Of a stretch of 64,000 bases of DNA, positions 1 to 64,000 are shown in pieces. The DNA is taken from the NCBI GenBank assembly GCA_900088475.1, contig FLMG01002354.1, positions 31,208-95,207 of the forward strand, read 5' to 3'. Numbering within the stretch: the first letter of the stretch is position 1; each line of letters begins with the position of its first letter. The DNA comes from Hyphochytrium catenoides (lineage: Eukaryota > Protista > Hyphochytriomycota). Under the pieces are notes generated by a model. The model was not told the DNA's origin, made no database searches, and saw nothing but the letters and a program-made list of their open reading frames with translations. Both the position numbers and the translations under genes were made by a program.

Positions 1-1
1 A

Positions 2-1501
2 TGGATGTTCTGGGTGTGCCTTTGGTGCTGCCTTATCATGATTGTTCTTGCCGTGGCCAATGCCTCAGATCTGGTGGTGTTTGTTACACGGTTTACCGCT
101 GAGGGCTTCGAGGTGCTGGTGGCTGTGACATACCTGACGGAAGCAGTGCGAGGCCTGGTACACATCTCTCAAGATGGGTCTCTTTCTAACCTTTTAGGGT
201 CATTGCTGCTGGCTGTGGCTGTGTTGTATGTCACGATGACGCTGCACGATGCTCGGACTTGGCCATATTTCTCTCCCGTCTTTAGGGAGCTACTGGCCAG
301 CTACGGCGTTACCTTGGCCGTGGTAGCAGCGACAGGACTTTCCTACATTCCAATGTTTACTGATGCGGACATCGTCAGGCTGAGCGTACCGTCCACCTAT
401 GACTGGCAGCCAACCGGTGGTCGAAGCTGGATTGTCCCTTTCTGGGATGTGGCCGTCGGTCCCATTATGGCGGCCATTGTCCCCGGAGCGCTGATGGCGG
501 TGCTCTACTTCTTTGATACTTCCGTCTCTGCTATTCTTACACAGCAGCATGAGTTTGGCTTGAAGAAGGGCCCCTCCTATCACTATGATCTCGTGATTCA
601 AGGGGTTCTAGTTCTCGTAGCTGGGCTACTGGGCCTTCCAGCGGTTAATGGGCTACTGCCACAGTCCCCGCTTCACGTTCGGGCCTTGGCCGACATCAAA
701 TACATTCACTTGCCCAATGGACAGAGAAAGGAAGTGTATACCTACGTTCATGAAACAAGACTGGCGGCAACACTGCATGCAGCGCTATTTTTTCTCACTC
801 TGGGGTTCATTCAAGTGCCGGCCACGATCCCGAAGGGCGTCTTCGTCGGGCTCTTTCTCTACTTGGGCTTCTCAACTTTTAGAGATAACAGCTTGGTAGA
901 CAGACTTAAACTGCTCCTGGTTGAGAAAGAGCTGAGGGCTGATCACTGGACGCTTTTAGAAGGAGTACCCTACGACGTGACTGTCAAGTTTACGCTCTGT
1001 CAAGCTTTCCTCGTTCTGGTAACCTATGTCGTTGGAGAGCACTCTGGGGCCGCAGGCGTCATCTTTCCCCTTTTGGTGGTTCTGATGATTCCTTTCAGAT
1101 GGCGTGTTCTCCCGCGATTTCTACCAGGGAACTACCTCGCAATCCTTGACGGCAGCTTTCTCGAACCCAGTAACAGGTCGGCCGCGGTCGCTGGCCCTTC
1201 ATCCCTATCGCCAACCCCTGCGGTACCTCCGCTGGAAGCAGAATTCTTATCTACAGATGCTCGTAATATCACCCATCATCAAGGTCAACATCACCATTCC
1301 GAAGCAAATGTTGGCCACATGAAAAGTCCAGCTCTACATGATGGTAACTTCAATCGAAGCCGATTAATATCGGGAGATTGGATTGAGCCTCTAATTGAGG
1401 CGGATTATCCTTCCTTAGCGGCAGGAGCTTCATGGAATAGTGGAGCAGGCATTATTCCTTCTCCTAAGGCAAAGATAGCGGTTAAGAAGAGCGCTGTGTG
1501 A
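2..1501 (+). CDS. Boron/bicarbonate transporter (SLC4/BOR1 family), 5'-truncated by the window
   Basis: Frame open from nt 2 (WMFWVCLW). Many TM helices. Motifs VTRFTAEGF, LYFFDTSVSA, LKKGPSYHYD, NGLLPQSPLHVRALA and VHETRL match the BOR1-type pattern (NGxxPQSPMH, YFDH). Confidence 0.9.
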   Translation, partial: WMFWVCLWCCLIMIVLAVANASDLVVFVTRFTAEGFEVLVAVTYLTEAVRGLVHISQDGSLSNLLGSLLLAVAVLYVTMTLHDARTWPYFSPVFRELLASYGVTLAVVAATGLSYIPMFTDADIVRLSVPSTYDWQPTGGRSWIVPFWDVAVGPIMAAIVPGALMAVLYFFDTSVSAILTQQHEFGLKKGPSYHYDLVIQGVLVLVAGLLGLPAVNGLLPQSPLHVRALADIKYIHLPNGQRKEVYTYVHETRLAATLHAALFFLTLGFIQVPATIPKGVFVGLFLYLGFSTFRDNSLVDRLKLLLVEKELRADHWTLLEGVPYDVTVKFTLCQAFLVLVTYVVGEHSGAAGVIFPLLVVLMIPFRWRVLPRFLPGNYLAILDGSFLEPSNRSAAVAGPSSLSPTPAVPPLEAEFLSTDARNITHHQGQHHHSEANVGHMKSPALHDGNFNRSRLISGDWIEPLIEADYPSLAAGASWNSGAGIIPSPKAKIAVKKSAV

Positions 1502-2641
1502 TCAGGATGTTGCGGAAAGCAGCAGCCCTCTCACAAACGCTAGATGACCACTGACAGTGGTAAAGCAGTCCCTTTAAACTGGTCCAAGCGTGCCGCCACA
1601 CACAGAGGTCTGGACAAGGTTGGGCAGGAGATGTGCGTTAATCAGTGATTAAGTTGACAGCACAGTTGCAGCGGCTCTGAAAGGGCCATTGTTGTCCAGG
1701 AATGGTCTCCCTGATTATGGGCTACTGCGCTACAGATATCTTATTAGTGAAGAGCTACCCTTTTTTTGAGCTACTTAGCTGGTGCTTCTGACACCGCCTA
1801 CGGATAGGTATTTGTTTCCCTTCCATGTACGAACGATTGAGGCCAACGGCTGCCTTGCGCCTTATGACGTGTAACGAGTGAAATTGTACCTAAGCTCGTG
1901 CCGATCTTGAGGATTGACATTAGAAGGGAATGGCGGTGCACACCCGTAGAAGCATGAGATAGTTTGAATCTGGTGTCTGTTTACCCTTCACCCAGTATTC
2001 CTTTCCTCCGGCTCTCGTCCTTCCATCAGTGGATGGCGGTAGTAGGAGAATGCTATTGTTCGAATGTGCCCTGTCCCTGTCGTGACGAGCTGCGGGTGAG
2101 ATTCCTACTCTGCAGCTCTACGAAGCCGATCCAAAGCGGTTCATCGCCACTTCTTCAGTCTTCTCGATGTTGTCAGCGCAAGTCAGAACCTCTTTGAACC
2201 CTGTCACAGAACTAAATCTGTAAAATTGACTTCAATAATTTGCAGCGGATTCTCACCTTGAGAATTTACTTGCAGAACCTCTTTAGTATTCTCACCCCAT
2301 CGATTCAGCACAGACATGTGAATTATACTCGAGGGAGTGAAATAAGCTAACGGAAAGACAAGATTGTTAAAAATTGTGAAAAGCATGGTGTTGAGTGTGA
2401 AAAATGAGAGTTGATGAGGAGGGAGGAAGTGCATCCTCAAGGGATCCAGGAGATGGCGCCAGCTGTCAGTAGAAGAGAAGTGAAGAGCTCCGGTGGCAAT
2501 AGAGCAGTTAAAGGAAGTGAAGACCTCCTCTCAGTCAGAAAGCAGTATACGGCTCGGTAAGGCGGGGCAATAACTACAAGCACCGCCCAAGGGAATAGAT
2601 ACCGGAGCCAATATAATCGACAGGCCACGGGAGAGAAAAGA

Positions 2642-3418
2642 ATGGCTCTAAGAGGCACACGCGCCGTCTTGCAGACCCAGCTTGGGTTCAGCCGGAGCAG
2701 CGCTCCAGCACTGGCTTTCCAGCTTCAGTCGAGAGGCGTGCATACTGAGAAGTAAGAGGCTTTTCTTCCTCCTTGTCATCTTCCAATGACATGGATGCTC
2801 ATATCCTGCTGTCAACCGTTATGTAAGGAAAATTGAGGAGCTAGGCTTCAAACTGCCTGTTCCAGCCAAGCCTCAGGGCAACTATATTTCTTGCGTCAAG
2901 AGCGGCAAAATGGTATTCACTGGTAGGTTGCTCTCGTTGTCGCTTGTCTCTGGTTCTCTTAACTGTTTCTACTATGACACAGCTGGCCATCTGCCGCAAC
3001 CCGCTGGTGGTGAGATCCTCACAGGCAAGGTTGGCGCTGATGTTTCCACTGAGCAGGCGTACAAGGCTGCCCAGTACTGTGCCCTAAGCATTCTAGCCAC
3101 CCTTAAAGGTATTAGAACTGTGTCCTCTTGGCATTCAGTCTGCTGCTTGGCTCTAACCTTACTCCTATTGACCTTACTTCGCTTTCGCCAGGAGAGCTTG
3201 GTGACCTTGACCGAGTGAAGCGCGTAGTCAAGGTTGTCGGCTTTGTGAACTGTGTGGATGGGTTCAAGGACCAGCCTAAGGTCATTAACGGTGCTTCAGA
3301 TGTCTTCGGCAAAGTATTCTCTGGCGAAGTGGGCAAGCACGCCCGCTCGGCAGTGGGAACCAATGCCCTGCCTCTGAATGTCCCTGTGGAGGTGGAGGCA
3401 ATCGTAGAGTTTGAATGA
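2642..3418 (+). CDS. Rid/YjgF/YER057c/UK114 family protein (Rid1-like) with N-terminal mitochondrial-type presequence; 4 exons
   Basis: Spliced product MALRGTRAVLQTQLGFSRSS...KIEELGFKLP..P.GNY...AGHLP...GKVG...ELGDLDRVKRVVKVVGFVN...NGASD...GKHARSAVGTNALPLNVPVEVEAIVE. Intron phases are consistent, e.g. intron 1 at 2752-2827. Confidence 0.9.
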
Positions 3419-3689
3419 ACTACTGCACAACGCTCTCTTTGATTGTGATACTCCTATCGTTATTGCTATCCTATACGGTCCAACAACTGTCAACATCCCT
3501 ATAAGAATAGTAGACTTTTTTTAGAGCCGCATTAAGTTTCATTCCGTCTCCTATAAGCACCTTGTATGGGCGTACACGGAAAAGGGCCATATCATCTATA
3601 TCGTTCAACGTGGGCAGCATCACTAGTAGGGTGGCCGCGTCCCTCCCTCACAGCTTCCATCTCTTGTTCTTCTACTTCAGCCTACCAGA

Positions 3690-3883
3690 CAACTGAGGTG
3701 GAATAAGCTCATGAATGTCACCCAAGCAAGTGAGGTCAATTCTCTGTGGAGCTTGTAAAGCTCGCTCAAGCAACGAGGTCTGGTCTTGGTGAAGCTTCAA
3801 GAATGTGACTAATAAAGCATCTGAGGCTTTGTGAAGCTCGCTCAAGCAACTGAGGTCAAGTCTCTGTGAAGCTGTGAAGCTCC
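3690..3883. repeat. Degenerate minisatellite, about 5 units of AAGCAACTGAGGTC...GTGAAGCTC (29-47 nt)
   Basis: Units start at about 3690, 3724, 3768, 3815 and 3844. AAGCTCGCTCAAGCAAC occurs twice exactly. Confidence 0.7.
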
Positions 3884-4274
3884 ATATTCATCATACACAG
3901 AGCATACACTGTGCAATCGGGACACTAGCTGCAGTACCCTATAGTGGCTTTGCATTTTCCCTTCTTTAAAAGGGTCAGCCGCGACAAAAAATCATCTCGA
4001 TGATCTATCTGAGCCATAAAATCTTCTTGAGCTGGGACTAAGAGAGACTTTTCAAGGTCATCAGCCATTGCTGCTGCTTGTTGCATGGGCAAACTGAGAG
4101 TCAAGGACTGTGCCTCTCGTCATCCTGCCTCAAAGTTGAAGCTTTGCTAGCTGTCAACTACATGCGCCGGTCATATGGGTACCAACGAGCAATAAGCCTC
4201 TGGGCCATTAGTGAGCCCAGAAAGATGTGACCTGCACATTCGATTAGATCCGCAATCACCCTTCTTCCAGAATC

Positions 4275-7200
4275 ATGGACGCCAAGGGTACTCAGGGCAT
4301 CCGGGCGCGGCTTAACTCCCAGCAGGAGGTGAAAGATGAGCACCAAATTGAGACTGATGCTGATGTAGGCAGAGTCTATGACAAGCTACTGAGAGGAGAC
4401 TGGCATCTGATTCGTCCTGAAGAACGCGTGGAGCCGTTCTTGCCCTATCTTGTGCTGCTCATGCTTTTGCGAGATGAAGCCCACATGGACGAGGAGGAAG
4501 AGGATGCTTCCCTCGCTGAACAGGCAGCAGGCTTGGACGCCCTTCTCGTCCGCCATCCTCAGGTAGCTTATGTCACTTTGCACTCTGTCACCTTCAAGCG
4601 ACGGCCTACTTAACATTATTACTCCCGACTGCAAGCCTTTCCGCGGTCGCTTCCTTCTCTCCCCTTTGCAGCTTCTGGCTCTTGCTCGTTTGCGATGAAC
4701 ACCTAGCATGTCGACCCTCATCTTTGCGCCTCTTCCTCGACTAATCACCTTCTATTACGTCCCTCCAAGGTCAACAAGGTCCAAGAATACCTTACATTCG
4801 AGGCCAGGACAGCTGTCAGGTCCATACTAGAAGGCAATACTCCCTCGAATGTTCCCTTGTCAGCCTCCTGGCACTCTGTAGAGGTCTTTCCTAGCCTTTC
4901 AGCGATAGAAAAGCTCAAGAATGTCACTTCAGAGATACAACGGCTCTTACAGATAATCTCATCCCAGGAAAGCGAGGTGCCAGACCTAAAACAAAGTCTC
5001 CGCGAAGTCTCTCTGTCCCCGCTCTTGACGACCTTCATCTTCGAAGAGTTGCAAATCCTTCTCCCTGCAATCTACTTTGCAAAGGGCGAGCCTTCGTTTC
5101 TCCGTCATCTCGTGCAGCTCTGCTTTATCATGGATGACTCCAATCGTCTGCTTGTCTCTCTCTTGCTAAATTGTCCTCAAGAGCGAGCGGAGGTAGTGGA
5201 GAAGGTGTTAGAAGAGGTTAAGCACTGTCAGAGACTGTCAGGGTACCATTTCCTGGGATCTCGAGGAACTGAGTTCTTCTTCACCGTAGCCAAGATCTCT
5301 CCCAACTCTGCTTCATTCCTCAGAGCCATGCTGGTGCGGACGAAGCAGCTGCCCGACCTAATAGTCAAAATAACGGTAGAGGTGCTGGGAGATGAAGTTT
5401 CATTCTTGGAAGAAGTTTTAGCGGACGTCCAAACAAAGGGAGATTCAAATAACAAAGTGGCGGCTCATTGGCTCCTTTCTCGCCTGGCTTCTAAGACCAA
5501 GGAGGAGAAGGGTGACGTTGACCTCTCGAAGAAGCTTTTGTCATCTCTTTCAGCTGCGGAAACGACGAGCGGGAATCTTGGGGACATAGTGAGGAGGCTC
5601 AGGTTTCTAGCAATACTCTACGGGCTCCTAGGGAAGACCTGCACTGAAGCTGAAGCGAAGAGTATTTGCCAGATCGTCGGGCAACTTTGCAAGCTCAAAG
5701 GAAACGCCACTTCCTCTTCTTCTTTTTCAAGCCCTACTACCGCGCTATTCCAGACGGCTTTCGCCCTGGTAATAATCTCAACGGCATGCAGGTTGCAGTC
5801 CAACAATGCACCGGACATGACTTACTATTCAATCGTGGATGCTACCCTTAGGTATGTTAGTTACAAGCATCCAGTGTTGCCTATCGCAATTATCTTAGGG
5901 ACTTTCTACGACTACACTCTCTTTCTCCCTCGTCATTGAAGCCGAACCACCTGCTCTCTCTGACCTGGAAGCTGCTACTGTTGAACCAATGTTACTTACG
6001 GCTTTGGTCCGAGTCTTTCTGTTGTCTATCGGCACGGATTATCGTCAGTGGGGAGTTATCGGCCCAGTTATAACATTGCTGTTTTTCAGAGCGTTATTCA
6101 ACACGGGTTCCATTCGCGGCTGCATGCTGGTGGTGGCCCTCTACTTTCATTACGGGCAATTACTTCTAGTGTTTAATCTTTTGGGAACAGCTGTCCAAGC
6201 TCGACTGGAGCACCTCAGTCCTGACGGTATAGATTGACAAGAATCCTGCTTCGTTAAACGACCTGCGTCTCTGCTCTTGAACTGGAACCTCTTCCAAAAT
6301 GGGTAAACCCATCTATCACGTCATGGGTTCAGCCTCCATCTGATTGCCATATTATTCTTTCCTCTGCTTCACGGTCCTCTTAAGCCGAAGCAATGCCTGT
6401 CCAGAAGTTCCGTCCCTCAATGATCATTTGCCACTGTTGCACCACCTTCTCTTCTTATTGTACCCCTCGTTTGTAGCCCTTCAACGTGTTGGGGATGTTC
6501 TGTACAAGCCTCTATTCACAGAAGGCGTAATCGTCAGAGAGGCGGCATCTCTTCCAGGCGTGGCTGGTAGCAGCAGGCTTGGAGAGCACGAGTTGGATGG
6601 GGAGGACGAGATTCTAGAGGCAGAGGCAACCGTCACCGTGGTCTATCTGCTCCTGAAGGAGAAGATTTTTGTAAAGAATAAGGCACGATACCTCGTATTT
6701 GTCTCCCTCCCTCTGGATCGATTATGTTATAATCTCTTGCTGCCTGCCTCCAGCTCGTGTCTTTCTTTATCTATATCCACCGAACTAAAATGTCTCAGGA
6801 AGACTGTGCATTCCCCTAAACTTGCCACTCCTTTCGCATTCCCAGGTTGACTGCAGCGGTTATATTTTGCGGCAGCTCCAAGCTTCCTCGCCACCATCAC
6901 ATCCTCTAGTTCCGGAGCTACTGCTTTTATATGCCGATGCTTGCGGAGTGGAGGCCTCAGCTAGAGCGAAAGCTAAGCCGGTAAAGGCTATCTTTATGGT
7001 CTCCTTCCTCCGCTCCACCTTTGTCTGAAGGTGTTGCTCATTTGAAGTCCGTTCCTTCCTTCCGTTCAATTGAAGCTTATTGCATAGTCTTGAAGGTCTT
7101 GGATGTGGTCTGCCTCATGAACTTATTTGCTTTGGCTCCTTGTTGATGATCAGGCGGAGCCTGTTATGAATGCAATCCCTGAAGGCAGCGTGAAGACTAT

Positions 7201-10104
7201 TGTGAGTTCTCTCTCTTCCCTTTTGATCATGATGGAAGATGAAGAGAACGAGAGCTTTAGAACGAGCTATTGCGCTGACGCGCAAGAAAGGTCCAAGAGA
7301 AGGCGGAAAGAGTTATATCAAGGCTCTTTGGTTGTCCTCTTTGTCCTTAAGTATTGTCAGGCCGCAGGACTGATAGGCGTTTTAAAGCTGCCTCCACAAA
7401 CAGGATCGAAGGGGATTGTGGCCTATGATCTCTTTTCTTTGCCTGTCAATCTCCTTCTTCGGCGCCTTCGTTCTCCTCTCCTTGAGAAAAACAGATTCTC
7501 ATGTCTAGAGGAACATATTTTCAAGTTAGCTGCAGAAACGTGTCCGTCTCTTTTCCAGGATTTTGAGTCCATTATTAGCTGTGGTGTCACACCTGCGACG
7601 ACTTCTTCGAAGAGAATAGCAGCTGGCACTCTCTTGGAGGTTATCGTCCAGAGTAATTCCAATAGCGATTGGAAAGAGAAAGTGACGAGAGTTTTCTCTC
7701 TCACTACAACCTCCGTTTCCTCACGCGATCGGACGGCTAGGATTCTGGTGTTGAAGGAAGCAGTCAATGCGCCATTACTCCGGGCAAACCAAGTACTGGA
7801 AATTGCGCTCGAATTTCTGTCAGATGCTCTTGAAGTGGATAGAGAGGAGGAGCTGTGCGGCCTGGCTGAGGCAATACAAATGCTTTGGAAGCGGGTCATT
7901 CCTTTGCATCCCTCGCCCTCCGTTTTGAGACTAAGGTTGGCAAGTGCTCTATGTCAATTGCCGTTCGAGAAGGATAAAACCTTCAGAGAAGTTGTTATGG
8001 TAAGTAAGGCTCAAGAAAGCCCGGCGGTCAGCGGATAAGGGGAAAGCAGGGAGTCATCAGAGCGTGCGCGATTGGTAGTTAGAGGCTAGAGGCATCGACG
8101 AAGAAAGGTGTGGAACGCTTTTTTAGCAAGAGAGAGAGAGAGAGGGACAAGTTGCTTATTTTGGCCTATTACGTCCCCAGTGTCTGCTTTGAGAGCGGGA
8201 GATCAAAGATTCTTCAAGTTAGATGAAACAGAACCAACACGAAGACAGAACATTTTGACATAAACTGAGGACGGAGGAGAGGGAGGATTAAGCTAACATC
8301 GTTTTCTTCGACCTAATATCGCGGCATTATGTAGGACCCTAGCCAACTCCTCAGCTGCTCCCATGTGGTGCTTCGCAATCCGAGACTATTGGAGCTACTG
8401 CTCTCGGTGCTGCATTTCTTCATTTTTGAGGCAAGACACTGGCACCAGGGATTGGTAAGGGAGCAGAGGTAGAAGAAGGGCAAGGACAAGACAGATTGCC
8501 TTTGATGTGCCTCTTAGTACTTCATTCGATAATTGCCCGAGACTTCCATAGTGTCAACTAATTTACACTGCATATGTAGGCAAGAGCCCTGGAATCGTCA
8601 ACTGATAAGGCTGCTGAGGGTGGGCAGGGCAATAATGCGGATCCGGCAGAGGCTTCGCCGGCATCTTCACTTCCATTGCTCCAGGAAAGTCTGATCATCC
8701 ATGGTCTCATAGAGCTCTGTGAAGGGCCAAGAAGGACGGAGACCGACCCGACAGAAGAACTACAGAAGGGTGAGGAGTTACTGTCGGAGGAGCTGCGGTT
8801 AGAAGCCATTCGGGATGTCGTTTGCAGATTCTTGGGACGGCTCTTTGTAGAGAACCCAACCGTGATGAAGCTAGTCCACTTCCAGGTAGGAGTTGTCGCT
8901 CCTCTGTCTAGGGCTTACCAAGCCTTCCGTGGGGTTCAATCTGATCACAACATTTTGCGACTTCTGGTCTGCCCTCCTCTTCTCCAAGTTTGCTGTTAGA
9001 GCTCATTTGTATACTTTAGTTTGTACGTGTGCTGAGAATCGCTCTTTCTAATCTCAGGGTTATGACCGAAGCCTGCTACCAGTCTTGCTGCGGGGAATCC
9101 CTACCTTGCAGAGGCTTGGCCCTTTGCTTTCTGACTTCCTTCTTGGTCCCTCCGAACTAGAGTAGGTCCTCGTTATCTGGGAACACCTCCCTTTGGCCCA
9201 CACAGAAATGTCCTGTTGCGGGTTTCCTGCTCTTCTCATGGCCTAGCATGAGCATATGCACTATATCGCAATCCTGATCTGACTCTATTTTTGTAAGCAG
9301 CCTTATGGTTGTGACCGCTCCACGACTCACGCGGATTCAGTGTATCCTGATCATCGCTGACAAAGCCTTTCTTTTCTTTTGTGACTGTTCGCCTCTTTGA
9401 AAAAGCTTGGTCAGCAGTAGCTTTGTCACTAGACCTGCCTTAGCTCTGGTCTCTCTCTTTCATCTTTCACCTTGTCCTTACACTTGTGGGACAGGAATCT
9501 CAGGTGACCCTCGTCTGCTCCTTCATTCGTCTATGTAGGGAGGAACAACTTCTCTTTCAGTTGACCTTCATTGCGGAGTTTGTCACCAGATATCCGGAGG
9601 CTACGTTCAAGAAGCACGCAAAGGCTGTTATTCGGATTCTGCGAACTTATTGCACCGAAGTTCTCAGGTATAGCCGATGCTGAAAGGGGCTAGTGAAGGG
9701 GTTACGCCGAGAGAACTAAAAGGCGGGCCAAGGGATCGTCCAATGATATGTCTGACTGGGACAATGCCAGTCATATTCAATATCGGAAGATGACATCTGG
9801 AGAGGAAATGAGGGCCAACGACTAGAGAGCTGAAAGCGCTGACCCATACTCCTGCTCCTCTTTTCTTAGTGGCGATTGTCGCTCCACATCCAGACCGCGG
9901 TACTTCCTGTTGCAGTCCCTGCCATCTCTCCCCCCTATTTGTCACGCCTACCCTGACTTGAGCACAATTACTGTGGAGCTACTCCTAGAATTTAAACCGG
10001 GAGGTATGTTTGAGGCGCTGGTGCCAGCATCTGAAGAGGATTCGCTACAGAGAAAGGTTTTAGAGACCTTTAAAGCCCTTGTCCAGGGGCAGTTCATGCT
10101 GTAG
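4275..10104 (+). CDS. INTS2: Integrator complex subunit 2, multi-exon
   Basis: N-terminal EPFLPYLVLL...HPQ|VNKVQEYL. Middle IFVKNK|VDCSGYILRQL..S.P.HPLVPELL. C-terminal VCRFLGRLFVENPTVMKLVHFQ|GYDRSLLPVLLRGIPTL and RYFLLQSLPSLPPICHAYP parallel INTS2 (KLVHFQGY...GIPS; R..F.P.LPSL...C.AFP). Confidence 0.85.
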
Positions 10105-10502
10105 GATGGGTGGAGGGCCAAGGAACAGAAGCCGACACCGTCTGGCTGTAAGCTATCCCTCGCCAACCGTATCCCGAAGCGCTTCAACTGCCGAGATTCG
10201 CAGCTCCAGCAAACCTAGAAGCCCTTCTATGGGGGGGGTGTGAGTGTTCACGCCCAAAGGCCTTATCAAGCACTGGTAAACATCAGTGAAGGCTTTTCTT
10301 CTCTATCGCTGCCACGGTTTGACTCTTTTGGGGTGGAAGCGTTCGTAACCCCAGGAGATATTAAAACGGTTTAGACCGCAGGAGATTCCAGGGCTACCAA
10401 GAGTAGAATAACCGCTGCAGGCCTCTAATTTATTCATTTTAGATCATCCTTGTGTCCTTTGAGAGGCCTCGTGCACGGCACTAAGCTCTAGCTAACCAAA
10501 AG

Positions 10503-13500
10503 CTAGTGACCCTGTTCCTTCTTCTTACCGCTTCCTGACACGATGTCGTCAATACGAAGGAGCATGCACGATGCCTAGTTTGAGAAAAGAGAGCAACAAA
10601 TGTCAGCCACTTCGACGCTCTTAAGTGTAGTCTCCCGGTTAATCGGTCCTTTCAATCTATCGAGTAGCACTTCTCTTAAGTTTACCTCGATAGCGGTCTT
10701 GATAGTCTGGCTTTTAACGACAAAAGGCTCCCATATGCCCAGGTCATTCATATCAGCTAGCACACCCTTGGTTCCATCGATGCCCCACGTCGGATTGGCG
10801 CCGTTTGCATGCTTGGCCTGCAATTAAGGAGGCAAATGACAAGACGAGTGGATGTAACGAGAAGGCTAGTGAGAAACTCAGAGCTATTAAGTTGCTGGAA
10901 GACCACAGGCAACAAGAGGGAGATAACGCCGATCACGTCATGGAGATATGCAAATCATGTTATGGAGATATGAGGAAGATTTTCTACATACAAGGACGTT
11001 ATAGAGTAAGAGAGAATAGAACAGGAAAGCATGGTGTCAGATATCCGGAAGGTATAACTTGGCAAAAGGAAAGGCTGAGAGATTTAAGCAAGAGACTCCT
11101 CTGAAGGTCAGTCCTACCCTGAGCTGTGTCATAATCCGCACAGTATCAGCCCCACAGTTCTCACACAATGTCCTTGGAATGACTTCCAGAGCCTAGAGAA
11201 TGCGTGTCAGTTTAAATGAGAGTCACTTATGATGCTTTCGGTTGGCCCCATGTTTATGAAGGCCTGCTCTTCGTCTATACGTGTGCTTCTGTGTCTATCC
11301 AACTGTTGGTATATGTGCTGCAAAGTGAAGTACCACTCCCTCTCTGTTTTTTCTTATCACGCCTTGTGTCGAATACGCTCCTTTCATGATTGTTGAGCGT
11401 TCTTCAGCTTCACCCCCTGTCGTACCTGTCCAATAGCCCGGAATGGCCATTGCTCCACGCCTTCAACGCTCTGCGCTGCCGTCGAGATGGCAGCAGCAAC
11501 GCTCATTTCGGTGGCCCCACCTAGAGCGAAAGAGAGCAACGAAGACTTAGCACCCTAGACCGTGGCCAGGTGACCAAGTTCGCAAAAGTAGACAATCTAC
11601 TAGCCAGGTCTGAATGATAGAGAGTATATTGAGAACAATAGAGCGACAATTAAAGGACATCGCCTACCGCGGGCATGCGAGTAACAAATGACTATGGAGG
11701 TTAAAGCCAACTATGACCTAACGCGCCAAGCTGCCCATGAAAGTATAGTGGGAGGATGGAAGAGGTAACAGAGAATGGCAAGGAATGCTGCCACGGTAGC
11801 GGCACGGGACTCACCGCCAGGTAGGAGCAAAGGCTCGAAGACCACGTTCCTCGCCACCAGCATGGCATCTTGCAGGTTTCTCTCAACTTCATTAAGGACG
11901 TCCTTGCTCCCTCCTCTGAGGAGGATGGTGCATGCCTTGGGGTCCTTGCACTTCTCAAAGAAAGCAAAATATTCGTCTCCAATCTTACGAACCTGTACAC
12001 AAGACCAGAATAAGGGAGAGACTAAGGTCCAAGAGACGAGAAGGACATAAATTCTGTAAGGATAGGAGAAATCTCGGGAAGAGATTACTGCAGGTTCTGA
12101 GAGATTTAGGCCAGCAGCGCAACTACTTTTTCTATAAAAGTTATAAGAGAGCGAGAGGTCACCCCGACAATACATACCTCGAAGAGGCCACATCCAGTCC
12201 CTATATCTGACTCCTGAATCTCATCCGTTCTGTTGACGATAGTGGCGCCAACAGCACGAGCAACACGGTTGTTATCAGTCTTACGTAGACGGCGAAGGGC
12301 AGTGATATTGGCCTTAACGAAATAATGCTGAGCCAGGTCTAGACATAAAGAGCAGAACGTTAGCCAACAAGGAACTAGAAACAAGGTCTATGAGCTTGAC
12401 CTCACCTGAAATGCCTTTCTCTGTGATGACAATATCAGGCTTGAAAGCAACGATCTCCGCGCACATCTTCTCAATGTACTCTTCCTCCATTCGTAGAATA
12501 GTGTTGAAGTCCTCTTCCTTCGTCATCTCTAGGTTGGCCTGGGTCTCTGTCTTCTTATACTCCAGAGGGCAATCTAGGAGCAGTACACGAGGGTTCTCAA
12601 TACGCCTACATAAGAGAAAGAAAGAGCAGAGGTCAGTCCCTCTGCTTCACACTATATCTTTTGGCATTCCGTTCCGCGCTCTTTTAGTCCGTAGCATCTC
12701 CAAGCTTTCCTTTGGCCCTACCCACGTTGTTATCAGGCCAACCTTCGGGCATTGAGCTCTTTGCTTACCGTCTCATCTTAGGATGGGTAATATCCTTGTT
12801 GAACATGACGCCATCGATCACACGGCAATCTTCCAATTCGCCGCCTGGGATCTGACGGATCGCAGAATGGAAAGTGGTAAGAGGCCAAGGATATCTACAT
12901 CTGCTGAACGGAGAGGGCACCTTTTCAACTTTCGCATAGCGCTTGATGTCCACCTCCTTGCGTCCCCCCTGGAGGTCTCTGGCTACCCTGCGGACTGCCT
13001 GGAATGCGAGGTCGCACATCAGGTTGCCCCATCTGGAGCTAAACTTTGTGCCGATCGAAGAGGAAATGATTTTGCGCATCTGCTCTGGGTCCTCAATGTC
13101 TACAGGCTTGGCCAGCTTTTTCATCACCTTCAGTAGCAAGAGGCGGAAGGTTAGAAGCGGAGGAAGGGGTGGAGATCAAGAGAGAACTGAGTTGGTCTAG
13201 TTCTAGAATTCCCCTTAGAGGTCCATGACTAAGCACGCACCTCTATCGCATGCTGCAACGCCTTGTTATATCCTCGGACAATGACTGTGGGATGCATATT
13301 TCTATGCAATAATGGCTCAGCGAGCACCAGAAGCTCGCCAGCTGCGTAGTTGTACACAATGGTCAGAATTTCCGCTAATGAATCATCATCAAAGCCGCCA
13401 CTTACCAAGAATGATCACAGATGTGGTCCCGTCTCCCACTTCCTCGTCCTGGGCCCTACTCAGCTCTATCATGCTCTTTCCCGCTGGATGTGCAATATCA

Positions 13501-13846
13501 ATCTCACGAAGAATAGCGTGACCGTCATTCGTCATTACTACTCCGCCCATAGGGTCCAACAGCATCTTCAACATTGACCGCGGGCCTAGGGTCGTTCGGA
13601 TGATATCCGAGACAGCCTGCCAGAACTTCCTTTAACTGAAGCTCCTGCAAGAAAAAGACAGCAGGTCTAGCTTACCTTAGCTGCGGCAATGTTACCAAGC
13701 TGCGCTGTGCGCCCTGTTTCCCTCCTGGTCTTTGCATCTGACAGAACAGGGACAAAGTCGGTCAGTTTTAAGCAGTAGCGGAAGTTTGAGTCACTAGGAG
13801 ACTATATAACAACAGGCTTACTTAGTACTACCACGGGAGCCTGCAT
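10503..13846 (-). CDS. CCT3: T-complex protein 1 subunit gamma (CCT/TRiC chaperonin), multi-exon
   Basis: MQAPVVVL start, RTTLGPRSMLKMLLDPMGG, TNDG, QDEEVGDGTTSV, VDIKRYAKVEK, THPKMRR, CKDPKACTILLRG, NEVERNLQDA, LLRIDDIVSG. Stop at 10503-10505. Confidence 0.97.
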
Positions 13847-14524
13847 GCTTCCTTTGCCTGGCGTTATGACAGCTGGAACCGTTCAATGCTCTCCAGCCTT
13901 GTATTTACTTCGTAGAGCACACGAATCAGCAGCTCAAGGCTCCAAAGTGAGAGAGAACGTAGAGCTTCATCAGAAGGTGCAGCTTGCTTGTCTGTCTGTT
14001 GGTGGCAAGGATTCGACGGCAAAGAAGCTTTGGATTTTCGCTGTGTGAGGCGATGATGCGAAGATTGACAAAATGAGGCTGTATGAGACGTATTACTACT
14101 GCACTCACAAAGGGCGCCCTCAAAGTGTAGAGCTTAAGCTGTGGACGTACTACTGCAGAAGGAGTCCGCTAACGTAGGAAACCTATTGATAACCTTAAAG
14201 GGATTAACCAGTCTGGCAAAATATTGATATCCCGATGCTCTGATTTCGGTTCTTGTTGAGATTATTGTTGATGATGGGGGACCATAATAAAGGCCTATGA
14301 AGACCATAAAGGCCTATCTATGAAGGTGTTGTTGGTTGGACTGTGGAGCTCTCACCTCTTCCATCCAATCCAGCTCTCTTAACGCATCTCCCGATTGCCA
14401 TGGGAAGACGTGACAGGGTTCTACATAATGGGAGTAGAGATAAGATTTGAATTGATACTTATTATTTTACTATATGGGCACACGGGCGGCTGCCATCATA
14501 CATTAGCAATAGTGGGAATAAATA

Positions 14525-15778
14525 CTAGGCGTCGGTCGGAGGAGGCTTGTTATTCGGTGAAGGGATGTTGAGCTTCTCCGCCAGAAACTCCGTGTACATT
14601 TGACGCTCTTTCTCAAGCAGCTCACGATTCTTGAGGTCAGATCGGCAGAAGAGAATACCACCCGAAGTGTCAAACGTGAAGCACTTGTCAATAATAAGGT
14701 ATATGGTAGAACGCTCACCTGTGTCCGCCGGTACTCCTCCTTGTCTTGTTTTCTTTGCCTCTCAGCTCTTTGTGCAGCCTAGAGGGGCGGAGGCAAAACG
14801 CGTTAAAGCCCGCTGGTCAGCACCAACCGCCAAGCAACAAACTCTACCAGCATATCCTGCTTTCTGTGGGCATTTGTCTTTTCAAGATCATACAGGGCCT
14901 TTAAACGCTTCTCTTCCATTTGAATAGCCCTCTTTTCTTTGCGTAGGGTTTCCAGATCTGCCTCTTGCTGAAGTGCCTGATAAATTTTAGGAGTTCTAGT
15001 TTAGCACAGTCCCTTGACACTTGCCTCCCACTGCATACACTGTATACAAAGCTCACATACCTGCAAAATTATGTCGTTTTTGACCTTTTCCTTTCTTTGC
15101 TGAACTACTTTCTGGCGTCTTGATTCTTCTCTAAGCCTCATCCGATGCTCCTACACCCTTTGACCCTCAGATGACGTTTATATATTCAGAGATAGCGTAG
15201 ATATCTTACCTCATCTATCCTTTCTTGTTCTGCCAGTAGGTCTACTCTGAACGGACTCTTCTGTAGTTTGGATTGCCACTTCTGGGATTGCTTTTGCTTG
15301 TTCATTACTTTCATTTCCCTTTGTGCTTTCTCCTCATTCAGCATCTTTTCCTTTGTCTTATGTCTCAAGTCAATCTTCTCATGCATAATATCAGACGATG
15401 AGCGTTCTAAGGCCAAACTTGTAACCTAGTGTGAGTTTGCAAAGCATTATGGTCATCATCGCGCAGTATACTCTCATACCTTTTCGGACTGCTGAGACGA
15501 AGTCCCTTCATTTGACCGGCTGAGGCGGAGTCTTAGTTACACAACCATACGCCGATGCAATGCCAGACAGAACCTCACCTAGAGCTCCGGTGTTCTTGCT
15601 CGACATCCTTCAGGGCACGCTTAATGCTTCCCAACCCCTCCGATTCTGAAGCCCCGACTAGTTTCTCCTCGCGGCAGACGGAGATCTAAAACTGCGGACT
15701 AACCCTTGTTTGTAGCTGGCCACTCTGAAGCTTCAGAATGCTCGATGATGTTGAACTCACGTGCCCATCAACACACAT
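14525..15778 (-). CDS. Uncharacterised charged coiled-coil protein, multi-exon; start codon uncertain
   Basis: Phase-consistent exons: ...LQKSPFRVDLLAEQERIDE|EHRMRLREESRRQK...NDIILQ|ALQQEADLETLRKEKRAIQMEEKRLKALYDLEK...DML|AAQRAERQRK...Q|NRELLEKERQMY...PTDA*. Confidence 0.75.
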
Positions 15779-16303
15779 TGTAACAGCTCCCTTTAAAGCA
15801 CCGCACTTTAGCCGGTAACGATAATCAGCTCTATCATCTTCTCTATTGTGCAGGAGGTCGAAGGGGAGCTCTGTAAGGCCAGGGTCTTTAATCCCATCAT
15901 GTGAGTTAAAAATCAATGAGTGATTCTGGTACTTCTGTGTTCCTACTCCCTACTCCTCGTAGTGGTGATGAGTTGAGTTGATGGCTATTGAGAGAGGCCA
16001 ATCTGTGAGGCTTTGTAGGGAGGAGACAGAAGAAAGAGCATCAGAATCAGCATCAGAAGTCTGCCGCCTGCTCTTTCAAGAGACGCTCTTCGTTGGCCAG
16101 CTCCCGTTTCGGGTCCAAGCCCTTCTTTCTTGTATGATCGTCATGGCCTATAGTTAGTAAGGTTGGGTGTGGCCGGTAAGCTTTGTCGGGCATCATGGTT
16201 TGACGTTTCGACATATGCCACCGCCTCGGACTCCTGGGTCAAGAGTGGACACTTAGTCAAGTAGTCGGCATTCCGAAGAGGTGTTAGCAGTACGAGATCG
16301 GAT

Positions 16304-17162
16304 ATGGCAGACCAAACCGTAATAATCTCGGATGATATCCAGATACTGCTCTCCGAAACTCTAGATGAAGATCAACTGGCTCCTGTCTTCTCGGACACAT
16401 GGACCGGAAGCCAGGTTCAGAGCAAATCTCCATTACAAGTTAGTAGTACACTCACCTCTAACGTCACTTGCGTAGATCTGGCATGCGTCAAAGCTACTTT
16501 GCGAGTACCTCCACACAGTCGAAGAGTGGCATAAGAGGATATCACCCGTTGATAGGGTTATTGAGCTTGGAAGTGGCTGGTAAAGTGTGGAACTGCGGCT
16601 TACTAAACACTATCATAAGTGGGGATGACCCAATGGCCTTTCACGTCCCTCCAGCGGCCTTTGCGGAATTTATGCAGCAAGGCTAGGCGCACAGGTGGTC
16701 TTGACGGATCAACAGGAGATAGTCCCACTCCTGAGGAAGAACATTGCACTTAATTTCTGTGCAGACAGTGCTACAACTAGCATAGTAGCTATCGGTTACC
16801 TATGGGGCACTACATGGCCAGAGTCCATGCCAACTTTTCAAAGGCCATCTCACATTCTCATCTCAGATTGTAGGAACTGTCATCTTTTACGCCCGTCGTA
16901 TTTTTCTTTGTCTGACACATGCTGGGCAGGTATCAATCCCATTTATGGCGCGGAATCCTGGAGAAAGTTAGCAGACAGCATCGTGGCACTAGCACATGAG
17001 GAGACTGAAGTGTTCATGTCCCACCAGGTGCGAGGCGGGGACGAAGCGTTTGCCGAATTCTGCAGTTATAGTCGCCAGGTCCTACATACCAAGCTCGTCC
17101 ACACGTATTCCAGGGATGGAGACATTATTTTGATTCATAAACTAAGCATTATATCTGCCTAG
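16304..17162 (+). CDS. Seven-beta-strand protein-lysine methyltransferase (Methyltransf_16 / METTL21-like), 4 exons
   Basis: Spliced WTGSQ|IWHASKLLCEYL...RVIELGSG|CGLCGIYAARLGAQVVLTDQ..IVPLLRKNI...YLWG...HILISDC|INPIYG. Contains SAM motif I (ELGSGCG), post-I LTD and a DxxY-like motif. Confidence 0.88.
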
Positions 17163-17198
17163 CCTTACAACCTTGTGTTGGTCCATATGCTAGCCACT

Positions 17199-19063
17199 TT
17201 ATACCTCAGGCCAAGCTGCCCGTTCTGCCTCAGGAAATGAGGCGATGTGCTTGAGCCATCGCGCAATGTTAGGGGTCTTCTTGGGGTCAACACCACCCTG
17301 GGACACGTGCTTGAAGCGTGCATTGTCAGCAGCCGTGGGCGTGTACCCCCCAACGTAGCTCTGAGCTCCAAGAACTTTTTCAAGCTCCTTTAGTCCATCC
17401 TGACATACTGCAGGCATCTCAGCATTCTTAGCAGGAGAAGCCACAGACTTCTTAGCAGGTGACACAGGCGCGGGCTGAGCTCCTGGCGCCACCTTCTTCT
17501 TTGGAGATTGGGGAGTTACTTGCAGAGGAGCTGAGACCTGCTTTTTTGCCTCCGTTGCTGGCTTCTTTGCATCAATGGCCTTCTCTTTCTTACCCCCAGA
17601 AGGTTTCCCTTTCTGCTCTCCACCCTTCTCACCTTGGGGTTTAGCGCCCTTCTTGACCTCAGCCTTTGCCATCTTCTTCGCTTGCACGTTCTCCTTTGCC
17701 TCCCGAACGAACGGGAAGAACGTGACCCCTCCACAAAACGGCACAAGTACCTCAGGGACTAGGACGCCATCCTTGGTCTGATAGTTCTCCAGAATGCAAC
17801 AGATCGTACGTGTCGTGGCACAGAGAGTGGCGTTCAGCATGTGAACGTACTTCTTCTCTGTTTGGCCCATCTTCTTCATTCCGCATCGAATTTCCATTGC
17901 GCGGGATTGGTAATCTGTGCAGTTGGAACAGGAGACAAGCTCGCGGTATTCCTGATATGCAGGAAACCAAGCCTCAAGATCAAGCTTCTTCGCTGCAGCG
18001 TTGTTGAGGTCTCCAGACACGATGTTCACTACGTGGTAAGGAAGGTTGAGGCTTTGATAGAACTCTTCTGCTGTTTCAAGAAGCTCCTTCTGAGATTCAA
18101 CAGATTTCTCTGGTTCCGTGATCATGAATTGCTCGACCTTTTCAAACTGGTGGACGCGGAATATTCCCCAGGTATCCTTTCCATGCTTTCCTGCTTCTTT
18201 CCTGAAGCATGTAGAGTACCCAGCATAACGCTTGGGCAGTTCGCTTTCATTAAGCCACTCATTCTTATGGAACCCGCAGATGGGCTGCTCTGAGGTTGCG
18301 ATGAGGTACTTCTCGTCTTCTCCGGTCACCTTGTACAGCGCTTCATCGAACTCCTCGAGCTGTGCCACTCCTGCCATGACATCCTTATTCATGAAGAAAG
18401 GAGGCTGCATTACCGTGTACTGCTTCTTTGTAAGAAAGGCGATGCCGTAGTTGATCAATGCCTGATTCAGTAGCACTCCTGGTCCCGTAAGAAAGTAGGC
18501 GCGATGGCCAGCAATCGCCGCTCCCTTATCAGGCTCGTAACCTCCAATTCGCCAAAGGATGTCGTGGTGGTGAAGCAGGTCGGCCTCTATTCTTCTCTCT
18601 CCCCATAGCTTCTCTACCCTGTTGTCCTTCTCATCTGTGGAGACAGGTACATCGTCATCCACAATATTTCCTATCTTGCTAAGCTCGACTTCAAGCATGG
18701 TCTTCTTTGCAGTCTCATCTACTTTCAGCTGCGGTTCTGACACAGCGAGGGCTTTCCGTTTTGTGATCAATTCTGAGGCGTCCTCTTTGGCCTTCATTTT
18801 GTCCTTGATCTGACTGTTGAGGGCATTCATCTCCTTCTGACATTTTTCCAGTGCCACAACTGCTGCGCGCCAATCCTACCAGTCAATAGCTGTTATGATT
18901 GAAGCCATTATCATCGTAATAACGAGGACACACGGGTTACCTGATCTAACTGGATGACCTTGTCGACAAGCTCTACAGATGCGTTTCTCTTCTTTTGTGA
19001 CTCTCGTACCAGGTCGGGATTCCCTCCGCGTTCAGGCCGTAGGAGATTAATGTCGATAGGCAT
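17199..19063 (-). CDS. SARS1: Cytosolic seryl-tRNA synthetase with C-terminal eEF1B-beta-like GST domain; 2 exons (intron 18876-18940)
   Basis: MPIDINLLR..RGGNPDLVRESQKKR, YLIATSEQP, motif 2 CFRKEAG..GKDTWGIFRVHQFEKVEQF, ELVSCSNCTDYQSR, motif 3 HMLNATLCATTRTICCILENYQ. Confidence 0.97.
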
Positions 19064-19869
19064 CTTTCCTTTAGCCCTTTTCGCTCTCCGCACTGCAGAC
19101 GAGCTTCACTGAGACTCAGAAAATAGCTCTGTGAGCTTGTAGACTGGATAGCCGCCAAGGCTGGCACAGTTGACATGCGAGCACCTTACAACTATAACGA
19201 AGGAAGGGATGTTGGAGGGGAGAGGGCACTCTCATCAACTCTGTGGTTCTGGATGACGAGAAGAATCTTATGGCTTTAATAGTCCTCTGTCTGCGTAGGC
19301 ACAGGCCATGAATTCATAAAGCCCTCAAAGCTATAATGCTTATATATAACCTAGATGTGATTAGAGGTGTTCATTATATAGTTGGATTGTAACTATTATA
19401 ACCCAAATCTTTTTTATGCTTCTTTATTATCTGTCGGAAAGAAATATCACGTACATCAGAACAACGCGCCTTAATTCGACGCTATATTTATTTACTGGTA
19501 GTATAGAAGGCTGTACGAAGCCTACCGCTTTAGTTGGGAGACTTATTACTAGCACAGTGACTGAGCTCTGCGCCAGCGATAACCTTGAATAGTCGTATAC
19601 GCTATCAATGAAGGTACAAAGAACGAGACCGCTGCATGTAAGAAGTTTCTTCAGGTGGTCGCCTCATCAGATTCATCGGATTGCTCACTTGGTCTCCATC
19701 ATCTTCGATGCCGCCCACATGCAGCTTCAGACTTCGTGCTCTACCGAGGAACTGAAGATCATCGCGGGTCAGAACCGCTTTTAAAGAGATGCTATGATAA
19801 AGCTATAACAGTAGCTTGGCTGTACATTGCCTTTGGACGAAGACCACCATACTAGACTTTGTTGCCATC

Positions 19870-21064
19870 ATGGTCGAGGAGACTACGCAACCGAAGACTT
19901 CCGTGAAGGAAGAACGGGAGTACTTAACATGCAAGGGCTTCTTTCTCTTCTCTAATGCGCTCGGATATAAAGTTGGACCTACTTGCATAGGGTAAGCAAA
20001 GGTATCGCAATGGACGACATGGCAAGCTCTCACATCTGATCGCCCTCATCAGAATCAAGAAGAGGTTTGAAAAGGGGTCAGGAGACGCTCTGGCGGTCGA
20101 TGATCTACTTGGCACAAAGAATGCCATAAACGACTTAGGTTAGTCAGCTTTTCTGTCTCCCATTGTGATCTCACTAAATGTCTGACCAGATATCCACTCA
20201 GAGGACACGCAAAAGTTTAATCTCAGCTTTGGGTTTTCAATATACACGCCCAGAACGTACGTAACGCACCTGTATCATCACAGGCAACCTTCCTCCTTCT
20301 CCTCTAACCGTCGTGCACTTCACCTCTTCTGCCACTCTTCATGATTGCAGAAAGGATGGCAATTTCATCGTGCTACCATTACGGCAGATCTTGAGAGTTA
20401 GCGTTCATGCAAAGAAGAGTGACGAGATCCAAGGTCGCGAGATAGATAAAGGTAAGAGCTTCACAGGACTAACACAGCCATTCAAAGGTCAGATTCCCAC
20501 TCAGACGTGCAATCTTACTTTGCTCTTGTTCGTCACCGCTTCCTGGAAAGGACCTTCCAAAAAGGAACGGGTCCCGCTTAAGACTCCAGATAAAGATCTG
20601 CCACTTTCACGAGTGACCGAAGTTTGGCGTCGAACACTCCTCCGCGATAACCTGTTAGGGGATATACAGCGAATCTGGGGTTTTGACAAGCCCAACGGAA
20701 TTAAAACGGTCAGTTCTTCACCATACATTATCACGCTATGCAATCTGTCTTTCTGTTGATGTGCGCCCTAGTACCTGAATCGTTGGGACCTCGGATTTCG
20801 GGTCCTCGTACGTAGCGTGGTTGTCGTTGACCTGACTTAGTGGCAGTAAGCGGTGCTCAAATGTTCTATTTGTGCCTTTTTGCCTGGCTAAGACTTGCTG
20901 TATCTTGACTACGTGCATACACACTCTACGGCGTTGCTAACTGGTCCATCTAGTTCCCATCACGATTTGCCGAGCACTGGAAACACATTGGAACCATGTG
21001 GGCGAGGATTGCACAGAGAAGATTAGAAGCGCTAAGTGAAAAGCTTCGGCGGCAGAAACCGTAA
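19870..21064 (+). CDS. Hypothetical protein, about 7 exons; weak resemblance to an uncharacterised plant family (SCKG..YS...P.C.G pattern)
   Basis: All intron phases are consistent: MVEETTQPK...LTCKGFFLFSNALGYKVGPTCIG|IKKRFE...NDL|DIHSE...FGFSIYTPRT|KDGNFIVLPL...DK|GPSK...IKT|YLNRWDLGFRVL|FPSRFAEHW...RQKP*. Confidence 0.65.
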
Positions 21065-21451
21065 AGCAAGAAGGGGGTCACCAACTCGTGCCAAACGCTG
21101 AGCGGAGACAGCAGGCGTAGCTATCGATGTACAAAGCCGTCAGAATTTATCGCCGTCAGCACTCTGTCCATCACGTACTCGTCTGACCCTATAAGATGTC
21201 AATAGTGTGGCCAACCCTATGTTAAGACTATCACAAGTCAGGAGCCAATTGATTGCAAAGCAGCAAGCAGTTGGCTCTGTCGGGGTTGCGCAATGATGGG
21301 ACATCCAGTGCGCTTGACAAAGTGCACTATGACGATTTGCTTCTTTTTTTTTGAGAAAGTGGGCCATGGAAGTAAAAAGAGGGAAGTGGCGGAGGTTGAA
21401 GATGAAAGAAAAGAGACAAGTTAACTTCTTCATAAAAGCGTAAGGTCCTGT

Positions 21452-24400
21452 TTACTCTTCCTCTTCGTCTGATAGAAAGTCATCCTGAAAGGTGCTAGTG
21501 CTACCATCATCCCTCACTCGTCTGCTATGCTCCTTCCCTTCTTGGCTTATTTCTCTCGTTTGGTCATCATGAGGCTCCTTCCCCTCCTCTCCTCCTCTAT
21601 CCTTCAACGCTTCCTTCTCCACAACTACCATCTCTTTCTCTCTCGCGTTGTTATCAGAAACTGCCTGGGTCTTCTCTCCTTGCTTCACCTCTGTGTTTGC
21701 AGATGATTGGAGCGCCGCAATATCTTGGCTTCTTTGGACATCACCAGAGAAAGCTCCGTTGGTTCCGCCAATCTCCGAGTTTGCTATCTGTGGGGGTTCC
21801 ATTGATGTCGGAGAATTACCATCTATCTTATGAACCTTGCTGTCACTCTTCCCTTCATTTTCAGGCCCATGGGGGCTTACGGTCGGCAGTACTTCAAGAG
21901 TGACATCTCCTGTCGCGGTCTTGTCCACTTTATCCAGCTTCTCTTTCTCAACTTTGCCTGCTTTCGCGGCAGTGGACTCGGACTCTGCTCGCCTTGTTGT
22001 CGTATGCTGTTCCACATTTCCCCTTCCCTCTTTCTCTATGTGGTCTGGTCCAAGTGTTTGCTTCTTATCAAGCTCTATCTTACTGTTGCTTTGCTCTCTG
22101 CCTTGAATATCAGCAGAGGGGCCCTCTGGTATGGTTCTTTCTTCTCTGACCATGGAACTCTCGCTTGAGGGTGCAGACGTTCTCGATTCCTGGACACTTA
22201 CCTTGATTACGTCCTTCTTTTCGGCCTCGTTATCTTTTTCTTTCGTCTGAATAACTTCGCGGGCACTTGTCCTTAGTATGATATCCGAGGTGGAGCCCTC
22301 AGCGGATGGAACTGTTGGGGTTGGCATGACTTTGCTCTGGAGAACTTGTGGCGGAGCAGACTCATCCCCTTCATTGGCCATGAGGGATAACCCATCGCTC
22401 CCTTCCGCTCTGTCTTCTTCATCAACCTGTTCTTTTTCTGCTTTATTGAATCCTTCATGTTGGTCTTTCCCCCTTATCTTTTCCTCCTCTGCACCTTCCT
22501 CCATTTCCTCCATATCTTCCTCCCCTTCCTCCGTATCTTCCTCCCCTTCCTCCGTATCTTCCTCCCCTTCCTCCTTATCATCCTCCTCTTCCTCGGTACT
22601 TTCCTCATCCTCCTCCTGACTGTCCTGGTTTCTACTCGTCTCTTCACCTTCCTCGCCTCTTCCTCTGCCGCTTTCATCCTCCTCGTCGTCTTTCTTTAAT
22701 AATAGCGTCGTTGCTTTGCCTCTCGTATGGTCCTGCCTCTCATTCGTCTGGGGTACGCTAGGGGTCTGGCCGGGAGAAAGAGGAAGCTGTCCCTTCTGAG
22801 AAATGCTTAAATTCTGGTTCGGTTTCTTGCCATCAAACACTTCTCTCTTCTCTTGATCCGCAGCAGCTCTTTTGGACCCCTTGACTGGGCTATCAACCTG
22901 GTCCCTCATCTCCCTTACTGTTCTTTTCGTGGGGTCTGGCTTTGTGCCCATGGTCTCTTTAAGAGAGACTAAATCTACATCTTCATCTCGCCCTGTCCCT
23001 CTCGTCTTTGCTTGAGCTTTGACAACCTTGACAGAAACTTCCTTTGTGTTTGAACTTGGGCCTAGCGCGGAGACGGCTTCCTTCATCTGGGTGCTTGGTA
23101 CTTCTTTATTATCCTTGTGCTGGTCTTGCTCGTCGTCGTCGTCGTTCCCATCTTCCTGCTCTGCTTCCTCTTCTTCATCATCATCTTCTTCTTCGCTGTC
23201 CTCTTCCTCTTCGCCTTGCTCTTCCTCGTTGTCGTCACTATTTTGGCTGTCGACTCCATCCTCGTCCTCTCCGCTACCCTCATCTGGTTCATCATCAGTT
23301 GCCTCCTTCCCGCCAAGAGACGCACCCTCCGCGTCATCATTTTCCTCTTCTTCTTCCTCATGCTTTGGCCGAGACGGCTTCTTATCGATACTCTTCTCCA
23401 GCCGCAGTCCCGCCTTATCTCCTGATGGTTTCTCGTTTTGCTGCGCTTTTGCCTTTGGCCCAGACATCTTTCCTCCAACTTCCTGCTGTTCACCACGTTC
23501 CACTTTCCTGTCCACTATCTTCTGCGGTTCTTGGATAGTCTTTACACCTTCCTTCGCTTTTATCTTCTCGTCCATAGTCTTTCCTGTTTTCTCTTGGTCT
23601 CCTCTTAAGGCTTCAGCGTGATGAGCAGCCACATTTTTCTTTTTTGTCCTCTCTGAAAGGCTTTGACCAGAGGTTTTGGTGCCAGAAGAGCCTTGATTTC
23701 CAACAGCTACTTCTTCCAGCTCATCCGCTTCTTCGCTGACATCGACGTTGAGGTTCTCCTCCTGCTCCTCTTCTTCTCCATCTTCCTTCTCAGCTTCTCC
23801 TTCTTCTCCTTGTTCTTCTTCCTTTCTCCCATTTGTTCCTTCTTCTAAGTCTTCTCCCTCGCTTTCCTCTGCTGCTTCTGTATCACCTTCCTCTTCTCCA
23901 TCTTCCGTCGATGTCTCCGATCCGGCGTGATCTCTTTGGTCTTCTTGGTAACCCATTGCGGGCTCCTCAGCATCGTTCTTCTTTATCAGCTTCTTGCCTC
24001 CTCCTTCAGACGCTTTAAGGCCAATTAACGGGTTGCCTTTCTCTTTGTCGCTGATACTGCTTCCAACCTTCGAGACTCTGTCGTTGAGACCGGAACTGCA
24101 CTCCTGCTTAGATGCTGCTCGTTGGCTTTTGCTTCCATCTCCCGCTTGCCTTTGACTTAAATCTTTGTCCACTTGGTAGTCAGCTTCTTCTTCTCTTCCC
24201 GGTTCCCTTTTGGTGGGTAACGGTTGGCCAGACTTCGCTGGTGAACTTAGACGGACTGCAGAGGAGTTGGGAGGTGTTGACTTGCCATCTTTCTTGTTTA
24301 AGGGCCGTGGCGCCTGGGAGAGGACTCTAGGAGCCGAAGAGGCAGTCGTGTTCGGCTCACTATTGACCTCTTTCTCGTTAACAAGAGGGTTCTTAGAGAT

Positions 24401-27400
24401 TGGAGGACCTTTTAGCTCCTTGGCTCCTGCCGAGGATGCCTCCACCGCGAGCTTCTGGGCAGCGGGGGCCGAGGGCTCTGACGTTGTTGCACCCAGTTCT
24501 CTGTCCTTCTTTCCTTTCCAGTGCTTCAACTCATCTTGGCCATCTGTCCTGCAAGAGGAAAGTATCGACTCTTCTTCGATATTCTTCTTCTTTCCGCCCT
24601 CGGAGGTCTGAGAAGAGGAGGAAGAAGGAGCAAGAGCTTTAGCTATCCCTTTATCAGGCGGGGTGCTACCCTTAGCAGTTACATCTGGCCCAGGATGTCG
24701 CTGTTTTGAGCCACTGCGAACAGGGAGAGAAGCCTTTTCGAACGAAGCTGTCGCGTTGCTTTGTCCTTGTGGATTAGTTCCTTCCACTACCTCTACGTCC
24801 TTCTTCTCTTCCTTTGCCATAGAAGGAGAGGCATTCTTTCCTTTTTTTGGAGAGAGAACTGAGGTGATTGCTTTCTTCGCAGAATCGAGAAAAGCGCTTA
24901 TTCTAGAAGGGGAAGGTGGTCGTGTAGCAGAGACATTGGCAGCAGCGGAGGCGGACGAGGAGACAGGGGAAGCTCCCGTGTCCAAGTGGAGCTCTTTCTT
25001 CCTGGGGGCCTTGCCATCTCTGCCTCCTTCCTTCTCTCTACCTGTACCCTGTACTGGTCTTGTGTCATTTCTGCCCCTTCTTTCTGCCTCTTTCACAGGT
25101 GTGCTCTTTCTCTCCGTGTTCTTCTGCTTTGTTACCTTCAGTTTGTCCTCCTGGACTCGCCGCTTACCCTCTTCTTTCTTGTTTATAGCCTTCCCAGGTG
25201 ACCTTCTTAAGCTGTCAGACTTAACCTCCCTAGCAGATGAAGAGGAGCGATCACAAGGAACAGACCCTTCATCACCTTTTTGCTGAAGCATAAGGACTCG
25301 CTCTTCTCTGGTATCCTGTGGCCTCTCTTTTACTTTCTTTCCTGTTTTCGTCTGACTGTCTGTTTCTTCCCTCTCTGGAAATCCTGTCTTTCTCCCTGCA
25401 GCTTCTATCTTCTTCTCCCCATTTTGGAAGCAACCAAGAAGATGCCCGAACGAGATAAGGATCCGGGTGATCTCTCCGTGTCTTTTATGGACTTCATCCT
25501 GCAGAAGTTGTAGCTGCTTCTCTTGGCCTAGAAGAAAGACCCAGATAGCGTTAAGTAAGACCTTTTTGGTCCCCCTGTTTCATCTCTCCATGGGCTGACC
25601 CTCTATCCCTTGACCTCACATCTTTCCTCGCCGTACTCGTTCTTTCTTCGCATTGCCAAGAAAGCCACGGCTTTCCCTATATGCGTCTCGCCTTCCCCCT
25701 GAATTGTTTTTGCGCCCTCTTCTCTCTGTCTTCGCTCGCTTAGCGCTCTTTTGGTCATGGCCCTCGACTTGTTCCCGACCTGTCGGCACCGTCCTTCTCT
25801 CATTCCCACCATACTCCGTTTCATTTGTTACTTACTGAAGGAGAGAACAGAAGACAGGACGCTGGAGCTCAGCAACGGATCTCTAAGGAGCTCTGCCAGA
25901 AGAGAGAAATGACCTTCTTTCTCGGGACTTCCTCTTTCTTCCACTATTTTCTGACCCTTCACAGTGACAAGCACTCTTTCATGGATTTGATCCAAGTCCA
26001 CAGCCTTGAGGAGCACTAGAGAGTGCAGTATCACCCTTTCTCTCACTTTGGAAGCGTCAGGTGATGAGCCAGAAGAGCCCAGAGCGAGCGCACAGAGAAG
26101 TTGAGGAAGACTGAGCGATGAGAATGAAAGCCTAAAATTGAGGGAGAGTTAGTGATATGAAAACCCAGAGCGATGGAAAAGTCGGCGCCAAAAGGACATA
26201 GATATAACCAGAAGAATAAGTCACTGAGGGAGCAAACAAGAAGACCAAAGTAGAAAGAGAGCCAGAGCTGGAGACATGGAGAGAAACACAGTGAGAGAAA
26301 GAGAAAGAGAGGGAACCGGAGAGTTAACATACGAGCCATGCTGCCGGAATAGAATGGATCATATACTGGTCCAAAGGAGAGGAGAAAGACGCGAAAGAGA
26401 GACAATTGCACTCAGAGGTTCCCTTACCGCACGTTCAAGTTCCAGTTTAGCACAGAACTCATGATCTGCAGCCCTAAAACAAGCTTCTGCGTTGTCAGGA
26501 CATCAGTGGAAGAGAAGGTGGGGCTTGATAGGACGTGTTTCTGAAATAGAGAGGAGAGAAAAGAGACTATATCGTTCTGCTCTCTCTGGCACTCCTCAGG
26601 CTGCTTAAATGAAGGGGCGGAACGGACCACTCTGACCAACGGCAGAGGATCAAAGTCATGCCCTTCACAGAGAAGGTTCCAGAGGAAGTAGACCTGTGCC
26701 CTCTTTGACACCTGCCGTAGGACCTTAACAAAAGAAAGGGCGGAAGATGTAAGGCGACACGATATGGAAGAGAGGGCGCGAAGAGGAAGAGGTTCACTAA
26801 AGAGTGAAGCATCCTAGTCCTGCCGTCAACGTTGTCAAGGTTAGAACAAATAGTCCAGACATATACGTTGTGCTCTACTAACTCCTCCACACACTCTGCG
26901 ACGCGATTCCTCCGTCCTTCTCTCCCCCACTTCTCTATCTTTTTACCTTGCATATCCTCTCTCCGATATTAAGAATGGTTTGCGTTGCCCTAGTATTGTG
27001 CTGGACATCGGTGACGGAGAGCTGAAGAGCGTCCTGTCCGAGAAGGTCAGCCAAGGGCTGACGCTCCAGAGCGACCCAAAGGGTAAGTGAGGAACAAAGG
27101 TGCGAGAGCCAGCTGAACTGCCTGTTAAGTAACAATAAACGAGGGAAGAATTTATGTCAGTGGGAGAAGCGATAAGAAGTGTAAAGACAGAGACTAACAT
27201 CTGTTTTTAGAAGAAGGAGGGCATAGGGAGATCTTAAAGAGATATATGGTGAGCACATGGGCGAAAGTAAGAGATACCGGGAGTCTAGGGCTTGCTCTGC
27301 CTCTTCTTTCTCCGGTCCTGAGAACTGATCAAGTTCTGGGTGGGCCTGACGAATTAGCTCTCGGATGTCCGCTGCCAGCACATTGAGTGCCTGGTAGAAA

Positions 27401-27951
27401 AGGAACACATCAGGAGCTGTAACTCATCAAAGGGACTAAGGACTCGAGAGGATCAAGGACATAAAGGCGAAGGCGGAGAACCTAGGAAGAGAGAAAGTAA
27501 GAGAGACATCAGGGAAGACAGAGTGATGCAGTCATGACGAGGGGGCTCTTAAGCGCTACTTCGTCAGTCGATACCAGAGCTTATCTCTCTCTCTCTCTGT
27601 TTGCTACCATCTCGCTCCCACCTCGTCCTTCAGACTTTCAATGATAGCCGGCTCCTCATTTTCAGGAGATGTTTTGCTCTCCAGAGAAGTCCTAGGGATA
27701 AATTTTTCTAGCCAGGAGATAGAGGAGGTATTTGCTGTCTTCAGTACAAGGTTCTCTCGGACAAGTGAGCCGAGAGTACTGCTGATGGCGCCCTAACAAA
27801 TGACAGAGTAGAGTAGTGTTAGATGTGCACCTTTGAGCTCAATTAGTGGGAGGTGGAAAGGAACACTGAAGATAAACCATAGGGCTTGGCACTTAGAGAC
27901 ATTGCGTGCTACCTCAGCGATGCCGTATACGCTTCGACTCTCAGCTCTCAT
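21452..27951 (-). CDS. Large hypothetical protein: helical, intron-split N-terminal region plus >1300 aa disordered E/D/K/S-rich C-terminal exon
   Basis: The 1279-aa ORF stays open upstream to an acceptor near 25528 (GQEKQLQLLQDEVHKR...). Upstream exons with GT/AG signals lie at 25.8-26.0, 26.4-26.7, 26.9-27.1, 27.3-27.4 and 27.6-27.8 kb. Candidate ATG at 27951. Joining to the N-terminal exons is inferred. Confidence 0.7.
22507..22574 (-). repeat. Coding 21-nt tandem repeat (EEGEEDT, about 3 copies)
   Basis: CCTTCCTCCGTATCTTCCTCC repeated directly on the + strand. Confidence 0.85.
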
Positions 27952-28179
27952 GGCGCCGCTCGATCGCTTGAGGTCTGTGAGGTCAATAATGGACTGAATC
28001 CATAGGAGAGACTGGTAGCACTTTTAAAGGACGAAGACTTGACGTCGTACTATTTCTCTTCTGATGGCAACTTAGCATGCCCCATCTTCCGTTGGCTCGC
28101 TCCGTTCCTCCCTACCTGTACGAATCGCAGCCATCCTCGGGTTGGCGCCATTGCCCCTCTCTTGTTAGGTAGTTTCCTC

Positions 28180-28682
28180 ATTCCTCTCGCTCTTTATCTT
28201 CATTCTTCCTCTTTCCCCCCTGTCTCTCTCTTTTTTCTCTCCCTCTCTTGCTCTCTTACTCTCTCTTTGTTTGTCCGTCTGTCTGTCTGTCTCTTCTGTC
28301 TTCTCTATATCTCCCGCGCCATCATCAGAACCGAGTAAGGGAGGGAGTAGGGTGAGTTTTTTTTTTTTAGTAACCCTTCGTCATCCGTCCTCTATTGTGA
28401 GGGTCCGGAATCCAGCGCATGGTATAATGAATCAAGTGTGTTCGTACTTCGTACTTACAAGTACAGTACGTTGTTGCTCCCCTCTCTCTCCCTCTCTCTC
28501 TCTCTCTCGCTCTCGCTCGCTCTCTTTCTTTTTCTCGTTCTCTTTCTCTTGGTCTCTGTCTCTCTCTTTCTTTCCTTCTCTCTTACTCCCTCTTTCTTTC
28601 TTTCTTTCTCTCTCCCCCCCCTCTCTCTCTGTCTCTCTCTCTATCAATCTGTCTCTCCCTCTCTCTTTCCTACTCGTCTCTC
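28180..28682. repeat. Long imperfect (CT)n/polypyrimidine microsatellite tract
   Basis: Nearly pure C/T at 28480-28682 and 28180-28310, between divergent genes. Confidence 0.9.
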
Positions 28683-29166
28683 CCAAAGTTTTGATTGTAT
28701 CTCTCGGGAGGTATCTCTCCTCTTCACGGCAGTAGTGAAAGCAGAGGCAAGAAGTCAGGCGAGGACATCAAAGAGAGAGAGGATCTTTCAGAGCATCCAG
28801 CCTCTTCCAGAGCATCCAGCCTCTTCCAGAGTTGCATCTGATCGAAGTCCCGAGGGAACTTGTTTGCAAAGAACTGGCTCACTTTGAGCTCCTCCGTTTC
28901 ACTGGCGGGAACGAAGAGATAGAGAGAAGGAGAGAGGGAGAGAAGGAGAGAAAGGAAGACTGCGCTGATGAGAGCAGCCTTCAACTGGCGTGGCTCCGTG
29001 GCTTCCCAAGGGGATGATTCAGGAAGGAGGCGAACACGGAACTAAGGAGCCAGAGGAAAGGTCACAAGGGCTAACCGCTGGGGTGCAAACGTCCAGTGCT
29101 CTTTCGTCGCACCATACTCACTATGCCGAGAGCAAGACAGAGCTTCTAAAGGAGCAACGCACAGCA

Positions 29167-30500
29167 ATGATAGTAGGTGCCGCGCGCTACGGGGCGTGGA
29201 AAGCTGCCACGCTCTCCGAGATCAAGACTCGGCTGCAGGCTGGCGGCCAAGCGGCGCGGCGCTATCCGCTCCATAAGCAGATGGTGGAGAAGATGGCTGA
29301 GAACGAGGATTTTCAGAGAAGAAGCAAGCGGACAGCCGCCGTCTTCATCCCTCTCTGCAATGTTCACGGTGTAGCCAGCCTCCTCTTCACCATCAGAACG
29401 GGCAAAGTCGGTTCGCATAAGGTGGGCAATGCAGTCTATCTTGTTCTCTCTTCTGCTTCTCGTCCACTTGATTCGATCACCGAGTTCTGCTCCTTCCCTC
29501 TGAGTATATGACGGCCTTATGCCTCTTCTTTCCACTGACTTCAGGGTCACGTCTCCTTTCCTGGTGGGCACACAGAAGAGGGAGAGACCTCTGTAGAGGC
29601 TGCGATAAGGGAGTTCCGGGAGGAAGTGGGAGGCGCAGGCGATATTGAGATACTGGGCGTGTTCCATAAGTTCCAAGCAAGTACTGACCCAGATCGATAA
29701 TACTTCTTCTTCTCTTCTACTCGCTCAGCTCTCCAACGCCTTTGTTACCCTCATTGATGGCTGCTTGTCCTCTCCTATCAGTCTCCTGCGTGCTAACTAT
29801 GACTGGCAGTCAACAACCCTGACTATCTCATGATCGAAACCTCAGTCGTCGTCTCATCTATACGTTTGCTAGGGCTATGGTCCTCCTATCGTCTATTACT
29901 CTCGGCTCTCGCTCAAAGACTCTGTCTGCCTTATCCATCAGTCACAGGCACTTGGGTGACTCCGGTTGTGGGCTTCGTTCGTGATGACTTAGCAGATCTC
30001 AGCACACTTCAGCCTCATGCAGACGAGGTGGAAAGTCTTTTCACTCTTTCGATGCAGCAGTTGACAGACCCAGAGCTCAGACAGACGGTGGACCTGGTAG
30101 GTGTAGCCGATGAGGAGGTGCAGCTGACAAATCTGAATGACTGACAGGGAGGGGAAGAGGGCAGGCTGCAACATTGCCGCTTGCGGAAGGGTTGGCAGGG
30201 ACTTAGAGATTCGTTGTCGGGACCTAGAGAGTTAAAGGGGAAAAAGCCAGAGAACAAGCAATATTTTTGCCGTCCAACCTCACGGTATTATGGATCAACC
30301 CTCTTTACGCATCTGATGGTATTCTTCCTCAGGGTATTCGAGGGAAAAAGTTTCCTTCTTTCTTAGGAGGACCACAGACAGTCTGGGGTCTAACCGCAGC
30401 TATCACCGATTTTCTGCTCAACGAGATTGTTCTTCCCGCCGTCAACAGCACGGTTACGCAGTCTTTGGCGAAAGGCCAGGAGGAGGAAGCGAAGTTGTAG
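29167..30500 (+). CDS. NUDT8: Nudix CoA-diphosphatase family hydrolase (NUDT8/NUDT7-like), 4 exons; alternative upstream ATG at 29014
   Basis: AAVFIPLC...LLFTIR...SHK|GHVSFPGG (CoA motif), Nudix box GHTEEGETSVEAAIREFREEVG, VTPVVG, EVESLF, VWGLTA. Confidence 0.88.
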
Positions 30501-31534
30501 GATGACCCTAAGACAGTGAACAGCCCTGCCCAAGCCGCATGACTCGTGCCCGCGATCACTGGGAATAGTTCTCCTGGGTCCACGAAACATCCTATAAGCT
30601 TGGATACGCCGATCCTTGTACACCCAGCTCGGCTAGAGGCTAGTATGGAGTATAAGGTTCTGTCAGGGAGGCACTTGGCCAGCCAACAAATTTCAAGCTC
30701 TAGTTCCGGTCCTAGGTAGCCTTACAATCCCCTTAGAGGTCTCTCCACATTCATCATCACTTTTGTGCGTGGGACAGTCTGCTCTCTCTTATCTGGCTTC
30801 ATCAATATCAATAAAGGTTTGTCATTAGTTCATGGCCATTCTGCGGATAAGGCCACATTATCCCTCTTTATAAGTTAATAACAAATTCTCTACCACCTCT
30901 TAAGCTGTCCTCTCACACCCTCTCGGTACGGATAAGAATATAAAGCTCTTGCAACGGCGCAGTACCTCCAAGCAGTCACCAGATAATATCCGAAGGAGCC
31001 AGCGAGGGCGAACTTGAAGAGATGATGATGATGAAGCAAGAGAGATAGAGAAGAGAGACAGAAGCTAATAGGTACAGGTTCACCTGGTTCGCGAGGTGGA
31101 AGTGCTGCTCGGTAATGAGAAGCTCGTTATCACTTCTTCGTGATGATCTAGACACCTTAACCCGCTAACGGCTACCAGTTTCTAGATGGGAGACGTTAGC
31201 GGCTCTCGGGTGGACCAAATGTTGTTGCTTGGACGGTCCGATGGACAGTTGCGTCGTTGCTTTTGAAGAGTCACGGATCATCCCTCCAACCCCAGTCTCA
31301 CGGCAGGAGCCGTAGTTGATAAGGAGAGCAAAGGACAAAGAAGAGGAGGCTTCGGATCGAGGCAGTCAAGCTGTCCGGACGCTCATTTGACAGCCATTTC
31401 ACCTCGTGGGGCTCACCATCAAGTGAGTCATTGCTTTCATATAACAGGTAGCTTGGCTCGCAATGCATCTGCCCTTAATCTTTAGCCGCGATTGGTCATC
31501 CTGGTAAGAGCGATAAAAGCTTCAGAGCTAGACG

Positions 31535-33598
31535 ATGGACACGTTAGTAGACTTCTTTGAAGATCTTTTTGGGCTCGGAGATAAGGATGGACACAAGCTT
31601 CATGAGATCCTGCAGAAGTCTCAACAAAGGCATGAAAAGCGGCGATCCAAGGAAGTATCTCTCAAATCTCATCGGCCTCTGGCTAATAAGAATTTAGCCC
31701 TTGCCTACGGCATGACGTTTCCCAACCCAGAGAAGACGGAGAGTTTGTTGGAGGAGTTTGAAGGTCAACTGAAGGACAAGGTTGGGGGAAAGGAGAACGA
31801 ACTGTCCCAAGAATCCAAAGCTGTGAAGCAAAGCGGAAAAGGTGATGGCAGCAAAGCTGAAGAAGGGGCACCGACAAGCGTCATTGTTAGAGATGATTTG
31901 CAGGCTGAGGACGATGATGAGGCTGCGTCGAGCGTGTTGAAAGGTAAGAGAAAGGAAGGTCTGATCAGGCAAGAGCTGCTCCATTCTCTCCGTTTGTCTG
32001 CTACGCAAGTTCTCTCTGTGCTGTGCATCGTCGAGGTTAGAGCGCCATTTGTCTCACTTTCTTTCGCTCCTGCAGAGACTTGCCAGGCCTGCTTCACTTC
32101 TTTCTCAGGCCTGGGGGCCGTCCTGACTGACAGCTACCAAGAGTACCTTGTCATCCTACGGCCGTTCAAACGAACTCTCTACTTCTACGGTCAGGCATCT
32201 CTACAAGCTGAAACTATCCTTACTCTCTCTGTCTCCCTACTGCCCACGCCTTGATGGCGATTGTATAGCATGTCCGCTTGCTTCTTCCATAGCCAGCCAG
32301 CTTACCTCGCTACTAGTGCATGTGTTTGGTCCACCGGCCCCCGAAGGCATCTCTTCCTTACTTTTCTCAGACTGTTACCTATATTGCTAACCCGTTCACT
32401 CACTTTATGAGACCATGTCGCTAATTCATCTCCGTGATCTCTCTCGCTCACTCTACCTTCCGATGCTTTGATGGGCATATAGAGGACCCAGGCGACTATG
32501 CTAACGGCCAGCCTTGTAAGCTGCGATACTTGGTGGATAGCGCCAAGATGCTTAGGGGAGAGGAGAAGAAGAATGCTATCCTCTTGACCACTCTCTCTGA
32601 GACGCTGATCAAGTTGGTGATGCCCAACAATGTGGCGCACAAGGCTTGGCTGAAGATGCTAGAGGAAGGACTGGCAGCAGGGACTGCTGTGCCAACCATT
32701 GAAGGACACATCCAGAAAGCAGGACAACTGAATCGAGCCTATCAGTCCCGCTACGCTGTTTATTACAAGGAAGATTGCTCCTTTATGTACTGGGGTGAGT
32801 GAAAGAGGAAGTCATTGGAAAGAAGATCTAAATGGGCGATGGAAGGGTATATCTTCTTCAGATTGCTTTCTTTCTCTTATCTTCATTCATGTCTACTCCC
32901 GCAAGGCATCACGCTGGGATGCAGGGAAGGCCTCCTGTGCCATCTCCCTTCTCTTCACCATGCCTAGGCTTTGCCAAAAGAATATTCATCTCTCAACTGA
33001 AGTCCCTCGCCATTAGCCACCTAGCTCTTGCCACTTTGAATCCTCTCGTACAACTAATCTCTTCTTCCATTCTATCCTTTGTATATGGCTTCCTAACGGC
33101 GCTTGATCTCTCTAAATCCCACCCACGACGACTCACAGCAAGCAAGGAGAAGGTGGGGGACAAGTCTTCTGTTAAGGGACGGGAGCTGGTAGAGAGTGTC
33201 AACAAGATTGCGACAAAGCAGTTTCCTTTGGGTTTAAAGATCACAGCAGAGGGAGGCAAAGAAATAAAAGTCGGAGTCAATGCCGAAGCAGAGAGAGATG
33301 CCTGGATTCTCAAGATTCTTTCCACATTGTCTGAGAGGGTAAGTGTGCCTCCAAAGAAGAGTGCGTCATGGGATGCGACGTTGCTTCTTTGCCTCCTGCC
33401 GACCCCTGCCTCTTTGTGTATCAGGCAGACTCCAATCTCACCATCTCCCTCTGTCGCTCTGTCCGCCGCTGCTCTCGCACCATTTCCTTCTTCACACGCA
33501 GACGCCGCCTGCGGATTTAGGCTGATAATCTTCCAAGCGGAAGCGCGATAGAAACTCCACTCCAAAAATCTTTATTTTTGTCCGCTTCTTCCCTCTGA
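31535..33598 (+). CDS. Tandem PH-domain-like protein, multi-exon
   Basis: Two PH-like units: YQEYLVILRPFKRTLYFY...AHKAWLKMLEE and IEGHIQKAGQLNRAYQSRYAVY...FMYW...AEAERDAWILKI, each ending in the PH-typical Trp helix. Last exon is inferred. Confidence 0.7.
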
Positions 33599-33607
33599 CT
33601 TTCGGTC

Positions 33608-36600
33608 TCAAGGAAATTTACTTTCCACCTCCTGTAGAGTCCTCTGCAGGCGGTGATAGGCCTCTGTAGTGCTATAGTCCTGCTCTATTTTCTTCAAAAG
33701 CCCTCTCAGCTGGAGCTTTACAGCGTATGCTTCTCTCTGCCCTTCACCATCTCGCTCTCCCTTCAGTTCCATTCTCTCCTTTGCCAGCTGACAAGCTGCC
33801 TTCGACACCAGCTCCATCCTCTTCAGATCTTTCTCCCAGCCGGCCGTCTGGAGAGCGCGCAGCTGTTTAGTCCTGCAATCGACAACCTCTTCCAGGTTAT
33901 TTTGAACCTCGTAATACCGCGCGAATACTTGCCAAACCTACAGGTTTAAGAGATGGGACAGGATAGGAGCTATGAATATCTCTTTTGTACTTGTGAAATG
34001 CCTCTAAAGAATCAACACGCAAAAAGCTTGCTCCCTCTTCACCCTTTCTCTCCTACCATTCTGTCTTCCATACCATTCCAATCAGGTGTCCCTCAACAAG
34101 ACTTTACTCTTTGGGTTCTTTATTCCCCTTGTGCCAAGTCTCTTCTCTACCCTAAGACTGTGCCACCGCGTCTGGTTCTTGCTCTCGCCTTCCTTACCTT
34201 CCAATCATTAGTGGTGGTAGTGATCTCCCGCAAGAGATCCCCTAACTTTCTTATTTGATATTTTCGAACTTGGTCAGCTGCAGCTCGAACCGCGTCATCA
34301 TCCTGGTCACTAGTCTGCTCAAGTCGTTGATCCGAAGCGGACGTAGAAACAACCCCTCCTCCAGCTATTTCCTCAACCAGGATAGCGAGGTACTCCATAT
34401 CAACGCCCTTGGAGATCATGTAGGTAGATGCAAGTCAGAAAAGGACTTCAACAAACACCAACACAAGCACCAAGCCCACCCCTTGTACCTTCTTATGCTT
34501 GTTCCTGAGTTCGAGGAGGTTGTGCATTGCATGAATGGCATCGCCGTACTAAAAGAGAAAAGAAAAGATCATGACGGTAAGATGGGTTATGCTACTTGAT
34601 GGAAGCTCAACATAAGCTGAGAAACGAGGGAAAAGCTTGGACAGATGGAGGAATTATGAACCTCCCTAACAAAGTCTCGGATTTAACGGGCTAAAAGACT
34701 GCGCATCTGCTAATGACCTACCTTCCTGTTCTCCATCGCGCACATCAGGAAGTTCTCCCACATTCTCCAGTTTTCTCTTCTAAGCTTAAGCCCCTCCTAG
34801 AGTGAGAGACAGGTGAATTGATAACACACCACTCAAACAGACTTAACACCGTGTCATCCCTTTCTGACTTTGACTGTATCTAGCGACCACTAATCTTTTG
34901 TTGCGCAACGCCCTTAATAAAACATCAGCGTGTCAAACTTGTCCTTACCTGAAAGGCAGCGAAGGCCGAGTCGTAGTGGCCCAGCCTTAAGTGTATTGAA
35001 CCAATATTTCCCCACGCTTCCTGAGTGTCGGGTTCTAATTGTATAACTCTTGTAAAGGCGCGAACACCTAGGTTCCAGTCCTCCTCTCCCCTCATGGCCA
35101 TAACGCCGACAGTAAACCAGGTGCGGGGAAAGTTTGGGTTTATGGACAGTGCCTCCTATAAAACATAGGCCAATATCCGAGACAATCGGACGAAAGTAAG
35201 GCAAAGAAGGGTTGCACTGGCCAGAGCCAAGCTCGTAACGACGTTCAAGAAATCTATGTAGATGCAAGAAAGATAAATAGAATGGGGAAGAGCTGTTCAA
35301 GGACAAAGAGAGCTCCCTCACTCACCATTAGGTGTTTGATGCCTTCTTTGTCATCTCCCTTGTTGAAATAATAGAAACCCAAGCTTCTCTTGGCTCTTGC
35401 ATAATGTCCTCCGCTCAACTTCCACGCTTCTTCGTAGTATTGAGGATTCTCTGTCAAATCTCCCAAGGCGCATAGCATGTAGGGTGTAGGTGAGAGGTGA
35501 AGTCTCTCCCTAACGATCTCCTCGGCCTTCTTCTTCTGCTCAAGGAGCGAATAGCACTCTACGACCTCATCCCACATGCCCAGGTCCTCGTAGATCTCCA
35601 GAGCACTGAAGTAAAAGGGTATAGGTCAGAAGGAGGGCATATCTTCAGTGCTCCGGTACAGCGGAGCAATCTAAGGATATAACAATTTCATGCTGACGTC
35701 ATTAGTGTCTGTACGATATACCTTCTGAGGATCCGTAGACCAGCATATCTGTCTGCAAGACCTTTCCGCAGCTCCCAGCGAGGTGGGAATGCGAGGCAAT
35801 GGATGAACTCTAAACGCTCTTCTGCAGGAGCAGACTCCTCGATGGCTTGCAGGGAGTTCTAGCAAGAGAAGGCAACCATAGTTAGAGTTCCTAACATAAA
35901 GCCAGCACCGAACGTAGGCATAGTAGTAGGAGACTCTAAACCACGCCGTGTGAAAGCGGCGAAACAGTAGCAAAGAGGGTAAAGTCCCAATGGCAAGCAC
36001 ACTTGGGGAAGACAAGAGACTCAGGCTTTGCGGGCGAGAGACCACGAAAGACGATGAAGTACTCCAAGTGCCATTATGTCAAAAGGTACAAGGGCTCTGG
36101 AGACATCGTAGCACAGGATAGCGGAACTGAAAGCCAACATCGAAACGATTCACAAACCTGTGTGATAGTCAGTCTATTTGTGTGCTGATCGACCAGTGCT
36201 TGAAGCTGAAGAACTGCTCGTTCTCTGGAGTGTGATCGCTCGTATTCAAGCCAAGACTAAAAGCAGGAGAAATGACAACCATCCACTGAGCTCACGGAAC
36301 TAGAACCCAGCAAGTAAGTCAAATGACTACCTTCTCCAGTAGACCAGTGGAATATATCATCCAGTTGTTAGGATTCTCTAAGACTCTGACGACTGAAATG
36401 GGAGCCAGACCGCGCCAGCAATATCAAGAGTAGGGAAGATTGAGCTTCCAATATTATGGAGTTCACCTCTGGACCTACCGTAAGGTGTCATCTGCTCGTT
36501 AGTGAGTCCATGGGCTGGGTTATGATTCTTGACGTCCAAGCAGAGTGCCAACAAGATAGCCTGTAGATACTCCCGTTAATAAGAAGGCCTTCCCTTACCA

Positions 36601-39018
36601 AACCCGCCCCGTCCTCCTTAGCGCCAAATCTTTCAATCCGTTGCGCAGCATCTTCCGGGGGTGGACCCTGTTCTTGTATCTCTGCTAGAACTACTTTCTC
36701 GGACGCAGGCATATAATCCACCAATGTTCTCTATAAAGCCTACCTGATCTATTTTCTGAAGGTTGCCCTGTGCTGAGAGCTCCACATCTTGAATGTCTAG
36801 CTTCTCCAGCAAGATATTGTCCGGATTAGCCTGATCAAGGTTAACCGTCCGCAAGGTGGCGTTCTCTATGTCAAGCTCCACCCCTTCTCCCTCTGGCTTC
36901 ACAGTAGGGACATTGACCTAAAAAACGTCAAGTTAAAATATGTCACCCCGATAGAGGAGCGGACAAAAAAAACGCTTCTTTCGAAATAGGCATCTGACCG
37001 ATTAGAGAGCAAAGGGCAACACAATGTCGGCATTATGGGGAGCCGTTTCAAGTAGAGAGAGGAGAAGTACAGGCGGCTTGATTGCTTGAAGGGGCAAAGT
37101 ATTCACAACGCTTGGAGCTACTCGACCACACAGTAGGACAGGGACAAGGGAAGGGCTACCTTGATAGATACGACATCTGTACCAAGCCCTTCGGGGGCAT
37201 TTGGGAGCGCCATCTTCGCAGTAGCCTCGGCTGCCGCTGAGGTGGAAGACTTAGGTTCATACTTTGACGCCGCCCAGAGCACCATCTAGAATGGAGAAGA
37301 TTAAGTGCAATGGCGGCGAAAGAAGAAGATATTTAAGGGCGTCCGCTACATTGGAACCTCCGCCATAACTAACCTGTGCTGTCTCCTTCACCTGATACTT
37401 CGTCCTCTTGCCCATCGCTCCCGTCATTTTCACTTTGAGACCACTGGACTCCAGAGCCTTCTCAAAGCTTCGCTTTCCCTTGTTTCTCTCATTAAAGTTA
37501 CTCTCGGCCAATCCCCACTCCAACCAAAGACGAGCTTTCAATAAAGCATAGTCCTTTTCATCCAATCCGAGAGAGCCACCAGCCTTCTCCGAGAGGAAAA
37601 AGGAAAAAGTGCCTTCAAAAAGACGTTGGGCTTCAGCCCATAGCTACACACAGAATCATGAAGTTAGTACAGGCCCTACTCTGAACAAGAGAATAACAAA
37701 CAATGACACGACGCGGAATTAAAGAAAGGTTAACGTAGGCCCGGTTACCGTTTCAGAGCGCTCCTTGGCTAACAGCAGAGAATTATGGCAAGAGACTGCT
37801 CGGGCCGACCACCTGACGGGCGGAACCAAGGAGAGTGTAAGATACACTAAGAGAACGGTAACGCAGCCACATTGTATGAGCTAATGCCATTTTTCTCACC
37901 ACGTAACAGTCCTGAGATCATGCGACGAGAACTTCTGGGTCGGTAAGGCGCCATCTCTATTTCTTTCAATCGCCATCGTCTTTTCATTTATTTCATCATC
38001 TACAGCAGTCAGCATGTGGATAGCGTTGGCTGTCTCTTGAGAGAGGTTTGTCTCTTTCTTCACCTCTTCTGGTCGGATTTGCGTACGTGCCTGGAGCCAT
38101 AAGGGTCGCTGAGGGCTCGCCAACAGGTGAAGAATGAGTCGAGATACAAGTAGAAACTGCGGCAGTTCACACTTGATGTGGGTTTGCTCCCCATCCACCT
38201 GCAAAGAAAGAAGCGTCTGAGAATGCAGCTGGGCTTTCGCCTCTTCTGGTTTCTGAGCTTCAAGAAGCTTCGCAAACGCGGGATCAATGTCTTTATAGAA
38301 GGGTAAGGGATATACGCCTCGAAGGGCCTCATCGCTGAAGGAGGGCCCCGTATAGTTCGCCTACATTAGCACGGGACAATGTGACATTTAGCAGGTTTTG
38401 GGATTTGAAGCCCCATTCCATTCTTCAACTCCTTCTGTTCCCTTTCGTCGCTGTCTCTGTCTCTCTCTATCTTTTCCGTCCACTTCCCTTGATCTTGCGG
38501 TGCTACGCGGACTCGACTCTTACCTGAAGGAAGAGGTTCAGGCAACAAACAGCGATGAGAAGGAGAATGAAAGCACGATAACTCTGGGCGCGTGGTGTAG
38601 TCCCTATAGACAAGAAGTGCTCCACCCTCAGTGTCAAAACTCCTGTCACACTCTTCTCGGCCGCGGCCGCTGGATCGCAGGGGCCCAGGACTTCTAGAGA
38701 GAGAGGCAGTCGGAGGACATCGGCGTATCGCCCACTATTGACCAACCAGGACATGCGAATGATGCTGGCAAGAAGCATTCGTTCCTCCGCTGACGGCGCA
38801 CTGAACATAGGATCATTGGGTTTCTGCTGAAGCGCTTTGTACAACTTCTGCACTTTATCCTTCTGGGACAGCAGAATCCAGATCTCCAGCTGACTGAGGT
38901 TGAAGCCCGCGCTCAAAGCCTCGGCTGCCGGCTCTTCCTCTTCCTCTTCTATCACGCCCTTAAAGTCCTCCTCTTTGATCCCACTGATGTCACCAAACAC
39001 CTCATCATCAGAGTCCAT
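33608..39018 (-). CDS. TTC27: Tetratricopeptide repeat protein 27 (Emw1 homologue), multi-exon
   Basis: CLNLFLQ, MQVDGE, TGAMGKRTKYQ, NWMIYSTGLL, RERAVLQLQALVDQ, MWDEVVECY, YYEEAWKLSGGHYARAKRSLG, NWRMWENF. Confidence 0.9.
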
Positions 39019-40389
39019 CTTCACTTACGGGGCCCAAGGGGGTCACAGCTGGTCCTGACTTCCTTGAGAACCTATCCTTTAGACCACCAACGGTATGTTT
39101 GCACGACAAGTTGAGCGCAAGTGTTGCCCTATGGTCTGCCCACTAAGAAATTTAGAGCAGGAGGACTGGCTGCAGGGACCGTGGACTTCAGACCCCCTGG
39201 AGAACACGAGGGGGACAGCTGGCTGCAGCCTCAACCTACCCTTCTAAGCGGAAGTAGTATATGAGCACTCCGCTTACCGCCGCCGCCAAAGTCTGGTTCT
39301 TGTTGACGAAAGACTGGGCTGAGGAGGCTAAGGCCTGCGACAACTGTTGATGGAAGATGATCGAAGAAAGAGGCGGCAAGAACCGACACAGCACCGCAGG
39401 AAAGCTCAAGGAGGGAGGGAGGGAGGAGGCATCATCACCGCTTTCTTATGATGTTTGAGTGGTTCGCTGATCAGAATCATCACATGTGTCAGGAGGGGCC
39501 CAGGTATGGTGACCATAACCCAGCAGAGGAAATAATATCTAAGGAAATGCTGCTTTTAGCCATGAGAGTTAGGCTCTTTGAGCTGTTTCTACATCTCCTG
39601 AGCTCCCCTAGGAATACTGTCCAGGGGGCTGGCTGGGGTGATGGTTGTCGAAGTTGGTCCTTTCCAAGGAGCAGAAGAGATGCGGGAGGACGATAAACGC
39701 CAGCCAAATAGCACTGTAGAGCTGTTCGTTGATTGAGCAGTTAGACTCCCTTATTATCGCCAGAGGACCACGATGAGAATAGCAGTAGGGTTGTTAGTAG
39801 GGTCCGCTGTCCTTCATCAACACACCGCCTATAACCTACACCAAGGCCTCGAAGCAGCTCTTCTGGTGAACTGTAACCGTTCCAAGTCCTGTTTCGCAAC
39901 TAATACTCCCGCGTGCTCTTCTGAAAGCAGCAGCTCGTCGTCCTTGTTGCTGTCCGCGCTTTAAGATTTCACCCTTCATTCAGCGTCCCATAACGAAAGA
40001 CCGTAACAACATCCGGCAGTCGCTTCTTGCTAATAAGGAAGCCCTCACATTACATCATCGATCTACTAGATTGTCATCACTCATCCCGCTACGGGAAGCT
40101 GTATTATGTGACGTTCCCTGTTGTCCAAGAAGCGTTATAAATACTAATGATAACGACGGTCCCGACGACATCATAACGAGAACCAATTGGTCGTTTGCGT
40201 CTCCGTTCTGAGTCTTCTATCCCGCTATGTAGGAGTATCAGCTTCCTCGTTCTAATCTATAGGTACGAAGGGTAGGGTAGATGAACGAGGATGTTGTCGG
40301 CAGCTACACACTCTATTACTAAAACTTCTTGAAAGTCATGAGAACAACGCGCAATCGCGAAGGCCAAAAGCTCTCGAAAGAAGAAGAGC

Positions 40390-40455
40390 ATGGTCGGTGC
40401 ATTATGATACCTATTATCCTCCAGAAGAGAATATTAATGGTCGGTGCATTATGAT
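40390..40455. repeat. 19-nt direct repeat ATGGTCGGTGCATTATGAT x2
   Basis: Exact copies at 40390-40408 and 40437-40455. Confidence 0.85.
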
Positions 40456-40691
40456 GTCAGCGGAGTAGTGAACGCGCAGAGGATGCTCAGTGTGAGCGAG
40501 AGTCTTAGCTAAGGTGCACTTGTGTCTTGGTGAGAAAAAGCTTTACTCTGAATGAGTAATGATAGATCCTACAGAAAAGAGGAAGAAGGAAAACAAGTAC
40601 AATAGTATGGGAAAACAAGTATTAAAGAAATGTATGGAGAAGGACAAAGTCTGTTATAAGACTGAGAAAGATAGAGACTGTTCAATGAGGA

Positions 40692-40734
40692 AGTGACTCT
40701 TGATCAGTGACTCTTGAAGATAAGTGACTCTTGA
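40692..40734. repeat. 12-nt direct repeat AGTGACTCTTGA x3
   Basis: Exact copies at 40692, 40706 and 40723. Confidence 0.85.
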
Positions 40735-42018
40735 ACTCAATGAGTCGACGCAAAGGCATTGACGTAAGTGCAAAGCAAACCGTAACGCCAACATACTTAT
40801 GATGATACCTATTTTCCCCGATGCAGTTTGGGCGTTGTATGCTTATGAGTCACTCTTATGAGGCTGCTCCACTACTTCGTATAATAACGTAAGGAAGAAT
40901 AAGACTCTATCTGGCCTCAAGATCTCAACCAAAGTCACGCCTGGGTTTTCTCCGTCATCGAAAGTTGTTTGGCATGGTATTATTTGTCAGTCAATGAAGG
41001 GCTTCCATCATCTGCATCCCATTGAAGATTCGGTAAGCTCATTACTACTACAAACGGTGTACCGTCCTAAGTGCGCCCAAGGTCACCAGTTGGTGGTTAT
41101 TACTACTAGTAGATCCCCAACAATGACAAATGCTGCAGCAAAGTTGAAGGAAGAACACAGGCAAGTTGAAGAACCAAAAAGAATAGCTGTCTTTTTGATG
41201 GCGCCTATGCAGAATGCGACTAAACAAGGACGGCTCCATGAAACCCATACTTGGCGGAACTCAATGTTGCGGATTACCTGTATATAAATATTCAGATGAG
41301 GATAACGTATATAGTATTACCAAATTCCTTATACGACAGTAAAGGGACAGCATTTTTTCGCTAACCAGTCGTTTGTACGTGGATGGCTGTTCCTGGGTTG
41401 TACGCAAGTGGTGGTGTTCTGATCTTCAGTGATAGAATTTGGAAGCGGAAGCCCTTGGAAAGTGTGCCATCACCTTACACCAAACGTTGCAGTGTAGATA
41501 GAAAGCTTTAGCTTGGTACTTCTCTTTAGAAGTCCAGGAAGTGTATGTAGACTGGGACGGGCTCCACCCCGCAACAGGTAGGGTATTACTACGTCACAAA
41601 GAGCTGTCTTTAGGTTTGGTTAGACCCCCTCGTCGCAGTATTATTACTACACGTGTAAGGTCGGAATGCCGGCTCTCTCAAAAAGCTTCACACAGTCACG
41701 TCTGCAGCTCTTCTCATATTCAAAGCCCTGCTGGGCCTCCTGGGCCGATAAGAGATAGGTAGTTATTTACATTGAGAGTCACAGGCTGCGGCGGCTAATG
41801 TCTGCCTGGATTCAGCGTTTTCTGAGCCGCAGAGAACCGCCTTGCTGGCGGCATCATCTAAATTGAACTACGGCGTTAGGCAAGCCCGCTGGGCTTTGAG
41901 CGTGAGCAGGGGGTGGCAATCTGTTCAGGACTCTCTGGCAGTTCCATTTGCCAGCCATTGAAGCACGAGAAATTGCTCAGGGTGGCGGGAGCAAGTGCTG
42001 CAGCTGCGAGAGCTGAGT

Positions 42019-43005
42019 ATGTGCACAATCTTACCATGGAAAAGGGCCCTAGTTGGAGCCCCACCAGTGAATGGAGAACCGGAGCTAGAGAATCACACAC
42101 AAGACAAGCCGATTCAATCCAGCAAGCTATGTCAAGCGGAGGAGGCGGACCAGACTACTCCGCGTCAGAGCGGCCTTTCGTCTTCTTGTCATATTTCCAC
42201 GAGCGCTACCTTCAGCCCACCTCCTCATTCAGCTGAGGACCGGCCCACAGACGGCGAGGCCACGGATGTGGGTAGGCGGTTGATGATGAGCTCCACATAT
42301 CCCGAGAGATCCGGATTGGCTTGTGAAAGTTTGCCTGAAAATGCCGATGGAAATGGGCCAATTTCTTTCCCTCATAAAGATTCCTTTAGGCTACATGCTC
42401 ATGAACTTGGGAAAAAACTGAGAAGCGAGCCGGAAGACGCAGAGCAAATGTCTGGGGGTTGCAAGTCTTCTGATAACGAAGAAGACGACGACGATAGCTC
42501 AAAAAGTGCCATGCGCAAAGTTCTTATAGAAGAACTTGACAGAGAAATTGTCGCTCTGCAGCAGTTTGAGAGAAAGCTGAAGGAGTTGAGAGACCAAGCG
42601 GCAAAGAAAGTCCTCTCGCGAGACTTCGGGGGAGCTTCCTGGCAAGTGCAAGGCATGAACTCTGTCAAGTCCCAGATAAGGAAGAAAGTGGTTCGAGTGC
42701 TGGAGCTATCATCCGCACTCTCTCTTCCTTATTATTCTGTACTGGCGGAGCCCTCGTTCGAGACCTCGCAGAGCGGAAATCCGCGGTACTCTAGTGGACA
42801 TGCTACCCACACATTGACCGTAACCCGCAGGGCCAAGCGAGTTCTTTTCTTAGAAGGACACGAGACTATCGGCTCTGCAGATGAAGACTACGACAGGGAG
42901 GCGACCGATGTCTCGCCAACCAACAGAGTAGAAAGTCTGGCGCTTCGGATCTTCGGCACATACCCAGACGAACTCCCGGAGCTTTTCGGTTACACGTGGT
43001 CATGA
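42019..43005 (+). CDS. Intronless hypothetical protein (low-complexity N-terminus, short coiled coil, globular-looking C-terminus); start uncertain
   Basis: About 330-codon open frame, first ATG at 42019. Coiled coil LIEELDREIVALQQFERKLKELRDQ. No recognised motif. Confidence 0.6.
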   Translation: MCTILPWKRALVGAPPVNGEPELENHTQDKPIQSSKLCQAEEADQTTPRQSGLSSSCHISTSATFSPPPHSAEDRPTDGEATDVGRRLMMSSTYPERSGLACESLPENADGNGPISFPHKDSFRLHAHELGKKLRSEPEDAEQMSGGCKSSDNEEDDDDSSKSAMRKVLIEELDREIVALQQFERKLKELRDQAAKKVLSRDFGGASWQVQGMNSVKSQIRKKVVRVLELSSALSLPYYSVLAEPSFETSQSGNPRYSSGHATHTLTVTRRAKRVLFLEGHETIGSADEDYDREATDVSPTNRVESLALRIFGTYPDELPELFGYTWS

Positions 43006-44173
43006 CCGGACTTTTTTCCATGGGAACACTATTTATTGCCGGTTGTTTCTCCGCTTCCTTACTAACCTGACGCAGAGGTTAGGTCTCGAAGGACCCAGAA
43101 GTCCACAGTCGTAGTATACTGGCAAAGCATATTTATTCGAGCGTATGAAGTAGCAGGGCGGAGGGTAGGGATTACAGGATCTCCCTGGCGGAGCCAAGTA
43201 CTAGAACTTCTATATATTAGCTCTTGGATTTCCATAAGATGTCACTGCATCTGCTTTTTTTGCTCGTCTGAGTAGAACTGTGTGCATTGCTTTTAGCGGC
43301 CGCTTTGAATGTTATGAACTCCTATCTTCCTGTTCAGATTGTTTACCTTTTTCATTGCCTAACAAATAGCAGCGCGCTTCATGCGCCTCGGTGGTCATGA
43401 TGTATTACTTCGGGGGGATGTATCCTTCGTTCCTTGATCCTCCGAAGTACTAGTTAATCTGTTATAGAACAAGTAGGGTTAACACCCTAAGACGATGGCA
43501 CCACCGTCACCCGCAGTTGGTACGCTGTCGCACACGCTCTTCATCAGGAGTTGGAGGTTATACGAGTAGCTTCTTCATCATTGAAGACAGAAACTTCATG
43601 GTGATACCCCCGTCATCGTTAATATGATGATGCCACCAAGCAAGGAAACAGCCCTACGCCATATGACAAGAAGACAACCCCATTTGGCGTGCCCGTCGTG
43701 GATGCGGCCGTGGTTTGAGAGGAGTGAGGGGGGGAGCAAATGTCCGCCAGATCTCCTCCTGGAGTGGTAGGGAAGGTTCTATATCGGGGATTCTTTGGGG
43801 GCAAAAGTCTGGTCTTCTTGGCTCTCTGTCTGCTCCTCGTCTCCCTCCTCTCCTGCTGGGAGTTGGGAGTCCTCTCATGCTCTCCCCGCAAACCAAGTTC
43901 CTTCTCTCCGCGCTGCCCTTTTCATGACCTTCAGAGCCCGATGCCTGAGATCGCATTAGCAAGATGCGGCATGTGCGCCTCCGATGAGTCCTTGAGGACG
44001 GGACATCCTCAGGACTAGGCTCCCATCAGAGTCCACCAACCAGAGAACCAAGCTGTCAATCACTCTCTTAGTCATGCTCAGGTTCGGGAGTGCGGTATTG
44101 TGCAACAGTAGCAGGACGATGGGAATTCGTAGTCTGAAAGTATAGCAAGGACGTTTCCTCTGATTGAGACAAT

Positions 44174-47100
44174 ATGTCAAACGCGGATGTAGATACCAGT
44201 GCCGGTTCAATAGGGGCGCCCAGGAACATTGGGGAGCTAGGACAGGGTAGGGAGACTGAGCAGGACGTTGTTAACGTGGAGACGACAGCCATCGGCAAGT
44301 ACACGTTACACTTTAGCAGTGAGGTGCTGGAGCAAGAATGGAGAGGATGCAACATAGAAAGGCAGCAGGGCCTTGTGAATAGATTCTTCTTCGTGGCAGG
44401 AGTGTTTCAGGTAAGGTCGGCAAGGATTACTTGAGACAGAGTCTTTCAAGGCGAAATGAAGAGTAGGGAGACACAGTGAGACGAAAGACACTTTCAACTT
44501 AACAGGCCTGGAGAGAGAGACGGGCCGAGCATCTTCTGTGGATTAACGCTACTCTTCTTCGTAGATTCTCTTTTTCTGCAGTGACGTCGTAGAGGGAACG
44601 GACTTCATCTTCACCACAACTCCTTTGCGCTTCATCTCAGCCCTACTCGTGTTCACTGCTTCTCTGCTGGGCCAGAATGGAATAATCAAGCCTGATATGA
44701 GGTATACTAAGGAGTTGAATCAGGAGCTGTCCGTTCTTAAGCTTTATTCTGCCACATACATCTTTTCGCCTTATTGCGTTGATTATATTTCTTCTGCCAT
44801 GCAGCGAGCTAGGCTTTTACCCCCTCCTGTCATCCTGTTCTCCTTCAACTAGCCTTGAAGCAATCTTCTTACTCTTGTACGGCTACGCATGCTAACCTCT
44901 TCTCTCGCTTGGTCGTCTTTGTAGCTCCATGTTCACAATCAACATGACCTACGCCGCCTGCACACTTACCATCTTCTGCCTTCAACGCCACTCTCTAACG
45001 CAGTGGGATGTTCTCTTCCCTGTCTACGGGCTGTCCTTCTTCATTCTTCCGAAACTTCAACCTTTGGACTTCTTCTACGGTTGCCTGGGATCTTCTCTCT
45101 TTTCTCTCTCCTACATCTCGATCTCCCTCTATCGTCTGGCCCTTCCGCAATGGATGCTATCCTCTGTCTACCTCCTTATCCCATTAGTGATGTTCAACTA
45201 TGTTAGCTATGCCTCGGAAAAAACGGCACGGGAGAGGTGGTTGCTGAAGCAGCGACTGAGCAAGTGAGTAAATCAACTGCATCAAAGTTTTCCAAAACTG
45301 GCCCTTGTTTATCGTCGTTCTTACTGTCCGTCTTTCTCCAAGACATTACTCTATGGTAGCCCTTATTGAACTGCGAACCATGTCCTAGGGAAAGGATCCA
45401 AGTTAAGCTAAACCCAGTAGACGACAGAGGGTCCTCTTTAGTCTTATCCATGAATTTAAGCGGCAAACAACAGGCTATCAAGGAAGGAAATCCCCCGCAG
45501 CCCGCACAGCGGCAGCGGAAGAGGCAGCTTGTTAAGGGTACGAGAGCCATTCATTCGTTCCTTTGTCCTACATAGCTAACATGCTGCTATAGGGTTCGCG
45601 GTATGGGTCATCCTTTCTATGTTAGGATGGTTCTCGACCAACAATATTCCAGAAGTGCTTCGTTTAGTAGACTCCTCGGTAGCTTGGGCTGTCTTCACGC
45701 ATTCAGTGGGCTTCTCGTTCTTCCTTGTTCTTGTCACAGGTACTAGTCATCTCCACAATGTGCATCTTCCCTACTGCACTTCCGTTGTCGGAATTTACCT
45801 TCATTTCCTTACTGTTGCTATTTCTAAGCTTGAGATCTCTTTGGGTAGCTTTCCATGGGATGAGTGACCTAGGGAAACGCTTATGGAGTAGATCATCATG
45901 GTGCTTTACTGTGGACTCGTTTCCTCATTGTCGCCATCTCTGCATACCCTACAAACATGTGCTGACGGTGTTCTTTTGTAGGTCAGCTGCGATGGATTCT
46001 CGTCGTAGCAGCCGTCAGCGCCTTTCTCCTTCTTCTCTTTTCTGTCTTCACTCTCCCCTCGTCCTTTCTCCTCCTCGCTATCCACGGCATCGGCTACGTC
46101 CTCTTCGCTGTGATGTTAGCTCTGATGTTAGGAGTTTTTGGTGGGGTAGTGTATCTGTGGTCGGAGCTCATAGACTTTGTCAAAAGGATCTGCACCCAAT
46201 ATCCGCAGATTCAAGAGAGTCTCAAGGAATCGCCGATACTAGAACAGGTTCTTGTCCCACAGCTGGGTCGGGTAGTCGATTCGAAGAGCTTGAAGTCCTC
46301 TTTGGAGCCGGAAGCCGAGAGTATAAGACATGCGGGACGGCAAAGGGGCAAAGAGGACTTTACTGTTAAGAGAAAGGCGACGACTGCGGCGCCTGCCCGA
46401 TTGAAGAAGAAGGGCAACGAGAGAACGAAACCCAAGTGCCCCAGACTTGACCAGGGAGGCTCATCCCTGGTGCCGGTATCCGCAGCCATACAAAAAGATA
46501 GTGAAGAACCGGAAGGCTTGCCGCCGCCATCTGCCGCACTTTCGCATCTAGACAACCAGTCTATTGTCAAGGTTCTTCCTGGAAGGAGGCCTCGTGCATG
46601 CTTTTTTTGTACCAAGAAAGGGGTGGCTTTCTTCCTGCCTGCTTGCGCTGGCTGGAGCCCTTGTATTGGGCCAGGAATAAGCCCCATCCAAATGTGTACT
46701 CCTTACACTGCACTTCACCAGGAGAGAGAGAGGCTTAGGGTGGAGGTTGAAGAGAAGGAGAAACTTCTAGATAGCCTCTCGGTGAACAATGTCAGAGTGA
46801 CGGAAGATCAACAGAAGCTGAAAGGATCGATAGAAGATTTGCAAGCAAAGGTAAGGAACGTGGTGGTTTATGAAGAAGGTCGTGCGCTTCTTGGGAGAGA
46901 TCAGAAGCAGGAAGGGTGCTAACGCTTTTTTTCATCATCATCAGATGAATCAGCTCGAGGCCCATAGACTGCAAAGGGAGAGAGAATGGGAGGGGAGATT
47001 GAGGCAAGCGGCGCAGCACCATGAGCAAGAGTTGAATCAGACTTTACAAACACTCAACGCGGAGGCGCATAGACTGCACGAGAGAGAAAAGGAGGTATAT

Positions 47101-47568
47101 TTTGCTTTTTAGCCCTTCAGCAACCTCTCCCAGTGGTCAAGCTTGCTGCCGTTCTGTCCCTCTAAGTCTTTCTGTGCATCAAGAGTAGATATAGCGGTCA
47201 ACAAGTGATCTGGGACACGCTAACATTGTGGTGAATTTGTTTCTCGCCAGTTGCACCAGGTGATGGTAGCCATGAAGAGCAAAGAAGATGAAAATGCAGG
47301 CCTAAGGCATAGTCTGGAGCTTCTCCAGCTGGACCTCGAGGAGGCTAGAGCTTGTCTTGCCGATGCGAGTGTAACAGAGTCCCGTTCACAATCAGATGAC
47401 TCGAAGGTAGATCCCGCGGAACAATATCCTAAAAGGCAGGAACTGGACGGTACGGATGTGAGTGCCTGGGTGGCGGCACCAAGACGCTTGCGCTATGCAA
47501 AGCTGCTCGAGCTGGAAGGTTTACGAGAATCTGCGAGAGGCTCTAGTGCAAGCTCTGATGATGTGTAG
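44174..47568 (+). CDS. Multi-pass membrane protein: adenylyl-cyclase-like 6TM module, second TM block, Cys cluster and coiled-coil tail; about 7-8 exons
   Basis: Phase-consistent exons from ATG 44174 (intron 1 at 44411-44564). YTLHFSSEVLEQEW precedes and YASEKTARERWLLKQRLSKE follows about 6 hydrophobic helices. Later CFFC...C...C...C and heptad-rich LRVEVEEKEKLL...IEDLQAK. Confidence 0.75.
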
Positions 47569-47777
47569 TCAGCCGAGCGGGTATATCACTGTCGGCTAGA
47601 GTTTCGTTAACTTCCCATAGTTGTGGCGTAGCGTGCGGTACATGCAGATGCTTGCCAGCCAGACACTGTCACTAGCAGTGTCACAGCTAATAGTCTGAAA
47701 CCTTTTTGGTTCTCAATGCATGCAACTACGTGACAGGCAGAGTGCTTGGGATGAACATCACGATACGGGTTAAATAG

Positions 47778-50700
47778 TTAGTTGATGGAGTTTGCATCGC
47801 TGCTACCCAGACGATCCTGACTCAGCGAAGCAGCGTTCTGGACTTCATAGGCTAGACCAGTTAATCTGACGCGATTAGCTTTCTTGCCAAGAGCCGCGTA
47901 CACAGCCTAACCAGGAGTTTGAGCTCGAAGTTAGCGTTTTCAATGACATAGGACAGATAACGTGAAGGGAAGCACACCTTCTTGGATCCAACCAAAATCA
48001 GCTGTTCCCTAGCTCTTGTGAACCCTGTGTAGAGTAGGCTTCGATCCAGCATGAAGAAATGGTTCATGAAGAGAGGAATGACCACCACAGGGAATTCACA
48101 GCCCTGACTTTTATGAATGGTCAGGGCATAAGCAAGCCCTAACTCTGGCATTTGTGGCAGTGTATACTGCGCTTCTTTCCATCTACCTCCCGTCCCCTCT
48201 TCAAAGTGGACTCTCAAGGTTGGGCGACGACGCTTATCCACCGCGACAATGGTACCAATGTCTCCATTGTAGGTACCTCGATCATAATTGTTGACCTTTT
48301 GCATTACTCTGTCACCTAAAGAAGAGAACATGATTAGTGGCTCTGTCGATCATTTCAATAAAGATAGCAGAGACCATTCAGAATGAGGAGAGAACAGGCG
48401 TACACAAGGTAGGAATTGCCAGAGGATCTCACCCAAACAGTAGAAACTATCCCCCATCATAACAGCAGCTTTTTCCTTGAAGTTTGGGTTAAGTATTCGC
48501 TGCAGCAGGCTGTTTAGGGAAGCAGTACCCATGTGCCCCTTCGTTAGAGGGGACAAGACCTGCACGTCCACTGCTGGATCATAGCCTAGCTTTTGAATGA
48601 ATCCGAGAAGCCCTCTTTGCTCGTCGCTCCCTGCCCTCGGTTCACCAAAGAGTAACCTCTCAGCCTCCTCTGGGTCATGTGCTTCAAGCAAAAAGACGTT
48701 TCCATTTTCCGTACTGGATAACTCTTCAGGGTTGAAGGGATTAGGCAGAAGCTTCGGCTGGACTATAAAGCCCTCCGGACCTTCGACAACCTCTAGCCTC
48801 GTGTAGTGTTCGGGTGCTTTGCACTGATTTATGAGATGTGCGTTCATCACAATCTGGCTGTTCTCAGCCTGTCGCAGTATCTGCTGCAACCTTGTTGTGC
48901 TGAAGACTTGAGAAGCTATCAGGTCCCTCAACACAGCCCCAGGTCCGATGGACGGAAGTTGATCAACGTCTCCTACGAATACGACCTACGCAGCGGCAGG
49001 TTAACCATAGACCACTCAAAGAACGCAAGCTAGTAAAGAGCATAGACTTACCTGAGATCCTGCCTGAATAGCTTTCACGAGAGCCGAGGCCAGGTAAAGG
49101 TCAACCATGGACATCTTGAGTGCAGATTGTTAGTTCGCGTGTCCCGGATGTTCATACAAGAGATGGACCAAGAGACCGACAATGATAGCCTACCTCATCG
49201 ACTACGATGGCATCACCATCAAGCATCTTCCACCCACCGAGACTATTCGAGTAAACTCTGCCAAATCCCAGGGCCCTATGAATTGTGGACGCGTATATAT
49301 ACTCTCCAGACGACCCATTCTGCTGGTAGTCTAAGAAAGGCTTACTTGTGAGTCGCGACGGCATGATATACGCTTCTGGTATTACCGACCTTTGCCACTG
49401 TTCACAACCTGTTCCAGCTTCTTTGCCGCCCGCGCTGTGGGGCAAATAAGCACTACTCTTTTGCCTAGCCTTCTCCAAATCTCAACTATCGTTTTCACTG
49501 TGAACGTCTTTCCCACTCCAGGTCCCCCTGGTAGGAGACGGAGTCAGCTCGAAGCAGAAAAGTACGCGTTCTGGAGCCTGCATGTTTACGGACCTGTTAT
49601 GATAGATACCCCATTGGTTAACGATGCCGTAACGGCATGCTTCTGGTCCTCTGTGAGGCCATTCTGACTGGTTAGGAGACGTAACTCCTGGGTATATAGA
49701 GAAAGTGCATATTAGGTCATTTCTCCTTTTGACCGAGAGGCAGCAAGACCGTTGTTATCAAACCTGCTCGACCGAGGCTCCTTCAGCACTCAAGACCTGA
49801 GACTTATATAGCTTGTCGAGTTTTAACAATGCCGTGGCGATGCCCTTCTCCATGTTGGCTATATGTGCTGTGGCTAGTAAGGTTATTCCTTCCCCCGAGT
49901 TTTCTTTCAAGGACGGGCTACTGACTATCAGGCCCTCCTCCACCATCTCTGCCATCTGGGTGGAAATGACCTTTTCTAGGCTCTCAGAGCCTTCCAAAGA
50001 CTTGTGGAAGCATTAGCTTCTACGCGCTGGGAAAGAACAGACTTCTCAGCCGTACCTCAACTCCCAACAGCACCTTACACTTGGCAACTACTTCGCCTTC
50101 CGGCATCCTGGTGTCACCCGAATCTAGTAGCCCTTCCCGCAGTGCATAAGTTATTGCTGCCTGGACCTAAGGAAATTGATCATGTGATAGGGATAAAGGT
50201 CAGCTAAAGAAGAGGCAGGCTCTGGATATTAGACCAGTATGCCCACGAGCAGAGACCGACAACAACCCAGGAGGCCGGATGGGAGAGTTTTCAATCAGAA
50301 GATGCCCATATTCTTCGTTCTCTAACTCGAAGGCATGCAGTGGACTTGTAACCAGAAGGCTACGCTGTTACCCGCAATTCGGGGCTCCACTCAGCTTCCA
50401 ACTCCGCCGCTAGCCGGTCCACGGTTTGAAAGGTGACACCGTCAAATTCCTGGATCAGCCTGTAAGGGTTTGCCAGTATTAGCCCTGGAGCTCGATCTCC
50501 ATACTCCGCCAGAATGTTCTGGATAATGGTGTTTGATAACCCCAACGACTGCATGAGCATGACAATCTCTCTCGAAGGCGCCTGAAGATCAACCAAGAAG
50601 TTCACTTTCGGTCCTGCCTCTTCGAAAGTCTTTCTATTAGGCCATGCCTACCAGTTCCTTCCATTGAGATACAAAGCGTGAGAGTGTTTCCTTTCCAATG

Positions 50701-51446
50701 CCCTGGACTTTGAGGAGCTCCTTTGGATCTCCTTCCAAAGTCTCATACACTCTATCTCCAAATCTGTCCACTATCCGCCGGGCCAACACGGGGCCAACGC
50801 CTTTAATTACGCTATTTTGTTGCCAAAGAAGGAACGGAGAAGAGTTGTTGGTGCGACAGCTCAACCGCAATGGCTACATTCTAACAGAAGTGAAGCCGCC
50901 GGGCAGGACACGTACGCTGTGATATACTGTGCAACGGCCGCAGAAGATGGGGTGGAGCCGAACAGCCTACGACTCTTGAGGTGGAATTGTTCACCGAAAG
51001 TCGGGGAGTTCCTGCTATAACCCCAGACTTCAAGGTCCTCCCCTTCCTTCGCTGCAGCTAGTAGCCCTTAGAGCCAGGAAGCGTAACTATGAGGCGTGTA
51101 AGTGATATTTCAAGAGAGGAGCTCATACCATCCACGGCAACAACTCGAATCTGCTTTCCCACAGAATGCGTCACGTCAGTGGTACTCAAGACAGTGGCTG
51201 AAGCTACCGTGAAGCTGCCTTCGTCCTTTCGAACAAGAATCTATCATAGTCAGGTTATAGTTAAGCCGTGTTTCTAGAGGCAGCACCAATGTCTGCGGAG
51301 CCTCTTACTGTGTCAATTCGGGCAGTAAGTCCGATGGTCTCGGACTTTGAAGATCCCGTAGTGTCATTCATCCAGCGACATAGAATCGCTCTTATGTTCG
51401 GCGGGCGCTGCCGCTTCAGTGTTCTTCTGACGCCGATAAGCAACAT
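47778..51446 (-). CDS. recD2: RecD2-type ATP-dependent SF1B DNA helicase with N-terminal organelle-targeting-like peptide; at least 12 exons
   Basis: Hh[18 protein letters not shown]...[15 protein letters not shown]...GVTF.TVD, Walker A ITG|GPGVGKT, PTARAAK, STIHRAL, Walker B VVDE|[55 protein letters not shown]...[31 protein letters not shown], terminal RLTGL. Confidence 0.95.
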
Positions 51447-52130
51447 CTGGATAGAGGCTATCGAATGGAGTAAGACTAGCCCCAACTTCCAAATCCCTTC
51501 ATGCGATTGTGACGATCACTCTCAGCTCATTACCCCTTCCAGCAGACAAGAGCTAACGGCTCTCACGGGCACGCTACCAGTGACATTCCACACGATGCCA
51601 CTCCACACGATGCCTAGCGCCTAAGAGTCAAAGAGCTGCAAAATGGAGATCCTCTCTCATCCCAATGTCCTGACAAGTGGTAGAACTCGAGTTTGAACTG
51701 AGCAGACACAGCCTCGCCAAGATTAAGATTGGGAAGCGAGGCTGCTATGAGGAGGAAGATTCTGACTAGCCTCTAACGACTATCTGGGCATTCTGATGGG
51801 GCATTGGTGTTGGATGGCGGGAGACAGAGATTGTGACAGAGCGATGGCGATGCTGAGTCTTCAGAAAGACAGAGGCGCTGTGCCAGTGTGAGGCCTGTGA
51901 TCGCGTCGTTTCAGGCATCAGGAGATGCCGCTGGAGTCTCTGAACCCAGCTTTGGCCGTCATTCTTGCCTGTAAGCGCGCTGACAAGACGAAACTGGGGC
52001 CGGAAGAGCAGCAGAAGGGACCACCCGACTCTGAATCTTCATGAAACACTTAATGCTAGGATGAGTGCCCTTTGGATGTAAGGAGCTTGCGGCTGATATC
52101 CTTTAAAGGACTAGCGGTGAACTGTGAACT

Positions 52131-55100
52131 ATGGCGGGAAAATTTGAGATAGTCTCTCTCGTGAGCAGCGGCAACTTGCGGCTACTAGAAGGGTTTCGTA
52201 CAGAACAGGTGCTCGAAGTGCTATCACAGCGAGTGCAGGAGGCGGAAGTGCAGCAAGAAGGGACAACAAGGGCTGTTTCCATCGGCCGGCTTTCAATTCT
52301 GCCAGGAGTCTCTGATGTTAAAGTGTACAAGGGCATCCTGAGATGGATAACTGGACTCCTTGTATCTTCAACGGAGGCAAGTGATGGCCGACGAGGGAAG
52401 GAGACTGAGGCAGGCGGCAAGCGGAAGAGAGAGGATGAGGGGAAATCACCCAAGAAACGCCGAAGACCTAGGCAGGGGACATCTGAAGAAGAAGAAGGGC
52501 AGAACAAGCACGACCCAGTAAGCAGATCTATCCTGAGAGAGAAAGGGCTGTGGAGACTGTTTCAGACCGTCATCACAAGGTTGTATGAAAGTGCGGATGC
52601 AAGGGTCGCTGAGAATGAAAGTGAGAAACGCTTGACAGTGCTTGCAAGTGGAGAAGGCGTAATCCAGACCTCTGTCGGGTCCTCCATCCTCTCCGCCATT
52701 ACTGAGGCTTTGAAGAGTCAGGATGAAGAGATCAGACTCTATGGTCTAAACCTTTTTCGGTCCCTCTTCGGCGGTTCATTGTTGGAGCTCACGCCACGCG
52801 AGCACTCCAAGGAACCAATGAAGGCGAAGACAGGAGTCCGAAGATATCACTTTGTGCCCCAATGTACTATCTACAGGCCTACCCTGGACATTATGCATGC
52901 TTTCGCTCAATCTCTTCTGTCTGCTTACCTTTTATCTCCTTCGACTCTTCAACCAAGCCCCCTGGAACTGACAGTTCTCCACAATGTGCTCAGCGTGTAT
53001 CTGGTCTTACAGAGAGATCAAACAAACGATAAGAAACAATTCGCGGCAGTCTCTCAGCTCCTTCTGCCTTTCGCTTGTCTTCGTCGGTGGCTCATCAGCG
53101 GTACTGCAACTTGGAGTAGCGGTGATGGGGAGCAATCGACCCACGGCGCAATGGAATCCTTAGAAGGCTTGGGATTCAATTATGCTCCTGGCCTAGTGCG
53201 GGATATATTGGGACTGTTGGATAGTATCACGTACGAAGGGCTCTTCTCTGACAAAGTGATACAGGGCTTTCAGGCCACTTACAAGAGGTACGAGAGCTCC
53301 ATACGCTTTCTAAACCAACCTGAGGATGGTCCGGGGCAGGAGGATGAACCCCAGGAACACGATGATGGGGCTGATGAAGGAAAGGAGAAGCAGGGGACCA
53401 AAGAAAACAAGCGAGGCATCAGGAAGAGCTTCACGAAATCCTTTCAAGCGGGATTTTTTGATTTCATCCAAGAGCAAGTTTCCTCTCTTAGCTTGCATTC
53501 CCCGCCACCTGATAGCTCTAAAAGCAACTTAGAGATGAGAGGACAGGTGGAGTCCCAAGTATTCAGACTCGACTCCTTCCTATGGTATCTCCCTCAGCTG
53601 GTTGAAGGCTTCTCTCGCTCTTATAAGAAGGGTCTCGATCGCCAGGCTGGAGTGGACTCCTACTTGGGTCTAAAGCAGGATAGATACAAGCAGAACGTCA
53701 TTGGTCAAGACTATATGTTCACATTTGAGCTATGTTCTCTCCTCAATGAGGAGCTTCGAAGGGTAAGCATACAGCTCTCTAGGTTGAAAACGCTACCTAA
53801 CGCTGAAGCAGCAAAGCAAGCTGAGGTTCTTGTGGATCTCTGCAAGAGCTACTTGAAGGGTATTGATGCTTTGGTGGCTGCACTTGGCCACTACTCTATC
53901 TACCACCCTGCCAAGGATAACACTGCTGGCCATCAGATTCACTCTTTTACCGGCCTCGCAGCAGACCTCATTCAGGAAACAAGTACCAGACAAAGGAGCG
54001 TACTTGTGCTCTCATCACCCTCCTCGACAGGACAGTGTTTATTCACTGAGGAGCTGTCGCTTCTTAAGAGTCTCGTCGGGATAGACCATCGGGTCCTGGA
54101 GTCTAACCAATCGCTTACAACAGTGTTTAAGATACTAGGCAAGGCGGAGATGGAGATAGGCTCTGACCCTACTTCGTCTGCCTTGGAATTCCTAGTATTC
54201 CTGGTGAAAACGTACTCCGATCTCCGTCAACTAGATTTCTTCCTCTCTACACTACTGGGAACCATAGAAGACGAAAATATTGACTTTTTACATAGATTAG
54301 TGAGCTCCACCAACTTCGAGAAGGAATTGACGAGGTCCTTCTTCCATTGCCCGCCAGGTAAGCTTCTAAGATGACGTATAATATCCTGCCAGATTCGGGC
54401 TGTGTGTACCTTTTTTAACACATATACTTTGTGTGCTTCTTTTCACTTGCATATGCATCCAACTCCTGGTGTTGCTGATATGGCTCCCAGGCGAATGATA
54501 TCTAAAATGCGTATGGGTCTTAGGACAATACAAGGCGCTTTGGGAGCTAATTGTGGCATCCTTGAGCAAAGCTCTATCGGGAATCGAAGCCGAGCAGCAT
54601 GGCGTAGAGGGTAGCGTCCGCTCTCTCTCCCTTCCAAGTGCCATCTTTGGTTGCTTTGTGTCTGGTCTATCCCTGCCACGTAGTCTCGCCCACTCCTTTC
54701 AAAAGCTTTCATCCGCTTTCCGAGCGGAGAAGTTGCAACCAATTCTAAACGCTATCGTGTTGTCTGAGGTATGCTCCTGGCGATGTATCGCTTCTCCCTC
54801 TAATATGAGATCCGTGCCATCTGATTGTGTTTTGCAGCCATCCTTCCGTGAAGCTCTGCCAGTCTGCTATTCTAGCTTGATGAAATGACGACTTTCTTTT
54901 GGATTTACAAGCTGTGATCCTATCCCTATTCCTTATCCAGCTGCTCCTTTTGACTAGAAAAACCTCCTCGCTATTCATTCTCCAGCTGCCTAAGAAGAAA
55001 AGGGCTCGAAAGGCGAAACTTGCCCTGGTAGGAGAGCTGTTCAAGTTGGTTTTTTGGCTTCAGGAGCTACTGTTCAAGGCCTCTTTGACCCCTGTTGGGG

Positions 55101-58100
55101 CCAGGTTTATAGCAGGGGATGGAGTGTGCGATGTTGAAGTTACAGGCAGTGACCTTAGGCAAGACCCGATAGAGGAAGACTCACGACAAAGGGAAGGAGT
55201 CACTCTTTGGCGATTTGTGGAGGAGAAGTTCCCTCAGCTACTTGACGGTACTCTTGAAAACGAGGATACTGGACTTGTCAGGGTTCTCTCCGACTTATCG
55301 ATACAGAGACTGAGAGCAATCCGGGCGGAGAAGGCTAAAAACTTGGCCAACATCCGTAAAAACGACTCGCTGGTAGCTGAAGGAAGGGCCCTCACGATCT
55401 TCGTTCTTGGGTGTGTCTGGCCTCGTAGCTCGCTCCAGTCTAATGGTTCTAGAGGCAAAAATGGGGAAAGCGGGGCCCTTGCGAATGGACAGGATCGCAA
55501 GCAAGGGTCATGTCTCCAGGAACTGGAAAATCTGGAAGTTTTGGCAGATTTCATGGAACTGGAAGATGGTGTTAAAGTTTGGCTATGGCTGACCAACACA
55601 GTCAAAGGTAAGCAAAAAGTGTTTTGGCAGCTCTTGAGACTATGTGTTCTTGAACCTATCTGATAATCTCAATCTACCGCTATGCTTCGGTCCAAGTCAC
55701 GTCTACTCCTAAATATTCAATCAACGTCCGGAATATAGAGGCAACTAAGTCGCTTATCACTGCTTGACTTGTCCAAGCAGTACACACTCTAGTAACCACG
55801 AAGATAGCAATGCCGCAGTATCGAGTCCTTCTAGAGTCTTCTTTCTACGAGATCAGGATCATGAGGGACTCTCTTACTCCATTTCTGGAAAAGGAGCTTC
55901 CCTCACTGCAAGGGAAGGCTTTTGCGATTGAAACAGCAGATAAAGCGAAAGGGAGACACGGCGATCACCCAATCGTTTATAGTAAGCCCCTCTTTATGCT
56001 CCGTCTTTACCATGTGTTTGTGGGGACTGTAAGACTTCCCATTTCAAAGTGACCACTCTTCCCCGTCGCCGGCATGATGTGTCCCTGCTAACCACATGTC
56101 TATGAATCTTGCGTACGCCACTTTGTCTCTTTCAGGTGCCCTTGATAAAGAAGGAAAGCTTTTATTCAGCAAGGACTCAGCAGGTCTCCGTGTCATTATA
56201 AGAGAACGTGAAGGTTTGGAGAGTAAGTAGCTTGCGATCGTACTTCTAATGAGCCTCTATATACATACTTCATTCCAGTCGTTCCTCTTCGTAACCTGAC
56301 CTTTAGAATACAGCTCCTGCATTTGTTTCTTTGGCTTCATCACTCTCTTTCCCACCATTTTTCCTATGTGTCCCCAACGCCTCTCTCTCAATGTAACGGA
56401 GATCCAACCGCTGCCTTTACTATCTCAGGGCTTTGTTCCGTTCTGGAGTTAGTGTGCGCCCTGCCTTTAGGCTTTTTATCTCAAGGTCAAGTCCACCATC
56501 TGGCGCCGTTAATTTATAAGCTCGAAGCGCTTTTCGCCAAAGCACTTCTCACAGCTTTGGAGAACAATGCTTCTCACTCCTCCGCAGAGCTCCATGTTCT
56601 GTTAGAGGGTTGGAAATTGGCCCGGCTTCTCCTGTGCCTGCTAAGAGAAGAGATGAAGGAAGCGCGTCCTGGTCCGTTGGACAATTCCGGTCTGTTGACT
56701 ATGATCCATAACACTATAGAGATCATGACAAGATTGAAAGGAAAAGCAGGTAGGAAAATCTAGTCCGTCGCTGGGTGTAATCTCATGCACTTCAGTTGGT
56801 CCAGAATGTCACTCTTTTTCCTTCTAGTCATCTTCGCCTGCTTTATCGCTTTTTCTGGCAGGATAACAAGTCGGTGTTGACCTCTCTCTATGAGCGTATT
56901 ACAATCTGTGTCCATTGTTTTTTTTCTACATATCTACCACTTATTCAGACTGCCGATGCCATATTTGACGAGGGGTGGTTGAACATGTGCCACCTTCACT
57001 TACGATTGAAGTGTTATCTGCGTTTTGCTTCACGCCCCTAACGGGCCTCATCCTCTTCAATGATCCATTTATCATCTACTCTTGGTCACTATTGTTTGTT
57101 CCCGTCACTATAACAGCAGATGCCAAAGACGTTGCAGATGGCCATAAGGAGACGCTACTGGCTCTTTCTGTGCGTCTGTTCAGCTCTCTACTGGTTTCTG
57201 AGAAGCCTTCTGATGGAGAAGGGTCAAGTGTTGCTGAATCGTCCGCAATAGCCACATCTGACCTATGGCAACGCTTCTTTCTTGAGATCAGCGCTTTGCC
57301 ATTGGAGGGCGGTAGAAGAGAACTGGGGCACCTGATGCTCGCAGACATTCTCGCTGTTTTCTGTCGGAGCGGCTGGGAGGTAGGTAGTCCAGTACTTAAT
57401 CAACTNNNNNNNNNNNNNNNNNNNNNNNNNNNNNNNNNNNAATTTTGCCATTGCTGCGGCGAAGCACAACCTTTCCTCGCTGCCCTCTGCCCCTTCGCTA
57501 TCTCTAGAATTTGGAGAGAGGGCTATGCTTGAGTATCAGCTTAGAGTTTTGGAGCTTGCAGCGCTTGGGGAGGATACTCACACGTACAAGGAAGACAAGA
57601 ATCTCTCCAAGAATGGCCTTCATTATCTTCGATCTCTCCTCTCTGAGCTTCAAACTATCTCTTCCAATTTATTAGGGTTTTCAGACACCGCTGGAGACAC
57701 CTGCGGCTGGAGAAGGCCCAGAAAGACACTTTCTCACCTATTTATTACCCTTGCCAAGCTCACCTTCCTTGCTGTTTCCTCTGAGAACTCTCCTTTGGCG
57801 GCACTTGGGGAGCTTGAGGTGTATAGATCATTGTGGAGGTCAATGTATGAATGCCTTGTGACCATCTTGCACGAGGAGAGAGAGACCGGCTCTCTTGAGA
57901 CAGAGCTATTGGAGAGTCTGGTTACCTCCTGTACTGTTCTTCTGAGGTTCGGTACGAAAGCGCACTTGGAATTTGTCACGAATATGGCTCTGTATGGGTG
58001 TGAAATAAGGGAAGGATGCAAAGAGGAGATAGCCCGTACGATACCAACCTCGGTGGACGCTTCTCTGGGTCAACTGCAACTGTTGGATATTTTGGGAGCA

Positions 58101-59156
58101 CATATGGTTGCGGTGGACTCAGGAGGCGGTGGCGGAGATAAGGCAAAGGCTTTGCAGGGTTGCGCTGGAGTTCTGATCAGAAGGCTTGGAACGACTATCC
58201 AGCGCCTTCTTTCTTTGGTGTTGGTGCAGGACTCTTCAGGTCCATCAACAGTACAGCTATGTCGAGTTCTGGAAAGTGCCTATCGATCACACGGCTCCAT
58301 TCTACGCCTTTCTTCTCAAAAAGTCAGGCATAGCGATGTTATTTCCAGCTTTGAGGCGTGTCAGCCCCTGGTGGCACTTTCCGCCAGATGTTCAAAGCAA
58401 CAGGTAGAGAGTCTCTCTTCTGTTCCTTTTGCTTACTGGCATTGGCTCCTGTTTTCTGAACGTGGTACTGTCCTCGTTAGTACTTCTCTGTGATATAACG
58501 ACTCATTTGACTCTTGGGTTCTCAGTCTATCTTATTCCACTTTGCTGACAAGTTGTCGCTTCGCCTAATTACTTGTGCTTCTCCTGCAGGCCTCAGGTTG
58601 GCCGCCTATAGAGCTTGTCAGCGTTTCGTTTTTTGGCGCTTTCCAGGTGCTTCATGCTCTTCAAAAGAGTGCACCTACTTCCCTTTCGTCCTTGGTGCCG
58701 CAATTTATGGCAATAGCCAGGGCGATGCTACAATTAATACTCTGCTTTTCTGACCGACCTGCCGCCGCTACGGAGAGGAGAAAGAGGAAAGATGAGAGGA
58801 AGTCGGAGGTAGACAACGTACCTCAAGATGAACTCGAAAGAAAAGCCTCCACTGTCGCTTCCTGGGCCTCTTACCTTAGCCGACTTTTGGAGGCCACCAG
58901 GCCTCAAGCCATGGTCTTCCGGAAGTATGTGACATTTTTCCTGGCAGAGTATATTCAGGGGGTAGGGAATCTGAAAGTTGGCTTTTCCCAAAGAGTGAGA
59001 CGAGAGCTATTACCAGGCATATTCTCTCTCTTCGACATATGCAAGAAGCCTGAACTCCAGCAACTGCATTCCGTCGTAGACAGCAGCGGAAAAATTCTTT
59101 TGAAGGACTTATTGAAGGAGTATGATGAGTCGCACAAGTATGGAGGCAAGGTGTGA
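52131..59156 (+). CDS. URB2: Nucleolar pre-ribosomal-associated protein 2 (Urb2/Npa2), multi-exon, contains an assembly gap
   Basis: Long helical protein. LVKTYSDLRQLD in the mid-region. C-terminal Urb2 domain SRLLE...KYV.FFLAEYI...LLPGIFSLFDIC...LQQL...GK.LLKDL..EY...HKYGGKV*. Confidence 0.88.
57406..57440. other. Assembly gap (N run)
   Basis: 35 N. Confidence 1.
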
Positions 59157-59854
59157 GGCTGGTTTGCAGCTCTTATGGCCTTCGCTCCTCGTTCCACCAT
59201 CAAGACAATTCCCTACCAGGAGGCCTGAGTGACCCTTGCGCACAGAGTTTTCTTGGACGGGCGGATGTAGTAGAGATTATGGAGACACTAAGCCAGTAGT
59301 GAGTTAGGGAATATTTATTTTAACAATACGAGCTGGGCTCATTGTATTCGTTTCCCCCGTTAGGAGGAGTAGCGTACTGAGCCACTGCGGTTGGTACTCT
59401 ATCAAGGGTTACGAGGTCAAGTGGGTTTGCTACGAGTCTGTTTATCCCCAGGCTGTTATTCCAACGGCCATCGTATAGCTGGCCAACTACTTGGCAGCCA
59501 GATGAGGGATCAGCGGCTGCTTAAGCGTTAGAACCCTTCAGGGGTCCATTCGGCAACAGACGTGGAAGCGTGTCGTGGTAGCAGAAGTAATGACCTCCAG
59601 ACACAATCAGTTCCCGGCGTGGACAAAGAGGGCAAAAGAGTTGCCACCGCATATTTGAGAGTACCAGGCGCACGGACAAAGAGCACTGCTTCCCATAAAT
59701 CTACGTTCTCGTTCAGCAGGTGTTCCTCTTGCATTTACTACGGTCGCCAGGGTTATGTCCATCCGCCTACAGTCTCGGGTCGCCCGTTCTCCCAGTTAAT
59801 GACGTCCCTTCTCAGTCGAACTTTGCTGTTGTTCGTCTCGCTCCGGTTGGCGTG

Positions 59855-62300
59855 TCATTCTCCCGCCTCATTGTCCGATGACTCTGATGAGTCATCATCT
59901 GTCGTTGAAGAGTCATGGTCTTCGGAGGATGTATCCGATTCTTCTGAGCTAGAGTCTTCGGACTCTTCCTCTTCTTCGTCTTGCCGAAGCTCCAACTCCC
60001 TCAACGGAAAGCCCGTGCAGTGCCTTCCACAGCTAGGGGAGACACTCAAAAGCTCCTGACCTAGTTCGACCAAAATTTCGTTGTTCTGTCTCTGAACCCA
60101 AGCGATATAGTCCCTTAGGAATATGTTATTGAGCAAATAACGGTTGTCGGACAGCTCTATCGCTCTGTAGACGTAGAGCAGGCACTTTAGTACACTCCGT
60201 TTCCCTAAGAGCAAGATGGAGGCAACATCCTCTCTCACTGTTTCCACCATCGCCCAGGAGCGCAGGTAAGNNNNNNNNNNNNNNNNNTCGTTAGAGATAC
60301 CAATAAGTGGTATACGAGGACAAAGCATGAAGGAGACAAGGAAACGAAAGATTGGACATGCGAGTGCTGCGAAAATGGGGCAGAAGGACGGCCAGAGAGT
60401 TGCGAGAGGGAAGTGAGACAGTCAAGCTTAAGTCTGAGCCTTTAAAGAGACGGGATCAAAGTCCTTATGACACTAAGTCGACCTGACAAGGTCTTTTTTC
60501 TCGCTTACCTGAGTAGTTCGATAGTCATAGGCAAAGGCTAGCAGGATGTCGACGAGTCCAAGTAGAAGGCGGCGTGAGCCCGAGGGTGAAATAACGTGTG
60601 TGGTGTTGGGTATCCGTAACAGAAGATCTTTCTCTTCCTTGGTAAAGAGAGCGCTCTCTGCTTCAAAGGTCTGGCCCAACAAGGTCATCCACAGGCCAAT
60701 GTCTAGGGAGAAACCATCACTTTCTGTCTTCTCCTCCGTGGCCGAGACTGAACTTGAAGGCTGTGCAGGAGAAGCTGGGTGGCGGGCGTGTCTATCATCT
60801 GTCCCAAGAGTAAGGGAGGCAATCTGTTTCGATAATCCCTCTTCAAGCTCAGTCCTTTCCGAGGTGGCGGGGTTCACTTCCTGAATTAGTGGACGTCCCA
60901 CAGCGCTAGTGCTGGAGGTTTTGGCCTCTTCTGTCGCTTTCTCAAGGACCATAGGGACGAGCAGCTGCGGTCGAGAAGAACCAAGGGTTTCTAGGACTAG
61001 AAGGGACGCATTCCTCTGTGATGATGAGCTCGCCGCTTTGCTAACTGCCATGCCGGTCTGTGGTTGACCGTCATCTACTTTATTCCTTCTCTCCTTCTCA
61101 TAGAGCTCCTTCACTTGAGCTAAGGGCTCCGCCCAGAACGGCGTGAAACTTATTGATTCGATGAACACGTCATCGTCTGCCGCATAGAGGGAATCAGATG
61201 CATAACGCTCCATGTCAAAATCCTCTTTCTCTTTCTCTTCTCTTCGAACCCGTCTCGCGCTCTCCGGCGTGCTCTCGGGGTCTGGAAGTTCAAGCACATC
61301 GTATAGCTCTTCGTGAAGGTCTTTGAAGACACCTCTGTAGCTGTTGTTGAAGCCGTACGATGGACCGAGGAGAAGAGATGGAAACGGAGGGTCTGAGATA
61401 GCTTCCGGCGCACTCTCATCCCTCAGCGCTGCAGCAGCATGAACCTCCTTGCACCAGAGAGGCACTCCATCCTCATCAACGTTCTCTTCATCTTCAATCT
61501 CACCTCTTCTTTCTTCTGCTGGCTCTGCTCCTGTCTCGTCAGGGGAGCGAGCGATAGATTCCTCCCCTATGACCTCGACCAGCGGCCCATTTCTAGAGGC
61601 ATATTGATCAGGTCATACAGAGGACGGATAGGTGGCGTGTAGATAATAGAGAAAGATGACGAGGGTACCTAAAAGCAGAAAGCCAATGCTAGATAGCGAC
61701 TCAAGAGATCTGAAAAGGTAATACTGATAACGATGAGACGTAGCGGGAAGGCTAGGAAAGGAAAGGCGGGCGGCCCCTACCTGTTTAGCTTCGGCGCCCG
61801 TCGGGGCTGCAATAAACTAGTGATGAGATCTAAGTCAGGGAAATGTTGACCCGGAGTCGCCTTTGGAATAGTCACCGTGATAACGCCATTCATCTGCAAG
61901 ATAGCGTTGAGAAAGAGTAGCGAGATATGACTTGCGAGAATGAGCTGAAATGTACGCAGCAGCATTAGCAGAGAAGCATAAATGCGACGTAGAGCATTGC
62001 CCACGCAAAGAAAATGCACGCAGCAAGGAGAACGGAGCTCCGCACTAGGAAAGGAGAAGCGAAGACTAAAGGACTGATAAAGGTCCAAACCTTATTGGGG
62101 TCATACACAGCCTTGGCTCTGTCATCGTCTACTAAGGAGTGTGGAAAGCTGAGTTTAAGCAGGTAGGGTTTGCACCAGAAACTGAACTCTGTTCCCTGAA
62201 CATCAAAGTCCATCTCTGAAACCCGAACATGTGGCGTCTCGATCTCTATCTCTACATTTTTGTCCGTCTGTGACAGCTGGAAGCGTGGAATGATCGGCAT
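59855..62300 (-). CDS. SHQ1: H/ACA RNP assembly factor SHQ1, multi-exon, contains an assembly gap
   Basis: CS domain MPIIPRFQLSQT...F.F.CKPYLLKLSFP, HFPDLDLITSLL, YGFNNSY.GVF..L, R...EKEDFD.ERY..D, LLGLVDILLAFAYDYRTTQ, ILLLGK..VLKCLL, RYLLN.IFLRDY..WVQ. Confidence 0.95.
60271..60287. other. Assembly gap (N run) inside SHQ1
   Basis: 17 N. Confidence 1.
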
Positions 62301-63035
62301 TCTTGAGTTCCAAGGTAAGTGCAGTGTGTGCACAGCAGCTAGTTAAAGGCTTTCCCCGATTTCAGCGTCCACAGGGAAGGGCAAAAGTGCGTAGGAACCG
62401 CCTACGGCACCGTCAGAAGCAGTATCCACAAGCAGCTCGGCCAATGGAAGTGGACAAGTCTTCAAATTGACTGCGCCTGCGTCTTCATTGAGTCTGCAAG
62501 TCTTCCTTTCTCTGTCGTGTCCGCAGCCTTTCAATATGTCATCAGAACAAGATGACATGCAACTGAGTCTCGAGTCTTAGGTTACGAAGATTAACCCGGG
62601 TACTTGACCCTCTCTATAGCTAAGCTCTAGACAGGACAAAGAACCTATATTCGAGCCCTGATTCGAGATTACGGCCGTTACCCGTCTCAAGGTGAGGTTC
62701 TGATGTGTGTTTTTGGTGGCACAAGGAGACTTCATCACTCAAGAGCAGGCTACAATGATAGCAAAGGCTGTTTGCTTACGTTGCTTCTGTGTTGGCTGGC
62801 CGCAGATGTTCATAAGAGTTCAACAAAGTTAGGCGCACCTGGCGGGCGAACGCTACTAACTCTATGCATCAACGCGCTTGGATTAGAGGTAACTCCCTGG
62901 CATTCGGGTCGCCTGGAGGACCGTGGTGGAGAAAGTCTAAGGTTGATCGTCAAGCTCGCCGCCGCCACAAGAGGACGACAATGCAGGCCCACAAATTGGG
63001 ACAACAGGAGCGACGTAACGCGGTACAAAGATAGT

Positions 63036-64000
63036 TTATTTTTTCATTCCCATTATCATTAGCTCCTTTCTGGTCAGTGAAGCTGCGATAACGGGTAGAG
63101 TTTCTAGAAGTTCCGCAAAAGAAGGGCGGAATGCAGGATTCTGAGGAAGGAGTTGGTCAGGGTACAGGAAAGATCACAGACTCATTAAGACGGCTAACTT
63201 ACCCCATGCCAACAATGCTCTATCAAGGCGCCAACCTTGGCAGGAGTGTAGGATGGTAAAGCTGGGCGCATATTCTGGCGGGCTACAGAGAAGGCAGCTA
63301 CGGGAGCCGTCCCATGATGTGCAAATGCGTCAATACATGGATTAGAAGGGAAAGAGAGAGGTAAACGGCGATAAGATTAGTGCACTTGGTCGATACCACT
63401 GCGATAACGTCTAGCATTTTGGTAAGAAGGAGGAGACTTACCTTGTATGGGAGTCATGCCTTTGAAGGGCTGCTCTTTGGTGATTAGCTCCCAAAGGACT
63501 ATTCCGTAGCTGTCGACAGATATCAGCCTAGCTTTAGCCATAGCACCATAGCCCCAGCAGTCTGATTGGCTACCAACCTGTATACGTCTGCCTTGCTGGA
63601 GTAAGGTTCGTGCCTGATGACTTCAGGGGCCATCCATCGATACGTTCCGGTCTCAGCTGTCATCTCCCCGGAGTTTTCTAGATGCCGAAATCCACGAAAG
63701 AGGAGACATCATGGGAAGGATGGGGAGGGGGCAGGTTTAGGAAGGATAGAATGCGCTTCATAATCTGACATTGACCGTCGGAAGTCTACCAGGAAAAGTG
63801 AACTCAATGAAGGAAAGTAATTATCATGATGGCAAGACGTAGCAAAGGTGAAGGTGCAGAGCATTGTGTAAGCTGAGTAACGAAAAGATACGCAACCATA
63901 CAACATAGCTTTTCCTCTAGCCCCACCTGACGCGAAGACGCAGCTTAGCCCAAAATCAGAAATTTTGACAGTCCCATGCTTGTCAAGCAGGAGGTTGCCT
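63036..64000 (-). CDS. TKL-group (STY/Raf-like) protein kinase, C-terminal half, 5'-truncated by the window
   Basis: [46 protein letters not shown]|[19 protein letters not shown]|AAFSVA...RP..P...[14 protein letters not shown]. Stop at 63036-63038. Confidence 0.93.

What the first reader, a model, noticed from the sequence alone, without database searches (positions are those of the whole stretch)
47778..51446. Bacterial-type RecD2 helicase domesticated in a eukaryote: intron-rich, with a mitochondrial-type presequence
Seen: the full RecD2 layout (N-terminal region, HhH motifs, all SF1B motifs, C-terminal RxTxL) spread over at least 12 exons. Introns split Walker A (ITG|GPGVGKT) and Walker B (VVDE|MSMVD). 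The N-terminus [25 protein letters not shown] is Arg-rich with no acidic residues. Known: stand-alone RecD2 is a bacterial 5'-3' helicase linked to replication-fork stress and RecA modulation, and the usual eukaryotic SF1B organelle helicase is Pif1. Inference: this is a laterally or endosymbiotically acquired gene, not contamination, supplying a bacterial-style DNA repair/fork-restart activity to mitochondria or possibly plastids. It could be part of an uncharacterised organellar RecA-RecD2 pathway. I cannot say whether homologues in this lineage are already described.
Basis: partly seen in the sequence, partly recalled or inferred. Interest (0 to 1): 0.8.

Follow-up and report, generated by a model that had tools for sequence, protein, structure and literature searches.

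The report
Eukaryotic RecD2 helicase gene, likely mitochondrial
A protist of the stramenopile group carries a real, intron-rich nuclear gene for a bacterial-type RecD2 DNA helicase. It belongs to a small, undescribed eukaryotic branch of that family shared with the flagellate Cafeteria, and it probably works on mitochondrial DNA.

Summary
On the minus strand, 51446-47778, 14 exons joined by 13 GT-AG introns give an uninterrupted 856-aa protein. It has the whole RecD2/YrrC layout: OB, HhH, HHH_RecD2, SF1B core, SH3 2B domain and RLTGL.

The gene is eukaryotic, not contamination. Its neighbours are eukaryotic genes, its codon use matches theirs, and independent DNA runs hold the same intron-bearing sequence at the same depth as the flanks. 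Allelic variants give pN/pS of about 0.16.

The host is a stramenopile whose SerRS is closest to oomycetes. A match to Hyphochytrium is plausible but unproven.

New here: the protein is only 33-35% identical to any bacterial RecD2. It forms a supported clade (UFBoot 99) with Cafeteria roenbergensis KAA0159522.1 and five related metagenomic eukaryotic proteins. All seven share a motif Ia change, APTGRAA to CPTARAA, seen in 0 of 161 bacterial sequences. All seven have an insertion after motif Ia, and six, the window among them, have Arg-rich, acid-poor N-terminal extensions.

Mitochondrial import is the best reading but is inferred. No RNA run was listed and no localisation is known. No paper on eukaryotic RecD2 was found, and the scan held no earlier RecD2 note. 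I rate it a new variant of a known kind, of moderate interest.

The parts
51309..51446 (-). Exon 1 (aa 1-46). ATG at 51446. The presequence-like stretch, aa 1-25, is 51446-51372. A second in-frame ATG (M26) is at 51371. Homology to the bacterial OB fold starts at aa 38.
51129..51240 (-). Exon 2 (aa 47-84): first half of the N-terminal OB fold, with a 10-aa lineage-specific insertion.
50916..51066 (-). Exon 3 (aa 84-134): OB_YrrC core ([14 protein letters not shown]).
   Evidence: PF23139, 23.3 bits, just under the cut-off
50652..50811 (-). Exon 4 (aa 134-187): two helix-hairpin-helix motifs.
   Evidence: HHH_5, 34.6 bits; TIGR01448 positions 84-134
50372..50581 (-). Exon 5 (aa 188-257): HHH_RecD2 domain.
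   Evidence: PF14490, 56.5 bits
50056..50166 (-). Exon 6 (aa 258-294): helical linker.
49764..50000 (-). Exon 7 (aa 295-373): variable linker before the helicase core.
49594..49687 (-). Exon 8 (aa 374-405), ending ...IITG. Phase-1 intron 8 splits the Walker A glycine codon.
49390..49527 (-). Exon 9 (aa 405-451): Walker A GPGVGKT, and motif Ia in the eukaryote-specific form CPTARAA (49444-49424).
49194..49330 (-). Exon 10 (aa 451-496): the rest of the clade-specific insertion after motif Ia, then TIHR, the pin region and Walker B ...VVDE. Its 5' junction is the one uncertain splice.
49052..49114 (-). Exon 11 (aa 497-517): MSMVD and the following helix.
48433..48985 (-). Exon 12 (aa 518-702): motif [12 protein letters not shown], motif IV RQ, and a 37-aa stretch (48811-48701), about 29 aa of it absent from the bacterial consensus, plus a 9-aa lineage-specific insertion.
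47978..48315 (-). Exon 13 (aa 702-814): SH3 2B domain, motif V HKSQGCE and motif VI TRAR.
   Evidence: SH3_13, 46.1 bits; UvrD_C_2, 69.2 bits
47778..47906 (-). Exon 14 (aa 815-856 plus stop): C-terminal RLTGL (47867-47853).

Best explanation
This is an intact nuclear gene of a stramenopile protist. After removal of 13 spliceosomal introns it encodes an 856-aa RecD2/YrrC-type SF1B DNA helicase of bacterial ancestry.

It is the intron-rich member of a small eukaryote-specific RecD2 clade, also present in Cafeteria roenbergensis and related bicosoecid-type contigs. The clade is marked by motif Ia CPTARAA, an insertion after motif Ia, and an N-terminal extension.

Most likely mechanism (inferred):
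- The extension of about 25-35 aa, Arg-rich and acid-free, acts as a mitochondrial presequence.
- The mature enzyme uses ATP to move 5'->3' on single-stranded mtDNA.
- Like bacterial RecD2, it helps replication forks through obstacles and strips recombinase filaments, or unwinds recombination intermediates, during mtDNA replication and repair.

Shown: gene structure, family identity, intact catalytic motifs, eukaryotic residence, purifying selection, clade membership.

Inferred: expression, import, enzymatic activity, cellular role.
For: **Gene model.** 14 exons with no stop. 12 of 13 junctions are colinear with bacterial RecD2.

**Family.**
- Pfam finds HHH_5, HHH_RecD2, AAA_30, SH3_13 and UvrD_C_2.
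- Every informative piece scores best against TIGR01448 RecD2, above RecD and TraA.
- The best solved structure is D. radiodurans RecD2, 3e1s.
- The full-length phmmer E-value against bacterial RecD2 is 1e-116 to 1e-117.

**Likely activity.** 140 of 177 columns that are at least 90% conserved in bacteria are kept. These include Walker A K, Walker B DE, DQLPS, RQ, HKSQG.E and TR.

**Eukaryotic residence.**
- Neighbours are INTS2, SHQ1, SerRS and an HCO3 transporter.
- GC3 and codon use equal those of the neighbours.
- DNA contigs of three runs span the introns at the same depth as the flanks.

**Selection.** 10 synonymous, 5 nonsynonymous and 14 intronic variants give pN/pS 0.16, Fisher p = 5e-4.

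**Clade.**
- The window protein groups with P0022, P0414, P0415, P0416 (Cafeteria KAA0159522.1), P0421 and P0422. Support is SH-aLRT 97, then UFBoot 99 / SH-aLRT 96.
- CPTARAA is present in all seven; its distinguishing C and A each occur in 0 of 161 bacterial sequences. All seven have an insertion at the same site.
- Those contigs are eukaryotic and syntenic with Cafeteria.

**Targeting.**
- The window protein has 38 residues before the OB start, against a bacterial median of 9.
- The first 25 residues have 7 K/R and no D/E.
- In five of the six relatives the extension is also K/R-rich and acid-poor. Bacterial N-termini are acidic.
- Cafeteria has no plastid (my own knowledge), which leaves mitochondria as the organelle.

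**Bacterial RecD2 functions.** Taken from PMC10804225.
Against: - No RNA evidence. No RNA run was listed, and the runs laid are DNA with no joints.
- No targeting predictor could be run.
- The 18-residue hydrophobic moment is 0.36, no higher than internal segments of the same protein. A Pro-Pro interrupts the helix.
- KRQR also fits a K-K/R-x-K/R nuclear-localisation pattern.
- M26 is an alternative start that would give a protein without the extension.
- The five best pieces sum to about 385 bits against TIGR01448, whose whole-protein cut-off is 500. The protein is therefore a divergent member.
- Motif Ia, which contacts DNA, is altered.
- All eukaryotic branches are long and compositionally biased, so the tree alone could mislead. 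The shared rare residues argue against that.
Confidence: 0.6

Rival explanations
1. The helicase is real and functional but works in the nucleus or cytosol. It would serve nuclear replication-fork or repair tasks, as HELB or Pif1 do. The N-terminal basic stretch would act as an NLS, or translation would start at M26.
For: KRQR within TLKRQRPP matches the classical monopartite NLS pattern. The amphipathic moment of the N-terminus is unremarkable. M26 lies 12 residues before the OB start, like bacterial N-termini, whose median is 9.
Against: The basic stretch lies at the extreme N-terminus, is acid-free for 27 residues and is flanked by hydrophobic residues. Five of the six relatives also carry acid-poor, Arg-, Ser-, Thr- and Ala-rich N-terminal extensions without obvious NLS clusters. 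By general knowledge, bacterial-type DNA maintenance proteins in eukaryotes are usually organellar.
Confidence: 0.2
2. Dual localisation. Initiation at M1 would give a mitochondrial isoform, and leaky scanning to M26 would give a nuclear or cytosolic isoform.
For: There are two in-frame ATGs 75 nt apart. Neither has a purine at -3. The second would yield a bacterial-like N-terminus.
Against: This is purely structural inference. There is no transcript or ribosome-profiling data, and the relatives were not examined for a conserved second start.
Confidence: 0.1
3. A decaying or silent relic of an old transfer: an unexpressed gene or a pseudogene in the making.
For: No RNA run could be listed. The terminal branch is long, 2.0-2.8 substitutions per site. 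37 of 177 strongly conserved bacterial positions are changed.
Against: The 2571-nt frame is open across 14 exons with 13 canonical introns. All catalytic motifs are intact. pN/pS is 0.16, and synonymous diversity is about the same as intronic diversity. Some of the changed positions are shared by the whole eukaryotic clade, which means they are conserved.
Confidence: 0.05
4. Bacterial contamination, a recent bacterial transfer, or a gene brought in by a giant virus or mobile element.
For: By domain content the family is overwhelmingly bacterial. By earlier notes, the same genome holds intronless bacterial-type genes. The Hyphochytrium paper reports giant-virus insertions.
Against: There are 13 spliceosomal introns, and the gene is flanked by eukaryotic genes. 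Read depth equals that of the flanks. Codon use is ameliorated. No bacterial, metagenomic or viral sequence exceeds 43% identity on exon 12 or 53% on exon 13. The nearest relatives are eukaryotic.
Confidence: 0.02

Closest known systems
Bacterial RecD2 (B. subtilis YrrC/RecD2, D. radiodurans RecD2; TIGR01448; PDB 3e1s/3gp8)
   Same: The domain order is the same: OB, HhH, HHH_RecD2, SF1B core with motifs I-VI, SH3 2B domain and C-terminal R.T.L. It is colinear over the full length, and the catalytic residues are kept.
   Different: - It is nuclear, with 13 introns.
- Identity is only 33-35%.
- It has an N-terminal basic extension of about 30 aa.
- Motif Ia reads CPTARAA instead of APTGRAA.
- It has insertions after motif Ia and after motif IV.
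- The pieces sum below the equivalog cut-off.
Cafeteria roenbergensis hypothetical protein FNF31_04761 (KAA0159522.1 / A0A5A8D221) and the metagenomic bicosoecid-type proteins P0022, P0414, P0415, P0421 and P0422
   Same: - They form the same eukaryotic RecD2 clade (UFBoot 99).
- They share CPTARAA and an insertion at the same site.
- GKT is followed by F or Y in the window and in four of the six.
- Five of the six have presequence-like N-termini (the Cafeteria gene model does not).
- All are uncharacterised.
   Different: - Those proteins are longer (1079-1626 aa) with much larger insertions.
- They come from GC-rich, compact genomes.
- Three of them (P0022, P0414, P0422) were called as single uninterrupted ORFs.
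- Their conserved synteny (RMD1-3, RrnaAD, Peptidase_S11, PP2C) is not seen around the window gene.
- The Cafeteria gene model looks mis-spliced.
Eukaryotic Pif1 family (mitochondrial and nuclear SF1B helicases)
   Same: SF1B 5'->3' helicase core with an SH3-like 2B domain. Pif1 is the usual eukaryotic organellar SF1B helicase, so the roles may overlap.
   Different: No piece hits PF05970 at E <= 0.01. Bacteroides Pif1 structures score 3.6e-5, against 1.3e-10 for RecD2. Pif1 lacks the OB and HHH_RecD2 N-terminal module.
E. coli RecD (RecBCD subunit, TIGR01447) and Ti-type TraA relaxase-helicases
   Same: Shared SF1B core and UvrD_C_2.
   Different: Their scores are consistently lower than for RecD2, for example 74 against 137 bits on exon 13. 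They lack the RecD2 N-terminal domains. Whether RecB/RecC partners exist could not be checked from one window.
Bacterial-type organellar recombination proteins of plants and protists (RecA, RecG and similar)
   Same: The same evolutionary logic: a bacterial DNA-maintenance enzyme encoded in the nucleus with an added targeting extension. This rests on my own knowledge and was not tested here.
   Different: In the searched literature, RecD2 has not been reported among them.

Membership tests
RecD2 (SF1B family DNA helicase RecD2, TIGR01448) | N-terminal OB fold (PF23139 OB_YrrC) | tested here: inconclusive
   A 59-aa exon-3 piece scores 23.3 bits against a cut-off of 27, E = 6e-5. The region aligns colinearly with bacterial N-termini.
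RecD2 (SF1B family DNA helicase RecD2, TIGR01448) | HhH motifs followed by the HHH_RecD2 domain (PF14520, PF14490) | tested here: met
   HHH_5 scores 34.6 bits and HHH_RecD2 56.5 bits, both above their cut-offs of 27.
RecD2 (SF1B family DNA helicase RecD2, TIGR01448) | SF1B core with motifs I, Ia, II, III, IV, V and VI intact | tested here: met
   GPGVGKT, CPTARAA (a variant of APTGRAA), [23 protein letters not shown] and TRAR are all present. 140 of 177 columns that are at least 90% conserved are kept.
RecD2 (SF1B family DNA helicase RecD2, TIGR01448) | SH3-type 2B domain (PF18335) plus UvrD_C_2 | tested here: met
   SH3_13 scores 46.1 bits against a cut-off of 41. UvrD_C_2 scores 69.2 bits.
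RecD2 (SF1B family DNA helicase RecD2, TIGR01448) | Whole-protein score above the curated equivalog cut-off (500 bits) | tested here: inconclusive
   The spliced protein has no reference, so only pieces were scored. Five pieces sum to about 385 bits; the smaller exons were either not scored or matched no family. It is a divergent member at best.
RecD2 (SF1B family DNA helicase RecD2, TIGR01448) | Closer to RecD2 than to RecD, TraA or Pif1 | tested here: met
   Every piece scores best against TIGR01448. The best PDB match is D. radiodurans RecD2. There is no PF05970 hit. In trees it sits among RecD2 sequences.
RecD2 (SF1B family DNA helicase RecD2, TIGR01448) | ATP-dependent 5'->3' DNA unwinding; interaction with SSB and RecA | not testable with these tools
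   This needs purified protein. The function is known for bacterial RecD2 (PMC10804225).
Eukaryotic (stramenopile) RecD2 subfamily, Cafeteria KAA0159522.1 type | Motif Ia CPTARAA, whose C and A are each absent from 161 bacterial RecD2 sequences | tested here: met
   The window and all six relatives have C and A at these two positions. Each state occurs in 0 of 161 bacterial sequences.
Eukaryotic (stramenopile) RecD2 subfamily, Cafeteria KAA0159522.1 type | Insertion between motif Ia and TIHR | tested here: met
   The window has 14 aa there and the relatives about 20-60 aa. The bacterial sequences shown have none.
Eukaryotic (stramenopile) RecD2 subfamily, Cafeteria KAA0159522.1 type | Forms one clade apart from bacterial RecD2 | tested here: met
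   SH-aLRT 97 with 55 rows. UFBoot 99 / SH-aLRT 96 under LG+C20 PMSF with 41 rows. Caveat: the branches are long and bacterial sampling is limited.
Mitochondrial presequence-bearing proteins | N-terminal extension beyond the bacterial homologues, positively charged and free of acidic residues | tested here: met
   38 residues precede the OB start, against a bacterial median of 9. The first 25 residues have 7 K/R and no D/E. Pooled bacterial N-termini are 15% D/E.
Mitochondrial presequence-bearing proteins | Amphipathic helix | tested here: inconclusive
   The hydrophobic moment is 0.64 over 11 residues (aa 2-12) but 0.36 over 18 residues. Internal segments of the protein average 0.40.
Mitochondrial presequence-bearing proteins | Demonstrated import and cleavage | not testable with these tools
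   No predictor such as TargetP or MitoFates is available here, and there are no localisation data.
Pif1 family | PIF1 domain or signature (PF05970) | tested here: not met
   No exon piece hits PF05970 at E <= 0.01. Pif1 structures rank below RecD2 and RecD.

The most novel reading that the evidence does not exclude
RecD2 was acquired once from bacteria before bicosoecids and pseudofungi diverged, that is, near the base of the stramenopiles. It was fitted with a mitochondrial presequence and a re-tooled motif Ia (CPTARAA plus an insertion). It survives patchily as a so far unrecognised component of mitochondrial DNA replication and recombination. It may work with other bacterial-type factors: a RuvC-like resolvase with a presequence has been noted elsewhere in this genome.
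Probability: 0.4. Interest if true: 0.65.

Novelty: new variant of a known kind. Interest (0 to 1): 0.55.

Why it matters
**New player in organelle DNA maintenance.** In eukaryotes this is usually explained with Pif1, Twinkle, PolI-like polymerases and, in some lineages, RecA and RecG. A nuclear-encoded, probably mitochondrial RecD2 would add a bacterial fork-progression and anti-recombinase helicase to that list.

**Testable system.** Cafeteria is culturable, and so is Hyphochytrium if the host is that genus.

**Easy to find.** The clade's sharp signature (CPTARAA, an insertion, an N-terminal extension) makes it simple to look for in other protists.

**Evolutionary questions.** The distribution seen so far is this pseudofungus-like stramenopile plus bicosoecids. 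Oomycetes, diatoms and brown algae did not appear among the top hits. This raises the question of ancient gain followed by repeated loss, as against eukaryote-to-eukaryote transfer.

**Intron gain.** The gene has 13 introns, and three of its bicosoecid relatives (P0022, P0414, P0422) were called as single uninterrupted ORFs. This makes it a clean case of heavy intron gain in a gene of bacterial origin.

The finding remains a family extension, not a new mechanism.

Tried and rejected
1. **Fungal host.** I first suspected a chytrid or Mortierella, from CTAAC-like branch points and the Fanzor note. I rejected this because SerRS is closest to oomycetes and other stramenopiles.
2. **Exon 12 search, 1.84 billion representatives.** Nothing scored better than E = 5e-25 and there was no self-hit, so the gene product is not in that library.
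3. **Profile of a bacterial scaffold plus window pieces (A2).** The scaffold dominated, and the hits were all bacterial. A second scaffold alignment (A4) misplaced the pieces and was not used.
4. **GTDB, JGI metagenome and IMG/VR scans.** No close relatives turned up, no donor phylum emerged, and viral sequences were no closer than bacterial ones.
5. **P0149 (825 aa)** looked eukaryote-sized but is bacterial.
6. **Ten long hits** were checked by cluster look-up and carried no eukaryotic labels.
7. **RNA evidence.** No RNA run was listed, and the runs laid were DNA only.
8. **Literature.** Six searches found no paper on eukaryotic or organellar RecD2.
9. **ESM Atlas look-up of exon 12.** Only bacterial or unrecorded clusters came back.
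10. The spliced protein has no reference and long sequences may not be typed. So the whole-protein family score, structure prediction and fold search were not run.
11. **Alternative exon 9/10 junction** (KKLEQ|QNGSS). I consider it less likely because it would delete residues that align with both bacterial and eukaryotic homologues.
Full report
**1. What is in the sequence**

The feature lies on the minus strand. An ATG at 51446 opens a reading frame that can be carried to a TAA ending at 47778 through 14 exons and 13 GT-AG introns of 55-205 nt. The CDS is 2571 nt and encodes 856 aa with no internal stop.
- A phase-1 intron (49593-49528) sits inside the glycine codon between IITG and GPGVGKT.
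- A phase-0 intron (49193-49115) separates VVDE from MSMVD.
- The N-terminus is [25 protein letters not shown].
- RLTGL lies near the C-terminus.

Twelve of the 13 junctions restore gap-free colinearity with a consensus of 60 bacterial RecD2 proteins. The exception is exon 9/10, where an alternative in-frame splice exists. Homologues favour the model used here, because the alternative would delete residues that align in both bacteria and eukaryotes.

**2. Family**

Pfam on exon pieces gives HHH_5, HHH_RecD2, AAA_19/AAA_30, SH3_13 and UvrD_C_2 above threshold, and OB_YrrC just below it. In NCBIfam every informative piece scores best against TIGR01448 (RecD2), well above RecD and TraA. In the PDB the best match is D. 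radiodurans RecD2, followed by E. coli RecD and then Bacteroides Pif1. No piece hits the PIF1 domain.

The spliced protein matches about 740-aa bacterial RecD2 end to end, with E of 1e-116 to 1e-117 and 33-35% identity. It keeps 140 of 177 columns that are at least 90% conserved in bacteria, including all catalytic motifs. The five best pieces sum to only about 385 bits against a 500-bit whole-protein cut-off, so this is a divergent RecD2.

**3. A resident eukaryotic gene under selection**

- The window also encodes an HCO3 transporter, SerRS, INTS2 and SHQ1.
- GC, GC3 and codon use of the helicase match those neighbours.
- Contigs from three DNA runs of one coded organism (2011 and 2017) span the introns at the same depth as the flanks. 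A soil-type metagenome holds near-identical pieces.
- The variants between those runs are 10 synonymous, 5 nonsynonymous and 14 intronic. This gives pN/pS of about 0.16 (Fisher p = 5e-4), with synonymous diversity about equal to intronic diversity. The result supports both the exon model and purifying selection.

No RNA run could be listed, so expression and junctions are not directly shown.

**4. Host**

The SerRS ORF is most similar (67-71%) to oomycete proteins, then to Nannochloropsis and brown algae. The window's own protein is not in the collection. The host is therefore a stramenopile near, but outside, the sampled oomycetes. The years of the DNA runs match those of the sequencing described for Hyphochytrium catenoides, but I could not verify the species.

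**5. Relatives**

An exhaustive HMMER search with exon 12 found nothing better than E = 5e-25. Scans of GTDB genomes, JGI metagenomes and IMG/VR found no sequence above 43% identity on exon 12 or 53% on exon 13. Hits were spread over many phyla, and viral sequences were no closer than bacterial ones. On a tree of labelled bacterial RecD2 the window protein is a long branch with no reliable sister.

A FastTree of the hits paired the window protein with P0022. The contig of P0022 is eukaryotic: it carries a PH/EF-hand kinase, COMM, RMD1-3, GIDE and PP2C. Searching with P0022 returned five more proteins, including Cafeteria roenbergensis KAA0159522.1, a 'hypothetical protein'. Of the five loci fetched (P0415 and P0421 were not looked up), each shares some of the RMD1-3 / RrnaAD / Peptidase_S11 / PP2C neighbours. 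Together with Cafeteria's own locus, this marks them as bicosoecid-type contigs.

With a site-heterogeneous model the window protein and these six form one clade, with SH-aLRT 97 and then UFBoot 99 / SH-aLRT 96. All these branches are long, so I looked for rare shared characters:
- Motif Ia is CPTARAA in all seven, against APTGRAA in bacteria. The C and A states occur in 0 of 161 bacterial sequences.
- The residue after GKT is F or Y in five of the seven, and in 0 of 161 bacterial sequences.
- All seven carry an insertion right after motif Ia.

This supports a genuine eukaryote-specific RecD2 subfamily. No oomycete, diatom or brown-algal protein appeared among the best 120 hits, although such proteomes are in the collection. 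That suggests a patchy distribution, but it is not proof of absence.

**6. Targeting**

The window protein has 38 residues before the column where the OB fold begins, against a bacterial median of 9. The first 25 have 7 K/R and no D/E, whereas bacterial N-termini are acidic (15% D/E). Five of the six relatives also have K/R-rich, acid-poor extensions of 23-62 residues; the Cafeteria gene model does not. Cafeteria has no plastid (my own knowledge), so a conserved targeting-type extension points to mitochondria.

There are counter-points. The hydrophobic moment is unremarkable. KRQR could serve as an NLS. M26 is a possible alternative start. I put mitochondrial import at roughly 0.55-0.6.

**7. 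Mechanism (inferred)**

Bacterial RecD2 is a 5'->3' helicase. It travels with SSB at forks, interacts with RecA, dismantles RecA filaments and aids replication restart (PMC10804225). With all motor motifs intact, the simplest reading is the same chemistry applied to mtDNA. Whether the altered motif Ia and the insertions change substrate handling is unknown.

Earlier unchecked notes on this genome mention a RuvC-type resolvase and a Top2 with presequence-like N-termini. This fits a bacterial-style recombination toolkit but was not tested here.

**8. Novelty**

No paper on eukaryotic or organellar RecD2 was found in six searches. The scan held no earlier RecD2 note. A homologue exists in public databases only as an unnamed Cafeteria protein.

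I class the finding as a new variant of a known kind. The enzyme family is well known. What is new is the host domain, the presequence, the signature changes and the heavy intron load. Interest is moderate: it extends the list of organellar DNA-maintenance enzymes and is directly testable, but it reveals no new mechanism.

Noticed in passing
L244:6001-13526 (Cafeteria roenbergensis VLTM01000052.1): The annotated 1626-aa gene model KAA0159522.1 looks mis-spliced. The RecD2 homology to P0414 runs through 7106-9166 and 9612-10940, which includes DNA the model treats as intron. The model lacks the motif II-IV region and carries extra exons at both ends.
   Followed up: partly
L243, L244, L245, L246: Around the eukaryotic RecD2 gene in Cafeteria and three metagenomic contigs the neighbourhood is conserved: (COMM_HN) - RMD1-3 - RrnaAD - RecD2 - Peptidase_S11 - PP2C. 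Peptidase_S11 (D-Ala-D-Ala carboxypeptidase) is itself a bacterial-type gene next to RecD2.
   Followed up: no
window:52131-54374 (+): A 747-aa single-exon ORF is transcribed divergently from the helicase gene, about 685 nt upstream. It has no Pfam hit and contains a KRKREDEGKSPKKRRRPRQG basic cluster. It is probably a nuclear protein sharing a bidirectional promoter region.
   Followed up: no
window:21452-25291 (-): A 1279-aa ORF with no Pfam family lies in a stretch of extreme strand asymmetry (GC skew -0.31, AT skew -0.51 at 22001-24000). It is probably a low-complexity charged protein.
   Followed up: no
window:17199-18857 (-): The SerRS ORF is a 552-aa single exon. Its closest named relatives are oomycete enzymes of about 454 aa, which cover only about 70% of it.
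   Followed up: partly
window:47600-51700: DNA runs from 2011 and 2017 differ at about 1.3% of intronic and 1.6% of synonymous sites in this gene. This indicates two haplotypes or strains, so the organism or culture is heterozygous.
   Followed up: partly
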